A DNA stretch of 64,000 nucleotides, taken from contig CAJJDF010000016.1 of assembly GCA_905182785.1 (NCBI GenBank), forward strand, positions 35,274 through 99,273, read 5' to 3'. The position numbers and the translations under genes were made by a program. The stretch is from an uncultured Flavobacteriales bacterium. GTDB lineage: Bacteria; Bacteroidota; Bacteroidia; Flavobacteriales_D; CAJJDF01. This document shows, piece after piece, positions 1 to 64,000 of this stretch. The stretch's first letter is position 1; every line of letters begins with the position of its first letter. A model generated the notes under the pieces. It was given only the letters and a program-made list of their open reading frames with translations. It ran no database searches and had not been told where the DNA came from.

Positions 1-1
1 A

Positions 2-382
2 AAAAAAGATTCTATGTTTAACACTCCTCCAGTCTACTCAATCTATGTTTCTATGCTTAATTTAAGGCATTTGAAAAAGATTGGTGGAGTATCAGCTCAA
101 CAAAAAATTAACGAAGAAAAAGCAAGAATTTTATATACTGAAATTGATAGAAATCCTTTATTCAAAGGAGTTGCTGCAACTGAAGACAGAAGTAATATGA
201 ATGCAACATTTGTATTGACTGACGAAAGCAAGCAAGCAAAATTTGATGAAATGTGGAAAGCTGCAAACATCAGTGGAATAAAAGGACACAGAAGTATAGG
301 AGGTTATAGAGCTTCTATGTACAATGCTTTGCCAGTATCCTCTGTGCAAGTATTGGTAGATGTAATGAAGGCTTTGGATTAA
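2..382 (+). CDS. serC: Phosphoserine aminotransferase, 3' part (runs off window start)
   Basis: NTPP, RSNMN and GHRSIGGYRASMYNA motifs of the SerC C-terminus; frame open from position 2. Confidence 0.93.
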   Translation, partial: KKDSMFNTPPVYSIYVSMLNLRHLKKIGGVSAQQKINEEKARILYTEIDRNPLFKGVAATEDRSNMNATFVLTDESKQAKFDEMWKAANISGIKGHRSIGGYRASMYNALPVSSVQVLVDVMKALD

Positions 383-396
383 CATTTAATTATTAC

Positions 397-438
397 GCAT
401 AAAAAAAGCTCCGAGAATTTCGGGGCTTTTTTTTATGC
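397..438. terminator. Bidirectional intrinsic terminator
   Basis: GCATAAAAAAAGCTCCGA...TCGGGGCTTTTTTTTATGC inverted repeat with A/T tracts between convergent genes. Confidence 0.85.
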
Positions 439-459
439 TATTATTTTTTAAAAAATTCG

Positions 460-687
460 TTAAGAATTTATTTTCTTCTTCATCTCATCTTTCTCTTCAC
501 AAGTCAAGCATTCTTGTGCTTGTGTAATGTTACCAAAAAGACTTTTGAAAACATGAGAAAATTTCTTGTAGCCTCTACATTTTCCACACCTTGCGTTATG
601 AAATCTTAACCTTATCTTTTCTTTAAAACTAAGTTCGTTCCAATCGTTACGATCTATTAAGTGTGCAGCTTCTTTACAATCTATCAT
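460..687 (-). CDS. Small soluble zinc-binding anti-sigma factor (ZAS/zf-HC2-like)
   Basis: N-terminal C and HxxxCxxC (HNARCGKC); overlaps the stop of the ECF sigma; no TM helix. Confidence 0.75.
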   Translation of the reverse strand: MIDCKEAAHLIDRNDWNELSFKEKIRLRFHNARCGKCRGYKKFSHVFKSLFGNITQAQECLTCEEKDEMKKKINS

Positions 688-1244
688 TAGTCAAACCATT
701 TTTTATCCAAACATTCCTTTAGCTGAATCTTAGCTCGGTGGATGATTACCCAAAAATTGGACGAAGTTATTTCATACTCATTACATATTTCTTCAGAATC
801 TTTATTGTCAATGAATTTATCAATAAAAATTCCTCTTTGTTTCTCTGGCAACAATTCAATGCAACTCATTAATGCTCCTCGCAGTTCAGTGTTTTCTATA
901 GTTGCTTCTGTTTCATTCACTTCTCTGTTGGGAGTTGTAGCTTCTATCCAGTTATTTTCGTTTTCATCATTGGAAGTGTATTGAGAAATAGGTCTAGTTT
1001 TTCTGCTTTGTTGTTGCCTCCAGTGGTCTATTATTTTTCGCTTAAGAATAGAAAAAAGCCAAGTCTTAACGGTACTTTTTTGTTCAAATCTATCCCAAGC
1101 TTTCAATGCAGAAAAAAATGTATCTTGGACTAAATCCTTGGCCAAATCACGATCACCAACTCTATTTGCTGCAAAATTAAAGAGCATATCAGAGTAATCG
1201 TCTACCCAGGTATTTAAATCTATGTCGCTTTTTTTCTTGACCAA
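687..1244 (-). CDS. ECF-type RNA polymerase sigma-70 factor
   Basis: Region 2 DLVQDTF...KTWLFSILKRKIID and region 4 LPEKQR...IHRAK. Confidence 0.9.
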   Translation of the reverse strand: MVKKKSDIDLNTWVDDYSDMLFNFAANRVGDRDLAKDLVQDTFFSALKAWDRFEQKSTVKTWLFSILKRKIIDHWRQQQSRKTRPISQYTSNDENENNWIEATTPNREVNETEATIENTELRGALMSCIELLPEKQRGIFIDKFIDNKDSEEICNEYEITSSNFWVIIHRAKIQLKECLDKKWFD

Positions 1245-1247
1245 AAA

Positions 1248-2021
1248 TTATGTTTTTTTTGCTTTTTCCCAATACATGTCCATTTCCTCCAAACTCATTT
1301 CCGACAGTTCTTTTCCGTCTTTTTTCGATTCAGTCTCAAGATATTGAAATCTTTTAATGAATTTTTTGTTTGTTCTTTCTAGGGCATTTTCAGGGTTTAC
1401 TCCTATAAATCTAGCATAATTAATTAAGGAAAACAATACATCCCCAAATTCATCTTCTATCTTATCAGTCTTTCCGTCAATCTCTACTTTTAGCTCCTCA
1501 ATTTCTTCTATTACTTTCTCCCACACTTGATCTTTGTTATCCCAATCAAATCCTATTCCTCGAGCTTTCTCTTGAATTCTAGCTGCTTTCACCAAAGCAG
1601 GAAGTGACCTTGGAACTCCTTCCAAAACTGATTTTTTTCCTGATTTAAGTTTTATTTTTTCCCAATTTCTTTTTACTTCTTCTTCCGTCTCGGCAATGGT
1701 ATCTCCATAAATATGAGGATGTCTTTCTACCAATTTATCGCACACACTATTTAGTGCATCTGCAATATCAAACTCATTGGTTTCAGAAGCAATTTTTGCA
1801 TAAAAAACGAGGTGAAGCATCACATCTCCAATCTCTTCTTTTATATCTTGCATGTTTCCATCTAAGATGGCATCTGCCAATTCGTAAGTTTCCTCTATGG
1901 TAAGATGACGGAGCGATTCTATCGTTTGTTTTTTATCCCAAGGACATTCGGCACGAAGCTCATCCATGATAATTAATAACCGCTCGAATGCTTTGAGTTT
2001 ATTTTGCATTTTGCTTTTCAA
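1248..2021 (-). CDS. mazG: Nucleoside triphosphate pyrophosphohydrolase MazG
   Basis: CPWDKKQT, EETYE, EEIGD, RHPHIYG and EFGD motifs; tandem MazG domains. Confidence 0.95.
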   Translation of the reverse strand: MKSKMQNKLKAFERLLIIMDELRAECPWDKKQTIESLRHLTIEETYELADAILDGNMQDIKEEIGDVMLHLVFYAKIASETNEFDIADALNSVCDKLVERHPHIYGDTIAETEEEVKRNWEKIKLKSGKKSVLEGVPRSLPALVKAARIQEKARGIGFDWDNKDQVWEKVIEEIEELKVEIDGKTDKIEDEFGDVLFSLINYARFIGVNPENALERTNKKFIKRFQYLETESKKDGKELSEMSLEEMDMYWEKAKKT

Positions 2022-2583
2022 ATAATTCCATTAATTCCTCATCCGATAAATCAATTGTTTTTAATCTCGCCTTGTGGTTCTCAATAGATGAGTGATTTGG
2101 AAATTTTTCTATGATTTCTTTAATCGCTTTTTTTGCTTCTTCCTTACTGTCCATTTTATCGTAAAGAAAAGCCCTTAAATTCATTTCTTCAATGATATTT
2201 GTGTCAGTTGAATTTTCGTCAATAATTAGAGTGTTCAATCTTATTGCTTCGTAATCTTGATTAAGTCCCATTGCAGCTCTCACACCTTTTCTAATGGCTT
2301 CTCTTCTGTGTTCGCTAGTTGTAAATTTTGAAGCATGTTTTTGTGCAGATTCCAACATTTTTATTGAATAAGCTTTACTTAACTCAAGCGAATCTTCGTT
2401 CATCAATTTCTTTTCCAACTCTTCCATGTAATAATACAATTCCATGTCGACCAATGAATCAAGGTTAGTTAGCATAAATTGCTCCTCTGCGTTTACAGCT
2501 TCTTCTACTGGAGTTGAAGGTTCTGAGTTACAAGAAAAAAGCAAAACTGCTGAACTGATTGTGATTAAAATTATTTTTTTCAT
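1999..2583 (-). CDS. Lipoprotein with TPR-like helical C-terminus
   Basis: Lipobox LLFSC; helical repeat ending IIEKFPNH. Confidence 0.6.
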   Translation of the reverse strand: MKKIILITISSAVLLFSCNSEPSTPVEEAVNAEEQFMLTNLDSLVDMELYYYMEELEKKLMNEDSLELSKAYSIKMLESAQKHASKFTTSEHRREAIRKGVRAAMGLNQDYEAIRLNTLIIDENSTDTNIIEEMNLRAFLYDKMDSKEEAKKAIKEIIEKFPNHSSIENHKARLKTIDLSDEELMELFEKQNAK

Positions 2584-2657
2584 TTTATTTTTTATTTCTG
2601 TAAATATATAATTTTTGAGATTTTATTAATCTCTATTTTACTTCATTTTTATACGGG

Positions 2658-3758
2658 TCATTTTACCAATTCCCCTTGGTCAATTTCAAAGGAAAAACAT
2701 TCGTATTTTCTTTTTTTGAAAAACGCAGGCAATCTTTTTGTATTGGTATCCGTAATAAATACTTGACCATATACTCCTTCACATATTTGGTTCATTAAAT
2801 GAGCGATCCTGTGTTCATCTAGTTTGTCATAAATGTCATCCAGCAATAAGATAGGCTTTGATTCTGTTTTGGATTCAATGTGCTTAAATTGTGCTAATTT
2901 CAATGCGATCAAAAATGTTTTTTGTTGTCCTTGTGAACCAAATTTTTTCAAGGGTCTGTTTTCAATTTCAAAACTAAAATCATCTTTGTGAGTTCCTTTG
3001 GTTGTGTAACCAATGAATTTCTCTTTGTATAAACTGTCCTTCAATAAATCCTCAAAATTCTTTTCATCCAATTGCGATTTATAATTCAATTGAGCGGTTT
3101 CGTTTCCTCCAGAAATAGTGGAGTAAATTTCATCAAAAACTAATTTAAATTCGGATATAAATTTCGTTCTGTGTTCATAAATTTCTTCTCCAACAGCTAT
3201 TAATTGTTCATCCCAAATTTGCAAAGATAATTCATCAAATTTTGCTCCTTGTTGTAGGTTTTTTAAAAATGCATTTCTTTGTACCAGCACTTTATTATAT
3301 TTAATAAGTGTTTGCAGGTACTTTTTGTCGTATTGAGAAATTATTAAATCTATAAATTTCCTCCTCGTTTCACTTCCATCATAAATCAAATTAGTATCCA
3401 TAGGAGAAATAAGAACTGTATTGATTAATCCAATGTGTTCAGATAATTTCTCGTATTCTTTCTTCCCTTTTTTGAAAACTTTTTTCTTCCCTCTTTTAAC
3501 TCCACAGTATACATTCTCAGGTTTTTCTTCTCCTTTAAATTCTCCTTGAATCACAAAAAAGTCTTCTTCGTTTTTTATGTTTTGGGAATCTACTGAGTTA
3601 AAAAAACTCTTGCAGTTTGATAAATAATAAATACCATCTAATAGGTTGGTTTTTCCCATTCCATTTTTACCCAAAAAACAGTTGACAAACGGAGATACTT
3701 TTACCTCTATTTGGTCGTAGTTTTTGAAATTAAGAAGAGAAATTTTATTTAAAATCAC
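2658..3758 (-). CDS. recF: DNA replication/repair protein RecF
   Basis: Walker A GKNGMGKTN, SQGQQK signature, LLLDD Walker B. Confidence 0.95.
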   Translation of the reverse strand: MILNKISLLNFKNYDQIEVKVSPFVNCFLGKNGMGKTNLLDGIYYLSNCKSFFNSVDSQNIKNEEDFFVIQGEFKGEEKPENVYCGVKRGKKKVFKKGKKEYEKLSEHIGLINTVLISPMDTNLIYDGSETRRKFIDLIISQYDKKYLQTLIKYNKVLVQRNAFLKNLQQGAKFDELSLQIWDEQLIAVGEEIYEHRTKFISEFKLVFDEIYSTISGGNETAQLNYKSQLDEKNFEDLLKDSLYKEKFIGYTTKGTHKDDFSFEIENRPLKKFGSQGQQKTFLIALKLAQFKHIESKTESKPILLLDDIYDKLDEHRIAHLMNQICEGVYGQVFITDTNTKRLPAFFKKRKYECFSFEIDQGELVK

Positions 3759-3877
3759 AGATTTATAATTCGTTTTGGAATTGATTACTAAAATACTATT
3801 TTTTGAACAAATTAACAGAGAAACCGAGGGGGATTTTGTAATTTGTAATTCATAATATTTTAATTCTAAAAGCAGAG

Positions 3878-5452
3878 ATGAAAAGATTTAAATCCAGTGT
3901 GTTGATGTTACTAGTTTTTACAGGGATAGTTTCTTGTGTAAAATTCAAAAAAGCAGATTTAGTAATCCATAATGCACGAATTTATACAGTAAATGGAGAG
4001 TTTGAAGTGGCCCAAGCCATGGCAATTACAGATGGAATAATTGTGGCTGTAGGGAAGGAGCATGAGATTATGAATAAATACAGAGCTTCAGAAATTATAG
4101 ATGCCGAAACTCGTCCGATTTACCCTGGTTTTATTGATGCACATTGCCATTTTTTAGGTTCTGGGCTTAATGGGTTGGCAGTAAATTTGAGTGAAGCAAA
4201 ATCCATGGAGGAAATTGTAGAGTTACTTCAAAACGGAAAGAAGGATAAGTTGGATTGGTTAATAGGTTTTGGTTGGGACGAAAATAAATGGGATTCTCCA
4301 GAACTTAATAATAACTTATTAAACGAAAAATTCACTGACATTCCTGTTATGCTTTGGAGAGTGGACGGGCACAGTTTACTTGCTAATAATATGGCTTTGC
4401 TTAAAACAGAGTTTATGCCAGAGTTATTTAATGGAATCGTAAAAGAAGAAAATATTCATCATTTTACTAAAGCAATAAACTATACCAAACAACAAAAAAA
4501 GAATGCGTTACGAAATTCGGAATCAGCTTTTTTTTCACAAGGAATTACTACAGTTTCTGATGCTGGATTAACCAAAGAAGAGGTAGAATTAATTCAATCT
4601 ATGCAAGAGTCAGGAACGCTTGAAATGAGAATTTATGCCATGCTTTTTCCTTCTCCAGAATCCTTAGAAATGGATGCGATTTTTGAAGATAGACTAACGG
4701 TAAACTCTTATAAAGTTATGCTAGATGGGAGTGTGGGGTCTAAATCTGCTTGTTTTAAATCTCCCTACCGAGGAACTAATAATTATGGAAAATTATTAAT
4801 GTCAAGAGATAGTTTGGCACGAATTGCACTCCTTGCTTACAACAAAGGTTTTCAGTTAAATGTTCATGCTATTGGAGATTCGGCAGTGAAAGTAGCCTTG
4901 GTTGAAATGGGAAAAGTATTGAAAGAAACGAACGGAATGACCTGGCGAATAGAACACGCACAATCTGTGAGCGAAGAAGATGTAAAACTATTTGGTCAGT
5001 ACAATATTATTCCTTCGGTTCAGCCTACACACTTGGTAGATGACATGAAAGCAGGAATTGTAAAATCTGTAGATAAAGAATCGCTTAAAAACTCATACCG
5101 ATTAAAATCCTTGTTGGAACAAAATCAAACTATAGCTTTAGGAACAGATTTTCCTGTAGCGAGTAAAAATCCAGTAGAGACTTTTTACAATGCCATTGTG
5201 AGAAACCCAAGAATAGAATTTCCGATTGCTGACAATGAAAATTTGACAAGGGAAGAAGCTCTTAAAGGGATTACATTTTGGCCAGCTTTAGCCAATAAAG
5301 AATACGGAACCAAAGGAACTATTGAAGTTGGAAAATTTGCTGATTTCGTAATCCTGAATCGTGACATTATGAAGGTGCCAGAAGAGGAAATAAAAGACGC
5401 CAAGGTTGTTTATACTTTTGTGAATGGAGTAATTGTATTTGAGAATAGGTAG
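3878..5452 (+). CDS. Amidohydrolase_3 (YtcJ-like) metal-dependent hydrolase, lipoprotein
   Basis: PGFIDAHCH, HAIGD, RIEHAQ, GTDFP and GKFADF motifs; lipobox IVSC. Confidence 0.88.
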   Translation: MKRFKSSVLMLLVFTGIVSCVKFKKADLVIHNARIYTVNGEFEVAQAMAITDGIIVAVGKEHEIMNKYRASEIIDAETRPIYPGFIDAHCHFLGSGLNGLAVNLSEAKSMEEIVELLQNGKKDKLDWLIGFGWDENKWDSPELNNNLLNEKFTDIPVMLWRVDGHSLLANNMALLKTEFMPELFNGIVKEENIHHFTKAINYTKQQKKNALRNSESAFFSQGITTVSDAGLTKEEVELIQSMQESGTLEMRIYAMLFPSPESLEMDAIFEDRLTVNSYKVMLDGSVGSKSACFKSPYRGTNNYGKLLMSRDSLARIALLAYNKGFQLNVHAIGDSAVKVALVEMGKVLKETNGMTWRIEHAQSVSEEDVKLFGQYNIIPSVQPTHLVDDMKAGIVKSVDKESLKNSYRLKSLLEQNQTIALGTDFPVASKNPVETFYNAIVRNPRIEFPIADNENLTREEALKGITFWPALANKEYGTKGTIEVGKFADFVILNRDIMKVPEEEIKDAKVVYTFVNGVIVFENR

Positions 5453-5556
5453 ATTATTCTAAGAAAATAAGTGGAAAGTTGTTGTTGAGAAATGGAGAAC
5501 GGACAATGATGGTAGAGCAGATATATAAGTAGGAAAACTCCTCCTTGACTATTCAA

Positions 5557-5580
5557 GTCCGTCTGAACGGAGTCGAAGAC
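5557..5580 (+). repeat. REP-like hairpin (GTCT-GA...GA-AGAC)
   Basis: GTCCGTCTGAACGGAGTCGAAGAC; shares CTGA...TCGAAG core with copies at 14.8 and 59.9 kb. Confidence 0.55.
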
Positions 5581-5626
5581 TGTAACGCGAATCGATTTAT
5601 TTTTATAAAGATTTCGTATTCTTTGT

Positions 5627-5653
5627 GAGATCCTGAAATGAATTCAGGATGAC
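5627..5653 (-). repeat. REP-like palindrome GTCATCCTGAATTCATTTCAGGATCTC
   Basis: ATCCTGAA/TTCAGGAT stem with GTC end; inverted relative to the 5557 element. Confidence 0.6.
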
Positions 5654-5750
5654 TGGAATAATAACTCAATAATTTGGGTAACTAATTGATAAGTTTATTT
5701 GAATTTCATCCTAATGAATAACTGTTTTCGCAACATCAATTATCAATTAA

Positions 5751-6398
5751 CTAATTCAACTCCCTATACATCCCAATCCAATCGGGGTTTTGCATGTCTT
5801 TAAATAACTCAAATATTTTTGGGCCATGAAAATAATCTTGAATTTGATTAACTCCGTATTTCTGTAAATAAACTGTTTGTGCGTAACTAGGTCGCCATCT
5901 ATTTGCAGACCAACCTCTGTCCTCATCAGGAACTATACTTGCACCTTTACTATACCTAGGATGAATAGAATAACGTAATTTCCATATATCCCAAACAGGC
6001 AAGCAAATTGGTCGCATATCTTCCCAAAGTGTATCTACATAGGTCATTCCACCTCTTAGGATGGGAACGTCTAAAATATACCCGCAATCAATTCCTACTT
6101 CCTTAAAAAAATCTATTCTTTCTGGGTTTGCAGAATTTTTTAATAAGCCTTTGGCATACATTACAAAATTTTCTTCAGTAATGTTTGATTTACTTACAAT
6201 TTCTCCCGTTAAAGAATTTATTTTAAGCATGACAAAGGTAACCGTTCCTGAGCTAGCAGTTGGGTTTATATTAAATCCTAATTCGTATTTAACACTAAAA
6301 TTAGTAGTTTGTGAATTAATACATAACGGAAACATTCCTACACAGAAAATAAGTGTAGATAGATAAAGATTAGGTATAATTTTTTTGATCACAGTCAT
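5751..6398 (-). CDS. Hypothetical exported protein
   Basis: ATG at 6398 (MTVIKK...) avoids overlap with upstream gene; hydrophobic N-terminus; no recognised domain. Confidence 0.6.
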   Translation of the reverse strand: MTVIKKIIPNLYLSTLIFCVGMFPLCINSQTTNFSVKYELGFNINPTASSGTVTFVMLKINSLTGEIVSKSNITEENFVMYAKGLLKNSANPERIDFFKEVGIDCGYILDVPILRGGMTYVDTLWEDMRPICLPVWDIWKLRYSIHPRYSKGASIVPDEDRGWSANRWRPSYAQTVYLQKYGVNQIQDYFHGPKIFELFKDMQNPDWIGMYRELN

Positions 6399-6436
6399 TC
6401 GTTTTGCTCTATTAAAAACAAAAATTAAGCCAAAAT

Positions 6437-7945
6437 TTACAACCTTTGTAGGGGAGTACAAACTCCATCTACGCAACTGTAACACTTTAGTTTATCTTTA
6501 AAAATAGAAGATTTAAAAACTGATTTATTCAGTAACATTCTCACACACTCCTGAATTCCTTCAATGATAGAAGGATGAGGATGAATAAGTTCGGCAAGTT
6601 CTTCTATTCCTTTGTCCATTTTTATAAGTAAAGCAACCGCCTGAATCGCACTAGAAGCGTGTTCTCCAATGGCTCTCATTCCAAGAATTTTCATTTCCTT
6701 GTCGTTGGTCACAATAATCTTAAAAAAACCTTCTGTTTTTCTCATGGCAATTGCACGGGCAATGCACGAATAATCTAATTTTACAACCTTAATCGGTATG
6801 TTTTGTTCGCCACATTGTTTTTCATTCATTCCCACAGCAGCCACTTCTGGATCTAGGAACATAATGTTACTAATGTTGTCGTAAGAAATTCTTTCTTTTT
6901 CTTCTTCCGAAAACATCCTTTCTACTGCATGTCTTCCTTCCAATTCTCCAACATTTACCAAGGATATATGTCCTGATACATCACCTACAGAGTATATATT
7001 AGGAACATTGGTTTGTGTATCGTCATCTCCAATGTGTCTTCCTCTTTTACTCATCAAGACACCAGCATTCTCCATTCCAATGTTTTCAAAATTTGGAATT
7101 CTACCAATAGAAAGCATTGCTTTTTCTACTCTTATTACTTCTTTTCTTCCGTCTTCGTAAGCTAATTCATATTCAACTTCTCCGTCTATTTTTTCTAACC
7201 TCACTAGGCTAGCTTTGTTGTGAATTGTTACTCCATTTTTCTTTAGGTTATTTTCTACCAAAGAAGAAATGTCACGGTCTTCGAAAGGAAGAATGTGATT
7301 TGCTTTATCTATCAAATATACTTTTGTTTTACTAAAACTAGAGAACATAGTTGCGTATTCACAACCAATCACTCCAGCCCCTACAATTACTAAGCTTGTT
7401 GGAAAAGCCTCCATGTGATGAATTCCATCACTGGTCATAATTGTTTTCTCATCTACATCAATAGTAGGAATTTTTCTTGGCCTACTTCCTGTTGCAATAA
7501 CTATGTTTTCTGCCCAAATTACAGTCTCGGTTTCGTCCTTTCTCATGATTTCTACTTCGTGTTTAGAAATCATTTTGGCCGTACCTTTTTCATAAGTAAA
7601 TCTATCTTTTAGTTTGGTGTCCAACATTTTTACGTGAGAAGAATACTGAAACTTACGTTCAAAAACTGCATCTTTGATCGTTTTTTGTACGTCATCCCAA
7701 GTTACTTCCAGTTGCCTTCTTCCTGCAGAATACAGAGAGGTATTTATTGTGTCGACTTTTCTCGAAAGTTCCCACATTGTTTTTGAAGTTAATGCTCCGT
7801 TATAAATTCCGGCTCCACCCAATTTGTTTTTTTCTATCAAAACAACTGATTTCCCAAAATCTACGGCTCTCATTGCGGCAGCATAGCCTGCAGGCCCTCC
7901 TCCAATGATGCACACATCAAATTTTTTAGTCGAATTTTCTTCCAC
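6437..7945 (-). CDS. Pyridine nucleotide-disulfide oxidoreductase (Lpd/SthA-like flavoprotein) lacking the redox CxxxxC
   Basis: GGGPAG FAD motif, ATGSRP, GAGVIG, dimerisation domain with HPHPSIIE. Confidence 0.85.
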   Translation of the reverse strand: MEENSTKKFDVCIIGGGPAGYAAAMRAVDFGKSVVLIEKNKLGGAGIYNGALTSKTMWELSRKVDTINTSLYSAGRRQLEVTWDDVQKTIKDAVFERKFQYSSHVKMLDTKLKDRFTYEKGTAKMISKHEVEIMRKDETETVIWAENIVIATGSRPRKIPTIDVDEKTIMTSDGIHHMEAFPTSLVIVGAGVIGCEYATMFSSFSKTKVYLIDKANHILPFEDRDISSLVENNLKKNGVTIHNKASLVRLEKIDGEVEYELAYEDGRKEVIRVEKAMLSIGRIPNFENIGMENAGVLMSKRGRHIGDDDTQTNVPNIYSVGDVSGHISLVNVGELEGRHAVERMFSEEEKERISYDNISNIMFLDPEVAAVGMNEKQCGEQNIPIKVVKLDYSCIARAIAMRKTEGFFKIIVTNDKEMKILGMRAIGEHASSAIQAVALLIKMDKGIEELAELIHPHPSIIEGIQECVRMLLNKSVFKSSIFKDKLKCYSCVDGVCTPLQRL

Positions 7946-8089
7946 TCTTATTTTTTTAATTTTAACTCGTATTCCATTACTTATCTAGCACAAGGTATGA
8001 ATTTTTTCACTTTTGTGCTTCATTTTAATTAATTCTTAATCAATTAGTTTTTGTAGTTTTGTGGTACTCGTTTTATAAAATGAATACCT

Positions 8090-8620
8090 ATGATGGAATA
8101 CCAAAAAATACTAGATCTTCCCAAGCAAACTGTAGATAAGAACAAAAGCTTTATTACTAAATTAAAAAGGAAGAAAGCAAACTCAATTGATGATATGTTT
8201 CACGAAAAGCACGAAGAGGTTTTTGAAGACATAGATTGCTTAAAATGCGGAAACTGTTGTAAAACGACAAGTCCTATTTTTAGAGAAATAGACATAAAAA
8301 GAATCGCAAAGAAACAAAAAATGAAAGCGGTTGATTTTATCGAAACTTACCTCAGGATAGATACAGATGGAGATTACGTTTTACAAACTTCACCTTGTGC
8401 TTTTTTGGATCAGGAAGATAATAGCTGTACCATTTATGATTACAGACCATTGGCTTGTGAAGGTTACCCACACACCAACAGAAAAAACATGTATCAAATT
8501 CTAGATTTGACGCTAAAAAACACAGAAATTTGCCCAGCGGTAGCAAGAATTGTAACCGAATTAGAAAAAGCTACTAATATGGATAGGCCAAAGCCTAGAA
8601 CTCAAGATGGAAGGGGTTAG
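8090..8620 (+). CDS. YkgJ family cysteine-cluster (Fe-S/Zn) protein
   Basis: CxxCxxCC, CAFL, CTIYDYRPLACEGYP. Confidence 0.85.
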   Translation: MMEYQKILDLPKQTVDKNKSFITKLKRKKANSIDDMFHEKHEEVFEDIDCLKCGNCCKTTSPIFREIDIKRIAKKQKMKAVDFIETYLRIDTDGDYVLQTSPCAFLDQEDNSCTIYDYRPLACEGYPHTNRKNMYQILDLTLKNTEICPAVARIVTELEKATNMDRPKPRTQDGRG

Positions 8621-8645
8621 GTTTAATCCCTATATATTTTATTAT

Positions 8646-8702
8646 TCTTAACGTTTTGGCTAAACTGCGTTTTAATGCAGTTTAGGTTTTGTTGTGTGTA
8701 GT
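8646..8702 (-). mobile_element. attC-like recombination hairpin
   Basis: Minus strand, just after the stop codon: ACACAAC-aaaac-CTAAACTGC-loop-GCAGTTTAG-ccaaaac-GTTAAGA. Confidence 0.6.
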
Positions 8703-8704
8703 TT

Positions 8705-9064
8705 TTAATTAGTTATTGTGAAATTAATTCTCACAGTTTCAACATTGGAACATCCAGTGGACTTACCTCCAGAGCAAGTTTCAATTTCAACAAAGTCCGT
8801 TCCAGTATAGTTTTGAAGAGGCTCATATTTATAAACTACACTCCAATTTGTGCTTGAGTCTCTAATCAATTCACTTTTTTGAAAATGTTGCGCTTGAGTC
8901 TGTATAGTTGCTCCTTCTTCATCGCCTGAAATCATTAAATCAATTTCATAGTCATCAGAATTATTGATAGTTACGTTTACCTCTCTATCACCATTTTCTT
9001 TGTTACAATTCGTAAGTGATAAGATACAAGTTGCTAAAAATAATAATTTCAGAATCTTCTTCAT
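8705..9064 (-). CDS. Hypothetical lipoprotein (Ig-like/beta-rich), putative cassette cargo
   Basis: Lipobox LTNC; YEPLQNYTGTDFVEI resembles Ig/cadherin-like strands. Confidence 0.7.
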   Translation of the reverse strand: MKKILKLLFLATCILSLTNCNKENGDREVNVTINNSDDYEIDLMISGDEEGATIQTQAQHFQKSELIRDSSTNWSVVYKYEPLQNYTGTDFVEIETCSGGKSTGCSNVETVRINFTITN

Positions 9065-9348
9065 ATGTTTTGATTTTAGATTTTAAGTTTGACAATGCAT
9101 TTTCTTAATCGATATTACACACAACAACCGAATATAGTTAACTGTTAAAAGTAATTGACTACTAATTAGTTGTTTTAGTTGAAACGAATGTAATTACTTT
9201 TTTTAATATCAGCAAAAAAAAAGTAGGGTGTTTTAATTAAAAGTTACTGATTGTTAGCAGGAAATAGGGCAAACTTTTTTATTGCTAATTTCGATTAAAA
9301 TAAAATGCAACTTTTTGGTTATTAAGTTCATCTTACAATTATTAAACT

Positions 9349-9420
9349 TTAGTTTATAAAACCACCTACAACTATTCCAATTAATACTGCTAATAAATTT
9401 CTTAAAATTGAATTCCTAAT
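9349..9420 (-). pseudogene. 5' relic of a membrane-protein gene
   Basis: Reads (I)RNSILRNLLAVLIGIVVGGFIN* with no usable start; looks like an N-terminal TM helix cut short. Confidence 0.4.
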
Positions 9421-9457
9421 ATTTGTTCTTTCTTCAAGATTAATAAAACTTTTGTTT

Positions 9458-10510
9458 TTAACAACAAGAAGCTGCATCCCCATTTTCTCTAGCGGTAAAA
9501 GGAATATTTCCTCCACAACCTTCAAAAATTCCGAAATGTGTATCCCAAGTTCCGTGAAAATCAAAGTGTTTTTTGAACCTTGTTTCGTGCAACATATTGT
9601 AAGTGTTTCCACAAACCGACATTACTTTTCCTTTAGGAAAATAGTGGTGCTCGTCCAATAAAAACCCTAATTCTTCTTCAGGGATTCCTCCTTTGTAAGC
9701 CACTGCTTGTCCGTAATCTTCACAATCCGATTCTAATCCCTCTATTTTCCACAAACGGTAAGTTACTGAGTAAAATTTGATGTCTCCCACCAATTCTTCT
9801 ACAGCTTCGTTTTCTATTGTAATGGGTTTGTCTTCAATTGCTCTAGGATCTGTAAATCCTGCTTTTTTTGCTGTTCTCAAGAAATCATTCCAGTACAAAG
9901 CTCCGCTTAAACATTCGCCCCACAATACTTTGTCTTCTTGTAAATGTTGTGGAATTCTACAATCGCTATACACATCAGAGAAATACATTTCTCCACCTGG
10001 TTTAAGTAGTTCATAAGCATCTTGTAATACTTTTAGTTTATCGGTAGCTAAGTTTATCACACAGTTAGAAATAATAACGTCAAACGAACCTTTTTCAAGA
10101 TTCAATTCATCCAATTTCTCTATGTTTCCTTTTATGAATTCTACGTTAGATTTTGCATAACCAAATTGTTTTCTGTGGTATTCAATTCCATCATTTGCAA
10201 CTTTTAGTTGTTCGTCTGTCATGTCTACCCCAATCACGTATCCATTTTCACCTACAAGTTTCCCTGCAATGTAACAATCACGTCCACTTCCAGAACCTAA
10301 ATCTAGGATTCTTAATCCTTTTACATCCGAAGGGATTGTAAGTCCACACCCGTAATATTTTGCATTTACTTCATCCGAGACTAAGTTCAAAGCCTCCATA
10401 ATGTGTTTGGGTGGTTTGCTCAAAGTGCAACAAGCATTTGTTTTTAAATCTTCTGATTTTTGCAATTCTGTTCCGTAATAATCTTGTACTTCTTGGTGTA
10501 TGTTTTTCAT
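9458..10510 (-). CDS. arsM: Arsenite methyltransferase (ArsM/AS3MT-like)
   Basis: TNACC, YYGCG, LDLGSGSGRDC, SNCVINL, GECLSGAL, CEDYGQ; C-terminal CC. Confidence 0.8.
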   Translation of the reverse strand: MKNIHQEVQDYYGTELQKSEDLKTNACCTLSKPPKHIMEALNLVSDEVNAKYYGCGLTIPSDVKGLRILDLGSGSGRDCYIAGKLVGENGYVIGVDMTDEQLKVANDGIEYHRKQFGYAKSNVEFIKGNIEKLDELNLEKGSFDVIISNCVINLATDKLKVLQDAYELLKPGGEMYFSDVYSDCRIPQHLQEDKVLWGECLSGALYWNDFLRTAKKAGFTDPRAIEDKPITIENEAVEELVGDIKFYSVTYRLWKIEGLESDCEDYGQAVAYKGGIPEEELGFLLDEHHYFPKGKVMSVCGNTYNMLHETRFKKHFDFHGTWDTHFGIFEGCGGNIPFTARENGDAASCC

Positions 10511-10648
10511 GTTGATTTTTGGTATTCTTCTCGGTAATAATTTACGATAATGAAGTCGTTTTGGATTGTTTTATCTTACGAAATAGATATTATTATTGTC
10601 AGATAAAATTATTAGGATTCAAGAATTTGTTAGGTTTACTTATAAAGT

Positions 10649-11290
10649 TTATAATTTCCTAGCTACCATTAATCCATCTCTCACAGGAAATAACACATTT
10701 TCTACACGAGAATCTTCGTGTATTTTTTTATTGTACTCGTCTAGTGATTTTGTGTCTACATCAGTTTTCACATCTTCTTGTACTACTTTTCCACTCCACA
10801 ATACATTGTCGGCAATGATATAACCGCCTTTGTTTACTTTGTCAATCGCCAAGTCATAGTAATTAGAATAATTGTGTTTGTCAGCATCTATGAATACTAA
10901 GTCAAACTTCATATCAAGAGTAGGAATTATATCTATTGCATTTCCAATTCTCATGTCAATTTGGTCTGTGTAGCCCGCTTTTTCAAAATAAGAATTAGCC
11001 ATTGTTTCCAACTCGTTATTGATATCAATGGTAATTAATTTTCCATCTTTTTGCATTCCTTCTGCAAAACAAATAGCTGAATAGCCAGTATAAGTTCCAA
11101 TTTCTAAGATGTTTTTTGGTTGTATCATGTGGCTAAACATACTTAATATTCTTCCTTGAATATGGCCAGAAAGCATTCTTGGAATAAGTACTTTCATATG
11201 CGTTTCTCTGTTTAATTCGTACAATACATCACTTTCTTTGGCAGTGTGTATTCCTGTGTAATCATCTATTTCTGCGGGTAAAAAATCCAT
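10649..11290 (-). CDS. O-methyltransferase (CCoAOMT/COMT family)
   Basis: LEIGTYTGYS, FIDADK, DNVLWSG, RDGL. Confidence 0.9.
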   Translation of the reverse strand: MDFLPAEIDDYTGIHTAKESDVLYELNRETHMKVLIPRMLSGHIQGRILSMFSHMIQPKNILEIGTYTGYSAICFAEGMQKDGKLITIDINNELETMANSYFEKAGYTDQIDMRIGNAIDIIPTLDMKFDLVFIDADKHNYSNYYDLAIDKVNKGGYIIADNVLWSGKVVQEDVKTDVDTKSLDEYNKKIHEDSRVENVLFPVRDGLMVARKL

Positions 11291-11292
11291 AG

Positions 11293-12402
11293 TTAGTTTT
11301 TAATAAATTGTTTTGAAATGTATTGGTTATCAAGGATTACTTTAATGATGTAATATCCAGGGTTTAATTCGGATAAGAATAGAGTAAACTCAGGTTTATA
11401 AGAAAATTGATTTTCTTGCACTACTTTTCCTTGTAGATCTATAATTTGATATTTAATTTTTTTTGAGGGAGCAGTAATATTCTTTAGGAATATCCTAAAA
11501 TAATCGGAAGCAGGGTTTGGCATTGCCTGTAAATCAGGAGATTTTTCAATCTCAATTCTTCCTAAATATCCGGAAAGTGTCAGTTCATATAATTTTGGAT
11601 CAGGAAAAAAACTGTGATCTTCTTGCGAAATGTAAACCGTATTGGCATCCGAAAAACAAATTCCTTCTTTTTGAGTAAGGGGATAAACATTGGAAGAGCT
11701 AGTTCCGTCAAAGAAATCATTTCCTATGTAGTTGTCAAAAATAAAGACTCTGTCCATAGAAAGTACGGCTAGTTTTCCAGAGGAATGAATGTCTGCTCCG
11801 GTTATTAATCCAGAAGGAAAACTATCTAGCAATAAAGCAGAATATGTTCCGGCAGAATCGGGTAATTGATATAATTTAGAATAGCCAGATGTTCCCCAGT
11901 TTTTGGAAATGAGGTACAAATTATTTCCATGATGAAACAAAGCTTCACAATCGGAATTTTTGTTTGGGTCTGGGAAAGTCACTTGATCTTGGTAAGCGTA
12001 ATTAATGATTTCTGGTGTCACATTATTCCCCACAATAGAATCTGGATTTGGGATTTTATAAATTCTCAAATTGGTTCGGTTGTGGCTATTGTTTCCAATA
12101 TCTCCAATGTAGTAATTGCCTAAATTATCTTGTGTAATGTCTTCAAAATCTATATTAGTTGCTCCGTTCAAATAAATGGAATCTAATTGAATTCCGTTAG
12201 AATCTATGTTGTAAATAATGGGACCATCTCCACCGTCATTGTGAGTCCAAAAAGAATTATCATCCACATAAACTAAACCCGAATTCTCATTGAGATAGGA
12301 GGGGAGAATGGAAACTAATCTTAGGTTTTGAGAAAATAATACATAGCCCATTCCTATAAAAAATGTCGTTAAAAGAAAAGATTTTATTTGAATTAGATTC
12401 AT
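11293..12402 (-). CDS. T9SS type A cargo protein (beta-propeller-like)
   Basis: ENSGL, WTHNDGG, DFEDI, GDIGNN motifs; CTD PNPA...GYYIIKV...KQFIKN. Confidence 0.8.
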   Translation of the reverse strand: MNLIQIKSFLLTTFFIGMGYVLFSQNLRLVSILPSYLNENSGLVYVDDNSFWTHNDGGDGPIIYNIDSNGIQLDSIYLNGATNIDFEDITQDNLGNYYIGDIGNNSHNRTNLRIYKIPNPDSIVGNNVTPEIINYAYQDQVTFPDPNKNSDCEALFHHGNNLYLISKNWGTSGYSKLYQLPDSAGTYSALLLDSFPSGLITGADIHSSGKLAVLSMDRVFIFDNYIGNDFFDGTSSSNVYPLTQKEGICFSDANTVYISQEDHSFFPDPKLYELTLSGYLGRIEIEKSPDLQAMPNPASDYFRIFLKNITAPSKKIKYQIIDLQGKVVQENQFSYKPEFTLFLSELNPGYYIIKVILDNQYISKQFIKN

Positions 12403-12416
12403 GTTAAACTAGCTAT

Positions 12417-12443
12417 TTGCCATTTCAATTTTTAAATGGCAAT
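12417..12443. terminator. Hairpin/possible terminator
   Basis: TTGCCATTT...AAATGGCAA inverted repeat in the intergenic gap. Confidence 0.45.
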
Positions 12444-12476
12444 AATGATTCTCAAAAATAATAGAAACAATCGGTT

Positions 12477-13211
12477 CTACTGGCTTATAAAGTTATAAAT
12501 AATGTAACCCGTTTGCGAATTACTTCCTTCTAAATCTGAAGAAACTCGAGTAGTTTTTTTGGCAAATTTTAATGCTGTATTCAAAATACATTCACTCTTA
12601 ACAGTAGATTTAGAGGGAATAACACGAGCATTTTTTACTCTCCCAATTTTGTCTACGTTAATCTCTATGTACACTTTTCCGCCTCCTTTACAGATGTAGG
12701 CAGGAGTTTTGGTGGAACATTCTCTGCCAGGAACGTTACATTCTTTAGTGACTTTTCCGGCAAAAGCATTTTCTTTTTTGCTTTCTGTTTTTTCTTTTTT
12801 ATCGTCCTTTTTGGTTGGTTTTGTTTCAAATTTTGAGAGATCAAAACCTTCAATTCCTTTCTCTCTTAGTTCTTCTACCGATTTTTTGTTTTCTGCCTCA
12901 ACAGCTTCCAGTTGTTTTTGCTCTATCTCACTTTCACTGTAGTCTTCGTAACTCTGGTTTCGGATATCCTGAATGTCTTTCATCAAATCTTTAAGTGTTT
13001 GATTGTTCTCAGGTGTTTGAATTTCTTCCTCGGGATTTATTATTTTCTCAATCTCTTCGGGATCTTTAAAATCCAATTCTAGAATAGCAGTATTTGGAAT
13101 AACGTATACTTTCGTTTCTAAAGTAGAAATATTAAAATACAGAAGAGCCGCAACATGAATTACAAGAGTAATCAAGATAGCAATAAGACTTCCTTTTCCG
13201 TATCTATTCAT
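12477..13211 (-). CDS. TonB-like energy transducer
   Basis: N-terminal TM with His, charged linker, C-terminal PAYICKGGGKVYIEINVDKIGRV fold. Confidence 0.7.
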   Translation of the reverse strand: MNRYGKGSLIAILITLVIHVAALLYFNISTLETKVYVIPNTAILELDFKDPEEIEKIINPEEEIQTPENNQTLKDLMKDIQDIRNQSYEDYSESEIEQKQLEAVEAENKKSVEELREKGIEGFDLSKFETKPTKKDDKKEKTESKKENAFAGKVTKECNVPGRECSTKTPAYICKGGGKVYIEINVDKIGRVKNARVIPSKSTVKSECILNTALKFAKKTTRVSSDLEGSNSQTGYIIYNFISQ

Positions 13212-13357
13212 GGATTTATTAGTGTGCAGCAGTCAACTATTATTAATACCCTAAAAATAGAAAAGAATACGGTCAAAACTTAATTTTGAGTGAAAATACT
13301 TATTGAATTTAAACCAATTATAAAACATATAAAATTGGTTTAAATTGTAAGAATTTG

Positions 13358-13365
13358 TATGTTTG
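13358..13365 (+). promoter_or_regulatory. Bacteroidota -7 promoter element
   Basis: TATGTTTG matches TAnnTTTG, about 30 nt upstream of the start. Confidence 0.5.
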
Positions 13366-13393
13366 TTTTATAAATATAATAAAATACAGATAG

Positions 13394-13711
13394 ATGGATG
13401 ATGTAGCAAATAGAGATGAAGTTTATTCAAATGCAGTAAGAGCGGGGAAGAGAACCTATTTTTTTGATGTAAAAGCAACAAGAGGAAATGACTTGTATGT
13501 AACAATTACAGAGAGTAAAAAGAAGTATAAAGAGGATGGGGAGTTCTTTTATGAAAAACACAAACTGTTTTTATACAAAGAAGATTTCGAAAAATTTAAA
13601 GATGGATTCGATGACGTATTAAATAAGATTAGTGAATTAAGAGCTACAGGAGATTATAAAGAAGACAACAAAGAAGATTATACTTCGGAAGTAAAGTTTG
13701 AAGATTTGTAG
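13394..13711 (+). CDS. PUR-family (DUF3276) nucleic-acid-binding protein
   Basis: RAGKRTYFFDVK, ITESKK, HKLFLYKEDF. Confidence 0.9.
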   Translation: MDDVANRDEVYSNAVRAGKRTYFFDVKATRGNDLYVTITESKKKYKEDGEFFYEKHKLFLYKEDFEKFKDGFDDVLNKISELRATGDYKEDNKEDYTSEVKFEDL

Positions 13712-13732
13712 AGTTTAATTTTAAGATTTTAA

Positions 13733-13768
13733 GAAAGAGTAGTTGATGATTCAGCTGCTCTTTTTTTT
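13733..13768 (+). terminator. Intrinsic terminator
   Basis: AAGAGTAGTTGA/TCAGCTGCTCTT stem followed by a T tract. Confidence 0.7.
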
Positions 13769-13879
13769 GTTTCTTTTTTCTTCTTTTTGATTTGATTACA
13801 TCAATGAGTTTATTGAATTTGTATTTACGCATTCATTTTCTTAACGTAAATTTCAACATATTGGAAAAGTGTAGAGAAT

Positions 13880-14740
13880 TTATCCTGCTCTAAAAGAACC
13901 TAATTCAGGCTTCTCATCAATTATTCCAGCGAAATGTAAGGTATGCAACACATTCTTTAGAAGTTTATCGCTAATTTGGTTATTTACACTCCATTCGGTA
14001 GCGTGAAACCATTGCTCTACGTCTTCTATTTCTTGGTTGTATCGTTCACTCACTTCTTCTATTGAAGTAGGTGAGGTCATAAACTGTTTGGAAGTAAAAT
14101 AAATTACTTTCAACATTTTATCAATCGCTTTTTTTTCTTGGTCCAGAATATTATTGGTGGCAGCAATCATAAAACAAGGCCAAGGCGTAACGTAATCTCC
14201 CAAGTGTTTTAAAGTTCCATTGTCTACATAAGGTTTGGTAGTATATTTTTCCCAATAGAAAGCATCTGTTTCATTCTTGGTAAGTGACTCGAGAGCTCCT
14301 TCCAGATTCTTAATGATATTAAATTGAGATTTTTCTAGCTTAATTTTCTTTGAATTAGCATCTACAATCGGCATTAAATGAGAACCTGAACCAAACCTAC
14401 TTATTGCATATTTCTTATCGTAAATTTCTCCGTAGTGATTTATAGGATTGTTTTTTCCTGTGTAAAGTCCCCAAATAAGTGGAGTATTCAAATACTTTCC
14501 AATCAGTTTAGATGGGTTCCCATTTACAATGTCCGATACAATTCCTTCGGTCAATAAAATACACACATCTATTTCATCATTTCTAAGAGCTTTGGTCATT
14601 TGACCTGTTCCCCCTTTAAAAACTGTCCATTCTACTTCAATTCCTTCTTTTTCGAACAATCCATTTTCCATTGCCAAGTGCCAAGGAAGATTAAAGTGCT
14701 CGGGTACCCCGCCAACTCTTATTTTGGTTAATTTTTTCAA
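13880..14740 (-). CDS. Type 2 periplasmic-binding-fold protein (Ca3427-like)
   Basis: GGVPEHFNLP, GGTG, LTEG, SRFGSGSH, WEKYTTKPY, TPWPCF. Confidence 0.8.
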   Translation of the reverse strand: MKKLTKIRVGGVPEHFNLPWHLAMENGLFEKEGIEVEWTVFKGGTGQMTKALRNDEIDVCILLTEGIVSDIVNGNPSKLIGKYLNTPLIWGLYTGKNNPINHYGEIYDKKYAISRFGSGSHLMPIVDANSKKIKLEKSQFNIIKNLEGALESLTKNETDAFYWEKYTTKPYVDNGTLKHLGDYVTPWPCFMIAATNNILDQEKKAIDKMLKVIYFTSKQFMTSPTSIEEVSERYNQEIEDVEQWFHATEWSVNNQISDKLLKNVLHTLHFAGIIDEKPELGSFRAG

Positions 14741-14755
14741 TTCTAATTTTATATC

Positions 14756-14797
14756 GGTCTTCGATACATTTCTCTTTCAGAAAAACACTAAGCCCTC
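14756..14797 (-). repeat. Dispersed REP-like hairpin, long-loop variant
   Basis: Reverse complement matches 59883-59924 at 34/42 positions (manual alignment). Confidence 0.65.
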
Positions 14798-14814
14798 GGT
14801 TTTTTAAATCAGAA

Positions 14815-14853
14815 CCCTGAGGTTTTTAGCTTGCTGAAAAGAAACTCGAAGGG
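14815..14853 (+). repeat. REP-like hairpin (CCCT-GA...GA-AGGG)
   Basis: CCCTGAGGTTTTT...AAACTCGAAGGG, inverted next to the 14756 element. Confidence 0.55.
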
Positions 14854-14863
14854 TAGTTTCGGA

Positions 14864-15451
14864 TTACTTTTTAATAAATTTCATTTTATAATCTACTGGT
14901 ACAATTCCTTTACTAATGTCAGTCAATTTTCTTTTAATTAATCTCTTTTTCAATGGAGATAAATAATCGGTAAATAACTTAGCTTCAATGTGATCGTATT
15001 CATGCTGAACTACACGAGCAGCAAGTCCAGTTAATTCTTCTTCTACCAATTCCCATTTCTCATTATAGTAAGAAATAACTACTTTATCTTGTCTAAAAAC
15101 CTCTTCTCTTATTCCGGGAATACTTAAACATCCTTCTTCAAATCCCCATTCTTCTCCAGTTTCTTCCTCTATGATTGGATTGATAAAAACTCTCTTAAAT
15201 GTTTTAAGAAATTCATTTTCTTTCTCTTCTTCCTCATTTTCTGCTTCATCTTCTGCAAAAGGAGATCCATCAATAATAAAAAGCCTTAGTGCTTTTCCAA
15301 TTTGTGGAGCAGCTAAACCTACACCTCTCGATCCATACATGGTTTCGAACATGTTTTCGATAAGTGTTTTCGTTTCCTCATTCAATTCCTCAATTTCTTG
15401 AGTCTCTTTTCTCAAAATAGGATGTCCGTAGGCATATATTGGTAATATCAT
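14864..15451 (-). CDS. def: Peptide deformylase
   Basis: GVGLAAPQ, EGCLS, QHEYDH. Confidence 0.96.
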   Translation of the reverse strand: MILPIYAYGHPILRKETQEIEELNEETKTLIENMFETMYGSRGVGLAAPQIGKALRLFIIDGSPFAEDEAENEEEEKENEFLKTFKRVFINPIIEEETGEEWGFEEGCLSIPGIREEVFRQDKVVISYYNEKWELVEEELTGLAARVVQHEYDHIEAKLFTDYLSPLKKRLIKRKLTDISKGIVPVDYKMKFIKK

Positions 15452-15457
15452 TGTTAT

Positions 15458-15886
15458 TTATTTTAAGTAAGAATAAGATTGTGAATCCAAATAAGATTGA
15501 AGAATAATAGTTGCACTAATTTTGTCTACCATTTTTTTATCTCTTCGGTCTTTCTTTTTCATTCCTCCTGCAAACATAGCTTGTTTGGCTAGTTTGGAAG
15601 TAAATCTTTCATCTACTCGTTCTACTTTTATTTCTGGGTATAGCTTCCCAATTTTTTTTGCTAATGTATCCGAAGGTTTGGTTGCATCTGTAGGTAAATT
15701 CTGAAGATTCATAGGTTTTCCTACTACAATGCATTCAATCTCTTCTTTGGTTGTCAATTCTTTTAAATAATTATAGATTTCATTGGTCGCCACCGTATCC
15801 AATCCAGTTGCAAATATCTTTGATGCATCTGTAATGGCAATACCAGTTCGTTTCATTCCGTAATCTATTGCAAGAATTTTACCCAT
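15458..15886 (-). CDS. ruvX: YqgF/RuvX RNase H-fold nuclease
   Basis: AIDYGMKRTGIA, DERFTS, DKISATIILQ. Confidence 0.93.
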   Translation of the reverse strand: MGKILAIDYGMKRTGIAITDASKIFATGLDTVATNEIYNYLKELTTKEEIECIVVGKPMNLQNLPTDATKPSDTLAKKIGKLYPEIKVERVDERFTSKLAKQAMFAGGMKKKDRRDKKMVDKISATIILQSYLDSQSYSYLK

Positions 15887-15890
15887 GCCA

Positions 15891-15898
15891 CAAAAGTA
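15891..15898 (-). promoter_or_regulatory. -7 promoter element 4 nt upstream of the ruvX ATG
   Basis: Minus strand TACTTTTG-TGGC-ATG. Confidence 0.6.
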
Positions 15899-16279
15899 CG
15901 AGTTTTTTATTAGTTTGGAATGATAGAGTTTAGAATATTTATTTCTGCTATTAATATGATTTTTTCTTCTTTTTACCTTGATACTTCAAGTTCCTAAAAG
16001 TACAAGCTCCAAAAAAGAAACAAAAAAACTCAAGACTGGTTAAAAATGACTAAAAATGACTTCTTATTTCTAAAACAAAAAGACTAGTTCGTGTCCTATA
16101 TTTTAAATTACATAATTCAATACAGAACTCAAATAGTTTTTTGTTTCTTAATGAAAGAAAAATTTATTTTCTTAACGTTAATTTCAAAAGGTTGGATAAA
16201 TTTCAATTAGTGTTAAAAAAAGGAGAACTTATTTTTTTACCTAAAACAACATAAAGCTGAATATTTATTATCTTTCATT

Positions 16280-17251
16280 ATGAAAAGAATTGGAGTTTTT
16301 ACATCAGGAGGAGATTCACCAGGAATGAATGCTTGTATTAGAGCAGTAGTAAGAACTGCCATTTACAATGGGGTGGAAGTGATTGGAATAAATCGCGGGT
16401 ATAATGGAATAGTAGATAATGACTTCATTGAACTTAAATCTCATTCTGTTGCGAATATATTACAGAAAGGAGGAACCATTTTGAAATCGGCAAGGAGTAA
16501 AAGTTTTTTTACTGAAGAAGGAAGGAAATCTGCTTTTGAAAACATATCACAGGCAGGAATTGAAGGCATAATTGCTATTGGCGGAGATGGAACCTTTACA
16601 GGAGCCCATATTTTTAATCAAGAGTACAACATTCCATTTATAGGAATTCCAGGAACTATTGACAATGATTTGTACGGGACAGATGAAACGATAGGTTACG
16701 ACACTGCTTTGAATACTGTGGTAGATTGTGTGGATAAAATACGCGATACTGCGAGTTCCCACAATCGATTATTCTTTGTAGAAGTAATGGGAAAAGATGC
16801 TGGATTTATTGCACTTAGAAGTGGAATAGGAGTGGGAGCAGAAGCAATTTTGGTCCCAGAGACAAAGACTTACATCAATAAATTAATAGCAAAACTAGAA
16901 GCAGGAAGAAGAAAAAGTAAAACCAGTGGAATTGTAATAGTTGCCGAAGGTGATAATGCTGGTGGCGCATATGAAATAGCTAGAAAAGTAAAAGAAAAAT
17001 TTAATTTTTATGACACCAGAGTCTCTGTACTGGGTCATTTACAAAGAGGTGGAAAGCCGAGTGCTAGAGATAGAGTTTTGGCAAGTCAATTGGGATTTTC
17101 TGCTGTGGAGAATTTAATTGCTGGAGAAACCAATAAAATGGTGGGAATGGAGAATAACAAAGTAGTTCTAACCCCATTCGAGAAAGCAATAAAATACAAC
17201 AAGGAATTGAACCCTAATTTATTGAAATTAGTGGAGGTTTTGAGTATTTAG
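16280..17251 (+). CDS. pfkA: ATP-dependent 6-phosphofructokinase
   Basis: TSGGDSPGMN, GGDGT, GTIDND, EVMG, LGHLQRGG. Confidence 0.97.
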   Translation: MKRIGVFTSGGDSPGMNACIRAVVRTAIYNGVEVIGINRGYNGIVDNDFIELKSHSVANILQKGGTILKSARSKSFFTEEGRKSAFENISQAGIEGIIAIGGDGTFTGAHIFNQEYNIPFIGIPGTIDNDLYGTDETIGYDTALNTVVDCVDKIRDTASSHNRLFFVEVMGKDAGFIALRSGIGVGAEAILVPETKTYINKLIAKLEAGRRKSKTSGIVIVAEGDNAGGAYEIARKVKEKFNFYDTRVSVLGHLQRGGKPSARDRVLASQLGFSAVENLIAGETNKMVGMENNKVVLTPFEKAIKYNKELNPNLLKLVEVLSI

Positions 17252-17265
17252 AAAAGATTAGAAAC

Positions 17266-17305
17266 AAAAAAAAATCCCCAATTGCGATAAGCAATTGGGG
17301 ATTTT
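17266..17305. terminator. Bidirectional terminator pfkA/dnaK
   Basis: AAAATCCCCAATTGC-gataa-GCAATTGGGGATTTT. Confidence 0.9.
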
Positions 17306-17326
17306 AAATTTATATGAATTGTGAGA

Positions 17327-19222
17327 TTATTTCTCTTCAGTCACTTCTTCAAAGTCAACATCCGTTACTTCTTCGTCACCTTCGTTAGATTCAGCTCCTC
17401 CTTCTGGTTGAGCTCCTCCTTCTGGTGATGCGTACATTTCTTGACTAGCTGCTTGGAAAACTGTATTTAGTTTTTCAATTCCTGCTTTCATTGCATCCAA
17501 ATCTGCTGTTTCATGAGCTGCTTTTAATGCAACTAACGCTTCTTCAATTGGTGCTTTTTTGTCTGCTGGAATCTTATCTCCATACTCTTCAAGTTGTTTT
17601 TCCGTTTGGAAAATCAAACTATCTGCTTCGTTTACTGTTTCAGCTTGTTCTTTCTTTTTGTTGTCTTCGTCAGCATTTGCTTCTGCTTCTTGCTTCATTT
17701 TTTCAATATCTGCTTCACTCAATCCTGAAGAAGCTTCAATTCTAATGTTTTGCTCTTTACCAGTTGCTTTGTCTTTTGCCGATACATTGATGATTCCGTT
17801 AGCATCAATATCAAAGATTACCTCTACTTGTGGTTCTCCTCTTCTTGCTGGTGGAATATCAGTTAATTGAAATCTTCCTAGCGTTCTGTTGTCAGCTGCC
17901 ATTGGTCTTTCTCCTTGTAATACATGGATATCTACCGCTGGTTGGTTATCTGCTGCTGTAGAGAATACCTGAGATTTTTTTGTTGGAATAGTTGTGTTTG
18001 ATTCAATTAATCTTGTCAATACACCTCCCATAGTTTCAATCCCAAGAGATAATGGAGTTACATCAAGTAACAATACATCTTTTACTTCTCCTGTAAGAAC
18101 TCCTCCTTGAATTGCTGCACCAATTGCTACAACTTCATCAGGATTTACTCCTTTAGACGCTTCTTTACCAAAGTATTTTTTTACTGCATCTTGTACAGCT
18201 GGGATTCTTGTAGAACCTCCTACCAAGATAACTTCATCAATATCACTGTTTGATAATCCTGCAGCTTTCATTGCAGTTTTACATGGCTCGATTGTTCTTT
18301 TTACCAAGTCATCAATCAATTGCTCAAATTTTGCTCTAGTCATACTTCTTACCAAATGCTTTGGAATTCCGTCTACTGGCATGATATAAGGCAAGTTGAT
18401 TTCTGAAGTAGCTGTACTAGATAATTCAATCTTAGCTTTTTCAGCAGCTTCTTTCAATCTTTGTAATGCCATAGGATCTTCTCTTAAGTCAATTCCTTCG
18501 TCACTTTTAAATTCTTCGGCCAACCAATCAATAATTTTTTGATCTACATCATCCCCACCTAAGTGAGTATCTCCGTCAGTTGAAAGTACTTCAAATACTC
18601 CGTCTCCTAATTCAAGGATAGAAACATCATGAGTTCCTCCACCAAAATCAAAAACAACTATTTTTTGGTCTATGTCTTTTTTGTCCAATCCATAAGCTAA
18701 TGCTGCTGCAGTTGGCTCATTTATGATTCTTTTGATAGTTAATCCAGCAATTTCTCCAGCTTCTTTAGTAGCTTGTCTTTGCGAATCATTAAAATATGCA
18801 GGTACTGTAACTACAGCTTCAGTAACTGTTGTACCCAAATAATCTTCAGCAGTTTTCTTCATTTTTTGAAGAACCATTGCAGATATTTCTTGTGGAGTAT
18901 ATAATCTATCGTCTATTTTTACTCTTGGTGTATTGTTGTCTCCTTTAACTACTTTGTAAGGTACTCTTGCGATTTCCTTTTTACATTCGTCAAATTTGTT
19001 ACCCATAAATCTCTTGATAGAGTAAATTGTTTTTGTTGGGTTAGTGATCGCTTGTCTTTTTGCAGGATCTCCTACCTTTCTTTCTCCTCCTTCAACAAAA
19101 GCAACTACAGAGGGTGTAGTTCTTTTACCTTCGCTATTAGGAATTACTACCGGCTCATTTCCTTCCATTACGGAAACACATGAGTTAGTCGTCCCTAAAT
19201 CTATTCCTATTATTTTGCCCAT
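17327..19222 (-). CDS. dnaK: Chaperone DnaK
   Basis: [24 protein letters not shown]. Confidence 0.98.
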
Positions 19223-19278
19223 ATTAATTTGTATTGTTTTTTATTAAATAATTTACGATTACTTCTATTCAATCTTTA

Positions 19279-19350
19279 TGCCACTAGATATTTTATGACA
19301 TATTTGTGTCATGGCACGAAATATATAGATGTCAGGAGGACATTTTGGCA
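19279..19350. promoter_or_regulatory. Cluster of TG(A/C)CA / TG(T/G)CA inverted half-sites upstream of dnaK
   Basis: ATGACA-N6-TGTCAT at 19295-19312 flanked by TGCCA/TGGCA; second ATGTC-N5-GACAT and GACA-TTT-TGGCA. Confidence 0.5.
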
Positions 19351-19424
19351 GATTTTTTATAATAATCTAGCTAAAAAATAATAGGCAGTTGTTTAAAAAA
19401 AATAGTTTTGAGAAAATTATAAGA

Positions 19425-20450
19425 TTAATCCACAGTCCAAGTTGTTAATCCTTCTTTACAAAACTCATATCTTTTTGCTTGTCCGCCAAATTTTTCTAAG
19501 GCTTTTAATACTTTATAACGATTCGCTTCTTCGGCATAGAAAATCATAAAACCACCACCACCTGCACCTGATATTTTTCCTCCTGTGGCCCCAGATTTTA
19601 TTGCGGTAGAATAAATATCATCTATCAATTCATTGGTGATTCCCTCGGCCATTTTCTTCTTATTTTCCCATCCTGTAGATAGGATTTCTCCAATTTTATA
19701 CAATTCATCTTTCAGCAAGGCTTCTTTCATCAAATAAGCTTGTTCTTTTACCTGGTGCATTGCTTGAATTGGTTTTTCTTGTTTAGTTTGAGCATTATTG
19801 GCTTGGGTTTCAATAATCCTTGCCGACTCTCTACTTGTTTTGGTGTAATAAAGTATCAAATTGAATTGCAATTCATTCAATAATTCTTCCCTTATTCTCA
19901 ATGGATTTACAATCACTTTGTTATCTTTATAAAACTCCATGAAGTTTACTCCTCCAAAAGTAGCTGCATATTGATCTTGTTTTCCTCCAGCCATTTTCAA
20001 ATCCACTCTTTCTATGTCATAAGACAATTGTGCAATGTCATATTCTCCAAGTGGTAATTTAAACCATTCTACAAACGCGCCAAGAATAGAAACAACTAGG
20101 GTAGAGGAAGTCCCGAGTCCAGACCCTGAAGCTACATCCATGGTAGTTATTAACTCAAAAGATAAATTTTTTAAACCAAATTCCTTGACGACTCTATTGT
20201 AAACTCCTATTTGTAAATCTAAAGTTCCAGAAATAGGTAATGTCTGTGCAGAATCAAATTCAAGTACCTCGCCTCTGTCTAGGGCTTTGAAAATTATTTT
20301 CCCATCCGTACGGGGAATGATTGTGGTGTAGGCATACAAACTAATTGCTGCATTAAGAATCGCACCTCCATAGTTGTCGGAATAAGGGCTTACATCCGTT
20401 CCGCCACCTGCAAAACCAATTCTAAAAGGAGCTTTACTTCTAATTTTCAT
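19425..20450 (-). CDS. hddA: D-glycero-alpha-D-manno-heptose-7-phosphate kinase (GHMP family)
   Basis: RIGFAGGGTD, GSGLGTSS, GKQDQYAA, GKISGAGGGGF. Confidence 0.85.
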   Translation of the reverse strand: MKIRSKAPFRIGFAGGGTDVSPYSDNYGGAILNAAISLYAYTTIIPRTDGKIIFKALDRGEVLEFDSAQTLPISGTLDLQIGVYNRVVKEFGLKNLSFELITTMDVASGSGLGTSSTLVVSILGAFVEWFKLPLGEYDIAQLSYDIERVDLKMAGGKQDQYAATFGGVNFMEFYKDNKVIVNPLRIREELLNELQFNLILYYTKTSRESARIIETQANNAQTKQEKPIQAMHQVKEQAYLMKEALLKDELYKIGEILSTGWENKKKMAEGITNELIDDIYSTAIKSGATGGKISGAGGGGFMIFYAEEANRYKVLKALEKFGGQAKRYEFCKEGLTTWTVD

Positions 20451-20562
20451 AGTTTATATTTTGATTTTGATACCAGCCAGAAATATGAATACTCAGTTTT
20501 ATATATTTTTATTGTAGAGACTGAACTTTTATTCTAGATAAAAAAATGAATAAATATGCCAT

Positions 20563-21543
20563 TTATATTTCTTTTTCTATCGAATAATTATTTCGAACAG
20601 GAGAGTTTCTACCAATTAATTCGGCAATGAAACCTGCCAAAAATAACTGAGTTCCAACTATCATAGCAAATAAAGCTATGTGAAACCAAGTATTATCTGC
20701 TAGTAGAATTGCTCCTTTGTTTATAAATAATTTATCAATCCCAAGCCAGAATGTCAATCCAAACCCAAGGATAAAGAAAAGTGTACCAATTAACCCAAAA
20801 AAGTGCATTGGTTTTTTGCCAAATTTTGTGATAAATGTAATTGTAAATAGATCTAAAAATCCGTTTACAAATCTGTTTAGTCCAAATTTTGAAACTCCGT
20901 ATTTTCTTTCTTGGTGTTGAACTACTTTTTCTCCAATTTTATCAAATCCTGCTCCTTTTGCTATCACAGGAATATACCTGTGCATTTCTCCAAAAATTTC
21001 AATAGAACGGACGACATCTCCTTTGTAGGCTTTTAAGCCACAGTTCATGTCGTGCAGTTTTATTCCACTAAATATTCTAGTTACTCCATTGTATATTTTA
21101 GTAGGAATTGTTTTGGATAATGGATCGTGTCTTTCTTTCTTCCATCCCGATACTACATCATAATTTTCTTCCATTATCATACTGTACAACTCAGGAATTT
21201 CATCTGGGCTGTCTTGTAAATCTGCATCCATTGTAATTACTACATTTCCTTTGGTTGATTGAAATCCGGTATTGAGTGCAGCAGATTTTCCGTAATTTCT
21301 TCTAAATTTTATTCCTTTTACAGCCGGGTATTTCTCTTTTAATTGTTCTACAATCTCCCAAGAAGTATCCTTGCTACCGTCATCTATTAGAATTGCTTCG
21401 TATGAAAAGCTATTTCCTGCGCATACCCTATCAATCCAAGCTAATAACTCAGGTAATGATTCTTCCTCGTTATATAAAGGAATTACTATTGAAATATCTA
21501 ATTTTTCTGTAACCACGTTCTCTAAATTTTTATTTGGTGTCAC
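20563..21543 (-). CDS. GT2 polyprenol-phosphate glycosyltransferase (ArnC/GtrB-like)
   Basis: IPLYNEEE, DDGS, MDADLQD, two C-terminal TMs; exact start uncertain. Confidence 0.9.
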   Translation of the reverse strand: MTPNKNLENVVTEKLDISIVIPLYNEEESLPELLAWIDRVCAGNSFSYEAILIDDGSKDTSWEIVEQLKEKYPAVKGIKFRRNYGKSAALNTGFQSTKGNVVITMDADLQDSPDEIPELYSMIMEENYDVVSGWKKERHDPLSKTIPTKIYNGVTRIFSGIKLHDMNCGLKAYKGDVVRSIEIFGEMHRYIPVIAKGAGFDKIGEKVVQHQERKYGVSKFGLNRFVNGFLDLFTITFITKFGKKPMHFFGLIGTLFFILGFGLTFWLGIDKLFINKGAILLADNTWFHIALFAMIVGTQLFLAGFIAELIGRNSPVRNNYSIEKEI

Positions 21544-22141
21544 TCATTCCTTCTTCAATCTTTTTAAGTAGTTCTTCAATGTTTCCAGAAGTTTCTCCCA
21601 TATCAGAATCTAATCCTTTTAAAGTTTTTGAGATTTCATCAGTATCAATATTTTTAAGAAATTCGTTTAATTTATTGGTTCCAGTTTCAACACTTCCACC
21701 AATATTTTTCAAAACTCCTTTAACATCCAAATTTTTTAAATCTATTCCACTTAGATCCAATACATTTAGTTTGTCAAGGAAATTATTCATCATGTTTTTG
21801 GTAGTTAATTGAACATCTACTTTCCATTCTCCATTTTCCTGAACTACTGTCAAAGGTATAGGCTTTTCTTTTCCTTCCATAAAACAATCGCAAGTTGCAA
21901 TTTCGTTTTCCGTAACACAATCAATGTTTTTTAATATTCCATCACCAAAACTAATCTCTATTCCTGATTCCAAAAAATTTAAAGTAGATTTTGATTTTTC
22001 AGTAGCTAAGGATTTTGCTTTGTCAAAATCTTTGTCAGAAATTGCTGCAAAAAAATCATTAACTGTTGTTTCAGGTTTGTTCCCAGAGCAAGATAATAGC
22101 AAGGCAATTGATAATAATCCTATGAATTTAACTATTCTCAT
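21530..22141 (-). CDS. Lipoprotein, DUF4878/NTF2-like N-domain
   Basis: Lipobox LLSC; PETTVNDFF...DFDKAK...ENGEWKV. Confidence 0.65.
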   Translation of the reverse strand: MRIVKFIGLLSIALLLSCSGNKPETTVNDFFAAISDKDFDKAKSLATEKSKSTLNFLESGIEISFGDGILKNIDCVTENEIATCDCFMEGKEKPIPLTVVQENGEWKVDVQLTTKNMMNNFLDKLNVLDLSGIDLKNLDVKGVLKNIGGSVETGTNKLNEFLKNIDTDEISKTLKGLDSDMGETSGNIEELLKKIEEGMSDTK

Positions 22142-22173
22142 TTTAGTGTTTTTTAAATTAAAAATGAAGATAC

Positions 22174-22208
22174 AAAAAAAGGCACAATTATAAAATTGTA
22201 CCTTTTTT
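22174..22208. terminator. Intrinsic terminator
   Basis: AAAAAAAGGCACAATT...AATTGTACCTTTTTT. Confidence 0.7.
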
Positions 22209-22227
22209 AAAGTTTGTTAAAAAATAC

Positions 22228-22452
22228 TTAGTTAGCAACAGTTTCTTTAATCTCAGTTACGATAGCTTCAGTTGAATCCATTACTACAGTAGCAGCAGAA
22301 TCCATAGTTTCAGTAATAGTTTCTTCAATTACAGTTTCTGTTTCTTCAATTACAGTTTCTGTTTCGTCAACAACAGTACTTGCAGCATCTTCAGCAGCTT
22401 CACAAGAAAATAATGCGAATGCAGCAACAATAGTTAAAAATTTAATTTTCAT
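22228..22452 (-). CDS. Small acidic low-complexity lipoprotein
   Basis: Lipobox LFSC; E/T-rich body with ETETVIE repeats. Confidence 0.7.
   Translation of the reverse strand: MKIKFLTIVAAFALFSCEAAEDAASTVVDETETVIEETETVIEETITETMDSAATVVMDSTEAIVTEIKETVAN
22319..22377. repeat. 21-bp in-frame tandem repeat (2 exact + 1 degenerate)
   Basis: GTTTCTTCAATTACAGTTTCT x2, then GTTTCGTCAACAACAGT. Confidence 0.85.
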
Positions 22453-22526
22453 AATAGTTAAAATATAGGGTTAATAATTCCTTAAAGGTATTACTATTAT
22501 TATAATATAAAAAATAAACCATCTTT

Positions 22527-23597
22527 TTATTGAAACTCTATAGAATTTTTCGCATAAGCTTCCCACTTTTCTAATGCATTTTTCATATCCTCGGGTAATT
22601 CAGATTCAAATTCCATCCACTTACCTGTATAAGGATGAGTGAAGCCAAGTGTTTTTGCATGTAATGCTTGTCTTGGAATTAATTTGAAACAGTTTTGTAC
22701 AAATTGTTTGTATTTGGTAAAAGTTGTTCCTTTCAAAACTGTATCACCATCATAATCTGCATCATTGAAAAGCGTATGTCCAATGTGCTTCATATGAACT
22801 CTAATTTGGTGAGTTCTACCAGTTTCTAACTTACATTCTACCAAGCTAGTATATCCATATCGTTTTAATACCTTGTAATTAGTAATGGATGCTTTTCCGA
22901 ATTCTCCGTCAGGAAAAACAGTCATTAATTTTCTGTTTTTAAGAGATCTTCCTGTATGAGCTTCTATCCTGCCTTCATCTTCTTTCACATCCCCCCATAC
23001 TAAAGCCCAATATCTTCTGTCAGTTGTTTTGTCAAAAAATTGTTTTGATAAATCTACCAAAGCTTTTTCTGTTTTACCCACCACCATTAATCCAGTTGTG
23101 TTTTTGTCTAGTCTGTGAACTATTCCGGGCCTTCCTTCATAATCTCCTCTTTGTGGAAGGTTTTTGAAATGATACAATAAAGCATTTGCCAAAGTTCCAT
23201 CAAAATTTCCATATCCAGGATGAACAACCATGTCCATAGGTTTATTTATCACAGCCAAATATTCGTCTTCGTATACAATATCCAAGGGAATATCTTCTGG
23301 AATAAGTTCTGACTCTCTTACTGGGTAAGGATACATCAGCACTATTTCATCCAATGGTTTTGTTTTATGATTGGCTTTCACTTCTTGTTCTGCCACTCTT
23401 ACATATCCATTTTTTATAGCTTCTTGTATTTTACTACGAGATATATTAGGTAATCTATTCATTAGGAATTTATCTATCCTTACGACTTCTTGCCCTTTAT
23501 CTGCAGTGAATTTATGATGCTCAAATAACTCCGGATTCTCATCTGGACTTAAACGAATAGGTTGAATTTTTTCGGGTTGTTTTTTTTGTTGACTCAA
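22527..23597 (-). CDS. rluD: RluA/RluD-family pseudouridine synthase
   Basis: S4 domain, HRLDKNTTG, TGRTHQIRVH, QALHA. Confidence 0.88.
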   Translation of the reverse strand: MSQQKKQPEKIQPIRLSPDENPELFEHHKFTADKGQEVVRIDKFLMNRLPNISRSKIQEAIKNGYVRVAEQEVKANHKTKPLDEIVLMYPYPVRESELIPEDIPLDIVYEDEYLAVINKPMDMVVHPGYGNFDGTLANALLYHFKNLPQRGDYEGRPGIVHRLDKNTTGLMVVGKTEKALVDLSKQFFDKTTDRRYWALVWGDVKEDEGRIEAHTGRSLKNRKLMTVFPDGEFGKASITNYKVLKRYGYTSLVECKLETGRTHQIRVHMKHIGHTLFNDADYDGDTVLKGTTFTKYKQFVQNCFKLIPRQALHAKTLGFTHPYTGKWMEFESELPEDMKNALEKWEAYAKNSIEFQ

Positions 23598-23600
23598 AAT

Positions 23601-25844
23601 TTAGTTATTGCTTTTTACAAATTTAGCAACTTTAATCTTTCTTGTGTCATTATGGAGTAATTTCACAAAATAAATTCCAGATTGATAGTTAGAAACATCA
23701 AATCTATTTCTTGCTTTTCCATGATAAATTACTTTTCCAGACAAATCAATAATATGTAACGTGTAGTTATACAGATTAATATCTGAGCTAAAATTTATTG
23801 TTGAATTGGTAGGATTAGGAAAAATAGTTATTGTTTTTATTTCTATTTCTTTTTGCCCAATCAAGTAATCTCTTTGAAAAACAAAAGAAGGCCTTACCAT
23901 GATATTTCCTGCAAATCCAGAAGTATTCCAAGCTCCTGATGTTTTGTAGAATAATTTAGAAGATTTATCTATATTTCTATCAAAACCAAAGTTTATTCGA
24001 TCCGCAGTAACTTGAACGATACCTATGTAATATTTCCCTGCATTTAAATAAAAATTAGAATCTAACGGATATTCATAAAATCCATTTGTTCCTAAATTAT
24101 ACCTAGGAACATCTGTTCCTGTTTTTTGATAAATAATAGAGTTTGGTCTTCCTGCATTGTCATCCCAAATTGTAATGAGAAAATTAGAACTATTCATGTT
24201 GTAGGCGGAGGGAGTAAAATGCATAAATACAGATTTTATAGAGTCTCCATTTACCAAATTGTATTCCATTGCAATTTCCGGAAATAATAGTCCAAGTCCT
24301 TGAACTCCATAAGCCGCTTCTGCAGTTCCATCATCATAAGAATAGAAATCCCAAAAAGCTTGTGTAAGTTTTACAGTATCATTCAATCTGCATTTATCTG
24401 GAGTTGTGGTGTGTCTTACCAAAATATCAAATGCAGCATTGGTATCTATCATTGTGGTATCAAAGAAATAAGACGGAGGTATGTTAAATTTCGTCTCAAA
24501 ATTAGTAGATCCACCTATAGAAGGTGTTGCAGGATTATTTATAATAAGTTGAGATATTCCATTATAACTTATTTCTAAATTATTACTTCCTATTAATTTC
24601 CCTGTGCTACTGTTGTTTCTTTGTCTTACAACTAAAGAATCTAACATAGAGTTTAATGGATCCATTTTGTAATGTTTCCATGGCATTGCAGTATAATCTT
24701 TTAATAAAGTTCTTACAGGATATTGAAAAGCAACATCATCTCTTATTGTATCATTAAACGCTCTAAAACTTGTAAGAAATACGTAGTCAATATGCCAATG
24801 ATCAAAACTACCAGAAAGAGTAGCGTAATTTGCAAACCTGAATTTAAATCCTGCTTTTAAATATTTTGCATCTAATATAGGAATCATTACTTGCTTGTAA
24901 TTTGTATCCAACCTTTCACCTGGAGTATTCCAAACACTGAACCATTTATTGTCATTAGGCGACCAAAATTGAACAATTAAAGAATCTGAAGTTTCTGGTT
25001 TGTCTCCTAACCCTTCTGCTTGATAATAAAAACTTAAGTACAAAGAATCTGATAATGTAGCTGTATTCCCACTAGAATTAATATTAAGAAAAATAGGTTT
25101 CGAAGTTAAATAATCTGCTAGACCATAAGCTGTAGGACTTGTGAAATTATAAGGATATCCATTTTCATTCAATCCATCAAAAGTTACAACACCAATTGTG
25201 GGAGGATTAATTCCGTAATCGTTATTTCTGAAAGCAAAATTATCTTGCCATAAGGAATTAGTATCAGTTGCTGAAACAAAATAGACTCTTGCAGAATCCT
25301 GAACAATATCTGGAGGTAGAACATAATAGATGTTATCTGGAGAAGCAACAGTTCCTAGAGTGTCATCTGTATTATAAGGGGGCCAAACAGGAACTGTAAC
25401 ACATACAATCGGATATACATCCAAATCACAAATTGTTCTCATTCCCATTGAAGGTAATGCGACAGTATCAATTTGAAAAGTATCAGGAGAGGTACCGATA
25501 AGAGTATATTGATAGTTGTAAGTAGTATCCAACATAAATATTGCTGTATCTACATCTGGAACTCCTGCAATTAGAATTTTGTGAAATAAGGTATCAATTA
25601 CATTCGCATCTCCTGGTTTCGCATCAAATTTCTTGAACTTATCGATAGAAAAATCATCTTTAAAAGGCAATTTAATTGTATCAATTGAATAAATGTAATT
25701 ATTGTTTAAACTACGACTTACTTGGGCTTGACTCATTTTATATTCTCGAACTAGCTTAGGGTTTATTCCTAAAGGTTCTAAAGATTCTTGAGACTGTAAC
25801 TGAAATGAAACGAAGAAAAGGGTTATAATAAAAATTCTGTACAT
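23601..25844 (-). CDS. T9SS type A cargo protein
   Basis: Signal peptide, LPFKDDFS, YDDGTAE; CTD FPNPT...GIYFVK. Confidence 0.8.
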   Translation of the reverse strand: MYRIFIITLFFVSFQLQSQESLEPLGINPKLVREYKMSQAQVSRSLNNNYIYSIDTIKLPFKDDFSIDKFKKFDAKPGDANVIDTLFHKILIAGVPDVDTAIFMLDTTYNYQYTLIGTSPDTFQIDTVALPSMGMRTICDLDVYPIVCVTVPVWPPYNTDDTLGTVASPDNIYYVLPPDIVQDSARVYFVSATDTNSLWQDNFAFRNNDYGINPPTIGVVTFDGLNENGYPYNFTSPTAYGLADYLTSKPIFLNINSSGNTATLSDSLYLSFYYQAEGLGDKPETSDSLIVQFWSPNDNKWFSVWNTPGERLDTNYKQVMIPILDAKYLKAGFKFRFANYATLSGSFDHWHIDYVFLTSFRAFNDTIRDDVAFQYPVRTLLKDYTAMPWKHYKMDPLNSMLDSLVVRQRNNSSTGKLIGSNNLEISYNGISQLIINNPATPSIGGSTNFETKFNIPPSYFFDTTMIDTNAAFDILVRHTTTPDKCRLNDTVKLTQAFWDFYSYDDGTAEAAYGVQGLGLLFPEIAMEYNLVNGDSIKSVFMHFTPSAYNMNSSNFLITIWDDNAGRPNSIIYQKTGTDVPRYNLGTNGFYEYPLDSNFYLNAGKYYIGIVQVTADRINFGFDRNIDKSSKLFYKTSGAWNTSGFAGNIMVRPSFVFQRDYLIGQKEIEIKTITIFPNPTNSTINFSSDINLYNYTLHIIDLSGKVIYHGKARNRFDVSNYQSGIYFVKLLHNDTRKIKVAKFVKSNN

Positions 25845-25851
25845 GTATCTT

Positions 25852-26622
25852 TTACTTATTTATCGTTACAATAATCTCACTTCCTTCTGCAATGGTTGCA
25901 CCTTCTATATATTCAGGGCTTTGATGAGTTATAGGAGTAGAGGCTGAATCCTCTTTGCTAATGGCTTTATTAAGATTATAAAGAGTAACTAGAGAAAATG
26001 TTTTATTTCCTAACTCCAAATTAGCTTCACTTATTGTTTTGCCTACTAAGTTTGGTATTGGAACTTGGGCATTTAAGTTTTGACCTTTCCCTATTAAAAC
26101 TTCTACTGTAGAGTTTTTTGGCAATATAAATCCTGCTTTCACAGATTTACCTTTGTATTTTACATCTAATACTACATTTTTGTAGGGATTTGGAATAAGA
26201 GTCCATTTCATATTAAGTCCTGCAATGGTAAGTTTTGTTGCAGCCAAAGATTTTGAATTATCTTGAATAGCAGGCAGTTTAATTTTTTGTTCCATTTTTC
26301 GAACAACCGTTAAATAGATAATGCGATTACTCTTAACCCATGACTCTAATGAATCTGAAAATGGTTTTGGACTTTGAAGAATAACTGTGTTCTTCTGTTT
26401 ATTTGCATAAACAGAATCAATAGTTAGTCTTAATTCATAGGTGTTTGCTAATTCTTCTGCTTCTTCAATAGATAATCCTAAGAAACTTGGAGTCTCTATT
26501 TTTTGGCCATGATTGGTATAAAAATTCAACCAAATTAATGTAACAACAACTATTAGTATAGCTGAAAGAAATGCGAATAAAAAGTTTTTAAGCAGAGGTT
26601 TAGATTTAATTTTATTCCACAT
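25852..26622 (-). CDS. PASTA domain-containing membrane protein
   Basis: TM then TNHG; PSFLGLSIEEA, QSPKP, PNLVGKT repeats. Confidence 0.85.
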   Translation of the reverse strand: MWNKIKSKPLLKNFLFAFLSAILIVVVTLIWLNFYTNHGQKIETPSFLGLSIEEAEELANTYELRLTIDSVYANKQKNTVILQSPKPFSDSLESWVKSNRIIYLTVVRKMEQKIKLPAIQDNSKSLAATKLTIAGLNMKWTLIPNPYKNVVLDVKYKGKSVKAGFILPKNSTVEVLIGKGQNLNAQVPIPNLVGKTISEANLELGNKTFSLVTLYNLNKAISKEDSASTPITHQSPEYIEGATIAEGSEIIVTINK

Positions 26623-26649
26623 TTAACTGAGTTAATTATTAGTAAGAGG

Positions 26650-26657
26650 CAAATATA
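26650..26657 (-). promoter_or_regulatory. -7 promoter element for the PASTA operon
   Basis: Minus strand TATATTTG(C). Confidence 0.5.
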
Positions 26658-26780
26658 ACGAAACAAAGTGAATTCTATTTTATACCCTAACTATTAATTA
26701 ACAATCCTTGATTTTAAAAATAAATTAGTGAATGTCTTATCTAAAACTTACATTTGTTTTTGTAAAAAAAATCAGTATAA

Positions 26781-28574
26781 ATGAATTTTTCGACACTCGA
26801 TTGGATAATAATAATTTCATTCTTAGCTATCACACTTTTTATAGGTTTATACTTTAAGGATAGAGCCAGTAAAAGTTTAACTGATTTTTTCTTGGCTGGA
26901 AGAAATTTACCTTGGTACATTGCTGGAATTTCTATGGTTGCAACCACATTTGCTGCTGATACACCTTTGTGGGTAACAGAAGTTATTCATAAAAGTGGAA
27001 TTTCTGGAAACTGGCTATGGTGGAACATGCTGATAGGAGGTATGGTGACTACTTTTTTCTTTGCAAAACTTTGGAGAAGAGCAGATGTACTCACAGAATT
27101 AGAATTTCTCGACATTCGATATTCTGGCAAGATTGTTAATTATTTCAGGGGATTCAAAGCTGTTTATTTAGGCATATTTTTTAATGCAATTGTTATAGGA
27201 TGGGTAAATTCTGCCATGATAAAAATAATGATGGTCTTCTTTGGAACCGATTCCCAAACAGCCTTTTACATTGTTGCAGGACTCATGGTTTTAATTGCTA
27301 TTTATAGTTCAATCTCAGGATTGTTAGGGGTTGCAATAACTGATGCTTTACAATTTGTCTTGGCAATGACAGGTTGTATTATTTTGGCAGTTATTATGGT
27401 AAATTCCGAGCAAGTTGGTGGAATTGATGGGTTAAAAGAAAAACTACCAGCTTGGCGTTTCGATTTTTTTCCAAATTTTGACAAAGCGAATACAATTGGA
27501 ACTTTCACAGTTTCTATTTTAGCTTTCATTTCTTTTATTGGAGTTCAATGGTGGGCAAGTTGGTACCCAGGAGCTGAACCTGGTGGTGGTGGATATATTT
27601 CTCAAAGAATGATGAGTACCAAAAGTGAAAAAGATTCTGTTTTCGCTACTTTATTTTTCCAAATAGCACATTATTGCCTTCGTCCTTGGCCTTGGATTAT
27701 TGTAGGACTTTGTGCTTTGGTTGTTTATCCCGATTTAACTAGTGCTAATGCAGGAGAAGGATTTGTGCGAGCTATGAATGACTTTATGCCGTCAGGATTA
27801 AAAGGATTGTTGTTTACTGCATTTTTGGGAGCTTACATGAGTACAATATCAACCCAGCTGAATTGGGGTGCTAGTTATTTAACCAATGACTTGTATAAAA
27901 GAAATTTTGGAAAAGACGAAACACAAAAACAACTAGTTAATAAAGGAAAACTATTTACGGTTGTAATAATGATAGTTGCAGTTATCACTACGACTTTTAT
28001 AGAAACAATAGATGGAGCAGCTAGATTTTTAATAGGATCTTCTGCAGGTTTAGGAGCAGTTTTAATTCTGAGGTGGTACTGGTGGAGAATAAACATTTGG
28101 AGTGAAATAAGTGCAACCTTAGCACCAATTTTAGGATATACTATTGCAAAATATGTGATTGCTCCCAAGTATCAAATTGAGGATGGAAATGCATTCATTG
28201 AAAACGAAGGGATTTTATTAGTAACAACTTTATTTACTACAATAGTTTGGTTAATTGTTACTTTCATGACTAAACCGACCGACAAAGAAAAGCTACTTTC
28301 ATTTTACCACAAAGTAAAACCTGATGGAGCATGGAATCCAATTAAACAATTGACTAATTACAAAGAAGAAAAATCTAACCTCCCTTATTTAGTAGTATGC
28401 TGGATAACCTCTGTTTGGATGACCTATTCAATTTTGTTTTTTATTGGTAAATTAATATTTAAAGAATGGTATTCTGTAATGATTTGGGGGGCAAGTTCGT
28501 TAATCAGTCTTATACTATTTAGAATATTCTTAAGTAAAACCTCAATTTTTGATAAAACCCCAATCAATGACTAA
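26781..28574 (+). CDS. Sodium:solute symporter family protein
   Basis: DFFLAGRNLPW, ATTFAADTP, AYMSTISTQLN; many TMs. Confidence 0.92.
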   Translation: MNFSTLDWIIIISFLAITLFIGLYFKDRASKSLTDFFLAGRNLPWYIAGISMVATTFAADTPLWVTEVIHKSGISGNWLWWNMLIGGMVTTFFFAKLWRRADVLTELEFLDIRYSGKIVNYFRGFKAVYLGIFFNAIVIGWVNSAMIKIMMVFFGTDSQTAFYIVAGLMVLIAIYSSISGLLGVAITDALQFVLAMTGCIILAVIMVNSEQVGGIDGLKEKLPAWRFDFFPNFDKANTIGTFTVSILAFISFIGVQWWASWYPGAEPGGGGYISQRMMSTKSEKDSVFATLFFQIAHYCLRPWPWIIVGLCALVVYPDLTSANAGEGFVRAMNDFMPSGLKGLLFTAFLGAYMSTISTQLNWGASYLTNDLYKRNFGKDETQKQLVNKGKLFTVVIMIVAVITTTFIETIDGAARFLIGSSAGLGAVLILRWYWWRINIWSEISATLAPILGYTIAKYVIAPKYQIEDGNAFIENEGILLVTTLFTTIVWLIVTFMTKPTDKEKLLSFYHKVKPDGAWNPIKQLTNYKEEKSNLPYLVVCWITSVWMTYSILFFIGKLIFKEWYSVMIWGASSLISLILFRIFLSKTSIFDKTPIND

Positions 28575-29301
28575 TTCTAACAACTGGTTTGCAAGCTGGT
28601 TCGACTCCCCATATTACCATATTTTATATAAAAATAGAGACTACAAGGAAGCTGATTTTTTTATACAAAATTTAACCAGTTACCTAAAACCAAATAACGA
28701 AGATGAAATTCTGGATTTGGCTTGTGGTGCGGGACGTCATTCTATATTTCTTAATAGTTTAGGATATAAAGTTACAGGAGTAGATTTATCTCCAAATAGC
28801 ATAGAAAAAGCTTTAGAATCTAAGAATGACAACCTTAATTTTGATGTGCATGACATGCGTGAAGTATACAAAGAGAATGGGTTTAACTTTGTGTTTAATC
28901 TATTTACAAGTTTTGGTTATTTTGATTCTAATGATGAAAATATAAAGATGTTACAATCGGTTGAAAAAACACTTAAACCCAATGGTATTTTTGTTCTCGA
29001 TTTCTTTAATGCCAATAATGTGATTAAAAATTTGGTAGAGGAAGAGACTAAAGAAGTGGAAGGAGTAGAGTTTAAATTGAAAAGAGAATTAAAAAAAGGT
29101 AAAATTATTAAGCACATTGAATTTGAAACAAAAAATCAAAGTTTTTCCTATTCTGAAAGAGTGCAAGCCATTAAACTGGAAGATTTTGAAGAATTATTTT
29201 CTCATACAAATATGAAAATCATTACTACCTTTGGAAATCATTCTCTAGAAGGGTTTGATAAAGAAAAATCAGATAGACTAATCATCATTGCACAAAAATA
29301 G
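28567..29301 (+). CDS. Class I SAM-dependent methyltransferase
   Basis: WFDSPYYHILY, LDLACGAGRH, NLFTSFGYF; ATG at 28567. Confidence 0.88.
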   Translation: MTNSNNWFASWFDSPYYHILYKNRDYKEADFFIQNLTSYLKPNNEDEILDLACGAGRHSIFLNSLGYKVTGVDLSPNSIEKALESKNDNLNFDVHDMREVYKENGFNFVFNLFTSFGYFDSNDENIKMLQSVEKTLKPNGIFVLDFFNANNVIKNLVEEETKEVEGVEFKLKRELKKGKIIKHIEFETKNQSFSYSERVQAIKLEDFEELFSHTNMKIITTFGNHSLEGFDKEKSDRLIIIAQK

Positions 29302-30048
29302 ATGGAAAATTTTGTAACATACAATAGTTTAATAGGAGTAGTACTTTTGGGAGGATTTTTAGTCTTTCTCTTAAAGGAAAAAATCACCCAGTATTTAAAA
29401 TACATACTGGCTTTTAGTGGAGCATTTATGCTTTCCATAGCTGTTCTTCACATCATCCCAGAGGTTTATGTAAACAATGGGTTTTCTATTGGAATATTTG
29501 TATTGTTTGGTTTCTTAATTCAATTAATTCTCGAATATTTTTCACAAGGAATAGAACACGGACATATTCATGTACACCATAATAAGTCTATATTTTATTT
29601 AGCTCCTATTCTTATTAGTTTGTGTTTTCATGCCTTCCTTGAAGGTCTTCCATTGGCAAGAGACTTTTCATTGGAGATTCATCAATCACATGGTCATAGT
29701 CACGAACATGGTAACTCGTTTTTAATTAGTATATTATTACACAAGTTTCCAATTGGAATTGCTTTGATGACCTTGTTCTTGAAAGCAAAACTAAGAATGG
29801 GTTTAGCTTTTTTATGGCTTATAGTATTTGCTTTAATGGCTCCATTAGGTAAATTAGTAGGAACATTTTTTCAAGACTTCTTTAACGATTTCAATTCAAT
29901 TTTCGAATATATTTTGGCAATCGTATTAGGAATGTTTCTTCACATCTCAACTACTATTTTATTCGAATCAGATGAAAGTCACAAATTCAATTTAATGAAA
30001 TTGATAATTATTATGACAGGAGGTTTAGTAGCTTATTTAGTGGTCTAA
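29302..30048 (+). CDS. ZIP-family metal transporter
   Basis: His-rich loops HGHIHVHH and HGHSHEH, HAFLEG, HKFP. Confidence 0.88.
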   Translation: MENFVTYNSLIGVVLLGGFLVFLLKEKITQYLKYILAFSGAFMLSIAVLHIIPEVYVNNGFSIGIFVLFGFLIQLILEYFSQGIEHGHIHVHHNKSIFYLAPILISLCFHAFLEGLPLARDFSLEIHQSHGHSHEHGNSFLISILLHKFPIGIALMTLFLKAKLRMGLAFLWLIVFALMAPLGKLVGTFFQDFFNDFNSIFEYILAIVLGMFLHISTTILFESDESHKFNLMKLIIIMTGGLVAYLVV

Positions 30049-30204
30049 AGCACGATTTTTTTTTGTGATTAAATCTAATGAGTTTTAAAATAGATTTTTA
30101 GTAAGATAAACTCCTTTATTCAAATTAGAAATAGAAATTGTTTTATTAGAAGAGATTTCTCCAAATACTTTTTCTCCTAAAAAGTTATAGATTTCAACTT
30201 TTTT
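30045..30204 (-). pseudogene. Relic of a T9SS C-terminal sorting domain
   Basis: VEIYNFLGEKVFGEISSNKTISISNLNKGVYLTK, then out of frame NSLDLITKKIVL*; no intact 5' part. Confidence 0.65.
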
Positions 30205-30394
30205 ATTTCATAACTGCCTTAGTTTATTTTAAAGTAATTTTGTGCTTTTTTATATAATCACTTTAAAACCTTATCAAACAGTCAATCTAAGAAGAGTGGT
30301 TTTAAGTCTAAGAAAATCATATTCGGGTCCATAAACTGAATTTTTTTAATGAATAATTCTTTTAGTATTTAATAAAGAAAAGAAAATGTAATTG

Positions 30395-30976
30395 TTAGTT
30401 TGACAAAGGAAGATTAAATCTATTCTCAACCTTAGTTTCTATTTTATTAAACAATTGATCTGGTTTATGTGTTCGCCACTCTATTAAATCAAAATCTTCT
30501 CCAAATAATATGTAGCTATCAATATTTGCATCAGAAAATTCTTCTAAAACATGAGGGTGAAAATTTAAGAAAACCATCCAGCCATCTTCCAATTCATCAA
30601 ATAATTCTTCGTAATAACAATCGTCTGAACTATGAAAATTTAAAACATTTTCGCCAATCATTATAAATTTATCTATCCCTTCTTGAATCATTATTTCAAA
30701 AACTTCAAGTTTCAAATTCATAATGTCATTCTCAATGCAATCATTCCATTCTCCAATCATTTCTATCACGGCAAAACCACTGTCGTAATCAGCAAATATT
30801 ATTTTAATGAATAATGTCTCAGAGCCAAAATCATCCCATTGTGGGTGTAGTAGAAAGTTATAGACCTTATTTGTATATTCAAATTCACTGTACTCCCTTT
30901 CAAAAAAAGGCGAACGATAATCTTCTGAGGCTACATAAAGATTTCTCCAGTTAAAGTGTGGTTCTATGGCGTGCAT
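30395..30976 (-). CDS. Conserved Bacteroidota hypothetical protein
   Basis: 193-aa acidic ORF with HPQWDDFGS, IGEWND, GENVLNFH motifs. Confidence 0.7.
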   Translation of the reverse strand: MHAIEPHFNWRNLYVASEDYRSPFFEREYSEFEYTNKVYNFLLHPQWDDFGSETLFIKIIFADYDSGFAVIEMIGEWNDCIENDIMNLKLEVFEIMIQEGIDKFIMIGENVLNFHSSDDCYYEELFDELEDGWMVFLNFHPHVLEEFSDANIDSYILFGEDFDLIEWRTHKPDQLFNKIETKVENRFNLPLSN

Positions 30977-31143
30977 TAAAGATTAATTGAATTTATGATT
31001 CAAAAATAAATAAAAAATCATTCGAATTCTTGAAATTTTGATGAATCTTAAAAATAAAAAATAATGTAGGTTTAAGTTGATACAAGACTTTTCAAATCTG
31101 TATATTTGAAACAATATAAATGTTCGATAAATAGTATTTAAAA

Positions 31144-32565
31144 ATGAGATTATTTCTAAAAAATAAAATTAAGACAAAATTTAGTTTGCCAACAGATGAT
31201 TTTTTTAACAAATTACGAAATAAGGAATACGCTAAATTAGATTCTTTAGGACAAACCTATTTAGATTTTACGGGGGGAAACCTTCATCCTAAATCATTAT
31301 TAAAAGATCATTTCAATTTATTGCAAAACAGTATCATGGGTAATCCTCATTCTACTAATCCTAGTTCTCAAATGTCTACCAAATTGGTGGAAGAAGCAAG
31401 GCAAAAGATATTAGACTTTTTCAACGCAGAAGATTATTACTGCATATTTACTTCCAATGCATCTGGAGCATTAAAAATTGTAGGAGAATGTTACCCGTTC
31501 GAAGATAATGGACATTATTTAATGACTTCGGATAATCACAACTCAGTAAATGGAATTCGAGAATATTGCAAATCAAAAGGTGCAGACTACACTTATTCAC
31601 CAATTCGTCAAGAAGATTTGAGAATAGATGATGAACACTTAATAAAAAATTTAAATTCTTTTCAAGACAAAACAAATAAGTTATTTGCATTTCCTGCACA
31701 ATCCAATGTGTCGGGAGTAAAACACAATTGGGAATGGGTGAAAACTGCAAAAGAAAAAGGATGGGATGTATTGTTAGATGCAGCCGCATTTGTACCAACT
31801 TGTAAACTAGATTTAAAAGAAGTACAACCAGATTTTGTAACGATTTCATTTTATAAAATATTTGGGTTCCCAACCGGAATTGGTTGTTTGTTAGTAAAAA
31901 AATCATCTTTTCCTAAACTTAAAAAGCATTGGTTTGCAGGAGGAACAGTTGATTATGTTTCAGTAATAGAAAGTAGCCATTTGTTGATCCACAACCAGGA
32001 GAGGTTCGAAAATGGGACATTAAATTATCTTGATATCCCAGCAATTACAATGGGATTAAATTTCATAGAATCCATAGGAATTGAAAATATTAGGACAAGA
32101 GTAAAGCAGCTTACAGGATTATTCATAGAAGAAATGAGTAAACTAAAACACGATAATGGAACACCTATAGTAAGAATGTTTGGACCTTTGAATACAGAAA
32201 GAAGAGGAGGGACAATAATTCTTAACTTCCAGGATAAAGACGGAAAGACATTTCCATTTGATTGGGTAGAAAACCAAGCAAATAAGAAATTGATATCCAT
32301 TCGTTCAGGATGTTTTTGTAATCCAGGAATAGATGAAACGAATAATTGTATTTCTAACGAAGAAATGACTCAATATTACAGCAGTAGAAAAGAAAAAGAG
32401 TTTGATTCCTCAATTAATTTTTTGTCATATATGTCTCAGCAAATTGGTAGAATGAGAGGGGCAACAAGAGTTTCTTTTGGAATTGCTACAACTACTAAAG
32501 ATATCGAAACATTTATTAATTTTGTGTCCGAATTAAAAAACAAAACGATTTCTATTTGTAAATAA
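31144..32565 (+). CDS. Class V PLP aminotransferase / MOCOS-like cysteine desulfurase domain
   Basis: YLDFTG, DNHNSVNGIRE, PAQSN, LLDAA, SFYKIFGFPTG, RSGCFCNPG. Confidence 0.85.
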   Translation: MRLFLKNKIKTKFSLPTDDFFNKLRNKEYAKLDSLGQTYLDFTGGNLHPKSLLKDHFNLLQNSIMGNPHSTNPSSQMSTKLVEEARQKILDFFNAEDYYCIFTSNASGALKIVGECYPFEDNGHYLMTSDNHNSVNGIREYCKSKGADYTYSPIRQEDLRIDDEHLIKNLNSFQDKTNKLFAFPAQSNVSGVKHNWEWVKTAKEKGWDVLLDAAAFVPTCKLDLKEVQPDFVTISFYKIFGFPTGIGCLLVKKSSFPKLKKHWFAGGTVDYVSVIESSHLLIHNQERFENGTLNYLDIPAITMGLNFIESIGIENIRTRVKQLTGLFIEEMSKLKHDNGTPIVRMFGPLNTERRGGTIILNFQDKDGKTFPFDWVENQANKKLISIRSGCFCNPGIDETNNCISNEEMTQYYSSRKEKEFDSSINFLSYMSQQIGRMRGATRVSFGIATTTKDIETFINFVSELKNKTISICK

Positions 32566-32657
32566 TAAGACTATAAAATTTAATTAAGAATTTTTAAGCA
32601 CTTATTCTAAACAAAAACTTATTCCTTGCGTATATTTATGTAAAGTAAGAAAAAACA

Positions 32658-33554
32658 ATGGATACTTTTCAATCACAAATAGAAGAATTTTCGAATTACA
32701 TTCAAAATGAAAGAAGATTATCCCCGCATACTTTAACAGCTTACCAAACTGATTTAAGACAATTTCAATATTTTTTGGAGGAAACACTTAGGTTGAAGTC
32801 CTTTACAGAAGGAACCTACAATGAAATAAGAATGTGGATCATTCATCTTAAAGAAAATGAAATTTCTAATAGGTCTATCAATAGGAAGATATCAACATTA
32901 AAATCTTTATTCAAATATTTTATAACAAAACAGAAAGTTAAAGTAAATCCAATGCTTAAAATAATAGCGCCAAAACAATCGAAAAAACTTCCTGTTTATT
33001 TTGATCAAAAACTATTAAACAACTTATTCAATTCTGAAGTTTTTACAAATGACTTTATGGGAATAAGAGATATTTTAATAATGGAATTGCTTTATGGAAC
33101 TGGAATGCGCCTTGCTGAATTGATAAATATTAAACAAACAGACATAGATAATCTTGAAATAAAAGTATTAGGAAAAGGGAATAAGGAAAGAATAATTCCG
33201 ATAACAAAAAATATAGCGTCATTTATATCCTTATATAATGAAAAAAGAAAGGAAGAATTTACAACAAAAAATAACCATTATTTGTTATTGACAAACAAGG
33301 GAGATAAACTATATGAAAAATTTGTATATCGAGTAGTAAATCATTATCTTGGATTAGTAACAAATGAAAAGAAAAGAAGTCCACATACCATGAGGCATTC
33401 ATTTGCTACTAACATGTTGAATAACGGAGCTCAGCTTCATACGATAAAAGAAATATTAGGTCACGCTAACTTGTCGGCAACACAAGTTTATACGCACAAC
33501 ACAATTGAGAGACTAAGAGATGCTTATAAAAAGTTTCACCCTAAAGAAAATTAA
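32658..33554 (+). CDS. xerC: Tyrosine recombinase XerC-like
   Basis: TGMRLAE, GKGNKER, HTMRHSFAT, LGHANLSATQVY; conserved position before hpf. Confidence 0.85.
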   Translation: MDTFQSQIEEFSNYIQNERRLSPHTLTAYQTDLRQFQYFLEETLRLKSFTEGTYNEIRMWIIHLKENEISNRSINRKISTLKSLFKYFITKQKVKVNPMLKIIAPKQSKKLPVYFDQKLLNNLFNSEVFTNDFMGIRDILIMELLYGTGMRLAELINIKQTDIDNLEIKVLGKGNKERIIPITKNIASFISLYNEKRKEEFTTKNNHYLLLTNKGDKLYEKFVYRVVNHYLGLVTNEKKRSPHTMRHSFATNMLNNGAQLHTIKEILGHANLSATQVYTHNTIERLRDAYKKFHPKEN

Positions 33555-33577
33555 TATTAACCTTAAAAATAATAATT

Positions 33578-33865
33578 ATGGATATCAAAATACAATCAAT
33601 ACATTTTGACGCAGACAAGAAGCTAGTAGATTTTGTAGAAGAGAAAGTAGGAAAACTATCTCACTACTATGATAAGATAATAGGGGGGGATGTTTTTTTA
33701 AAATTAGAAACAGCAGATCAAGAAAACAAAGTAGCAGAAATTAAAATTAAGCTACCTGGCAAGGATTTATTTGCAAAAAAACAATGCAAATCATTTGAAG
33801 AAGCAACTGATGAAGCCGTAGAAGCATTGAGAAGACAAATTAATAAGCATAAATCAAAAAAATAA
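33578..33865 (+). CDS. raiA: Ribosome hibernation factor HPF/RaiA
   Basis: IQSIHFDAD, KSFEEATD, 95 aa. Confidence 0.88.
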   Translation: MDIKIQSIHFDADKKLVDFVEEKVGKLSHYYDKIIGGDVFLKLETADQENKVAEIKIKLPGKDLFAKKQCKSFEEATDEAVEALRRQINKHKSKK

Positions 33866-33895
33866 TTAGATTTAAATAAAATTTTTTATACTTTT

Positions 33896-33927
33896 GGGCC
33901 TTGATAATTTTTCAAGGCCCTTTTTTT
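33896..33927 (+). terminator. Intrinsic terminator
   Basis: GGGCCTTGA...TCAAGGCCC followed by T7. Confidence 0.85.
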
Positions 33928-34008
33928 ATGCCAGTTCTATTATTTATTGGGGGATATTAGCGCAGAAATATTAATTTTAAAAAAAAATGAAATATTTCTT
34001 CCAAAATG

Positions 34009-34039
34009 TTTGAATATAAAAATATCTTTTCTAAATTTG
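34009..34039 (+). promoter_or_regulatory. Bacteroidota sigma70 promoter of the tRNA-tuf operon
   Basis: TTTG (-33), 19-nt spacer, TAAATTTG (-7). Confidence 0.75.
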
Positions 34040-34067
34040 CAGACCCTAAAAAAACTAGGGAATAAAA

Positions 34068-34141
34068 GCCGATATAGCTCAGCTGGCTAGAGCAGCTGAT
34101 TTGTAATCAGCAGGTCGTGGGTTCGAGTCCCTCTATCGGCT
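34068..34141 (+). tRNA. tRNA-Thr(TGT)
   Basis: Cloverleaf; GCTGA-TTTGTAA-TCAGC anticodon arm; GTTCGAG T-loop. Confidence 0.95.
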
Positions 34142-34222
34142 CTTTTAAAATTTAAAAAACGCACTTAAGTAAGTGCACTTATGTCGAAAGTGACGTGAGT
34201 TATTTGAAATAACATTTCATTT

Positions 34223-34304
34223 GGGGAGATACTCAAGCGGCCAACGAGGACAGACTGTAAATCTGTTGACTACGTCTTCGCAGGTTCGAATCCTGCTCTC
34301 CCCA
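34223..34304 (+). tRNA. tRNA-Tyr(GTA)
   Basis: ACAGA-CTGTAAA-TCTGT arm, long variable arm, GTTCGAATC. Confidence 0.95.
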
Positions 34305-34335
34305 CATTTGAATAAAAAAATTAGTAAGATTATAA

Positions 34336-34408
34336 GCGAGAGTAGCTCAGTTGATAGAGCGTCAGCCTTCCAAGCTGAGGGTCGCGGGTTTGAGCCCCGT
34401 CTCTCGCT
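34336..34408 (+). tRNA. tRNA-Gly(TCC)
   Basis: Anticodon loop CTTCCAA; D-loop TTGATA and T-loop TTTGAG are non-canonical. Confidence 0.92.
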
Positions 34409-34418
34409 CATTATTTTT

Positions 34419-34490
34419 GCTGATGTAGCTCAGGGGTAGAGCACTTGCTTGGTAAGTAAGAGGTCACGGGTTCAATTCCCGTCATTAGCT
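34419..34490 (+). tRNA. tRNA-Thr(GGT)
   Basis: CTTGC-TTGGTAA-GTAAG arm, GTTCAATTC. Confidence 0.93.
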
Positions 34491-34549
34491 CATCCTACTG
34501 AAACAGTTTGAATATAAATAAATAACAACAATAAAAAAACAACATAGCC

Positions 34550-35737
34550 ATGGCTAAAGAAAAATTCGACCGTTCGAAACCACACGTAAACATAGGAACA
34601 ATTGGTCACGTAGATCACGGGAAAACTACTCTAACAGCTGCTATTTCAAGTGTACTAGCATCTAAAGGATTAGCAGAAACAAGAGATTTTAGTTCAATTG
34701 ATAATGCACCTGAAGAAAAAGAAAGAGGTATTACAATTAATACTTCACACATTGAATACGAAACTGCAACTAGACACTACGCACACGTAGATTGTCCAGG
34801 TCACGCAGATTACGTAAAGAACATGGTTACTGGAGCTGCACAAATGGATGGAGCTATCCTTGTAGTGGCTGCAACTGATGGACCAATGCCTCAAACTAGA
34901 GAACATATCCTATTAGGAAGACAAGTAGGTATTCCTAGAATGGTTGTATTCATGAATAAAGTGGATATGGTTGATGATGAAGAACTATTAGAGTTGGTTG
35001 AAATGGAAATAAGAGAATTACTTTCTTTTTACCAGTATGATGGAGATAACGCACCAGTAATAGCAGGTTCTGCATTAGGAGGTCTTAATGGAGATGCTAA
35101 ATGGGTTGATTCTATTATGGAACTGATGGATGCTGTTGATACTTACATTGAGCTTCCAGTAAGAGATGTAGAAAAAGAATTCTTAATGCCAGTTGAAGAT
35201 GTATTTTCAATTACAGGAAGAGGGACAGTTGCTACAGGAAAAATCGAAACAGGAGTTATAAACTCTGGTGACGAAGTTGAAATTTCTGGAATGATCGAAA
35301 TTCCATTGAAATCTACTGTAACAGGAGTTGAAATGTTTAGAAAAATACTAGACAGAGGAGAAGCTGGAGATAACGTAGGACTTTTATTGAGAGGTGTTGA
35401 AAAAGCAGCAATCAAGAGAGGTATGGTTATTACTAGACCTGGTACAATTACACCACATAAAAAATTCAAGGCTGAGATATATGTATTGAAAAAAGAAGAA
35501 GGAGGAAGACATACTCCATTCCAAAACAAATATAGACCTCAATTTTACTTAAGAACTACTGATGTAACAGGAGAAATTTTCCTAGAAGCAGGTAGAGAAA
35601 TGGTAATGCCTGGTGATAACGTTACTATTACTGTAGAACTAATCGTTCCAGTTGCAATGTCAAAAGGACTTAGATTTGCAATAAGAGAAGGAGGAAGAAC
35701 AGTAGGAGCTGGACAAGTTACAGAAATACTAGATTAA
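34550..35737 (+). CDS. tuf: Elongation factor Tu
   Basis: [23 protein letters not shown]. Confidence 0.99.
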
Positions 35738-35756
35738 GAAGAAATATAAAATGAGC

Positions 35757-35789
35757 AGCAATTCCAGTCTTTTTTAGGCTGGAATTGTT
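35757..35789 (+). terminator. Hairpin after tuf (terminator/processing site)
   Basis: AGCAATTCCAGTCT...AGGCTGGAATTGTT. Confidence 0.6.
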
Positions 35790-35798
35790 TCCTGTTTT

Positions 35799-35871
35799 AC
35801 GGGTGTAGCTCAGCTGGTAGAGCACTGGTCTCCAAAACCAGGTGTCGGGAGTTCGAGTCTCTCCACCCGTG
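35799..35871 (+). tRNA. tRNA-Trp(CCA)
   Basis: CTGGT-CTCCAAA-ACCAG arm; position between tuf and secE. Confidence 0.95.
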
Positions 35872-35928
35872 CTTTAAAAGATGAGTTCAGTTAATTTAAA
35901 AGATCTCTACTAGTACATAAATTATAAC

Positions 35929-36147
35929 ATGGTAAAAATTAAAACATACATATCAGAAGTAATAACTGAGTTATTTGAGAAAGTAACTTGGCCAACATGG
36001 AGTGAATTACAAAATAGTTCATTTGTTGTATTAATTGCTTCAGCAATAGTGTCGTTAATTATATGGGCTATGGATTTTGTGGTTGGAAACAATCCACTAG
36101 GATTTTGGAGAGGAATTTTAGGTTTTATTTACGATTTAATAGGATAA
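35929..36147 (+). CDS. secE: Preprotein translocase subunit SecE
   Basis: ELFEKVTWPTWSEL followed by a TM. Confidence 0.92.
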   Translation: MVKIKTYISEVITELFEKVTWPTWSELQNSSFVVLIASAIVSLIIWAMDFVVGNNPLGFWRGILGFIYDLIG

Positions 36148-36151
36148 CCTA

Positions 36152-36685
36152 ATGAAGTGGTATATTGTAAGAACCGTAACTGGTAAGGAAAAAAAGTCAA
36201 AGGAATATTTGGATATTGAAATCGAAAGATTAAATATGTCATCTTATATTGCTCAAATTTTAGTTCCAACAGAAAGAGTAATTCAGATTAAAGCTGGAAA
36301 AAAAATAATCAAGGAGAAGAATATTCTTCCTGGTTATATAATGGTTCAGGCAACTCTAGAAGGAGAGGTGAAACACCTGATAAAAAGTATTCCTAATGTT
36401 ATGGGATTCTTATCTGGGGTTCAAGGAGGAGAGCCAATGCCAATGAGAGAGAATGAAGTAAATAGAATTTTAGGTAAAGCTGATGAAAGTGTTGATTTAG
36501 AAGATCAGATTTCCATTGACTATGTAATTGGCGAAAGTGTAAAAATTACTGACGGTCCATTCAATAACTTTGATGGAATAATTGAGGAAGTAAACGAAGA
36601 GAAAAAGAAATTAAAAATAATGATAAAGATATTCGGTAGGAAGACTCCTGTTGAATTGAATTACATGCAAGTAGAAAAGCAATAA
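36152..36685 (+). CDS. nusG: Transcription factor NusG
   Basis: WYIV, PGY, KOW DGPF, IFGRKTPVEL. Confidence 0.96.
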   Translation: MKWYIVRTVTGKEKKSKEYLDIEIERLNMSSYIAQILVPTERVIQIKAGKKIIKEKNILPGYIMVQATLEGEVKHLIKSIPNVMGFLSGVQGGEPMPMRENEVNRILGKADESVDLEDQISIDYVIGESVKITDGPFNNFDGIIEEVNEEKKKLKIMIKIFGRKTPVELNYMQVEKQ

Positions 36686-36697
36686 TTTTATAATAAA

Positions 36698-37144
36698 ATG
36701 GCTAAAGAAGTAAGTGGTTTAATTAAATTACAAATTAAGGGAGGAGCAGCAAATCCAGCTCCACCAGTAGGACCAGCACTAGGTGCTAAAGGTGTTAATA
36801 TCATGGAGTTTTGCAAACAGTTTAATGCAAGAACTCAAGATAAGCCTGGTAAAATATTACCGGCAGTTATCACTGTTTATTCTGATAAATCATTTGATTT
36901 TGTCATTAAAACACCACCAGCAGCAGTTCAATTATTAGAAGCAGCAAAGCTTAAATCTGGTTCAGCAGAACCAAATAGAGCGAAAGTTGGTAAAGTTACT
37001 TGGGATCAAGTAAAAGCAATAGCTGAAGATAAAATGCCAGATCTTAACTGTTTCGTAATCGAATCAGCAATGAAAATGGTTGCTGGAACAGCAAGAAGTA
37101 TGGGGTTAGTAGTTCAAGGAGCTGCACCATGGGAAAATAAATAA
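36698..37144 (+). CDS. rplK: 50S ribosomal protein L11
   Basis: [19 protein letters not shown]. Confidence 0.98.
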
Positions 37145-37161
37145 ACAAATAAATAAAACAA

Positions 37162-37842
37162 ATGTCAAAAGCAAGTAGAGCAGTTTTAGAAAAATATGAC
37201 CTAGAAAAGTCGTATTCACTAAAAGATGCGAGTAATTTAATTAAGGAAATTACGACAGCAAAATTTGATGCAACTATTGATGTTGCGATAAGACTAAATG
37301 TTGATCCAAGAAAAGCCGATCAAATGGTAAGAGGTTCTGTATCTCTTCCACACGGAACAGGAAAAGATATGAAAGTTTTAGTATTATGTACTCCAGACAA
37401 AGTCGAAGAAGCTAAAGAAGCAGGTGCTGATTTTGTTGGATTAGAGGAATACATAGAAAAAATCAAAGGAGGCTGGACAGATGTAGATGTAATTATATCT
37501 ACTCCAAACGTAATGGGGAAAATTGGTGCACTAGGAAGAATCTTAGGACCAAGAAACCTAATGCCAAATCCTAAAACAGGAACGGTAACAATGGATGTAG
37601 CAAAAGCTGTTGCAGATTCTAAAGGAGGAAAAATTGATTTTAAAGTAGATAAATTCGGAATTATACATGCCATTATTGGTAAAGTATCTTTTTCTGAAGA
37701 AAACATCTATAATAACTCAAAAGAACTGTTGGATACAATTATAAAACTTAAGCCTGCTTCTGCAAAAGGAGAGTATGTAACAAGTGTATTCATGTCCTCT
37801 ACAATGAGTCCTAGTATTAATGTTGACTCAAGTTCAATTTAA
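37162..37842 (+). CDS. rplA: 50S ribosomal protein L1
   Basis: [21 protein letters not shown]. Confidence 0.98.
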
Positions 37843-37852
37843 TTTTACAACA

Positions 37853-38371
37853 ATGAACAAAGAAGAAAAAAGCAAACAAATAGCATATTTATCTGATAAG
37901 TTAAATAATGCTAATATTTTTTACTTGGCAGATACTTCTGAATTATCAGCTGATGAGACAAGTAAATTAAGAAGAAGATGTTTTAAAGGGGAAGTTTCTT
38001 TAGAGGTTGTGAAAAACACTCTTGTAAAGAAGGCTATGGAAAGTATGGAAGGAAAGGATATGTCTCCTTTCTATGATTTACTTAAAGGTCAAACTTCTTT
38101 AATGATTAGCGAAAAAGGTAATGAGCCTGCTAAAATAATTAAGGAATTTAGAAAGAAAAGTGATAGACCAATTTTAAAAGGAGCTTTTGTTGAAGAAGCA
38201 ATCTTTATTGGAGATGATCAAATCGAGATATTAGCTTCTCTTAAATCTAAAGAAGAACTTATTGGAGATGTTATTACATTACTTCAGTCACCTGCTAAAA
38301 ATCTTATTTCTGCCCTTAATTCGGGAGGAAGTACTATCGCAGGATTGGTTAAAACTTTATCAGAAAGATAA
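37853..38371 (+). CDS. rplJ: 50S ribosomal protein L10
   Basis: VVKNTL, LKSKEELI; ATG at 37853. Confidence 0.96.
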   Translation: MNKEEKSKQIAYLSDKLNNANIFYLADTSELSADETSKLRRRCFKGEVSLEVVKNTLVKKAMESMEGKDMSPFYDLLKGQTSLMISEKGNEPAKIIKEFRKKSDRPILKGAFVEEAIFIGDDQIEILASLKSKEELIGDVITLLQSPAKNLISALNSGGSTIAGLVKTLSER

Positions 38372-38460
38372 CAAAGAAATTTTCTTATGTTCTGTCTTTA
38401 GACGGATGCTTCACATAGGGGATAATTAAAATAAAAACAAAAATAATAAAACAATACAAA

Positions 38461-38835
38461 ATGGCAGATTTAGCAAAATTAGCAGAAGAATTAGTAAATT
38501 TAACTGTGAAAGATGTTCAGGAATTAGCAACAATCTTAAAAGACGAATATAACATTGAACCAGCAGCAGCAGCAGCAGTAATGGCTGGACCAGCAGCAGG
38601 TGGAGGTGAAGCAGCAGAAGAAAAAACAGAATTTGATGTTATTCTTAAAGCAGCAGGAGGTTCTAAATTAGCAGTTGTAAAACTTGTTAAAGAATTAACT
38701 GGTTTAGGTCTTAAGGAAGCAAAAGATATGGTTGATAGTGCACCAACAGCAATTAAAGAAGGTGTATCTAAAGACGAAGCTGAAGGATTAAGAACTTCAT
38801 TAGAAGAGGCTGGAGCTGAAGTTGAAGTTAAGTAA
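38461..38835 (+). CDS. rplL: 50S ribosomal protein L7/L12
   Basis: Ala-rich hinge, [15 protein letters not shown]. Confidence 0.98.
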
Positions 38836-38857
38836 TAACAACACTCCAAACACTATT

Positions 38858-38888
38858 GGTTTAGGTGCTTTATGCATCTAAACCTTTT
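38858..38888 (+). terminator. rplL-rpoB attenuator-like terminator
   Basis: GGTTTAGGTGC/GCATCTAAACC followed by TTTT. Confidence 0.7.
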
Positions 38889-39026
38889 GTTGTTTCTATT
38901 AGAACCTATCTTAAAGTAGGTAGAAACAACAACCTAAAACTGTCAACAAGTAATTGATTGTCAGTGATTAAACTTCGGGTTTAATCAAGAGATTTAGAAA
39001 AAAACGATTTAAATCATCATTTTTAT

Positions 39027-42000
39027 ATGGCTAATATAAAGTTCGACCCAATTAGAGTTAATTTCTCTACCAATCAAAATAAATTTGATTACCCTGATTT
39101 CTTAGAAATCCAATTAGAATCATTTACAAACTTTTTCCAGCTAGAAACTGTACCAGACAGAAGAGCAGACGAAGGACTTTTTAAAGTGTTTAGTGAAAAT
39201 TTCCCTATTACAGATACAAGAAACCAATTTGTACTTGAATTTATCGACTATTTTGTTGACCCTCCAAGATATTCTATCACAGAATGTATTGACAGAGGAT
39301 TGACGTATAGCGTTCCCTTAAAAGCAAAATTGAAACTTTACTGTACTGATCCAGAACATGAAGATTTCGAAACAATCATACAAGACGTATATTTAGGAAC
39401 AATTCCTTATATGTCACCAAAAGGATCATTTATTATAAATGGTGCAGAAAGAGTAATTGTATCTCAATTACACAGATCACCAGGTGTATTCTTTGGACAC
39501 AGTACTCACGCAAATGGTACAAAATTATATTCTGCAAGAGTAATTCCTTTCAAAGGTTCTTGGATAGAATTTGCTACAGATATAAATGATATCTTGTATG
39601 CATATATTGATAGAAAGAAAAAACTTCCAGTTACAACTCTTTTAAGAGCAATTGGATATGAGACTGATAAAGATATTCTTGAAATATTTGACCTTGCTCA
39701 CGAAGTAAACGTAAGCAAAAGTTCTAAGAAAAAATTAGTAGGTTCTAAACTTGCTGCTAGAGTTCTTAAAACATGGGTTGAAGATTTTGTAGATGAAGAC
39801 ACGGGAGAAGTTGTATCGATAGAAAGAAACGAAGTTGTTCTTGATAGAGATATAGTTTTAACTGAAGAAAATATTGACTTAATCATTGAAGAAGGTGTTA
39901 AGAAAATTATTATTAATAAGGAAGATGTTACTGCATCTAACTTCTCAATAATTTACAACACGCTTCAAAAAGATACATCTAACTCTGAAAAAGAAGCTGT
40001 AGAACATATCTATAGACAATTAAGAAATGCTGAGCCACCTGATTTGGATACAGCAAGAGGAGTTATTGATAAATTGTTTTTCTCTGAAGCTAGATATGAT
40101 TTAGGTGAAGTAGGAAGATACAGAATTAATAAAAAATTAGGTACAGATATTAGTATTGAGCAAAGAGTTCTTACTAAAGATGATATTATTAATATCATTA
40201 AATATTTGATTGAACTTATTAATGCGAAAGCAGAGATTGATGATATTGATCACTTAAGTAACAGACGTGTGAGAACTGTTGGTGAACAATTGTACAATCA
40301 ATTTGGAGTAGGACTTGCAAGAATGTCAAGAACTATTCGTGAGAGAATGAATGTAAGAGATAACGAGGTGTTTACACCAGCAGATTTGATTAATGCAAAA
40401 GCATTATCATCTGTAATTAACTCTTTCTTCGGAACAAACCAATTATCTCAGTTTATGGATCAAACGAATCCATTAGCAGAGGTAACTCACAAAAGAAGAC
40501 TATCTGCCCTTGGACCTGGAGGACTATCAAGAGAAAGAGCAGGATTTGAAGTAAGAGATGTACACTACACTCACTACGGAAGATTATGTACTATTGAAAC
40601 ACCAGAGGGACCAAATATTGGATTAATTTCTTCTTTGTGTGTATACGCAAAGATTAATAAACTTGGATTTATCGAAACTCCTTATTGGGAGATTGAGAAA
40701 GGAAAAGTGAAATTAGAAAAAGGACCAGTTTACTTAAGTGCAGAGGAAGAAGATAATACGATCATTGCACAATTGAATACTGAAATTGACAAAAAAGGAA
40801 ATTTCAAAACTGACGAAGTAAAAGCAAGACTTGAAGGAGATTTTCCATTGGTAGACCCAAGTACATTGAAATATATGGATGTTGGAGCTAATCAAATTGC
40901 TTCTATTGCAGCCTCACTTATTCCATTTTTAGAGCATGATGATGCGAATAGAGCATTGATGGGATCAAACATGCAGAGACAAGCTGTACCTTTATTAATT
41001 CCTAACTCACCAATTGTTGGAACAGGAATAGAAGGGTTAGTAGCAAAAGATTCAAGAACATTAATTAACGCAGAAGGAGACGGAGTTGTTGATTATGTTG
41101 ATTCTGAAAAAATTGTTATTCTTTATGACAGAACAGATACTGAGAAATTAGTTTCTTTTGATGGAGATAAAAAAGAATACCACCTTATCAAGTTTCAAAA
41201 AACAAACCAGAATACTTGTGTTAACTTGAAACCTCTTGTGAAAATAGGAGAAAAAGTTAAAAAAGGACAAATATTATCTGAAGGGTATGCAACTCAAAAA
41301 GGTGAATTGGCAATTGGTCAAAACCTTAAAGTAGCATTTATGCCTTGGAAAGGATACAACTTTGAGGATGCGATTGTAATTTCTGAAAGAGTAGTAAGAG
41401 ATGACATCTTTACATCACTTCATATTGATGAGTATACTTTAGAGGTGAGAGATACGAAAAGAGGATTGGAAGAATTAACTGCCGATATTCCTAACGTAAG
41501 TGAAGAAGCAACTAAAAATCTTGATGAAAACGGTATCATAAGAGAAGGAGCTGAAATTAAAGAAGGAGATATCCTTATTGGAAAAATTACTCCAAAAGGA
41601 GAGTCTGACCCTTCACCAGAAGAAAAACTACTTAGAGCAATCTTTGGAGATAAGGCTGGAGATGTGAAAGATGCTTCATTAAAAGCTTCCCCATCATTAA
41701 GAGGAGTTGTAGTAAATAAGAAATTATTTTCAAGAGCTGTAAAAGACAGAAAATCAAGAGCTGCTGATAAAGCATTATTGTTAGAAGTTGAAGCAGAATA
41801 CAACAAAGATTATGCTTCATTGAAGAATATTCTTATCGAAAAATTATTGGAATTAGTTGGCTCAAATAAGAGTACAGGTATTTTTAATAACTATAAGGAA
41901 GAAATCATCAAGAAAGGAATTAAGATTTCTGCAAAGAATCTTGAAAAAGCTGATTTTACAACAATCAGTTCTGACGGATGGACATCTGATAAAGAAGTTA

Positions 42001-42839
42001 ATGGAAACATTGGAATCTTACTTCACAACTTTAATATCAAGGCAAATGACTTGCTTGGAGCATATAAAAGAAGGCAATTTAAAGTAACAGTAGGGGATGA
42101 ACTTCCAAATGGAATAATCAAGCTTGCTAAAGTTTATATCGCTAAGAAAAGAAAGCTTAAAGTAGGAGATAAGATGGCGGGACGTCACGGAAATAAAGGA
42201 ATTGTATCAAGAATCGTAAGAGACGAAGATATGCCTTTCTTAGAAGACGGAACACCAGTAGATATTGTACTTAACCCACTTGGTGTACCATCAAGGATGA
42301 ACTTAGGACAGATTTACGAAACTGTTCTTGGATGGGCTGGAGAGAAATTAGGAAAAAAGTTTGCTACACCAATTTTTGATGGAGCAACAATTGACCAGAT
42401 TAACGGATATACTGATGAAGCCGGAGTACCAAGATATGGTAAGACATACTTGTATGATGGAGGATCTGGAGAAAGATTTGATCAACCAGCAACAGTAGGT
42501 GTAATTTACATGCTTAAACTAAGTCACATGGTTGACGATAAGATGCATGCAAGATCTATCGGACCATACTCACTTATTACACAACAACCACTTGGAGGGA
42601 AAGCTCAATTTGGAGGTCAAAGATTTGGAGAGATGGAAGTTTGGGCACTTGAAGCATTTGGAGCTGCGCACATTTTGAGAGAAGTATTAACAGTTAAGTC
42701 TGATGATGTTTACGGAAGAATGAAAACGTATGAAGCAATTGTAAAAGGAGATAATATCCCAGAACCAGGAGTTCCTGAATCATTCAATGTATTATTACAT
42801 GAATTGAAAGGATTAGGATTAACAATGACTTTAGATTAA
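39027..42839 (+). CDS. rpoB: RNA polymerase beta subunit
   Basis: [30 protein letters not shown]. Confidence 0.99.
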
Positions 42840-42869
42840 TTTTTTAACGTATTAAAACAACTGTAAACT

Positions 42870-45800
42870 ATGTCGTACAGGAGAAATAACAACCCAGAAC
42901 CTAAAAAGTTCACTAAAATAACAATTAGTCTTTCATCTCCAGAAACAATTCTGGAAAGCTCACATGGTGAAGTACTAAAGCCAGAAACAATTAATTACAG
43001 AACTTACAAGCCAGAAAGAGATGGTTTGTTTTGTGAGAGAATTTTTGGTCCAGTAAAAGATTACGAATGTTATTGTGGAAAATATAAAAGAATCAGATAC
43101 AAAGGAATTGTATGTGATAGATGTGGAGTAGAAGTAACAGAGAAAAAAGTAAGAAGAACAAGAACTGGACATATTCAGTTGGTAGTTCCTGTTGCTCATA
43201 TCTGGTATTTCAAATCTTTACCAAATAAAATTGGTTACCTTTTAGGTTTACCAACAAAGAAACTGAACCAAATTATTTATTACGAAAGATATGCTGTAAT
43301 TCAAGCTGCTGGAGTATTAAATGAAGAAGGAGAGCCAGTTCAATTTATGGATTTTCTTACGGAAGAAGAGTATTTAGATATTCTTGATAAACAACCAAAA
43401 GAAAGTTTACATTTAGATGACTCTGACCCAAATAAGTTTATTGCAAAAATGGGAGCTGAAGCTCTTTATGATTTGCTTAAAGGATTGGATTTAGATGAGT
43501 TATCTTATAACTTAAGACATCAAGCAAATACTGAAACTTCTCAACAAAGAAAAGCCGAAGCCTTAAAAAGACTTCAGGTTGTTGAAGGAATGAGAAACTC
43601 TACTAAAGGAAACATTGAAAATCGTCCTGAGTGGATGATTGTAAAAGTTGTTCCAGTAATTCCACCAGAATTAAGACCATTGGTACCACTTGATGGAGGA
43701 AGATTTGCAACTTCTGATTTAAATGACTTGTACAGAAGAGTTATTATCAGAAACAACCGTCTTAAGAGATTAATAGAAATAAAAGCACCAGAAGTAATTC
43801 TTAGAAATGAGAAGAGAATGCTACAAGAGTCAGTTGATTCATTGTTTGATAATTCAAGAAAATCTAGTGCTGTAAAAGCTGATGGAAACAGACCATTAAA
43901 ATCATTATCCGATTCATTGAAAGGAAAATCTGGACGTTTCAGACAGAACTTACTTGGAAAAAGGGTTGATTATTCTGCAAGATCGGTAATTGTTGTAGGG
44001 CCAAATCTTAAATTACACGAATGTGGAATTCCTAAAGATATGGCAGCAGAACTTTACAAACCTTTTGTAATCAGAAAAATGATTGAAAGGGGAATTGTAA
44101 AAACTGTAAAATCTGCAAAGAAAATAGTTGACGCTAAAGATCCTGTAGTTTGGGATATTCTTGAAAATGTATTGAAAAATCACCCAGTTTTATTAAACAG
44201 GGCTCCAACTCTTCACAGACTTGGTATTCAGGCATTCCAACCAAAGTTGATTGAAGGAAAAGCAATTAGATTACATCCACTTGTTTGTACTGCCTTTAAT
44301 GCCGATTTTGATGGGGATCAGATGGCGGTTCACTTACCGTTATCAAATGCAGCAATCTTAGAAGCACAATTATTGATGTTGGCGTCTCACAATATTCTTA
44401 ATCCTGCCAATGGAGCACCAATTACGGTACCATCTCAGGATATGGTTTTAGGTCTTTATTACATTACTAAATTAAAGAGATCTACACCAGAAGAAGAAAT
44501 ATATGGAGAAGATAAGATTTTCTATTCTCCAGATGAAGTTGTGATTGCTTATAACGAGAAAAAATTACACCTACATGCTTCAATTAAAGTAAGAACTCAT
44601 GATGTTGTAAATGGAGAACACGTTACAAGATTAATTGAAACTACTTGTGGTAGAGTATTGTTTAATGATGTAGTTCCTTACGAAGTAGGATTCATAAACG
44701 AAGTATTGACTAAGAAATCTTTGAGAGATATTATTGGAAAAGTACTTAAGGTTTGTGGAGTTTCTAGAACGGCTGACTTCCTTGATGAAATTAAGGAAAT
44801 GGGTTATAGAAACGCATTTAAAGGAGGATTATCGTTTAACTTGGATGATATTATCATCCCAGTAGAAAAAGATGTCTTGGTAAATAAAGCTCAGGATGAA
44901 GTTACTGAAGTTATGGAAAACTATAACATGGGACTTATCACAAACAATGAAAGATATAATCAAATTATTGATATTTGGACGCATACAAACTCTAGATTGA
45001 CTCATATTTTAATGGATCAGTTGAAAAATGATAATCAAGGATTCAACTCTATTTATATGATGTTTGATTCTGGAGCAAGGGGATCAAAAGAGCAAATTCG
45101 TCAATTGTCAGGAATGAGGGGATTGATGGCTAAGCCACAAAAATCTGGTGCAACTAGTCAGCAGATTATTGAAAATCCAATTTTATCTAACTTTAAGGAA
45201 GGTTTATCTGTACTTGAGTACTTTATATCTACTCACGGTGCCAGAAAAGGTCTAGCAGATACAGCCTTAAAAACGGCAGATGCAGGTTACTTAACAAGAA
45301 GGTTAGTAGATGTTTCTCAAGATGTAATCATAAACGAGCAAGATTGTGGAACATTAAGAGGAATAAATGTAACAGCTCTTAAGAAAAATGATGAAGAAGT
45401 AGAATCTCTTTACAATAGAATTCTAGGAAGAGTTTCAGTTTATAATGTGAAACATCCAAAAACGGATGAAATCATTGCAATAGAAGGAGATGAAATTACT
45501 GAAGACATAGCTGAAGCAATAGTTGCTGCTGACGTGGATGAAGTAGAAGTAAGATCTGTATTGACTTGTGAATTGAAAAGAGGAGTTTGTGCTAAATGTT
45601 ACGGAAGAAACCTATCAACATCTAGAATGGTGAAAGTAGGAGAAACTGTTGGTGTAATTGCTGCCCAATCAATTGGAGAGCCAGGAACACAGTTAACACT
45701 TAGAACATTCCACGTAGGGGGGACAGCATCCAACGTTACGGATGAAAATAAAATATTAGCAAAATATGATGGTGTCTTAGAAATAGAAGAGTTAAAAACT

Positions 45801-47201
45801 ATTGATACAAAAGACAAAAATGGTAACCCTCAAGTAGTAGTAATAGGTAGATCTGCAGAAATGAAGATTATTGATCCTAAAACTGGAGTAACTTTAGCAA
45901 CTAACAATATTCCTTATGGATCTTTCTTAGAAGCGAAAAATGAAACAAAAATTACTAAAGGAGATGTTATTTGTTCTTGGGATCCATATAATGCAGTAAT
46001 TGTTACTGAATCTAAAGGAACTATTTCTTTTGAAAATATTGAAGAAGGAATTACTTTCCGTGAGGAGGTAGATGAGCAGACAGGATTTGCTGATAAGGTT
46101 GTTACTGATTCTAAAGACAAGAAAAAGACACCTATTATTAGAGTGATGGATTCTAAAAAGAACGTCATAAAAAGTTATAACATTCCGGTAGGAGCTCACA
46201 TTAATGTAGCAGATAATGAAAAAGTAGAGTCAGGTAGAATATTGGTTAAGATTCCTAGAGTTTCTGGTAAAACAGGAGATATTACAGGGGGTCTACCAAG
46301 AATTACTGAGCTTTTTGAAGCACGTAATCCTTCAAACCCAGCAGTTGTATCAGAGATTGATGGAATTGTATCTTTTGGGAAAATTAAAAGAGGGAAAAGA
46401 GAGATTATTGTTGAGTCTAGAACTGGTATTGTTAAGAAATATGCCGTGTCTTTATCTAAGCACATCTTGGTACAAGAGAATGACTTCGTAAGAGCAGGAA
46501 TGCAATTATCTGATGGAGCAATTACTCCTAAGAATATCTTAGAAATAAAAGGACCTACTGCTGTACAAGAATACATTGTAAACGAAGTACAAGAAGTATA
46601 TAGACTACAAGGAGTGAAGATTAATGACAAGCACTTTGAAGTTATCGTTCGTCAAATGATGAGAAAAGTTGAGCTTATTGATGCTGGGGATACAAAATTC
46701 CTTGAAAAACAAGCAGTAGATAAAATCAAATTCTTAGATGAGAATGATAGAATATGGGGAATGGTAGTTGTAGAAGATGCAGGTGAATCTGAGGTATTAA
46801 AACCTGGACAAATAATTACTGCAAGAAAACTAAGAGACGAAAATTCAAATCTAAAAAGAAAAGATGCTCAATTAGTGACAGCAAGAGATGCTGTTTCAGC
46901 AACTTCTCGTCCATTATTACAAGGAATTACACGTTCTTCTCTTCAAACTGATAGTTTTATGTCTGCCGCTTCTTTCCAAGAAACGACTAAGGTATTGAAC
47001 GAAGCAGCTGTGAGAGGGAAAGTAGATTATTTGAGAGGATTGAAAGAAAATGTAATCGTAGGTCACTTAATTCCAGCAGGAACAGGAATGAGAAAATATG
47101 ATGACATGGAAGTTCTATCCAGCGTATACGCAGAAAGTAAAGCAGAACAAGAAGAAGCAATAGCTGAAGAAGTAGCTGACGCGGAGACTACTGCTGAATA
47201 A
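42870..47201 (+). CDS. rpoC: RNA polymerase beta' subunit
   Basis: NADFDGD, zinc-binding CxC...CxxC, SAASFQET. Confidence 0.99.
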
Positions 47202-47222
47202 AATAATACTTGTATTAACTGT

Positions 47223-47254
47223 AAAATGCCTCACTTTGTTGAGGCATTTTTTTT
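47223..47254 (+). terminator. Intrinsic terminator
   Basis: AAAATGCCTCA/TGAGGCATTTT followed by a T tract. Confidence 0.85.
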
Positions 47255-47283
47255 AACTTTAAACTAAACAAATTTCAAAAAAA

Positions 47284-47610
47284 ATGGAAGAACAAAATCA
47301 AGATCCAAACCAAATAAATATAGAATTATCAGAAGAAATTGCTGATGGAATTTATTCTAATCTTGCAATTATTACTCATTCTCCGGCAGAATTTGTTGTA
47401 GATTTTGTGAGAATGTTACCGGGAACACCTAAGGCAAAAGTAAAATCAAGAATTATACTTACTCCACAACATGCTAAGAGATTAATGAAGGCATTAATTG
47501 ATAATGTAGGTAAATTTGAATCCGCACACGGTAAAATTAAAGATTTGGATAACGGACCACAAGGAGGTGGAATTCCAATGAATTTTGGGGGGCCAACAAC
47601 TCAAGCTTAA
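47284..47610 (+). CDS. DUF3467 family protein
   Basis: GIYSNLAIITHS, EFVVDF, RIILTPQHAKR; typical position after rpoC. Confidence 0.88.
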   Translation: MEEQNQDPNQINIELSEEIADGIYSNLAIITHSPAEFVVDFVRMLPGTPKAKVKSRIILTPQHAKRLMKALIDNVGKFESAHGKIKDLDNGPQGGGIPMNFGGPTTQA

Positions 47611-47612
47611 TT

Positions 47613-47996
47613 ATGAATAAAAGAATTGCAATAAGGGGACTCGTATTGATAGTTGTCGCAATTATTTTTGGAGCTTTTTTAGCACACTCTTTAAAAGAAA
47701 AATTAGAATTACCTCAATTAACTTCTTTTGAAACTGGAGTTAAGTACCAGTTTTATGGAGGTTTAATTTTATTAATTTTTGGATTGAATTGGGATAAATT
47801 CAAATTTAATATTCGATTACAAACAAATATATTTTACATAGGTGTTTGTCTATTTAGTTTTTCAATCTATTTATTGACTTTATTTTCTAATCTTATACCT
47901 TCAATAGTTTTAGGACCAATTACTCCAATTGGAGGTTCATTAATGATTATTTCGTTAGTTTGGATAATAATGAAAACATGGAAATCAAAGGATTAG
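47613..47996 (+). CDS. DUF423 (YgdD-like) membrane protein
   Basis: GAFLAH, FETGVKYQ, GPITPIGG. Confidence 0.85.
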   Translation: MNKRIAIRGLVLIVVAIIFGAFLAHSLKEKLELPQLTSFETGVKYQFYGGLILLIFGLNWDKFKFNIRLQTNIFYIGVCLFSFSIYLLTLFSNLIPSIVLGPITPIGGSLMIISLVWIIMKTWKSKD

Positions 47997-48166
47997 TACT
48001 AAATAACAATCTTGGTTATTGTCTTAATTACAATATGTGTATCAGGTAGATAAAGAGATTTTTTTAGTGGAAAACTCTTATTAATTGTGGAAAAACATTA
48101 CGCCATTCCATGTAATTTATTAGAAATAGAAGTATTTTTGTATATACAAATCATTAAAATTAAAAT

Positions 48167-49783
48167 ATGAACGAATTAGGATTAGTACCTAACACTTCAA
48201 ACCTTAAAGAACTAGGACTCGGAAACGTAGAAACAGTATTATGGAATCTATCTCCGGCTGACCTAACAGAAGAAACAATTGTTTTAGGACAAGGGTTATT
48301 ATCTGATACTGGAGCACTAGTTATTGAAACAGGTGAATTTACAGGAAGATCTCCAAAAGATAGATTTATTGTCTGTGACGAAACTACTGAAGAAGCAGTG
48401 TGGTGGGGCGATATAAACATCAAATTTACTACTGAGAATTTCAACAAATTATACAAAAAAATTACAGGATACTTTGACGGTAAAGAAGTATACGTGAGAG
48501 ATGCTTATGCATGTGCTGACGACAATTACAGATTGAGCCTAAGAGTAGTAACAGAAACTCCTTGGTCAAATATGTTTGCAAGTAACATGTTTTTGAGACC
48601 AGAAAGAGAAGAATTAGAAAATTTTAAACCAGAATGGCATGTAATAAACGCTCCTGGATTTATGGCAATAGCCGAAGAAGATGGAACAAGACAACACAAC
48701 TTTGCAGTAATTAACTTTACCGAAAAGAAAATTATTATTGGAGGAACTGGTTATACTGGTGAAATAAAAAAAGGAATTTTCTCTGTATTGAATTTCATTC
48801 TTCCACACGAAAAAAACACTTTATCTATGCATTGTTCTGCTAATGTAGGAGAAGATGGAGATACTGCTGTTTTCTTTGGATTATCTGGAACTGGTAAAAC
48901 GACTTTATCATCTGATCCTAACAGAAGATTGATAGGAGATGACGAACATGGGTGGTCAAAAGATAGTGTGTTTAATTTTGAAGGAGGTTGTTATGCAAAA
49001 ACAATTGATTTAACGGAAGAGCAAGAGCCACAAATTTTTAATGCAATTAAATTTGGAGCTATCTTAGAAAATATAGGATTCCATCCAGGAACTTCTACTC
49101 CAGATTACTCAGATATTACTATTACACAAAACACAAGAGTTTCTTACCCAATTCATCACATTGATAATATAATGAAGCCATCAATTGGTGGAGTGCCAAA
49201 GAATATTTTCTTTTTAACTGCTGACGCATTTGGAGTATTGCCTCCAATCTCAAAACTTACTCCTGGCCAAGCAATGTATCACTTTATATCTGGATACACG
49301 GCAAAAGTTGCTGGAACTGAAGCAGGGATTACAGAGCCAGTAACAGCATTTTCTGCTTGTTTTGGAGCACCTTTTTTACCTTTACATCCTACAAAATATG
49401 CTGAAATGCTAGGAAATAAAATTGCTGAGTCTAACGTAAACGTTTGGCTAATTAATACAGGATGGTCTGGTGGAGAATATGGAGTTGGAAACAGAATCAA
49501 GCTTAAATACACAAGAGCAATGATTACTTCGGCACTTACTGGAAAACTGGAAAACGTAGACTACACAAATCACGAAGTATTTGGATTAGCAATGCCAAAC
49601 GAATGTGAGAACGTTCCTACGGAAATTCTTTCTCCAAAAAACACTTGGGCAGATAAATCCGCGTATGATGCAAAAGCAAATAATTTAGCTTCTAAGTTTG
49701 TTGCAAACTTCAAGCAATTTGAATCGGATGCAAATGCCGAGATTATGGCTGCTGCACCAAAAGTAAGTAGAGTAACTGCTTAG
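48167..49783 (+). CDS. pckA: Phosphoenolpyruvate carboxykinase (ATP)
   Basis: GRSPKD, GLSGTGKTT, GDDEHGW, EGGCYAK. Confidence 0.97.
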   Translation: MNELGLVPNTSNLKELGLGNVETVLWNLSPADLTEETIVLGQGLLSDTGALVIETGEFTGRSPKDRFIVCDETTEEAVWWGDINIKFTTENFNKLYKKITGYFDGKEVYVRDAYACADDNYRLSLRVVTETPWSNMFASNMFLRPEREELENFKPEWHVINAPGFMAIAEEDGTRQHNFAVINFTEKKIIIGGTGYTGEIKKGIFSVLNFILPHEKNTLSMHCSANVGEDGDTAVFFGLSGTGKTTLSSDPNRRLIGDDEHGWSKDSVFNFEGGCYAKTIDLTEEQEPQIFNAIKFGAILENIGFHPGTSTPDYSDITITQNTRVSYPIHHIDNIMKPSIGGVPKNIFFLTADAFGVLPPISKLTPGQAMYHFISGYTAKVAGTEAGITEPVTAFSACFGAPFLPLHPTKYAEMLGNKIAESNVNVWLINTGWSGGEYGVGNRIKLKYTRAMITSALTGKLENVDYTNHEVFGLAMPNECENVPTEILSPKNTWADKSAYDAKANNLASKFVANFKQFESDANAEIMAAAPKVSRVTA

Positions 49784-49806
49784 GATTAATTAAAATATAT
49801 ACTATG

Positions 49807-49839
49807 AAAGGAGCTCTTTGTTAAGAGTTCCTTTTTTTT
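49807..49839 (+). terminator. Intrinsic terminator
   Basis: AAAGGAGCTCTT/AAGAGTTCCTTT followed by a T tract. Confidence 0.8.
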
Positions 49840-50191
49840 GTGGGAATAATTTACTTTTGTTCGTTTAAATCGAGTAATCAACTTCTCTACTCATTTTAAT
49901 CAATTCGTTAAAACAACAACTTTATCTTCTTAAGATTCAAAATAAAACCTTGGTTCCAATAGAAACTTTAGTAATAAATAGTAGGAGTAAAGAGCTAAAA
50001 AGTATTAAGCTAAATATTAATTTATTGTTTATAAATATAAGGTTTTCAAAATCAAATCTCTTCCTGGGCCTAGAATTTAATTTTTCCTCAATCCAGCTAC
50101 GAAGGATTAAGAAAGCCCATTGCAGTAAGCTTTACTTTAATTAATTATAGATGATGCGGAGCAGAGATAAATTCCGTCACCATCTTTATCG

Positions 50192-50839
50192 TCAGTCTTT
50201 TTTTGGGCATCCATTAATTGGCCCTGCAACTTTAGGACAAGCATCTTCACTGTCTTGAAATCCATCACCATCTGTATCAGGACATCCTTTAAATTTAGCC
50301 AACCCTTTAGTTGAAGGACAAACATCTTCCGTGTCTCTAATTCCATCTCCGTCAGAGTCTGGGCAACCATTAAATACAGCTAAACCTTTTACGGTTGGGC
50401 AATCATCTTTATCGTTAGCAATTCCGTCACCATCTTTATCTTGTACAGGTAATTTTGTCCCTAATTTCCTTTTAGAATCTATTTCCCATTGGTTAAACCC
50501 TCTCCATTTATTAGTATGGTTATCTATAATTAAAGGAATCCAACCTAATACTGCAAAACCTATTGCTATATTTCCCGCTACATATTTAGGAAGAATTTCA
50601 CCATCAACTGAATAACTTGTTATTGGATAGCCATTCAATTTATATTGTATGGTATGAGATTCAGTAGTCTCTAGTGAAATTATAACTGGAGATTTTCCTA
50701 TATTTTTACCATCTACTACAACTGTTGCGCTTGGCGGATCAGTTGTAAAAGTGATAGCTTGCTTAGTGTCTCTTCTCAAAAGAGTTGCACAACTTGTAAA
50801 TAAAGTTACTGCTAAAAGTATGGGTATTAATTTTCTCAT
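50192..50839 (-). CDS. Lipoprotein with PEGA domain and thrombospondin type-3-like Ca-binding repeats (possibly truncated)
   Basis: Lipobox [16 protein letters not shown]...GKSP, three DxDGDG..DxxDxCP repeats. Confidence 0.75.
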
Positions 50840-50919
50840 GATTTTCTTTTTAGTCTGCTAACAAACTTAATAAAATAATACCTAGTGCAAACTAATTTTT
50901 TTTTGTAATTTTGAGAGTT

Positions 50920-51762
50920 ATGAACAGACTTAATATATATATAACTATTTTATTTTCAGCATTTTATTCAATTTCTTATTCGCAAGGAGAGGAGGAGATA
51001 AAAAAAATAAGATTTGGAATTGATTTTGGAATTGATTTTCCAAACAAACAATATGCACAGTTTTTGGATGGTTATCATCCTAATGGTGTTTCTCGAATAT
51101 TAAATGCCCCTATTACACGACAACAAATAGAAACAAAATTGGGCTATCCAATTTTGGATTGGGAATTTTCACAAGCAAACATTTATTCAGGTTCAGTTTT
51201 TACAGGTCTTTATTTAGGATTTGATATTAAACCGTCTTTCTCAGTAGTGATGAAATTAGATTTTTCTGTGATTCGATTTTCTACCCCTTTAGTTATTAGA
51301 TTAGACAATCCTCAGAATTTCACAGGAGAGTACGAGAACTCAATAATTAATGCAAGGGAACAAAGATTTTTATATGGGTTAGGAATAGAAAAAAAGTTTG
51401 AAACAGAGACTAACCTTACGCCTTACGCATCTTTAGGGGGATCCTTTAATTATATCCAATTAGAGAGACACGAATTAATAATTGCAGGAACTAAGTACAA
51501 TATTATGAGAATTAATAATTTACAAGCGGTTTCTTATCAAAATATTGATGGATTTGGGTATGGGTTTTATGCCGAGGGAGGTGTTTCTTATTTATTGAAT
51601 GAGAAATATTCTATAGCTGCTGGAGCAGTTTTTAGCTTTCAAAAAAACGAAAAATATGTGGAGAATTTAACAATTAATTCAACATATAACACGATTAAAA
51701 TTGAAGATGCTAAAGGCTTTCTTCCAAGTATTGGTGCATATATCAGATTAATTTGGAATTAA
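50920..51762 (+). CDS. Putative outer-membrane beta-barrel protein
   Basis: Signal peptide, amphipathic strands, aromatic C-terminus; TAATTTTG just upstream favours ATG 50920. Confidence 0.6.
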   Translation: MNRLNIYITILFSAFYSISYSQGEEEIKKIRFGIDFGIDFPNKQYAQFLDGYHPNGVSRILNAPITRQQIETKLGYPILDWEFSQANIYSGSVFTGLYLGFDIKPSFSVVMKLDFSVIRFSTPLVIRLDNPQNFTGEYENSIINAREQRFLYGLGIEKKFETETNLTPYASLGGSFNYIQLERHELIIAGTKYNIMRINNLQAVSYQNIDGFGYGFYAEGGVSYLLNEKYSIAAGAVFSFQKNEKYVENLTINSTYNTIKIEDAKGFLPSIGAYIRLIWN

Positions 51763-51846
51763 TCGATTTCCTTTCTTAAACCCTTTGATTATTGTCATTC
51801 ATTTATCTATTTTTACGTAATATTAATTTATTTTAAATAAGAATAA

Positions 51847-52428
51847 GTGAAATACAACTTAAGCGAAATAACAGAAGTAATTAAAAATAGAAGGACAATT
51901 TATCCTGAGCAATATTCTGATAGATCTATTCATAAAGAAATTGTGGAAGATGTTCTGAAGAATGGAGTATGGGCTCCCACCCATGGAAAAACACAGCCTT
52001 GGAGATTTATAGTTTATTTAAAAGATTCTAAAATTGAATTGTCAGATTTTTTATCCAATCAGTATTTAGAAAAATTTAAAGGAGATGATTTCAATGAAAT
52101 GAAATTCAATAAATTGAAAAATAGGCCTTTGTTAGCACCTGTAGTTATTGCAATAGTAATGACCCCAGACCCTGACAACAAAATATTAGAAATAGAAGAG
52201 GTAGAAGCTGTTGCTTGTGCTGTTCAAAATATTCATTTGACTTGTACCGCTTATGGAATTGGTGGTTTTTGGTCTACACCAAAAATTGTTTATACCAAAG
52301 AAATGAATGAGTTTTTGGACATTGGTGAAAAAGATAAATGTTTGGGACTTTTTTATATGGGTTACCCTAGTATTGATTGGCCAAAAGGCCAAAGAAAACC
52401 AATAGAGTACTTAACGACTTGGAAATAA
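51847..52428 (+). CDS. Nitroreductase (YdjA-like)
   Basis: RRTI, APTHGKTQPWRF, AVQN, WST. Confidence 0.88.
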   Translation: MKYNLSEITEVIKNRRTIYPEQYSDRSIHKEIVEDVLKNGVWAPTHGKTQPWRFIVYLKDSKIELSDFLSNQYLEKFKGDDFNEMKFNKLKNRPLLAPVVIAIVMTPDPDNKILEIEEVEAVACAVQNIHLTCTAYGIGGFWSTPKIVYTKEMNEFLDIGEKDKCLGLFYMGYPSIDWPKGQRKPIEYLTTWK

Positions 52429-52429
52429 T

Positions 52430-52762
52430 ATGTATAAATTTCTTCCAAATTATGACGAGCATCCTTCTAAAAGTAACTATATGGTTTTTACTTTTAGAAA
52501 CTTTGAAATGGCAAACTATTTTGAAAACGAATTAATTGAAAGAGGAATTTTTTATGAATCCTCGGAAGATGAGACAAGAAGTGGATTTATTTATTTTTTT
52601 GGAGTAAAAAAATCAGATAAAGTAGAAGTATACCAACTAAACTTAATCACACATGGAAAATTCAGAAAACCATTTTTTGGGAATAAGTATTTAAGAATTA
52701 TATTAACTGCAATTTTGATCGGTTTAGTTACATTAGCAATAATAGGTTTTATTAAAAATTAA
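52430..52762 (+). CDS. Hypothetical membrane-anchored protein
   Basis: Tightly packed in operon; C-terminal TM. Confidence 0.65.
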   Translation: MYKFLPNYDEHPSKSNYMVFTFRNFEMANYFENELIERGIFYESSEDETRSGFIYFFGVKKSDKVEVYQLNLITHGKFRKPFFGNKYLRIILTAILIGLVTLAIIGFIKN

Positions 52763-52764
52763 AG

Positions 52765-53718
52765 ATGAGTAAGAAACTAAAATTAGTAGAAGTAACTTCT
52801 GAATTAGGTGCAGGAACAAGAGGTGCAAGTCTTGGTGTAGGAGCACTTAAAACAGCTTCATTTAATATAAATTCAACATTTTTCTCGATTTATCAATCTG
52901 TAGAAGTGAAAAATTACAATGAGTTTTTATTTACAGAAAACAAAACACCTTCTGCCATTAGAGTAGAATACGTAACCAAAGCTTTTAATGAAGTTTACAA
53001 TTCAATTAATGAAGTTTTTGAGGATAATGAATTTCCATTTGTACTGGCAGGAGATCACTCTACTGCAGCTGCAACTATAGCAAGTATTCATAATTCTCAT
53101 CTAGGAAAAAAACTTGGTGTTATTTGGGTAGATGCACACGCAGATTTACATTCTCCGTTTACTTCTCCAACAGGAAATATGCATGGTATGCCTTTGGCAA
53201 TAGCTTGTGGAATAAATAATTTATCTCAAAAGGTAAATGAAGTTTTACCAGAAGTAGAAGTTTACTGGAATAATTTGAAAGCGCTTGGTGAGAATAATTT
53301 AAGTACAGAAAATCTTGTTTTTATTGGAGTTCGAGACACCGAACTCCCAGAAGATTATTTAATTTCTGAGAAGGGAATAAAAAATTTTTTAGTAGAAGAA
53401 ATAAAAGAAAAAGGAGGTAAAGAAATTGCAAAACAAGCATTAAATATATTAGATGATTGTGATATTATTTACGTCTCATTTGACGTAGATAGCATGGATC
53501 CAACAGAAGTTTCACATGGTACAGGAACACCTGTAGATAATGGAATACCTTTAGAAACAGTTACTGAAATTTTGTTGCAGTTGGCAAATAGCTCAAAATT
53601 GGTTTGTTTCGAAACTGTAGAAGTAAATCCAACTTTAGATGAAAAGAAAAATAAGATGGCAGAAACAACTTTAGAAATTATTGAGAAAGTAGCGCAAGTT
53701 ATTTCTTCAAGAGGTTAA
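52765..53718 (+). CDS. rocF: Arginase
   Basis: GDHS, DAHAD, SPTGNMHGMP, SFDVDSMDP, EVNP. Confidence 0.93.
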   Translation: MSKKLKLVEVTSELGAGTRGASLGVGALKTASFNINSTFFSIYQSVEVKNYNEFLFTENKTPSAIRVEYVTKAFNEVYNSINEVFEDNEFPFVLAGDHSTAAATIASIHNSHLGKKLGVIWVDAHADLHSPFTSPTGNMHGMPLAIACGINNLSQKVNEVLPEVEVYWNNLKALGENNLSTENLVFIGVRDTELPEDYLISEKGIKNFLVEEIKEKGGKEIAKQALNILDDCDIIYVSFDVDSMDPTEVSHGTGTPVDNGIPLETVTEILLQLANSSKLVCFETVEVNPTLDEKKNKMAETTLEIIEKVAQVISSRG

Positions 53719-53766
53719 ACAACTTTTAATTAGTAAGAGTCGTATAAATAAAGATAAATAAGTACA

Positions 53767-54288
53767 ATGAAAGAATACAAGTTTAGAGTTTTAATTGATA
53801 CATTAGAAGAAGAAAATGCTTTTAGAGATATTGTAGTAGATAGTTCTTCAACATTTGAAGTACTTAATAATATGATAGTTCAGGCTTTCAAATTTAAAGG
53901 AGATCAAGTTGCTTCATTTTATTTGAGTAATGACGAATGGGACAAAGGACAAGAGATTGGACTGATGGATATGACAGGAGAAAGTGCTGATTTTCTTCAA
54001 ATGGGTGATACTTTGATAAGAGAAAAAGTAGAGGAATTAAATCAAAAATTACTTTACGTTTATGATTTCTTATCCATGTGGTGTTTCTTTATCGAATTGG
54101 TTGAAATAAATGACTTGTCTGCAGAGAAAAACTACCCATTGGTAGAGTTGGAGTTTGGAGTTGCTCCTCCAGAAGAATCTAAACAAATTATAATAGATGA
54201 TTCGCTAGATTTTGAAGAAGAAGGTGACTATGATGAGTTTGAAGATGAATTCAATAGTTTTGACAATATTGATAATTACGATATATAA
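53767..54288 (+). CDS. pRiA4b ORF-3-like protein
   Basis: RDI, ASFYLS, LYVYDFLSMW; acidic tail. Confidence 0.75.
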   Translation: MKEYKFRVLIDTLEEENAFRDIVVDSSSTFEVLNNMIVQAFKFKGDQVASFYLSNDEWDKGQEIGLMDMTGESADFLQMGDTLIREKVEELNQKLLYVYDFLSMWCFFIELVEINDLSAEKNYPLVELEFGVAPPEESKQIIIDDSLDFEEEGDYDEFEDEFNSFDNIDNYDI

Positions 54289-55961
54289 TGAAATTTAATT
54301 TACTAATTATATTATTTATAATAACAGGATTAAGTTATTCTCAAGCTCAAAATAGTGTGGAAGGGGAGCTAATAGTTATGCTTGAAAAATCAAGCTCTAT
54401 TGAAATTCTTTGTAATGAATTGAATAATAATTACTTAGGTTTTGATGTAAAAGTAAAAGAACAAATTTCTAGAAGAATAAATGTTTGGTTATTGAATTAC
54501 AATACCACAAATTACAGTTCAGCTCGTGCTCTCGAATTAGTAAAATCAAAGAATCAAATTACTTTATCCCAGTTTAATCACACCAATATTATTGCAAGGG
54601 GAGATACTTGTCCTTCTGATCCTCAATTCTTTCCACAACAGTGGAATATGAAAAATACGGGTCAAAATAGTGGAGTAGCTGGAGCTGATATTGATGCTTG
54701 TAATGCTTGGGGATTAACAACCAATACTGTTACAGCACATGGTGACACCATAGTAGTTGCAGTCATTGATGATGGGTTTTATTTACCGCATGATGACATT
54801 AATTTTTTTAGAAATTACAATGAAATTCCTAACAATGGAATAGACGATGATGGAAACGGTTATGTAGACGATACAGATGGCTGGAATACCTATTTGGATA
54901 CAAATAGAATAACTTATTCCAATCATGGAACAGGTGTTTCAGGAATCATAGGAGCAAAAGCAAACAATGGAATTGGAGTAGCAGGAGTGAACTGGGGAAT
55001 GAAAATTATGCCAATCCAGGGTTCTTCGGGACTAGAATCCACAGTATTAAAATCTTATGGATACGCCTTAGAAATGAGAGCTTTATACGATTTAACTAAC
55101 GGGGCAAAAGGAGCTTATGTTGTGGCAACTAATTCTAGTTTTGGAGTTGATAATGCAAATGCAGCTAGTTATCCACTTTGGTGTGCGTTTTATGATTCTT
55201 TGGGAAGTTATGGAATACTTAGCTGTGCAGCAGGACCCAATTCAAATACCAATGTAGATATTGATGGCGATATACCAACAACTTGTGTGAGTGATTTCTT
55301 GATTTCTGTAACTAGTACTACAAGAACAGATAATAAAGTAACAGGAGCAGGTTATGGACCAATTCACATTGACATTGGAGCACCAGGAAATGCTATAAGA
55401 TCTACCTTGTCAGGTAATTCATACGGTTCCCAATATGGAACTTCATTTGCTACACCTCATCTTACAGGTGCAGTTGCTTTTATGTATGCAGTTGCTTGTG
55501 GTGAATATTTAAATTTATATAAGTCAAATCCTGATTCTATAGCCTTAGAAATTAAGAGTGCAATTTTAACCTATTCAGATTCCAATGCGACTTTATTAGG
55601 CTTAACCTCTTCAGGTAAAAGATTAAATCTATACAAACCTGCATTACACATTATTTCTAATTTACCATGCGGTTTTGTTGGGATTGAAAAAGAAGAGGAG
55701 GATTTTTCTTCCATTTCACTTTATCCTAATCCTAATAACGGTTCTTTTAAAGTTGAATTAGATAATTTCACAAAGGGGAATTACAATTATTACATCATCA
55801 ATGTTACAGGTAAAATGATCGTAAACAATGAAATAGATTTAAATAACGAGAAAGAAGTTTTAGAAATAAATTCTTCAAAATTTGATAAAGGTGTCTATTT
55901 TTTATGTTTAAAGTCACCTTTTAATTTTAACAAAACTATTAAATTTGTAGTGAATAGATAA
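54288..55961 (+). CDS. S8 subtilisin-like peptidase with T9SS CTD
   Basis: VAVIDDG, HGTGVSG, GTSFATP catalytic triad; YPNP...GVYF CTD. Confidence 0.92.
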   Translation: MKFNLLIILFIITGLSYSQAQNSVEGELIVMLEKSSSIEILCNELNNNYLGFDVKVKEQISRRINVWLLNYNTTNYSSARALELVKSKNQITLSQFNHTNIIARGDTCPSDPQFFPQQWNMKNTGQNSGVAGADIDACNAWGLTTNTVTAHGDTIVVAVIDDGFYLPHDDINFFRNYNEIPNNGIDDDGNGYVDDTDGWNTYLDTNRITYSNHGTGVSGIIGAKANNGIGVAGVNWGMKIMPIQGSSGLESTVLKSYGYALEMRALYDLTNGAKGAYVVATNSSFGVDNANAASYPLWCAFYDSLGSYGILSCAAGPNSNTNVDIDGDIPTTCVSDFLISVTSTTRTDNKVTGAGYGPIHIDIGAPGNAIRSTLSGNSYGSQYGTSFATPHLTGAVAFMYAVACGEYLNLYKSNPDSIALEIKSAILTYSDSNATLLGLTSSGKRLNLYKPALHIISNLPCGFVGIEKEEEDFSSISLYPNPNNGSFKVELDNFTKGNYNYYIINVTGKMIVNNEIDLNNEKEVLEINSSKFDKGVYFLCLKSPFNFNKTIKFVVNR

Positions 55962-55963
55962 CT

Positions 55964-56352
55964 ATGATTAACAAGAAGAATAGAATATTAGCTTTAGTCT
56001 AATAGCTTTTTTCGCAGTAAATATAATACAGCCGTCCATTTTTTTTTGTCCATTGTAAAGTTAATCAAGAGTATATTGCCAAGAATTTTTGTTTAGAGAA
56101 ATACATTAAATAATCTTCTTGTGAGGGGAATTATCAGCTTAAAAAATCAATAAAAGTTATTTAAAAAGTAAACTCTAATCAAGAAGAGTTAAATTTCAAT
56201 ATGGAGTCACACATCATTTTATTATTGGCTTTAGTAAAGGAAAACTATAAGACCTCTTCTTAAGGAATCAAAATCATTTGCTGATTTAGAGATAAAAAAT
56301 CTATTATCTAAATTTTATTATATTCCTTGTTCTACCTCCCATTTTATTGTAA
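55964..56352 (+). pseudogene. Decayed Cys-rich small protein gene (N-terminal TM; NQEYIAKNFC...C.G..QLKK; C-terminal PP)
   Basis: Motifs readable across several frameshifts and in-frame stops. Confidence 0.65.
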
Positions 56353-56568
56353 TAAATTGAAGTACTACTGTTCTTGAGGTCAGTTGAATGTAAATTTACA
56401 ACTTGAAACAAAAAACCGAGTGCAAACCGTTATTTTTCATTTGTTTTAAAGGTTTATAAAGAAACTAGATAGACTCGTGAAAAATTCTTACCCTTTGATG
56501 AGATTTAAATAATAATTAGATAAAAAAGAATTAAATTAGTATCAATTATATTAAAAAAAAACAGAAAA

Positions 56569-57375
56569 ATGAAAAAGATAATAATAGTAATAAGTGTAAT
56601 AATTTTAATAGCATCTTGTAAAAAAGATGAAACAGTAACACCAGCTGTTGAACAACCAACACCCACAGTAAATTTCTTATTTCAACAAAACTATGACGGA
56701 GCCGCAGTAACTAGTGCAGATTTTGGAACAACAAAGTATACCAATGCAAAAGGAACAAACCATACCATTTCTAAGCTACAGTATTTAGTATCTAACATTA
56801 CATTGCATAAAACTAATGGGGAAGAAGTAGATTTAGGGGGTTATAATTTTGTTGATTTAGCAAATGCTGATTCAAGATCTTATACACCAACTGCAAAAGT
56901 ATCAGCAGGAACATATACAGGAGTTTCAATCACATTTGGATTTAACGAAAACGACAATACTTCTGGAGCTTACCCAGATTTGAATGCAGTATCTTGGTCT
57001 TGGCCTATGATGATTGGAGGAGGTTATCATTTTATGAAATTCGAAGGGATGTTTACTGATAAAACGGGTTCTCAAACAGGGTTTGCTTACCACAACGGAA
57101 CTGCTTCCAAAATTGTAAATGGAGGTAGATTCCATGAAGCAAATCATTTTAGACTAAGACTTTGGGATTTTTCTGGAGGATTTGTGATAGAACAAGGAAA
57201 TAACACAACCATTAATATAAAAATGAATATAGCAGAATGGTTCAAAAATCCTTTAGTTTGGAGTTTAGATGATTACCACGCTATGCTAATGCCAAATTAT
57301 ACAGCTCAAAAAATGATGAATCAAAACGGAAGAAGTGTTTTCTCATTTGGTGGTACTACGGTATCTGCAGAATAA
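56569..57375 (+). CDS. MbnP-family copper-binding lipoprotein
   Basis: Lipobox IASC, LQYLVSNI, WSW...GYHFMKFEG, YHNG; adjacent to a di-heme enzyme. Confidence 0.8.
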   Translation: MKKIIIVISVIILIASCKKDETVTPAVEQPTPTVNFLFQQNYDGAAVTSADFGTTKYTNAKGTNHTISKLQYLVSNITLHKTNGEEVDLGGYNFVDLANADSRSYTPTAKVSAGTYTGVSITFGFNENDNTSGAYPDLNAVSWSWPMMIGGGYHFMKFEGMFTDKTGSQTGFAYHNGTASKIVNGGRFHEANHFRLRLWDFSGGFVIEQGNNTTINIKMNIAEWFKNPLVWSLDDYHAMLMPNYTAQKMMNQNGRSVFSFGGTTVSAE

Positions 57376-57383
57376 TATAAAGA

Positions 57384-58505
57384 ATGAAAAAAATACAACT
57401 AATTATTGTAGTTTTTGCAATAGGAATATTCACTACATCCTGTCGAAAGTCGGGATGTACTAATCCTAATGCAATAAACTATGATTCCAATGCCAAAGTA
57501 GATGATGGCTCTTGTGTGTGCACTCCAGCTTCTGGACCAACACCATACCAGCTACAAATTCCTCAAACATTTAGTTTGTATTTGCCGGCTCCAATTATTC
57601 CGGTTTCAAACCCAATGACTGTGGAAGGAGTTGCTTTGGGAAAAAAGCTGTTTTTTGACAAACAATTGTCAGGAGATAATACACTTGCTTGTGCAGGTTG
57701 TCATTTTCCGACTCAAGCATTTGATGATACCAATAGATTTAGTATTGGGATTGATGGAATTAGAGGCGATAGAAATGCAATGCCAATTTTTAATCACGCT
57801 TGGAACACGGGAGAAAAATTCTTCTGGGATGGAAGAGCAAACACACTAGAAGTACAAGCTTTTGAACCAGTTTTGAATCCAATAGAAATGCATGATACTT
57901 GGCCAAACGTGGTCTCAAAACTTCAAGCAGATGAGAGTTATCCAGCTATGTATTTAGCTGCATTTAGTACTTCAACAATTGATTCTGTTTTGACTTCAAA
58001 AGCATTGGCACAATACGAAAGAACACTAATTTCGGGAAACTCAAGATTTGATAAATACCTATTGAGGCAAATTAACTTAACTTCCAGCGAATTAAATGGT
58101 TTTGGATTGTTTATGGATGAATCTGGGGCAGATTGTTTTCATTGTCATGGAGATGCCACAAACCCTCTTTGGACAGATAATTTATTCCACAACAATGGAT
58201 TGGATGCTTCTTTTACAGATAATGGTTTAGGAGATATTACAGGAAGCCCCTCGGATAACGGGAAATTCAAAACTCCTAGTTTAAGAAATTTGGCTTACAC
58301 AGCCCCATACATGCATGATGGAAGATTCAAGACTTTGGATGAAGTAATAGACCATTACAGTGATAGTTTGGTTTACTCATCTACCATTTCTCCTTTATTG
58401 AAACACATTCCAGCAGGAGGAGTGAATTTAACGATTCAAGAAAAAGGAGATTTAAAAGCTTTTTTATTGACTCTTACTGATTCTAGTTTTGTTACTGGGC
58501 ATTAA
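57384..58505 (+). CDS. MbnH/MauG-like di-heme cytochrome c peroxidase, lipoprotein
   Basis: CAGCH and CFHCH, FWDGRA, FKTPSLRN, PYMHDG. Confidence 0.9.
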   Translation: MKKIQLIIVVFAIGIFTTSCRKSGCTNPNAINYDSNAKVDDGSCVCTPASGPTPYQLQIPQTFSLYLPAPIIPVSNPMTVEGVALGKKLFFDKQLSGDNTLACAGCHFPTQAFDDTNRFSIGIDGIRGDRNAMPIFNHAWNTGEKFFWDGRANTLEVQAFEPVLNPIEMHDTWPNVVSKLQADESYPAMYLAAFSTSTIDSVLTSKALAQYERTLISGNSRFDKYLLRQINLTSSELNGFGLFMDESGADCFHCHGDATNPLWTDNLFHNNGLDASFTDNGLGDITGSPSDNGKFKTPSLRNLAYTAPYMHDGRFKTLDEVIDHYSDSLVYSSTISPLLKHIPAGGVNLTIQEKGDLKAFLLTLTDSSFVTGH

Positions 58506-58560
58506 TATTTAAATAAAATATATACTTGGTTGATTAATTTATTTTAACAGACTCTTTTTT

Positions 58561-58872
58561 TTATTTAGAAATAAATATCAATACCTTCTCAATATAGTAT
58601 TGATATCCCATAATCGCAGGAACATCATTGTGGTTTGCTCCGGAAATTCTATGATCTTCTTTGTAAGTTCCACCGTGTCTTTCATAAATAGCTTCTTCGT
58701 TTGTGATAGATAAATAATCATCATCATCCACTCCGTTTATCCACATCAAGGTCTGAGAAACAGATTTTATTTTTTCTACATGATCAAATACCAGACTAGT
58801 GAAAAAGGAAGGAGAAAAATCTAGGGCTTGTTCTCCTTTTTTAAGGGTTCTACAAATCTTGAGGAGGCACAA
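58561..58872 (-). pseudogene. 3' fragment of an alpha/beta hydrolase
   Basis: WINGVDDD (cf. hHGxxD) and GANHND motifs; nucleophile half missing. Confidence 0.55.
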
Positions 58873-58990
58873 GAACTTAGGATTATTGCTAAAGCATTAT
58901 AGACTATATGTTTTTTTGTTAAAATAATATAAAATATTCTTCGTTAAGAAGATAATTATGAGGAAACATTACTTAACCAAAACACAAAAT

Positions 58991-59788
58991 ATGAAAGTAA
59001 ATAAAACAATAGGTGTATTATTTTTATCAGCGTTTACAACAATAAGTTATTCTCAAGAGGTGAAGGCTCTAGTGAAAAAAGAGAGAAAAAACTCTATTGG
59101 TTTAGAGTTTAGAGTTGACGAAAATTTCCCAAATATTGGCTTTACTTATAGAAGGTTCTTTAAAGACTCAAAATATAATTTAAGATTGAATTTAAATTTG
59201 GCAAATTTTGATAGGTTTGGGGGTTCCGGTTTGCTATCTTCTCCTGCATTATTTGAAACAAATGACAGTACTAGACCAATAATGGGTATAGACAACTCTT
59301 ATGGTCAAAGTGGTTCTTCCCAAAAGATTGAAATTGGTTTAGAAAGAATTATTGATCTGCATAGGTTTAAATTCATTGTTGGTGCAGATTTATTTTTAGG
59401 ACATGATTTTCGTTCCAAAACTCAAAATATTGTAGAGATGGAAAAATATGAATTTACAGAAAACGGAAGTTCGTATTTTAAATATCAGTTAAGACAATCA
59501 GACTCGATTTTTAATGGTTCCTTTTTAGTTAATTCTTTAACTGTCAATAGAAATTACATGAAGCTGGGTGCTAATTTGAGGGTAGGAGTAAAGCACAAAT
59601 TTAGTTCAAGATTATATACTACTGCTTTTTTTGGTGCTAGAATTGAGCAATCTATGTTGGTCAGAGAATCAATTAATTATTCTAACGATTCTAACGATTC
59701 ATTCAAAGATAGATTAACTTATTCTAGTTCTATTAATATTTTAAATATTACTGGATTTTTATCAATTGGCCTTCATTACAGGTTTTAG
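58991..59788 (+). CDS. Putative outer-membrane beta-barrel protein
   Basis: Signal peptide, terminal GLHYRF barrel signature; alternative start at 58958. Confidence 0.65.
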   Translation: MKVNKTIGVLFLSAFTTISYSQEVKALVKKERKNSIGLEFRVDENFPNIGFTYRRFFKDSKYNLRLNLNLANFDRFGGSGLLSSPALFETNDSTRPIMGIDNSYGQSGSSQKIEIGLERIIDLHRFKFIVGADLFLGHDFRSKTQNIVEMEKYEFTENGSSYFKYQLRQSDSIFNGSFLVNSLTVNRNYMKLGANLRVGVKHKFSSRLYTTAFFGARIEQSMLVRESINYSNDSNDSFKDRLTYSSSINILNITGFLSIGLHYRF

Positions 59789-59882
59789 ATTATTGATAAT
59801 TTATATTACTTCGTAAAATACTAAATACTAAATCAAATTTGGAATGACAATCACTTGATAGTTTTTTTGTTTGTTACAATCT

Positions 59883-59924
59883 AAGGGCTGACGCTTTTTC
59901 TGAAAGAAAAATGTCTCGAAGCCC
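59883..59924 (+). repeat. Dispersed REP-like hairpin (GGGCT-GA...GA-AGCCC)
   Basis: 34/42 identical to the reverse complement of 14756-14797. Confidence 0.65.
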
Positions 59925-59986
59925 AATTTTGTAATGCAAATTTCAATATTAATCTTAAATTTGTTACTTAAACGTAAACGACAAGA

Positions 59987-62617
59987 ATGACCGCAAAGGA
60001 AATACGCCAACAGTACAAAGATTTTTTTGAATCTAAAGGACACAAAATAGTTCATTCTGCACCAATCGTAGTGAAGAATGATCCAACTTTGATGTTTAAT
60101 AATGCTGGGATGAATCAGTTCAAGGATTTGTTTTTAGGAAACAAAAAATCGGATGTAAAACGTATTGCCAATTCTCAAAAATGTTTGAGAGTATCTGGAA
60201 AACATAATGACTTGGAAGAAGTAGGTGTAGATACTTACCACCACACTATGTTTGAGATGCTTGGAAACTGGTCGTTTGGAGATTATTTCAAGAAGGAAGC
60301 AATAGAATGGGCTTGGGAATTATTGACAGAAGTCTACAAGCTGGATAAAGACAGATTATACGTAACAGTTTTTGAAGGAGATAAGGGAGATAAGTTAGGA
60401 TTGGATCAAGAAGCAAAAGACATTTGGAGTGGAATTGTAGAGGCTGATCAAATAATCTTAGCCGATAAAAAAGACAATTTCTGGGAAATGGGAGAAGTAG
60501 GACCCTGTGGACCTTGTTCTGAAATCCATGTAGATTTAAGAGACCAAGAAGAGATAGATAAAATAGGAGGTAAGGAATTGGTAAACAAAGATCATCCCCA
60601 AGTTGTGGAGATTTGGAACTTGGTTTTCATGCAGTACAACCGAATTAAAGACGGTTCGCTACACCCACTTTCTGCTCAACATATCGATACAGGTATGGGG
60701 TTTGAGAGATTGGTGATGGCAATGCAAGGAAAAAAATCGAATTACGATACAGATGTTTTTTCTCCCTTGATTAAGGAAATTGAAAAAATTTCTGCAAAGA
60801 AATACAAAGAAGGAGAAGGACATTCTGACGAGCAAACAAAAACTAATATTGCAATTCGTGTAATTGCTGATCATATTAGAACATTGGTATTTGCAATTGC
60901 AGATGGTCAATTACCATCCAATACTGGAGCTGGTTATGTAATCCGTAGAATCTTGAGAAGAGCAGTTCGTTACGGTTACCAAGTATTAGACTTGAAAGAA
61001 CCATTTTTTCATAAATTGGTGGATGTTTTGGCTAAAGAAATGGGAGATGCATTTCCAGAATTAGTTTCTCAAAAAGAACTGTGTACTAAAGTGATAAAAG
61101 AAGAAGAAATATCTTTTTATAGAACTTTAGAACAAGGAATAAGAAGAATGGATGATTTGATGAAAGCAAATGCTTCTACTAAGAAAATAGAAGGAAAAGA
61201 CGCTTTTGAATTGTACGATACATTTGGATTTCCGTTTGATTTAACTGCATTGATTGCAAGTGAAAATGGATATGAAGTAAGTGAAAAAGACTTTGAATCT
61301 AGTCTTCAGGAACAAAAAGACAGAAGTAAAAAAGCGAGTAAAGTAGACACTTCGGATTGGATTGTATTGAAAGAAGATGACAAAGAAGAGTTTATCGGTT
61401 ACGACACCATGGATACGAGTGTGTACATTACTCGTTACCGAAAAGTAAAAGCAAACAAAAAGGAATTTTACCAATTGGTATTTAATTTCACTCCATTCTA
61501 CGCAGAAGGAGGGGGACAAGTGGGTGATACAGGATTTATTGAATCCGAAAAAGAAAAAGTATTTATTACCAATACAAAAAAAGAAGATGGATTAATTCTT
61601 CATTATGCAGACAAATTACCAGAGTTTCCAACTCTTATGTTTCATGCAGTTGTTAACGCTAAAAAAAGAGCATTAACAGCAAATAATCATACAGCAACCC
61701 ATTTATTACACAAAGCATTGCAAGATGTATTGGGAAGTCATGTAGAACAAAAGGGTTCATTGGTAAATGAGAAATATTTGAGGTTTGATTTTTCTCATTT
61801 TAGTAAAGTAACAGACGAAGAATTAGTAGAAATTGAAACAAGAGTAAATACAGAGATCCGTAAAGATATTCACTTGAATGAATTACGAAATACTCCAATG
61901 AAGAAAGCTCAGGAATTGGGCGCAAAAGCATTGTTTGGTGAAAAATACGGAGATTTAGTACGTGTAATTCAGTTTGGAGATTCCATAGAATTATGTGGAG
62001 GAATTCACGTAGAATCTACAGGGAAAATTGGTTCGTTTAAATTGATATCTGAAAGCTCAACAGCAGCTGGAATAAGAAGAATTGAAGCAATTACTTCTGA
62101 AGCAGCAGATAAATTTGTGAATGATAAGCTTAGCTTAGTTTCGGAATTAAATCAGATTTTGAAATCACCTAAGGACTTGAAAAAAGCGGTGGAGGATTTA
62201 ATTGCTCTAAACAGTAAATTAGGAAAAGAGATTGAGAAGTTAAATGCAGCCAAAGCAGGAGATTTAAAAGCAGAATTAATAAAAGAGATAAAAGAGGTAA
62301 ACGGAGTTAATTTCTTGGCTAAGAAAGTAGATTTGGATGCTGGGGGAATTAAGAAAATTGCATTTCAACTGAAATCTGAGCTAGATAATTTGTTTTTGGT
62401 TCTTTGTAACGAGAACAATGGAAAAGCAAATATCACTATTTTGGTATCCGAAGAGTTATCTAAATCCAAAGATTTACACGCAGGGAATATTGTAAGAGTA
62501 CTTGCCAAAGAAATCAATGGAGGAGGAGGAGGACAACCTTTCTTTGCGTCAGCAGGAGGAAGTAATCCAGCAGGAATTCCTAAGGTTTTTGAATTGGCTA
62601 AGAAGTATATTGATTAA
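59987..62617 (+). CDS. alaS: Alanine--tRNA ligase
   Basis: NAGMNQFK, HHTMFEMLGNWSFGDYFK, HTATH, ELCGG, GGGGG. Confidence 0.98.
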   Translation: MTAKEIRQQYKDFFESKGHKIVHSAPIVVKNDPTLMFNNAGMNQFKDLFLGNKKSDVKRIANSQKCLRVSGKHNDLEEVGVDTYHHTMFEMLGNWSFGDYFKKEAIEWAWELLTEVYKLDKDRLYVTVFEGDKGDKLGLDQEAKDIWSGIVEADQIILADKKDNFWEMGEVGPCGPCSEIHVDLRDQEEIDKIGGKELVNKDHPQVVEIWNLVFMQYNRIKDGSLHPLSAQHIDTGMGFERLVMAMQGKKSNYDTDVFSPLIKEIEKISAKKYKEGEGHSDEQTKTNIAIRVIADHIRTLVFAIADGQLPSNTGAGYVIRRILRRAVRYGYQVLDLKEPFFHKLVDVLAKEMGDAFPELVSQKELCTKVIKEEEISFYRTLEQGIRRMDDLMKANASTKKIEGKDAFELYDTFGFPFDLTALIASENGYEVSEKDFESSLQEQKDRSKKASKVDTSDWIVLKEDDKEEFIGYDTMDTSVYITRYRKVKANKKEFYQLVFNFTPFYAEGGGQVGDTGFIESEKEKVFITNTKKEDGLILHYADKLPEFPTLMFHAVVNAKKRALTANNHTATHLLHKALQDVLGSHVEQKGSLVNEKYLRFDFSHFSKVTDEELVEIETRVNTEIRKDIHLNELRNTPMKKAQELGAKALFGEKYGDLVRVIQFGDSIELCGGIHVESTGKIGSFKLISESSTAAGIRRIEAITSEAADKFVNDKLSLVSELNQILKSPKDLKKAVEDLIALNSKLGKEIEKLNAAKAGDLKAELIKEIKEVNGVNFLAKKVDLDAGGIKKIAFQLKSELDNLFLVLCNENNGKANITILVSEELSKSKDLHAGNIVRVLAKEINGGGGGQPFFASAGGSNPAGIPKVFELAKKYID

Positions 62618-62784
62618 GAAATTTTTACAACATAAAATTCTGATTTAAGTTGATTTTTTTATTAATATAGTTGCCAGTATTTTTTTTATTAATCTTAGTG
62701 TAAAAAAATCGTATATTTATTTAATTTTTTGATTATTATCTTATAAGATTTAAGTTTTAGTCGATATTTATTTATTTTTTTACA

Positions 62785-64000
62785 ATGAGATTTAATTTTA
62801 TATTAATAATAGTTCTAATATTTTTTACTAGTTTAACTCTTAAAAGTGCTCATATCGTAGGAGGTGAAATCACCTATAGATGTCTTGATAGTAATAGGTA
62901 TGAAATAACTTTAACCTTATTTAGAGATTGTAACGGTATATCATTTGCAAATGGTGCTCAAATAGGTTGTTTCAATGGAGGAACGGGTGCACTTGTAACC
63001 AGTACATATGTTCCCTTAGACACGTCTCAATTCGTTCCATTAAATGCTGTATCGCCTTGCTTGATAATACCTCCAGGAACTTGTCTTGAACAAGCTACTT
63101 ATATTGATACAGTTACACTGTTACCTGATACAAATGGATATGACATTTCTTTTTCTGTTTGTTGTAGGAGTAATGCAAGTAATAACATTACAATTCCAGG
63201 AGGCTTTTTTGGAGGTGCAGGAAGTTCTTTTCATACTCGTATTCCACCAAATGACACCTTGTGTAATAGCAGTCCTATATTTAATAGTTATCCACCTGTT
63301 GTATTGTGTATAAATGATCCAGTATATATAGATTATTCTGCTACAGACGCTGATGGTGATTCTCTTTCTTATGAATTTGTTACCCCTTATACAGGAGGTA
63401 ACAGTAGAAACCCAACTCCAAATCCATCGCCTCCTCCATACGGAGTTGTAAATTGGTCTGCGGGATTTAATGTAAACTATCAAGTTCCCTCTTCCCCAGC
63501 ATTCTCTTTAGACAGTGCAACCGGATTTTTAACTGGAAAACCCTCATCTCTAGGTAATTATGTAACAGGAGTTACAGTGAAAGAATATCGAAATGGGGTT
63601 TTAATAAATGAAACAAGAAGAGATTTCCTGATGATTATCGTAAACTGTTTACCAACATCTTCATCTATTGCTAATCCTGGAGTTATTTGTGATAGCTATA
63701 CTGTAACATTTGGAAATGGAAGTATCAGTACTCCGACAACTACTTATTTATGGGATTTTGGTGATACATCAACCTTACTTGATACTTCTACGTTATTTAA
63801 CCCTCAATATACTTATCCTGATACAGGCGTTTATATTGTAACATTAATCTCAGATCCCTACTCACCAGCATGTGCAGATACTTCCATCAGACAAATATTT
63901 GTATATCCATTAATAGGTCCTGCATTCACAAAACCTTTAAACCAATGTTTAATTGGGAATTCATTTGATTTTACAGCAGCAGGTATCTATTTTAATACTA
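62785..64000 (+). CDS. Large secreted PKD-domain protein (likely T9SS cargo), 5' part; absent from the ORF track because it has no stop in the window
   Basis: MRFNFILII...AHIVGGEITYRCL...FRDC, CCRSN, NSSP, DADGDSL, YLWDFGD. Confidence 0.85.
   Translation, partial: MRFNFILIIVLIFFTSLTLKSAHIVGGEITYRCLDSNRYEITLTLFRDCNGISFANGAQIGCFNGGTGALVTSTYVPLDTSQFVPLNAVSPCLIIPPGTCLEQATYIDTVTLLPDTNGYDISFSVCCRSNASNNITIPGGFFGGAGSSFHTRIPPNDTLCNSSPIFNSYPPVVLCINDPVYIDYSATDADGDSLSYEFVTPYTGGNSRNPTPNPSPPPYGVVNWSAGFNVNYQVPSSPAFSLDSATGFLTGKPSSLGNYVTGVTVKEYRNGVLINETRRDFLMIIVNCLPTSSSIANPGVICDSYTVTFGNGSISTPTTTYLWDFGDTSTLLDTSTLFNPQYTYPDTGVYIVTLISDPYSPACADTSIRQIFVYPLIGPAFTKPLNQCLIGNSFDFTAAGIYFNT

Follow-up and report, generated by a model that had tools for sequence, protein, structure and literature searches.

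Organization of the locus

The window analysed here is a stretch of 64,000 nt from a contig of an uncultured Flavobacteriales bacterium. Within it, a compact element on the minus strand separates two convergent genes. One of these is a genus-conserved housekeeping gene outside the element, which encodes a CxxCxxCC zinc/iron-chelating domain protein (8090-8620, plus strand). The other encodes a SAM-dependent methyltransferase (9458-10510, minus strand), and the left GTTAA of the insert overlaps with the stop codon of this gene. In two congeners, G004 and G002, the same two genes lie only 4 nt apart and an 810-bp block (8652-9461) is missing. In the window the block has a copy of TTAAC, which reads GTTAA on the minus strand, at each end (8648-8652 and 9458-9462), a direct repeat such as a G|TTAA crossover would leave.

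Read on the minus strand, the block opens with a non-coding relic (9149-9461) that follows the methyltransferase stop and leads to a degenerate attI-like half-site, TTAAC-A-GTTAACTATAT-TCGGTT (9126-9148), whose motif recurs in the same genome. Directly behind this half-site comes the G|TT at which the cassette proper begins (9124 to 8652, 473 nt). Its 5′ end reads G|TTGTGTGTAAT (12-mer GTTGTGTGTAAT, 9114-9125) and its single cargo ORF (8705-9064, minus strand) encodes 119 aa starting MKKILKLLFLATCILSLTNC. The TAA stop (8707-8705) is followed by two bases and then by an extended R″ box, ACTACACACAAC (8691-8702, minus strand), which is complementary to the 5′ end of its own cassette. The cargo protein carries a signal peptide and a Cys as in lipoproteins and is an orphan without any Pfam family; its relatives in metagenomes show 90, 82, 82 and 71% identity. 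We found the gene in none of 12 congeners and, among 401 genomes of the order, in this one only, apart from two weak matches.

The attC-like site itself, identified by a covariance model (R1, see below), family alignments, covariation and folding, spans 52 nt (8646-8697, minus strand) with the layout ACAC-AAC / AAAAC / CTAAACTGC / ATTAAAAC / GCAGTTTAG / CCAAAAC / GTT-AAGA. The two arms lie at 8685-8677 and 8668-8660 with ATTAAAAC between them, and GTTAAGA occupies 8652-8646. As an earlier note on this DNA had pointed out, the site is atypical in that its stem is a perfect 9 bp without an extrahelical base and its spacers measure 5 and 7 nt. As single-stranded DNA it is predicted to fold with -7.5 kcal/mol (z = -3.8), and 0 of 200 shuffles fold as well. 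The core consensus of attC sites is RYYYAAC for R″ and GTTRRRY for R′, from which ACACAAC and GTTAAGA of the window site deviate at one position each; the crossover would fall between G8652 and T8651.

Motifs, ORF and hairpin were thus all recovered where the earlier note had placed them on the minus strand, and its match of the R″ arm to the upstream core was reproduced when measured again: the 12-mer before AAC agrees with the reverse complement of 9125-9114 in 11 of its 12 bases, with an A opposite a C at position 11. By itself this inverted repeat is within chance. At spacings of 300-600 nt the window holds 153 such 11/12 pairs as compared with 131-142 in three shuffles, and 2 with GTT...AAC ends as compared with 0-3. 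That the cassette is real follows instead from the family evidence, namely from independent copies, from arrays and from the recurrence of this cassette in other surroundings.

A family of hairpin sites

Thirteen copies of the site from six genomes share a core whose conservation ends exactly at AAC and GTT. The covariance search for similar hairpins that the earlier note had proposed was productive: model R1, which scores the window site (G000:C16:43919-43970, window 8646-8697) at 78.5 bits (E 1e-16), matches 7 of the 13 genus genomes and, across the order, 44 of 151 genomes (about 29% of the sampled Flavobacteriales) belonging to 28 of 70 genera. The family consensus is CATAAC...GTTA, and the layout AAC-5nt-stem-loop-stem-7nt-GTT is kept in the 13 aligned copies and in the listed array sites. 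Stems of some relatives contain a bulged A (L027, L028, L026). In attC sites, extrahelical bases in the L box mark the strand that recombines. Every copy of the present family that was read has a 2-nt spacer asymmetry (5/7 or 3/5), which might stand in for such bases as a strand mark. The position of the A-C mismatch recurs as well, in G008C2, in G032C20, on contig C5 of the same genome and in loci L059, L060, L065 and L062, with the boxes of the L loci read by eye.

Covariation was assessed in 36 sites from eight array loci, in an alignment that is fitted to model R1 and takes in four reverse-strand partial rows. Here 91% of the cells are paired and two-sided stem changes occur in 38 cells, compared with 9.9 +/- 2.4 in shuffles, of which 0 of 500 reach 38. 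Six of the nine stem pairs are compensatory, and one-sided changes are confined to three cells. G-U pairs are nearly absent from the stems (three cells), a sequence pattern that shows only that both strands keep pairing.

Searches by simpler motifs were less informative. In the same genome, a generic AAC-hairpin-GTT scan gave 174 matches versus 56-73 in shuffled sequence but was unspecific, most matches being ordinary terminators. A partner scan with GTT-N7-A[AT]T, whose spacing was mis-specified, stayed at chance level (107 versus 80-92), and a scan for a 9-mer plus hairpin gave 18 matches versus 0-6 in shuffles that were convincing only for contigs C5 and C16. No Rfam family fits the site and no match is listed there for a 230-nt repeat; exact 20-mers of the site core have no match in viral_contigs.

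Arrays and cassette boundaries

In relatives the sites are often arranged in arrays, co-oriented and each behind an ORF, with nine sites in L060, six in L062, five in L059 and four in L017. The bases after G|TT complement those before the next AAC (at least 9 contiguous) in 11 of 28 adjacent site pairs, as compared with 2 of 1378 non-adjacent pairs; the other 17 adjacent pairs, with fewer than 9 contiguous matches, mostly have long spacings or weak sites. Among the 13 solitary copies, four show an 11/12 match one ORF upstream, with a further case on contig C5 of the same genome, while the upstream complement is absent at eight, again mostly with long spacings or weak sites.

The lipoprotein cassette of the window recurs in three other contexts, on metagenome contigs L070 (94% nucleotide identity over 9125-8649), L071 and L072 (both 88% over 9125-8638), whose flanks on both sides are unrelated to those of the window. 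Homology begins exactly at the G of GTTGTGTG (9125) and stops three bases beyond the G of the R′ box (8649). The cassette ends, orientation and G|TT crossover proposed in the earlier note are thereby borne out. L071 and L072 carry the cassette directly behind another attC-like site inside an array, and in L070 the remnant of a divergent recombinase lies about 150 nt away from it.

Community data point in the same direction. Summed contig depth at 8640-8713 amounts to 664-6549 versus roughly 2-50 alongside in all four metagenome runs, contigs have loose ends at 8649/8650 and 8693, and record 21 of X19 covers 8690-9125 with unlike sequence at both ends. No contig of the four runs is joined across the cassette, and they yielded neither an excision circle nor a precise 473-nt empty site. 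Contig breaks near 9121-9150 are best explained by the repeated half-site motif rather than by presence or absence of the cassette. One contig joint is listed, from 9727 to 9882, which lies inside the methyltransferase gene and comes from a single low-depth contig.

The empty site that the earlier note had predicted, ...TTCGGTTG|TTAAGAAT..., was likewise not found in relatives; what G004 and G002 lack is the larger 810-bp block. An empty-site search for the cassette in G008:C2 returned a variable hotspot only. Just upstream of the window cassette, at 9126-9148, lies a second repeat in degenerate form, which elsewhere in the same genome follows a recombinase gene: on contigs C51, C14 and C18 the full palindrome stands behind the recombinase gene or its remnants, and on contig C5 the palindromic motif heads a cassette array. 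A tblastn search of 9126-9461 detected no recombinase remnant. Because 9126-9148 copies the repeat that follows the recombinase gene, we prefer to see in the cassette what remains of a small decayed platform rather than an isolated off-target insertion. The window has just this one cassette, together with the degenerate proximal site.

Array-associated recombinases

The arrays beside a tyrosine recombinase anticipated by the earlier note exist in relatives (L060, L062, L065). Recombinase homologues were found in 5 of 21 site-bearing loci searched (L060, L062, L065, L021 and L028); a further recombinase is located in L027 and the remnant mentioned above in L070. Directly behind the recombinase stop in L060 and L062 come a hairpin, G|TT and a first cassette whose R″ matches that start, and in L027, L065 and L070 the site lies in a divergent spacer. 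The position of the recombinase relative to the first cassette is fixed in at least five loci of four genomes.

An array-adjacent recombinase aligns with the XerA-like chain 4a8e in one end-to-end stretch (E 7e-35) and with Vibrio IntI4 (2a3v) in two stretches, having 27 residues where IntI has 70. On these alignments the array-adjacent enzymes class as Xer/XerA-like recombinases without the I2 region. The integron integrase model TIGR02249 gives 197 bits, below its cut-off of 265, and all of its matches fall in two stretches that skip model positions about 180-240. No protein exceeds this cut-off in the genome of the window (0/1), in 15 genomes of the family or in five array-bearing genomes. 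The protein on contig C51 passes the NCBIfam XerA model ('site-specific tyrosine recombinase/integron integrase') with 230.5 bits at a cut-off of 220. A cassette system that is specific to the lineage and has a divergent tyrosine recombinase, as the earlier note had postulated, does occur in relatives.

Contig C51, only 2 kb long and apart from the cassette, holds the sole full-length member of this recombinase family in the genome, so any present movement of the cassette would have to occur in trans; that the system is still active in this genome seems plausible. Patchy in its distribution, the family comes in addition to the housekeeping Xer genes. A housekeeping-type Xer gene is encoded within the window at 32658-33554. 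At 13 other loci with relatives of the recombinase (36-43% identity, genome_contigs), an R1 site was detected only at the query's own locus. Some genomes of the genus have homologues of the recombinase and no R1 match, and G003:C2, with a full-length recombinase of the C51 type, shows no site motifs within 18 kb. Since R1 is sequence-specific, R1-negative recombinase loci could still have other site types.

Discussion

Integrons, the classic gene-capture systems of bacteria, are in practice defined by an integrase with an inserted domain, and Bacteroidota have hardly any on this definition. The elements described here resemble them in many respects. Like an integron cassette, each unit comprises one promoter-poor ORF followed by an imperfect palindrome of the form R″(..AAC)-spacer-L″-loop-L′-spacer-R′(GTT..), with a G|TT crossover and an R″ complementary to the 5′ end of its own cassette. 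As in integron arrays, the genes are co-oriented, unrelated and mostly orphans, with a tyrosine recombinase at the head in relatives, and, as in the sedentary chromosomal integrons of Vibrio, sites are homogeneous within a lineage. Array, recombinase and proximal site, the parts of a complete integron, occur together in L060, L062, L065, L027 and L070, whereas the window has one cassette only. Unlike IntI, the Flavobacteriales recombinase lacks the IntI-specific insertion, with the 27 residues noted above against 70 in 2a3v. The sites differ from attC in being only 52 nt long with a conserved loop, in the window stem without an extrahelical base, and in an R box that reaches 12 bp and repeatedly shows an A-C mismatch. 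Platform organization also departs from that of integrons, as several platforms have the recombinase upstream and co-oriented, its stop codon being followed at once by the first site, while others are divergent.

CALIN-type clusters have been attributed, in the accessible sections of one review, to origins that include off-target insertion and intI loss (PMC8618304), and a preprint describes, in its accessible part, integrase-catalysed cassette insertion into genomes outside att sites (10.1101/2022.09.11.507474). The window cassette shares with CALINs and 'attG' insertions that no integrase is adjacent and that it is inserted at GTT in ordinary chromosomal DNA. It differs from them in the degenerate platform site before the cassette, the 810-bp insert and another enzyme family; that site and insert are better explained by the decay of a small platform than by one off-target insertion. 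The earlier note considered integrons rarely reported in Bacteroidota. They are indeed barely reported, although reports exist in the accessible text of PMC8618304, PMC9668308 and PMC9024848. The sections available of the last, on IntegronFinder 2.0, refer to an earlier survey with integrases lacking cassettes and to one complete integron, in Salinibacter, and mention no integrons or cassette clusters for Flavobacteriales (PMC9024848). In our literature searches arrays of this kind were not described for Flavobacteriales, though supplements might list some.

We are confident that 9124-8652 on the minus strand is a mobile cassette of an integron-like Flavobacteriales system with a Xer/XerA-like enzyme, left behind by a decayed platform. 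Its site consists of a cassette-specific R″ with AAC at its end, 5 nt of spacer, a stem of 9 bp around a conserved loop of 8 nt, and 7 nt of spacer before GTT; cassettes would be cut and joined between the G and TT of GTT. With this crossover, the R″ box would pair in the excised circle with the first 11-12 bases of its own cassette. A recombinase that lacks the defining domain of integron integrases appears to run the system, most likely a Xer/XerA-like tyrosine recombinase of small size (about 275-385 aa) and without an I2 region. We infer that the neighbouring recombinase performs the cassette recombination and that its substrate is the folded single strand. The cassette in the window would be the last survivor of a small platform, carried in the 810-bp insert at the GTTAA that overlaps the methyltransferase stop.

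If a cassette system is accepted, its sites could instead be recombined by the host XerC/XerD, as in dif-like modules and IMEX elements, with the neighbouring recombinases being passengers or belonging to other elements. The Xer-like sequence and length of the array-adjacent enzymes, the housekeeping-type Xer gene in the window, the many solitary sites without a nearby recombinase and the genomes with the recombinase family but without R1 sites would all suit this explanation, and the end-to-end alignment to 4a8e and the XerA score of the C51 protein are likenesses to Xer/XerA. We nevertheless consider it improbable. It does not account for the fixed place of the recombinase gene by the first cassette, nor for its 3′ end travelling with the palindromic site on C51, C14 and C18, and the recombinase is tied to hairpin sites and arrays rather than to a single dif site. 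A dif site is an 11-6-11 duplex, unlike the hairpin with AAC/GTT and asymmetric spacers seen here.

Somewhat less probable still is a REP- or MITE-like repeat moved by a transposase (HUH or IS200/IS605-type, acting on hairpins) in place of cassette recombination. The moving unit is an ORF together with its site and not the hairpin alone, and the terminal 12-mers differ between copies, each being complementary to its own partner only, with no conserved terminal inverted repeats common to all copies; these features set the family apart from a repeat that is otherwise suggested by its short, hairpin-forming sequence, its abundance in metagenomes and its scattering as single copies in several genomes. 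Genes adjacent to the arrays encode tyrosine recombinases, and an unsystematic look at the neighbours noticed no transposase there. The 5-bp TTAAC direct repeat around the 810-bp insert could be taken for a transposition footprint, but as a single repeat it is consistent with a G|TTAA crossover. The least credible explanation is an intrinsic terminator that acts in both directions between convergent genes, with the 11/12 inverted repeat due to chance: a plus-strand scan did call the stem plus GTTTTGTTGT (GTTTTGTT after the hairpin) the terminator of the convergent gene, and both the shuffle counts and the terminators dominating the generic scan agree with it, but the nearly identical copies of 44-52 nt across 28 of 70 genera, the conserved loop, covarying stems and scarce G-U pairs, and the arrays, copy-specific complementarity and exact G|TT boundaries elsewhere would go unexplained. 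The site may still terminate transcription as a side effect.

Integron-like gene capture is common in marine Flavobacteriales, as a site family in about 29% of the genomes sampled combines the hallmarks of integron cassettes with adjacent recombinases that lack the defining domain. If the assignment of the enzyme is true, these bacteria would allow the need for the I2 insertion in the recombination of hairpin sites to be tested in nature, a large pool of orphan accessory genes in abundant polar and marine bacteria would become open to study, and cassette surveys based on IntI would miss whole lineages. Acquisition of I2 has been presented as a key innovation, in the accessible text of two articles (PMC4792948, PMC7790495). 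A bolder proposal, which we put forward tentatively and hold to be somewhat more doubtful than not, is that Flavobacteriales possess a widespread, unreported form of gene capture in which 52-nt hairpins are recombined as single strands at G|TT by a Xer-like enzyme that never had I2. If so, the I2 domain would not be required for attC recombination, and a large stock of mobile cassettes in marine Bacteroidota would escape standard integron searches, which require that domain.

The cassette and its other surroundings

The minus strand of the window carries a genuine mobile gene cassette that belongs to an integron-like system. This interpretation, put forward in an earlier note made from the sequence alone, is supported by the boundaries of the unit, its internal complementarity, the existence of arrays and its occurrence in other contexts. 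The cassette begins at G|TTGTGTGTAAT (9125-9114) and contains an ORF of 119 aa with a signal peptide and Cys (9064-8705), a lipoprotein gene. Two bases past its stop, ACTACACACAAC (8702-8691) is followed by AAAAC, CTAAACTGC, ATTAAAAC, GCAGTTTAG, CCAAAAC and GTTAAGA in that order, ending at 8646; all these motifs lie where the note had placed them. The 12 bases preceding AAC are complementary to 9125-9114 at 11/12 positions, and the hairpin, folded as single-stranded DNA, reaches -7.5 kcal/mol (z = -3.8). The inverted repeat is by itself no proof, since the window holds 153 such 11/12 pairs at 300-600 nt spacing versus 131-142 in shuffles. A terminator scan also picks up the hairpin, read on the plus strand.

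Relatives of the lipoprotein gene on metagenome contigs sit in the same cassette with other neighbours. Locus L070 (94% nucleotide identity, window 9125-8649) has unrelated DNA upstream and G|TTATAGCAC... with another ORF downstream, while L071 and L072 (88%, 9125-8638) continue into G|TTATGAGTAAT... and another ORF, and are directly abutted upstream by a second attC-like site (L071:1110-1164). A fourth locus, L073 (76%, partial span), differs upstream and carries a decayed site downstream. In L070-L072 the homology thus starts at the G of GTTGTGTG, at 9125, and stops just beyond the G|TT within the R' box (the box starting with GTT), in agreement with the prediction of the integron model and with the ends and G|TT crossover originally proposed. 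Across four metagenome runs from four studies, summed contig depth was 664-6549 over 8640-8713 versus roughly 2-50 alongside, and loose contig ends occurred at 8649/8650 and 8693 in 4/4 runs, so that the AAC...GTT core is the sole part common to many different contigs. One contig (record 21 of the metagenome set X19) carries 8690-9125 with unlike sequence on either side; no contig joined across the cassette was found in the four runs. The X19 cassette variant is 7 nt shorter in its 5' untranslated region, at window position 9072, and has 9 further differing positions; cassette alleles are in circulation in nature.

A structured repeat family organized in arrays

A DNA search of relatives showed that the recurring part of window 8000-9700 is only the ~45-70 nt around the hairpin, which occur in many unrelated places in several genomes. 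Thirteen copies from 6 genomes could be aligned, with conservation ending abruptly at AAC on one side and at GTT on the other, and from these we made a covariance model, R1, of the 52-nt attC-like site (8646-8697). The hairpin search with such a model, suggested in the earlier note, revealed a family: R1 matched in 7/13 genomes of the genus, with 5 sites in the bacterium's own genome, and in 44/151 genomes and 28/70 genera of the order (E <= 1e-4), a count that takes in the 6 genomes that gave training copies. No Rfam family matched the site.

Divergent copies retain the loop ATTAAAAC, but both arms of the stem are altered, as in CTAAGCCA/TGGCTTAG and GTAAAAAAGC/GCTTTTTAC. Among 36 matches from 8 array loci, in a model-fitted alignment whose rows include 4 reverse-strand partial ones, 91% of cells were pairing and 6/9 stem pairs were compensatory. 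Two-sided changes amounted to 38 cells versus 9.9 +/- 2.4 after shuffling, a value reached in 0/500 shuffles. One-sided changes of the G-U type were confined to 3 cells, which fits a DNA structure maintained on both strands.

Co-oriented sites, each after an unrelated ORF, form arrays of 4 in a relative (G006, contig C26; L017) and of 9 (L060), 6 (L062) and 5 (L059) in further loci, among others. For the 13 aligned copies, a GTT-initial 11/12 complement of the 12-mer preceding AAC lies one ORF upstream in 4/13, a 10/12 complement in 1/13 and none in 8/13; contig C5 of the own genome provides another clean case. When the 12 bases from a site's GTT were compared with the reverse complement of the next site's 12 bases up to AAC, at least 9 contiguous matches were found in 11/28 adjacent pairs versus 2/1378 non-adjacent ones; adjacent pairs below this value mostly have >1.5 kb spacing or involve weak sites. 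Several box pairs, read by eye, have in common an A facing C at position 11.

A structured non-coding repeat of ~230 nt starts exactly at G|TTCCGACCAATAACCC behind each of 5 attC-like sites from G004 and G006 (L017:3716-3945 and 5725-5960; L028 after 9117 and 10111; L021 after 2837), holds a 13-bp inverted repeat (TTCCGACCAATAA / TTATTGGTCGGAA) and has no counterpart among the Rfam matches listed. The repeat could represent a non-coding cassette or, alternatively, an element that targets attC-like sites. Two cassettes of the G006 array have Rfam RNA motifs ahead of their ORFs (L017:2392-2461 and 5284-5317), scoring 70.5 bits for DUF805 (over threshold) and 35.0 bits for DUF805b (just under 35.6), and thus carry cis-regulatory RNAs along. 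The Bacteroidales-1 RNA family gives a match below threshold (46.4 bits, gathering score 60) at L028:2474-2654 on the minus strand.

A candidate recombinase

One family of tyrosine recombinase genes adjoins the sites, with matches in 5/21 site-bearing loci searched; arrays beside such a gene, looked for at the suggestion of the earlier note, exist in relatives (e.g. L060 and L062). In G004 (C8; L027), a divergent gene of 275 aa neighbours one cassette whose 5' end, GTTGGGCAACAT, matches its own R'' (the box ending with AAC). In G132 (C14; L060) and G124 (C5; L062), the gene is co-oriented and its stop codon is followed by a hairpin, G|TT and cassette 1, whose R'' matches the start after the recombinase at 10/12 and 11/12 positions, respectively. 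The gene is divergent in G071 (C9; L065), and fragments occur in L021, L028 and L070, in the last beside the lipoprotein cassette itself. We infer that this recombinase is the candidate enzyme of the system. Two findings speak against this assignment: R1 sites were absent near more distant relatives of the recombinase, and some genomes have the recombinase family and no R1 matches.

The array-adjacent recombinase aligns with the XerA-like structure 4a8e in one stretch and with Vibrio IntI4 (2a3v) in two (13-177 with 13-177, 205-274 with 248-317), separated by 27 residues versus 70 in IntI. It scores 197 bits with the integron-integrase model TIGR02249 (cut-off 265), which was exceeded in 0/15 family genomes and 0/5 array-bearing genomes; the best partial matches are the array-adjacent genes in 3/5 array-bearing genomes (G132, G124 and G071). 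A 123-aa ORF without a Pfam family, divergent from the long recombinase (383-387 aa) in G000, the own genome, and G003 (plus strand; own contig C51, L013:1265-1636; L053:11097-11468), may be a partner gene of the latter. The window itself encodes a 298-aa Xer-type tyrosine recombinase (32658-33554, plus strand) with partial TIGR02249 matches and ~31-33% identity to the C51 recombinase; since ~300-aa matches occur in 12/12 congeners, it is probably the housekeeping XerC/D.

Local history of the locus

The lipoprotein gene was found in 0/12 congeners and in 1/401 sampled genomes of the order, plus 2 weak matches. In G004 and G002, the flanking genes, for a CxxCxxCC protein and a SAM-dependent methyltransferase, are convergent with 4 nt between them (minus strand, ...TGTTG TTAAGAAC...). 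Instead of the empty site lacking 473 nt that had been anticipated, which was not found, these congeners lack 810 bases (8652-9461) that have GTTAA at either end and are bounded on the right by the attC-like site's G|TT. The methyltransferase stop is separated from the cassette by ~310 nt of non-coding DNA followed by TTAAC-A-GTTAACTATAT-TCGGTT (9148-9126), a motif with further copies in the own genome and the full form of a palindrome, GGATATATAGTTAAC-W-GTTAACTATATTCC-ATT-GTT. The palindrome follows the stop codon of the family's one full-length recombinase in this genome (383 aa; 2-kb contig C51) and, on C14 and C18, recombinase remnants, in both cases with a co-oriented R1 site 3-4.6 kb downstream; on C5, a palindromic site of this type stands at the head of an array with two cassettes. 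Because of this placement, we read the 810-bp block as a putative decayed mini-platform with one surviving cassette; no recombinase homology is left in 9126-9461.

Other copies of the recombinase-proximal palindrome in the own genome, with ~110 nt of conserved left flank and no recombinase gene (C38:~65790, C39:~26650, C67:~19030 and ~28130) look like scars of lost platforms. A third repeat of ~75 nt in the own genome contains GTTAACTATAT twice in direct orientation and terminates with ACGGTT-GTT (minus strand; C8:~29540-29600, C34:~12920-12980, C46:~56440-56500, C26:~2620-2672). In C34 and C46 its left side adjoins a conserved stretch of ~60 nt, and the repeat may be one end of a larger element with the same crossover motif. 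An 87-aa ORF (9349-9612, minus strand), which has no Pfam family and runs in another frame over the methyltransferase 3' end into the relic region, is probably not a gene.

Relation to integrons

In a proposed mechanism modelled on integrons, the recombinase would bind to the site when folded, presumably as a single strand, or as a cruciform, and strand exchange would take place between G and TT. ORF and site would be excised as a circle, with R'' pairing with the first 11-12 bases of the cassette, and the circle would be re-inserted at the recombinase-proximal site, another cassette site or a stray GTT; such exchange may continue today. The choice of strand, itself presumed, might depend on the invariable 2-nt difference between the spacers, on the A-C mismatch or on the A that is bulged in some copies.

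The unit appears to work in the same way as an integron cassette with its attC site, but it lies outside the classical integron family because the IntI-defining feature was looked for and not found. In the portions of the literature available to us, reviews count Bacteroidota among integron-bearing phyla (PMC8618304, PMC9668308), the paper on IntegronFinder 2.0 names only In0 from earlier work on Bacteroidetes, together with a single complete integron of Salinibacter ruber (PMC9024848), the I2 helix is presented as the innovation enabling single-strand recombination (PMC7790495, PMC4792948), and cassettes inserted outside att sites are described (10.1101/2022.09.11.507474). No account of Flavobacteriales cassette arrays was found in the literature searched. 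The interest of the system lies mainly in the type of its recombinase and in the breadth of its site family.
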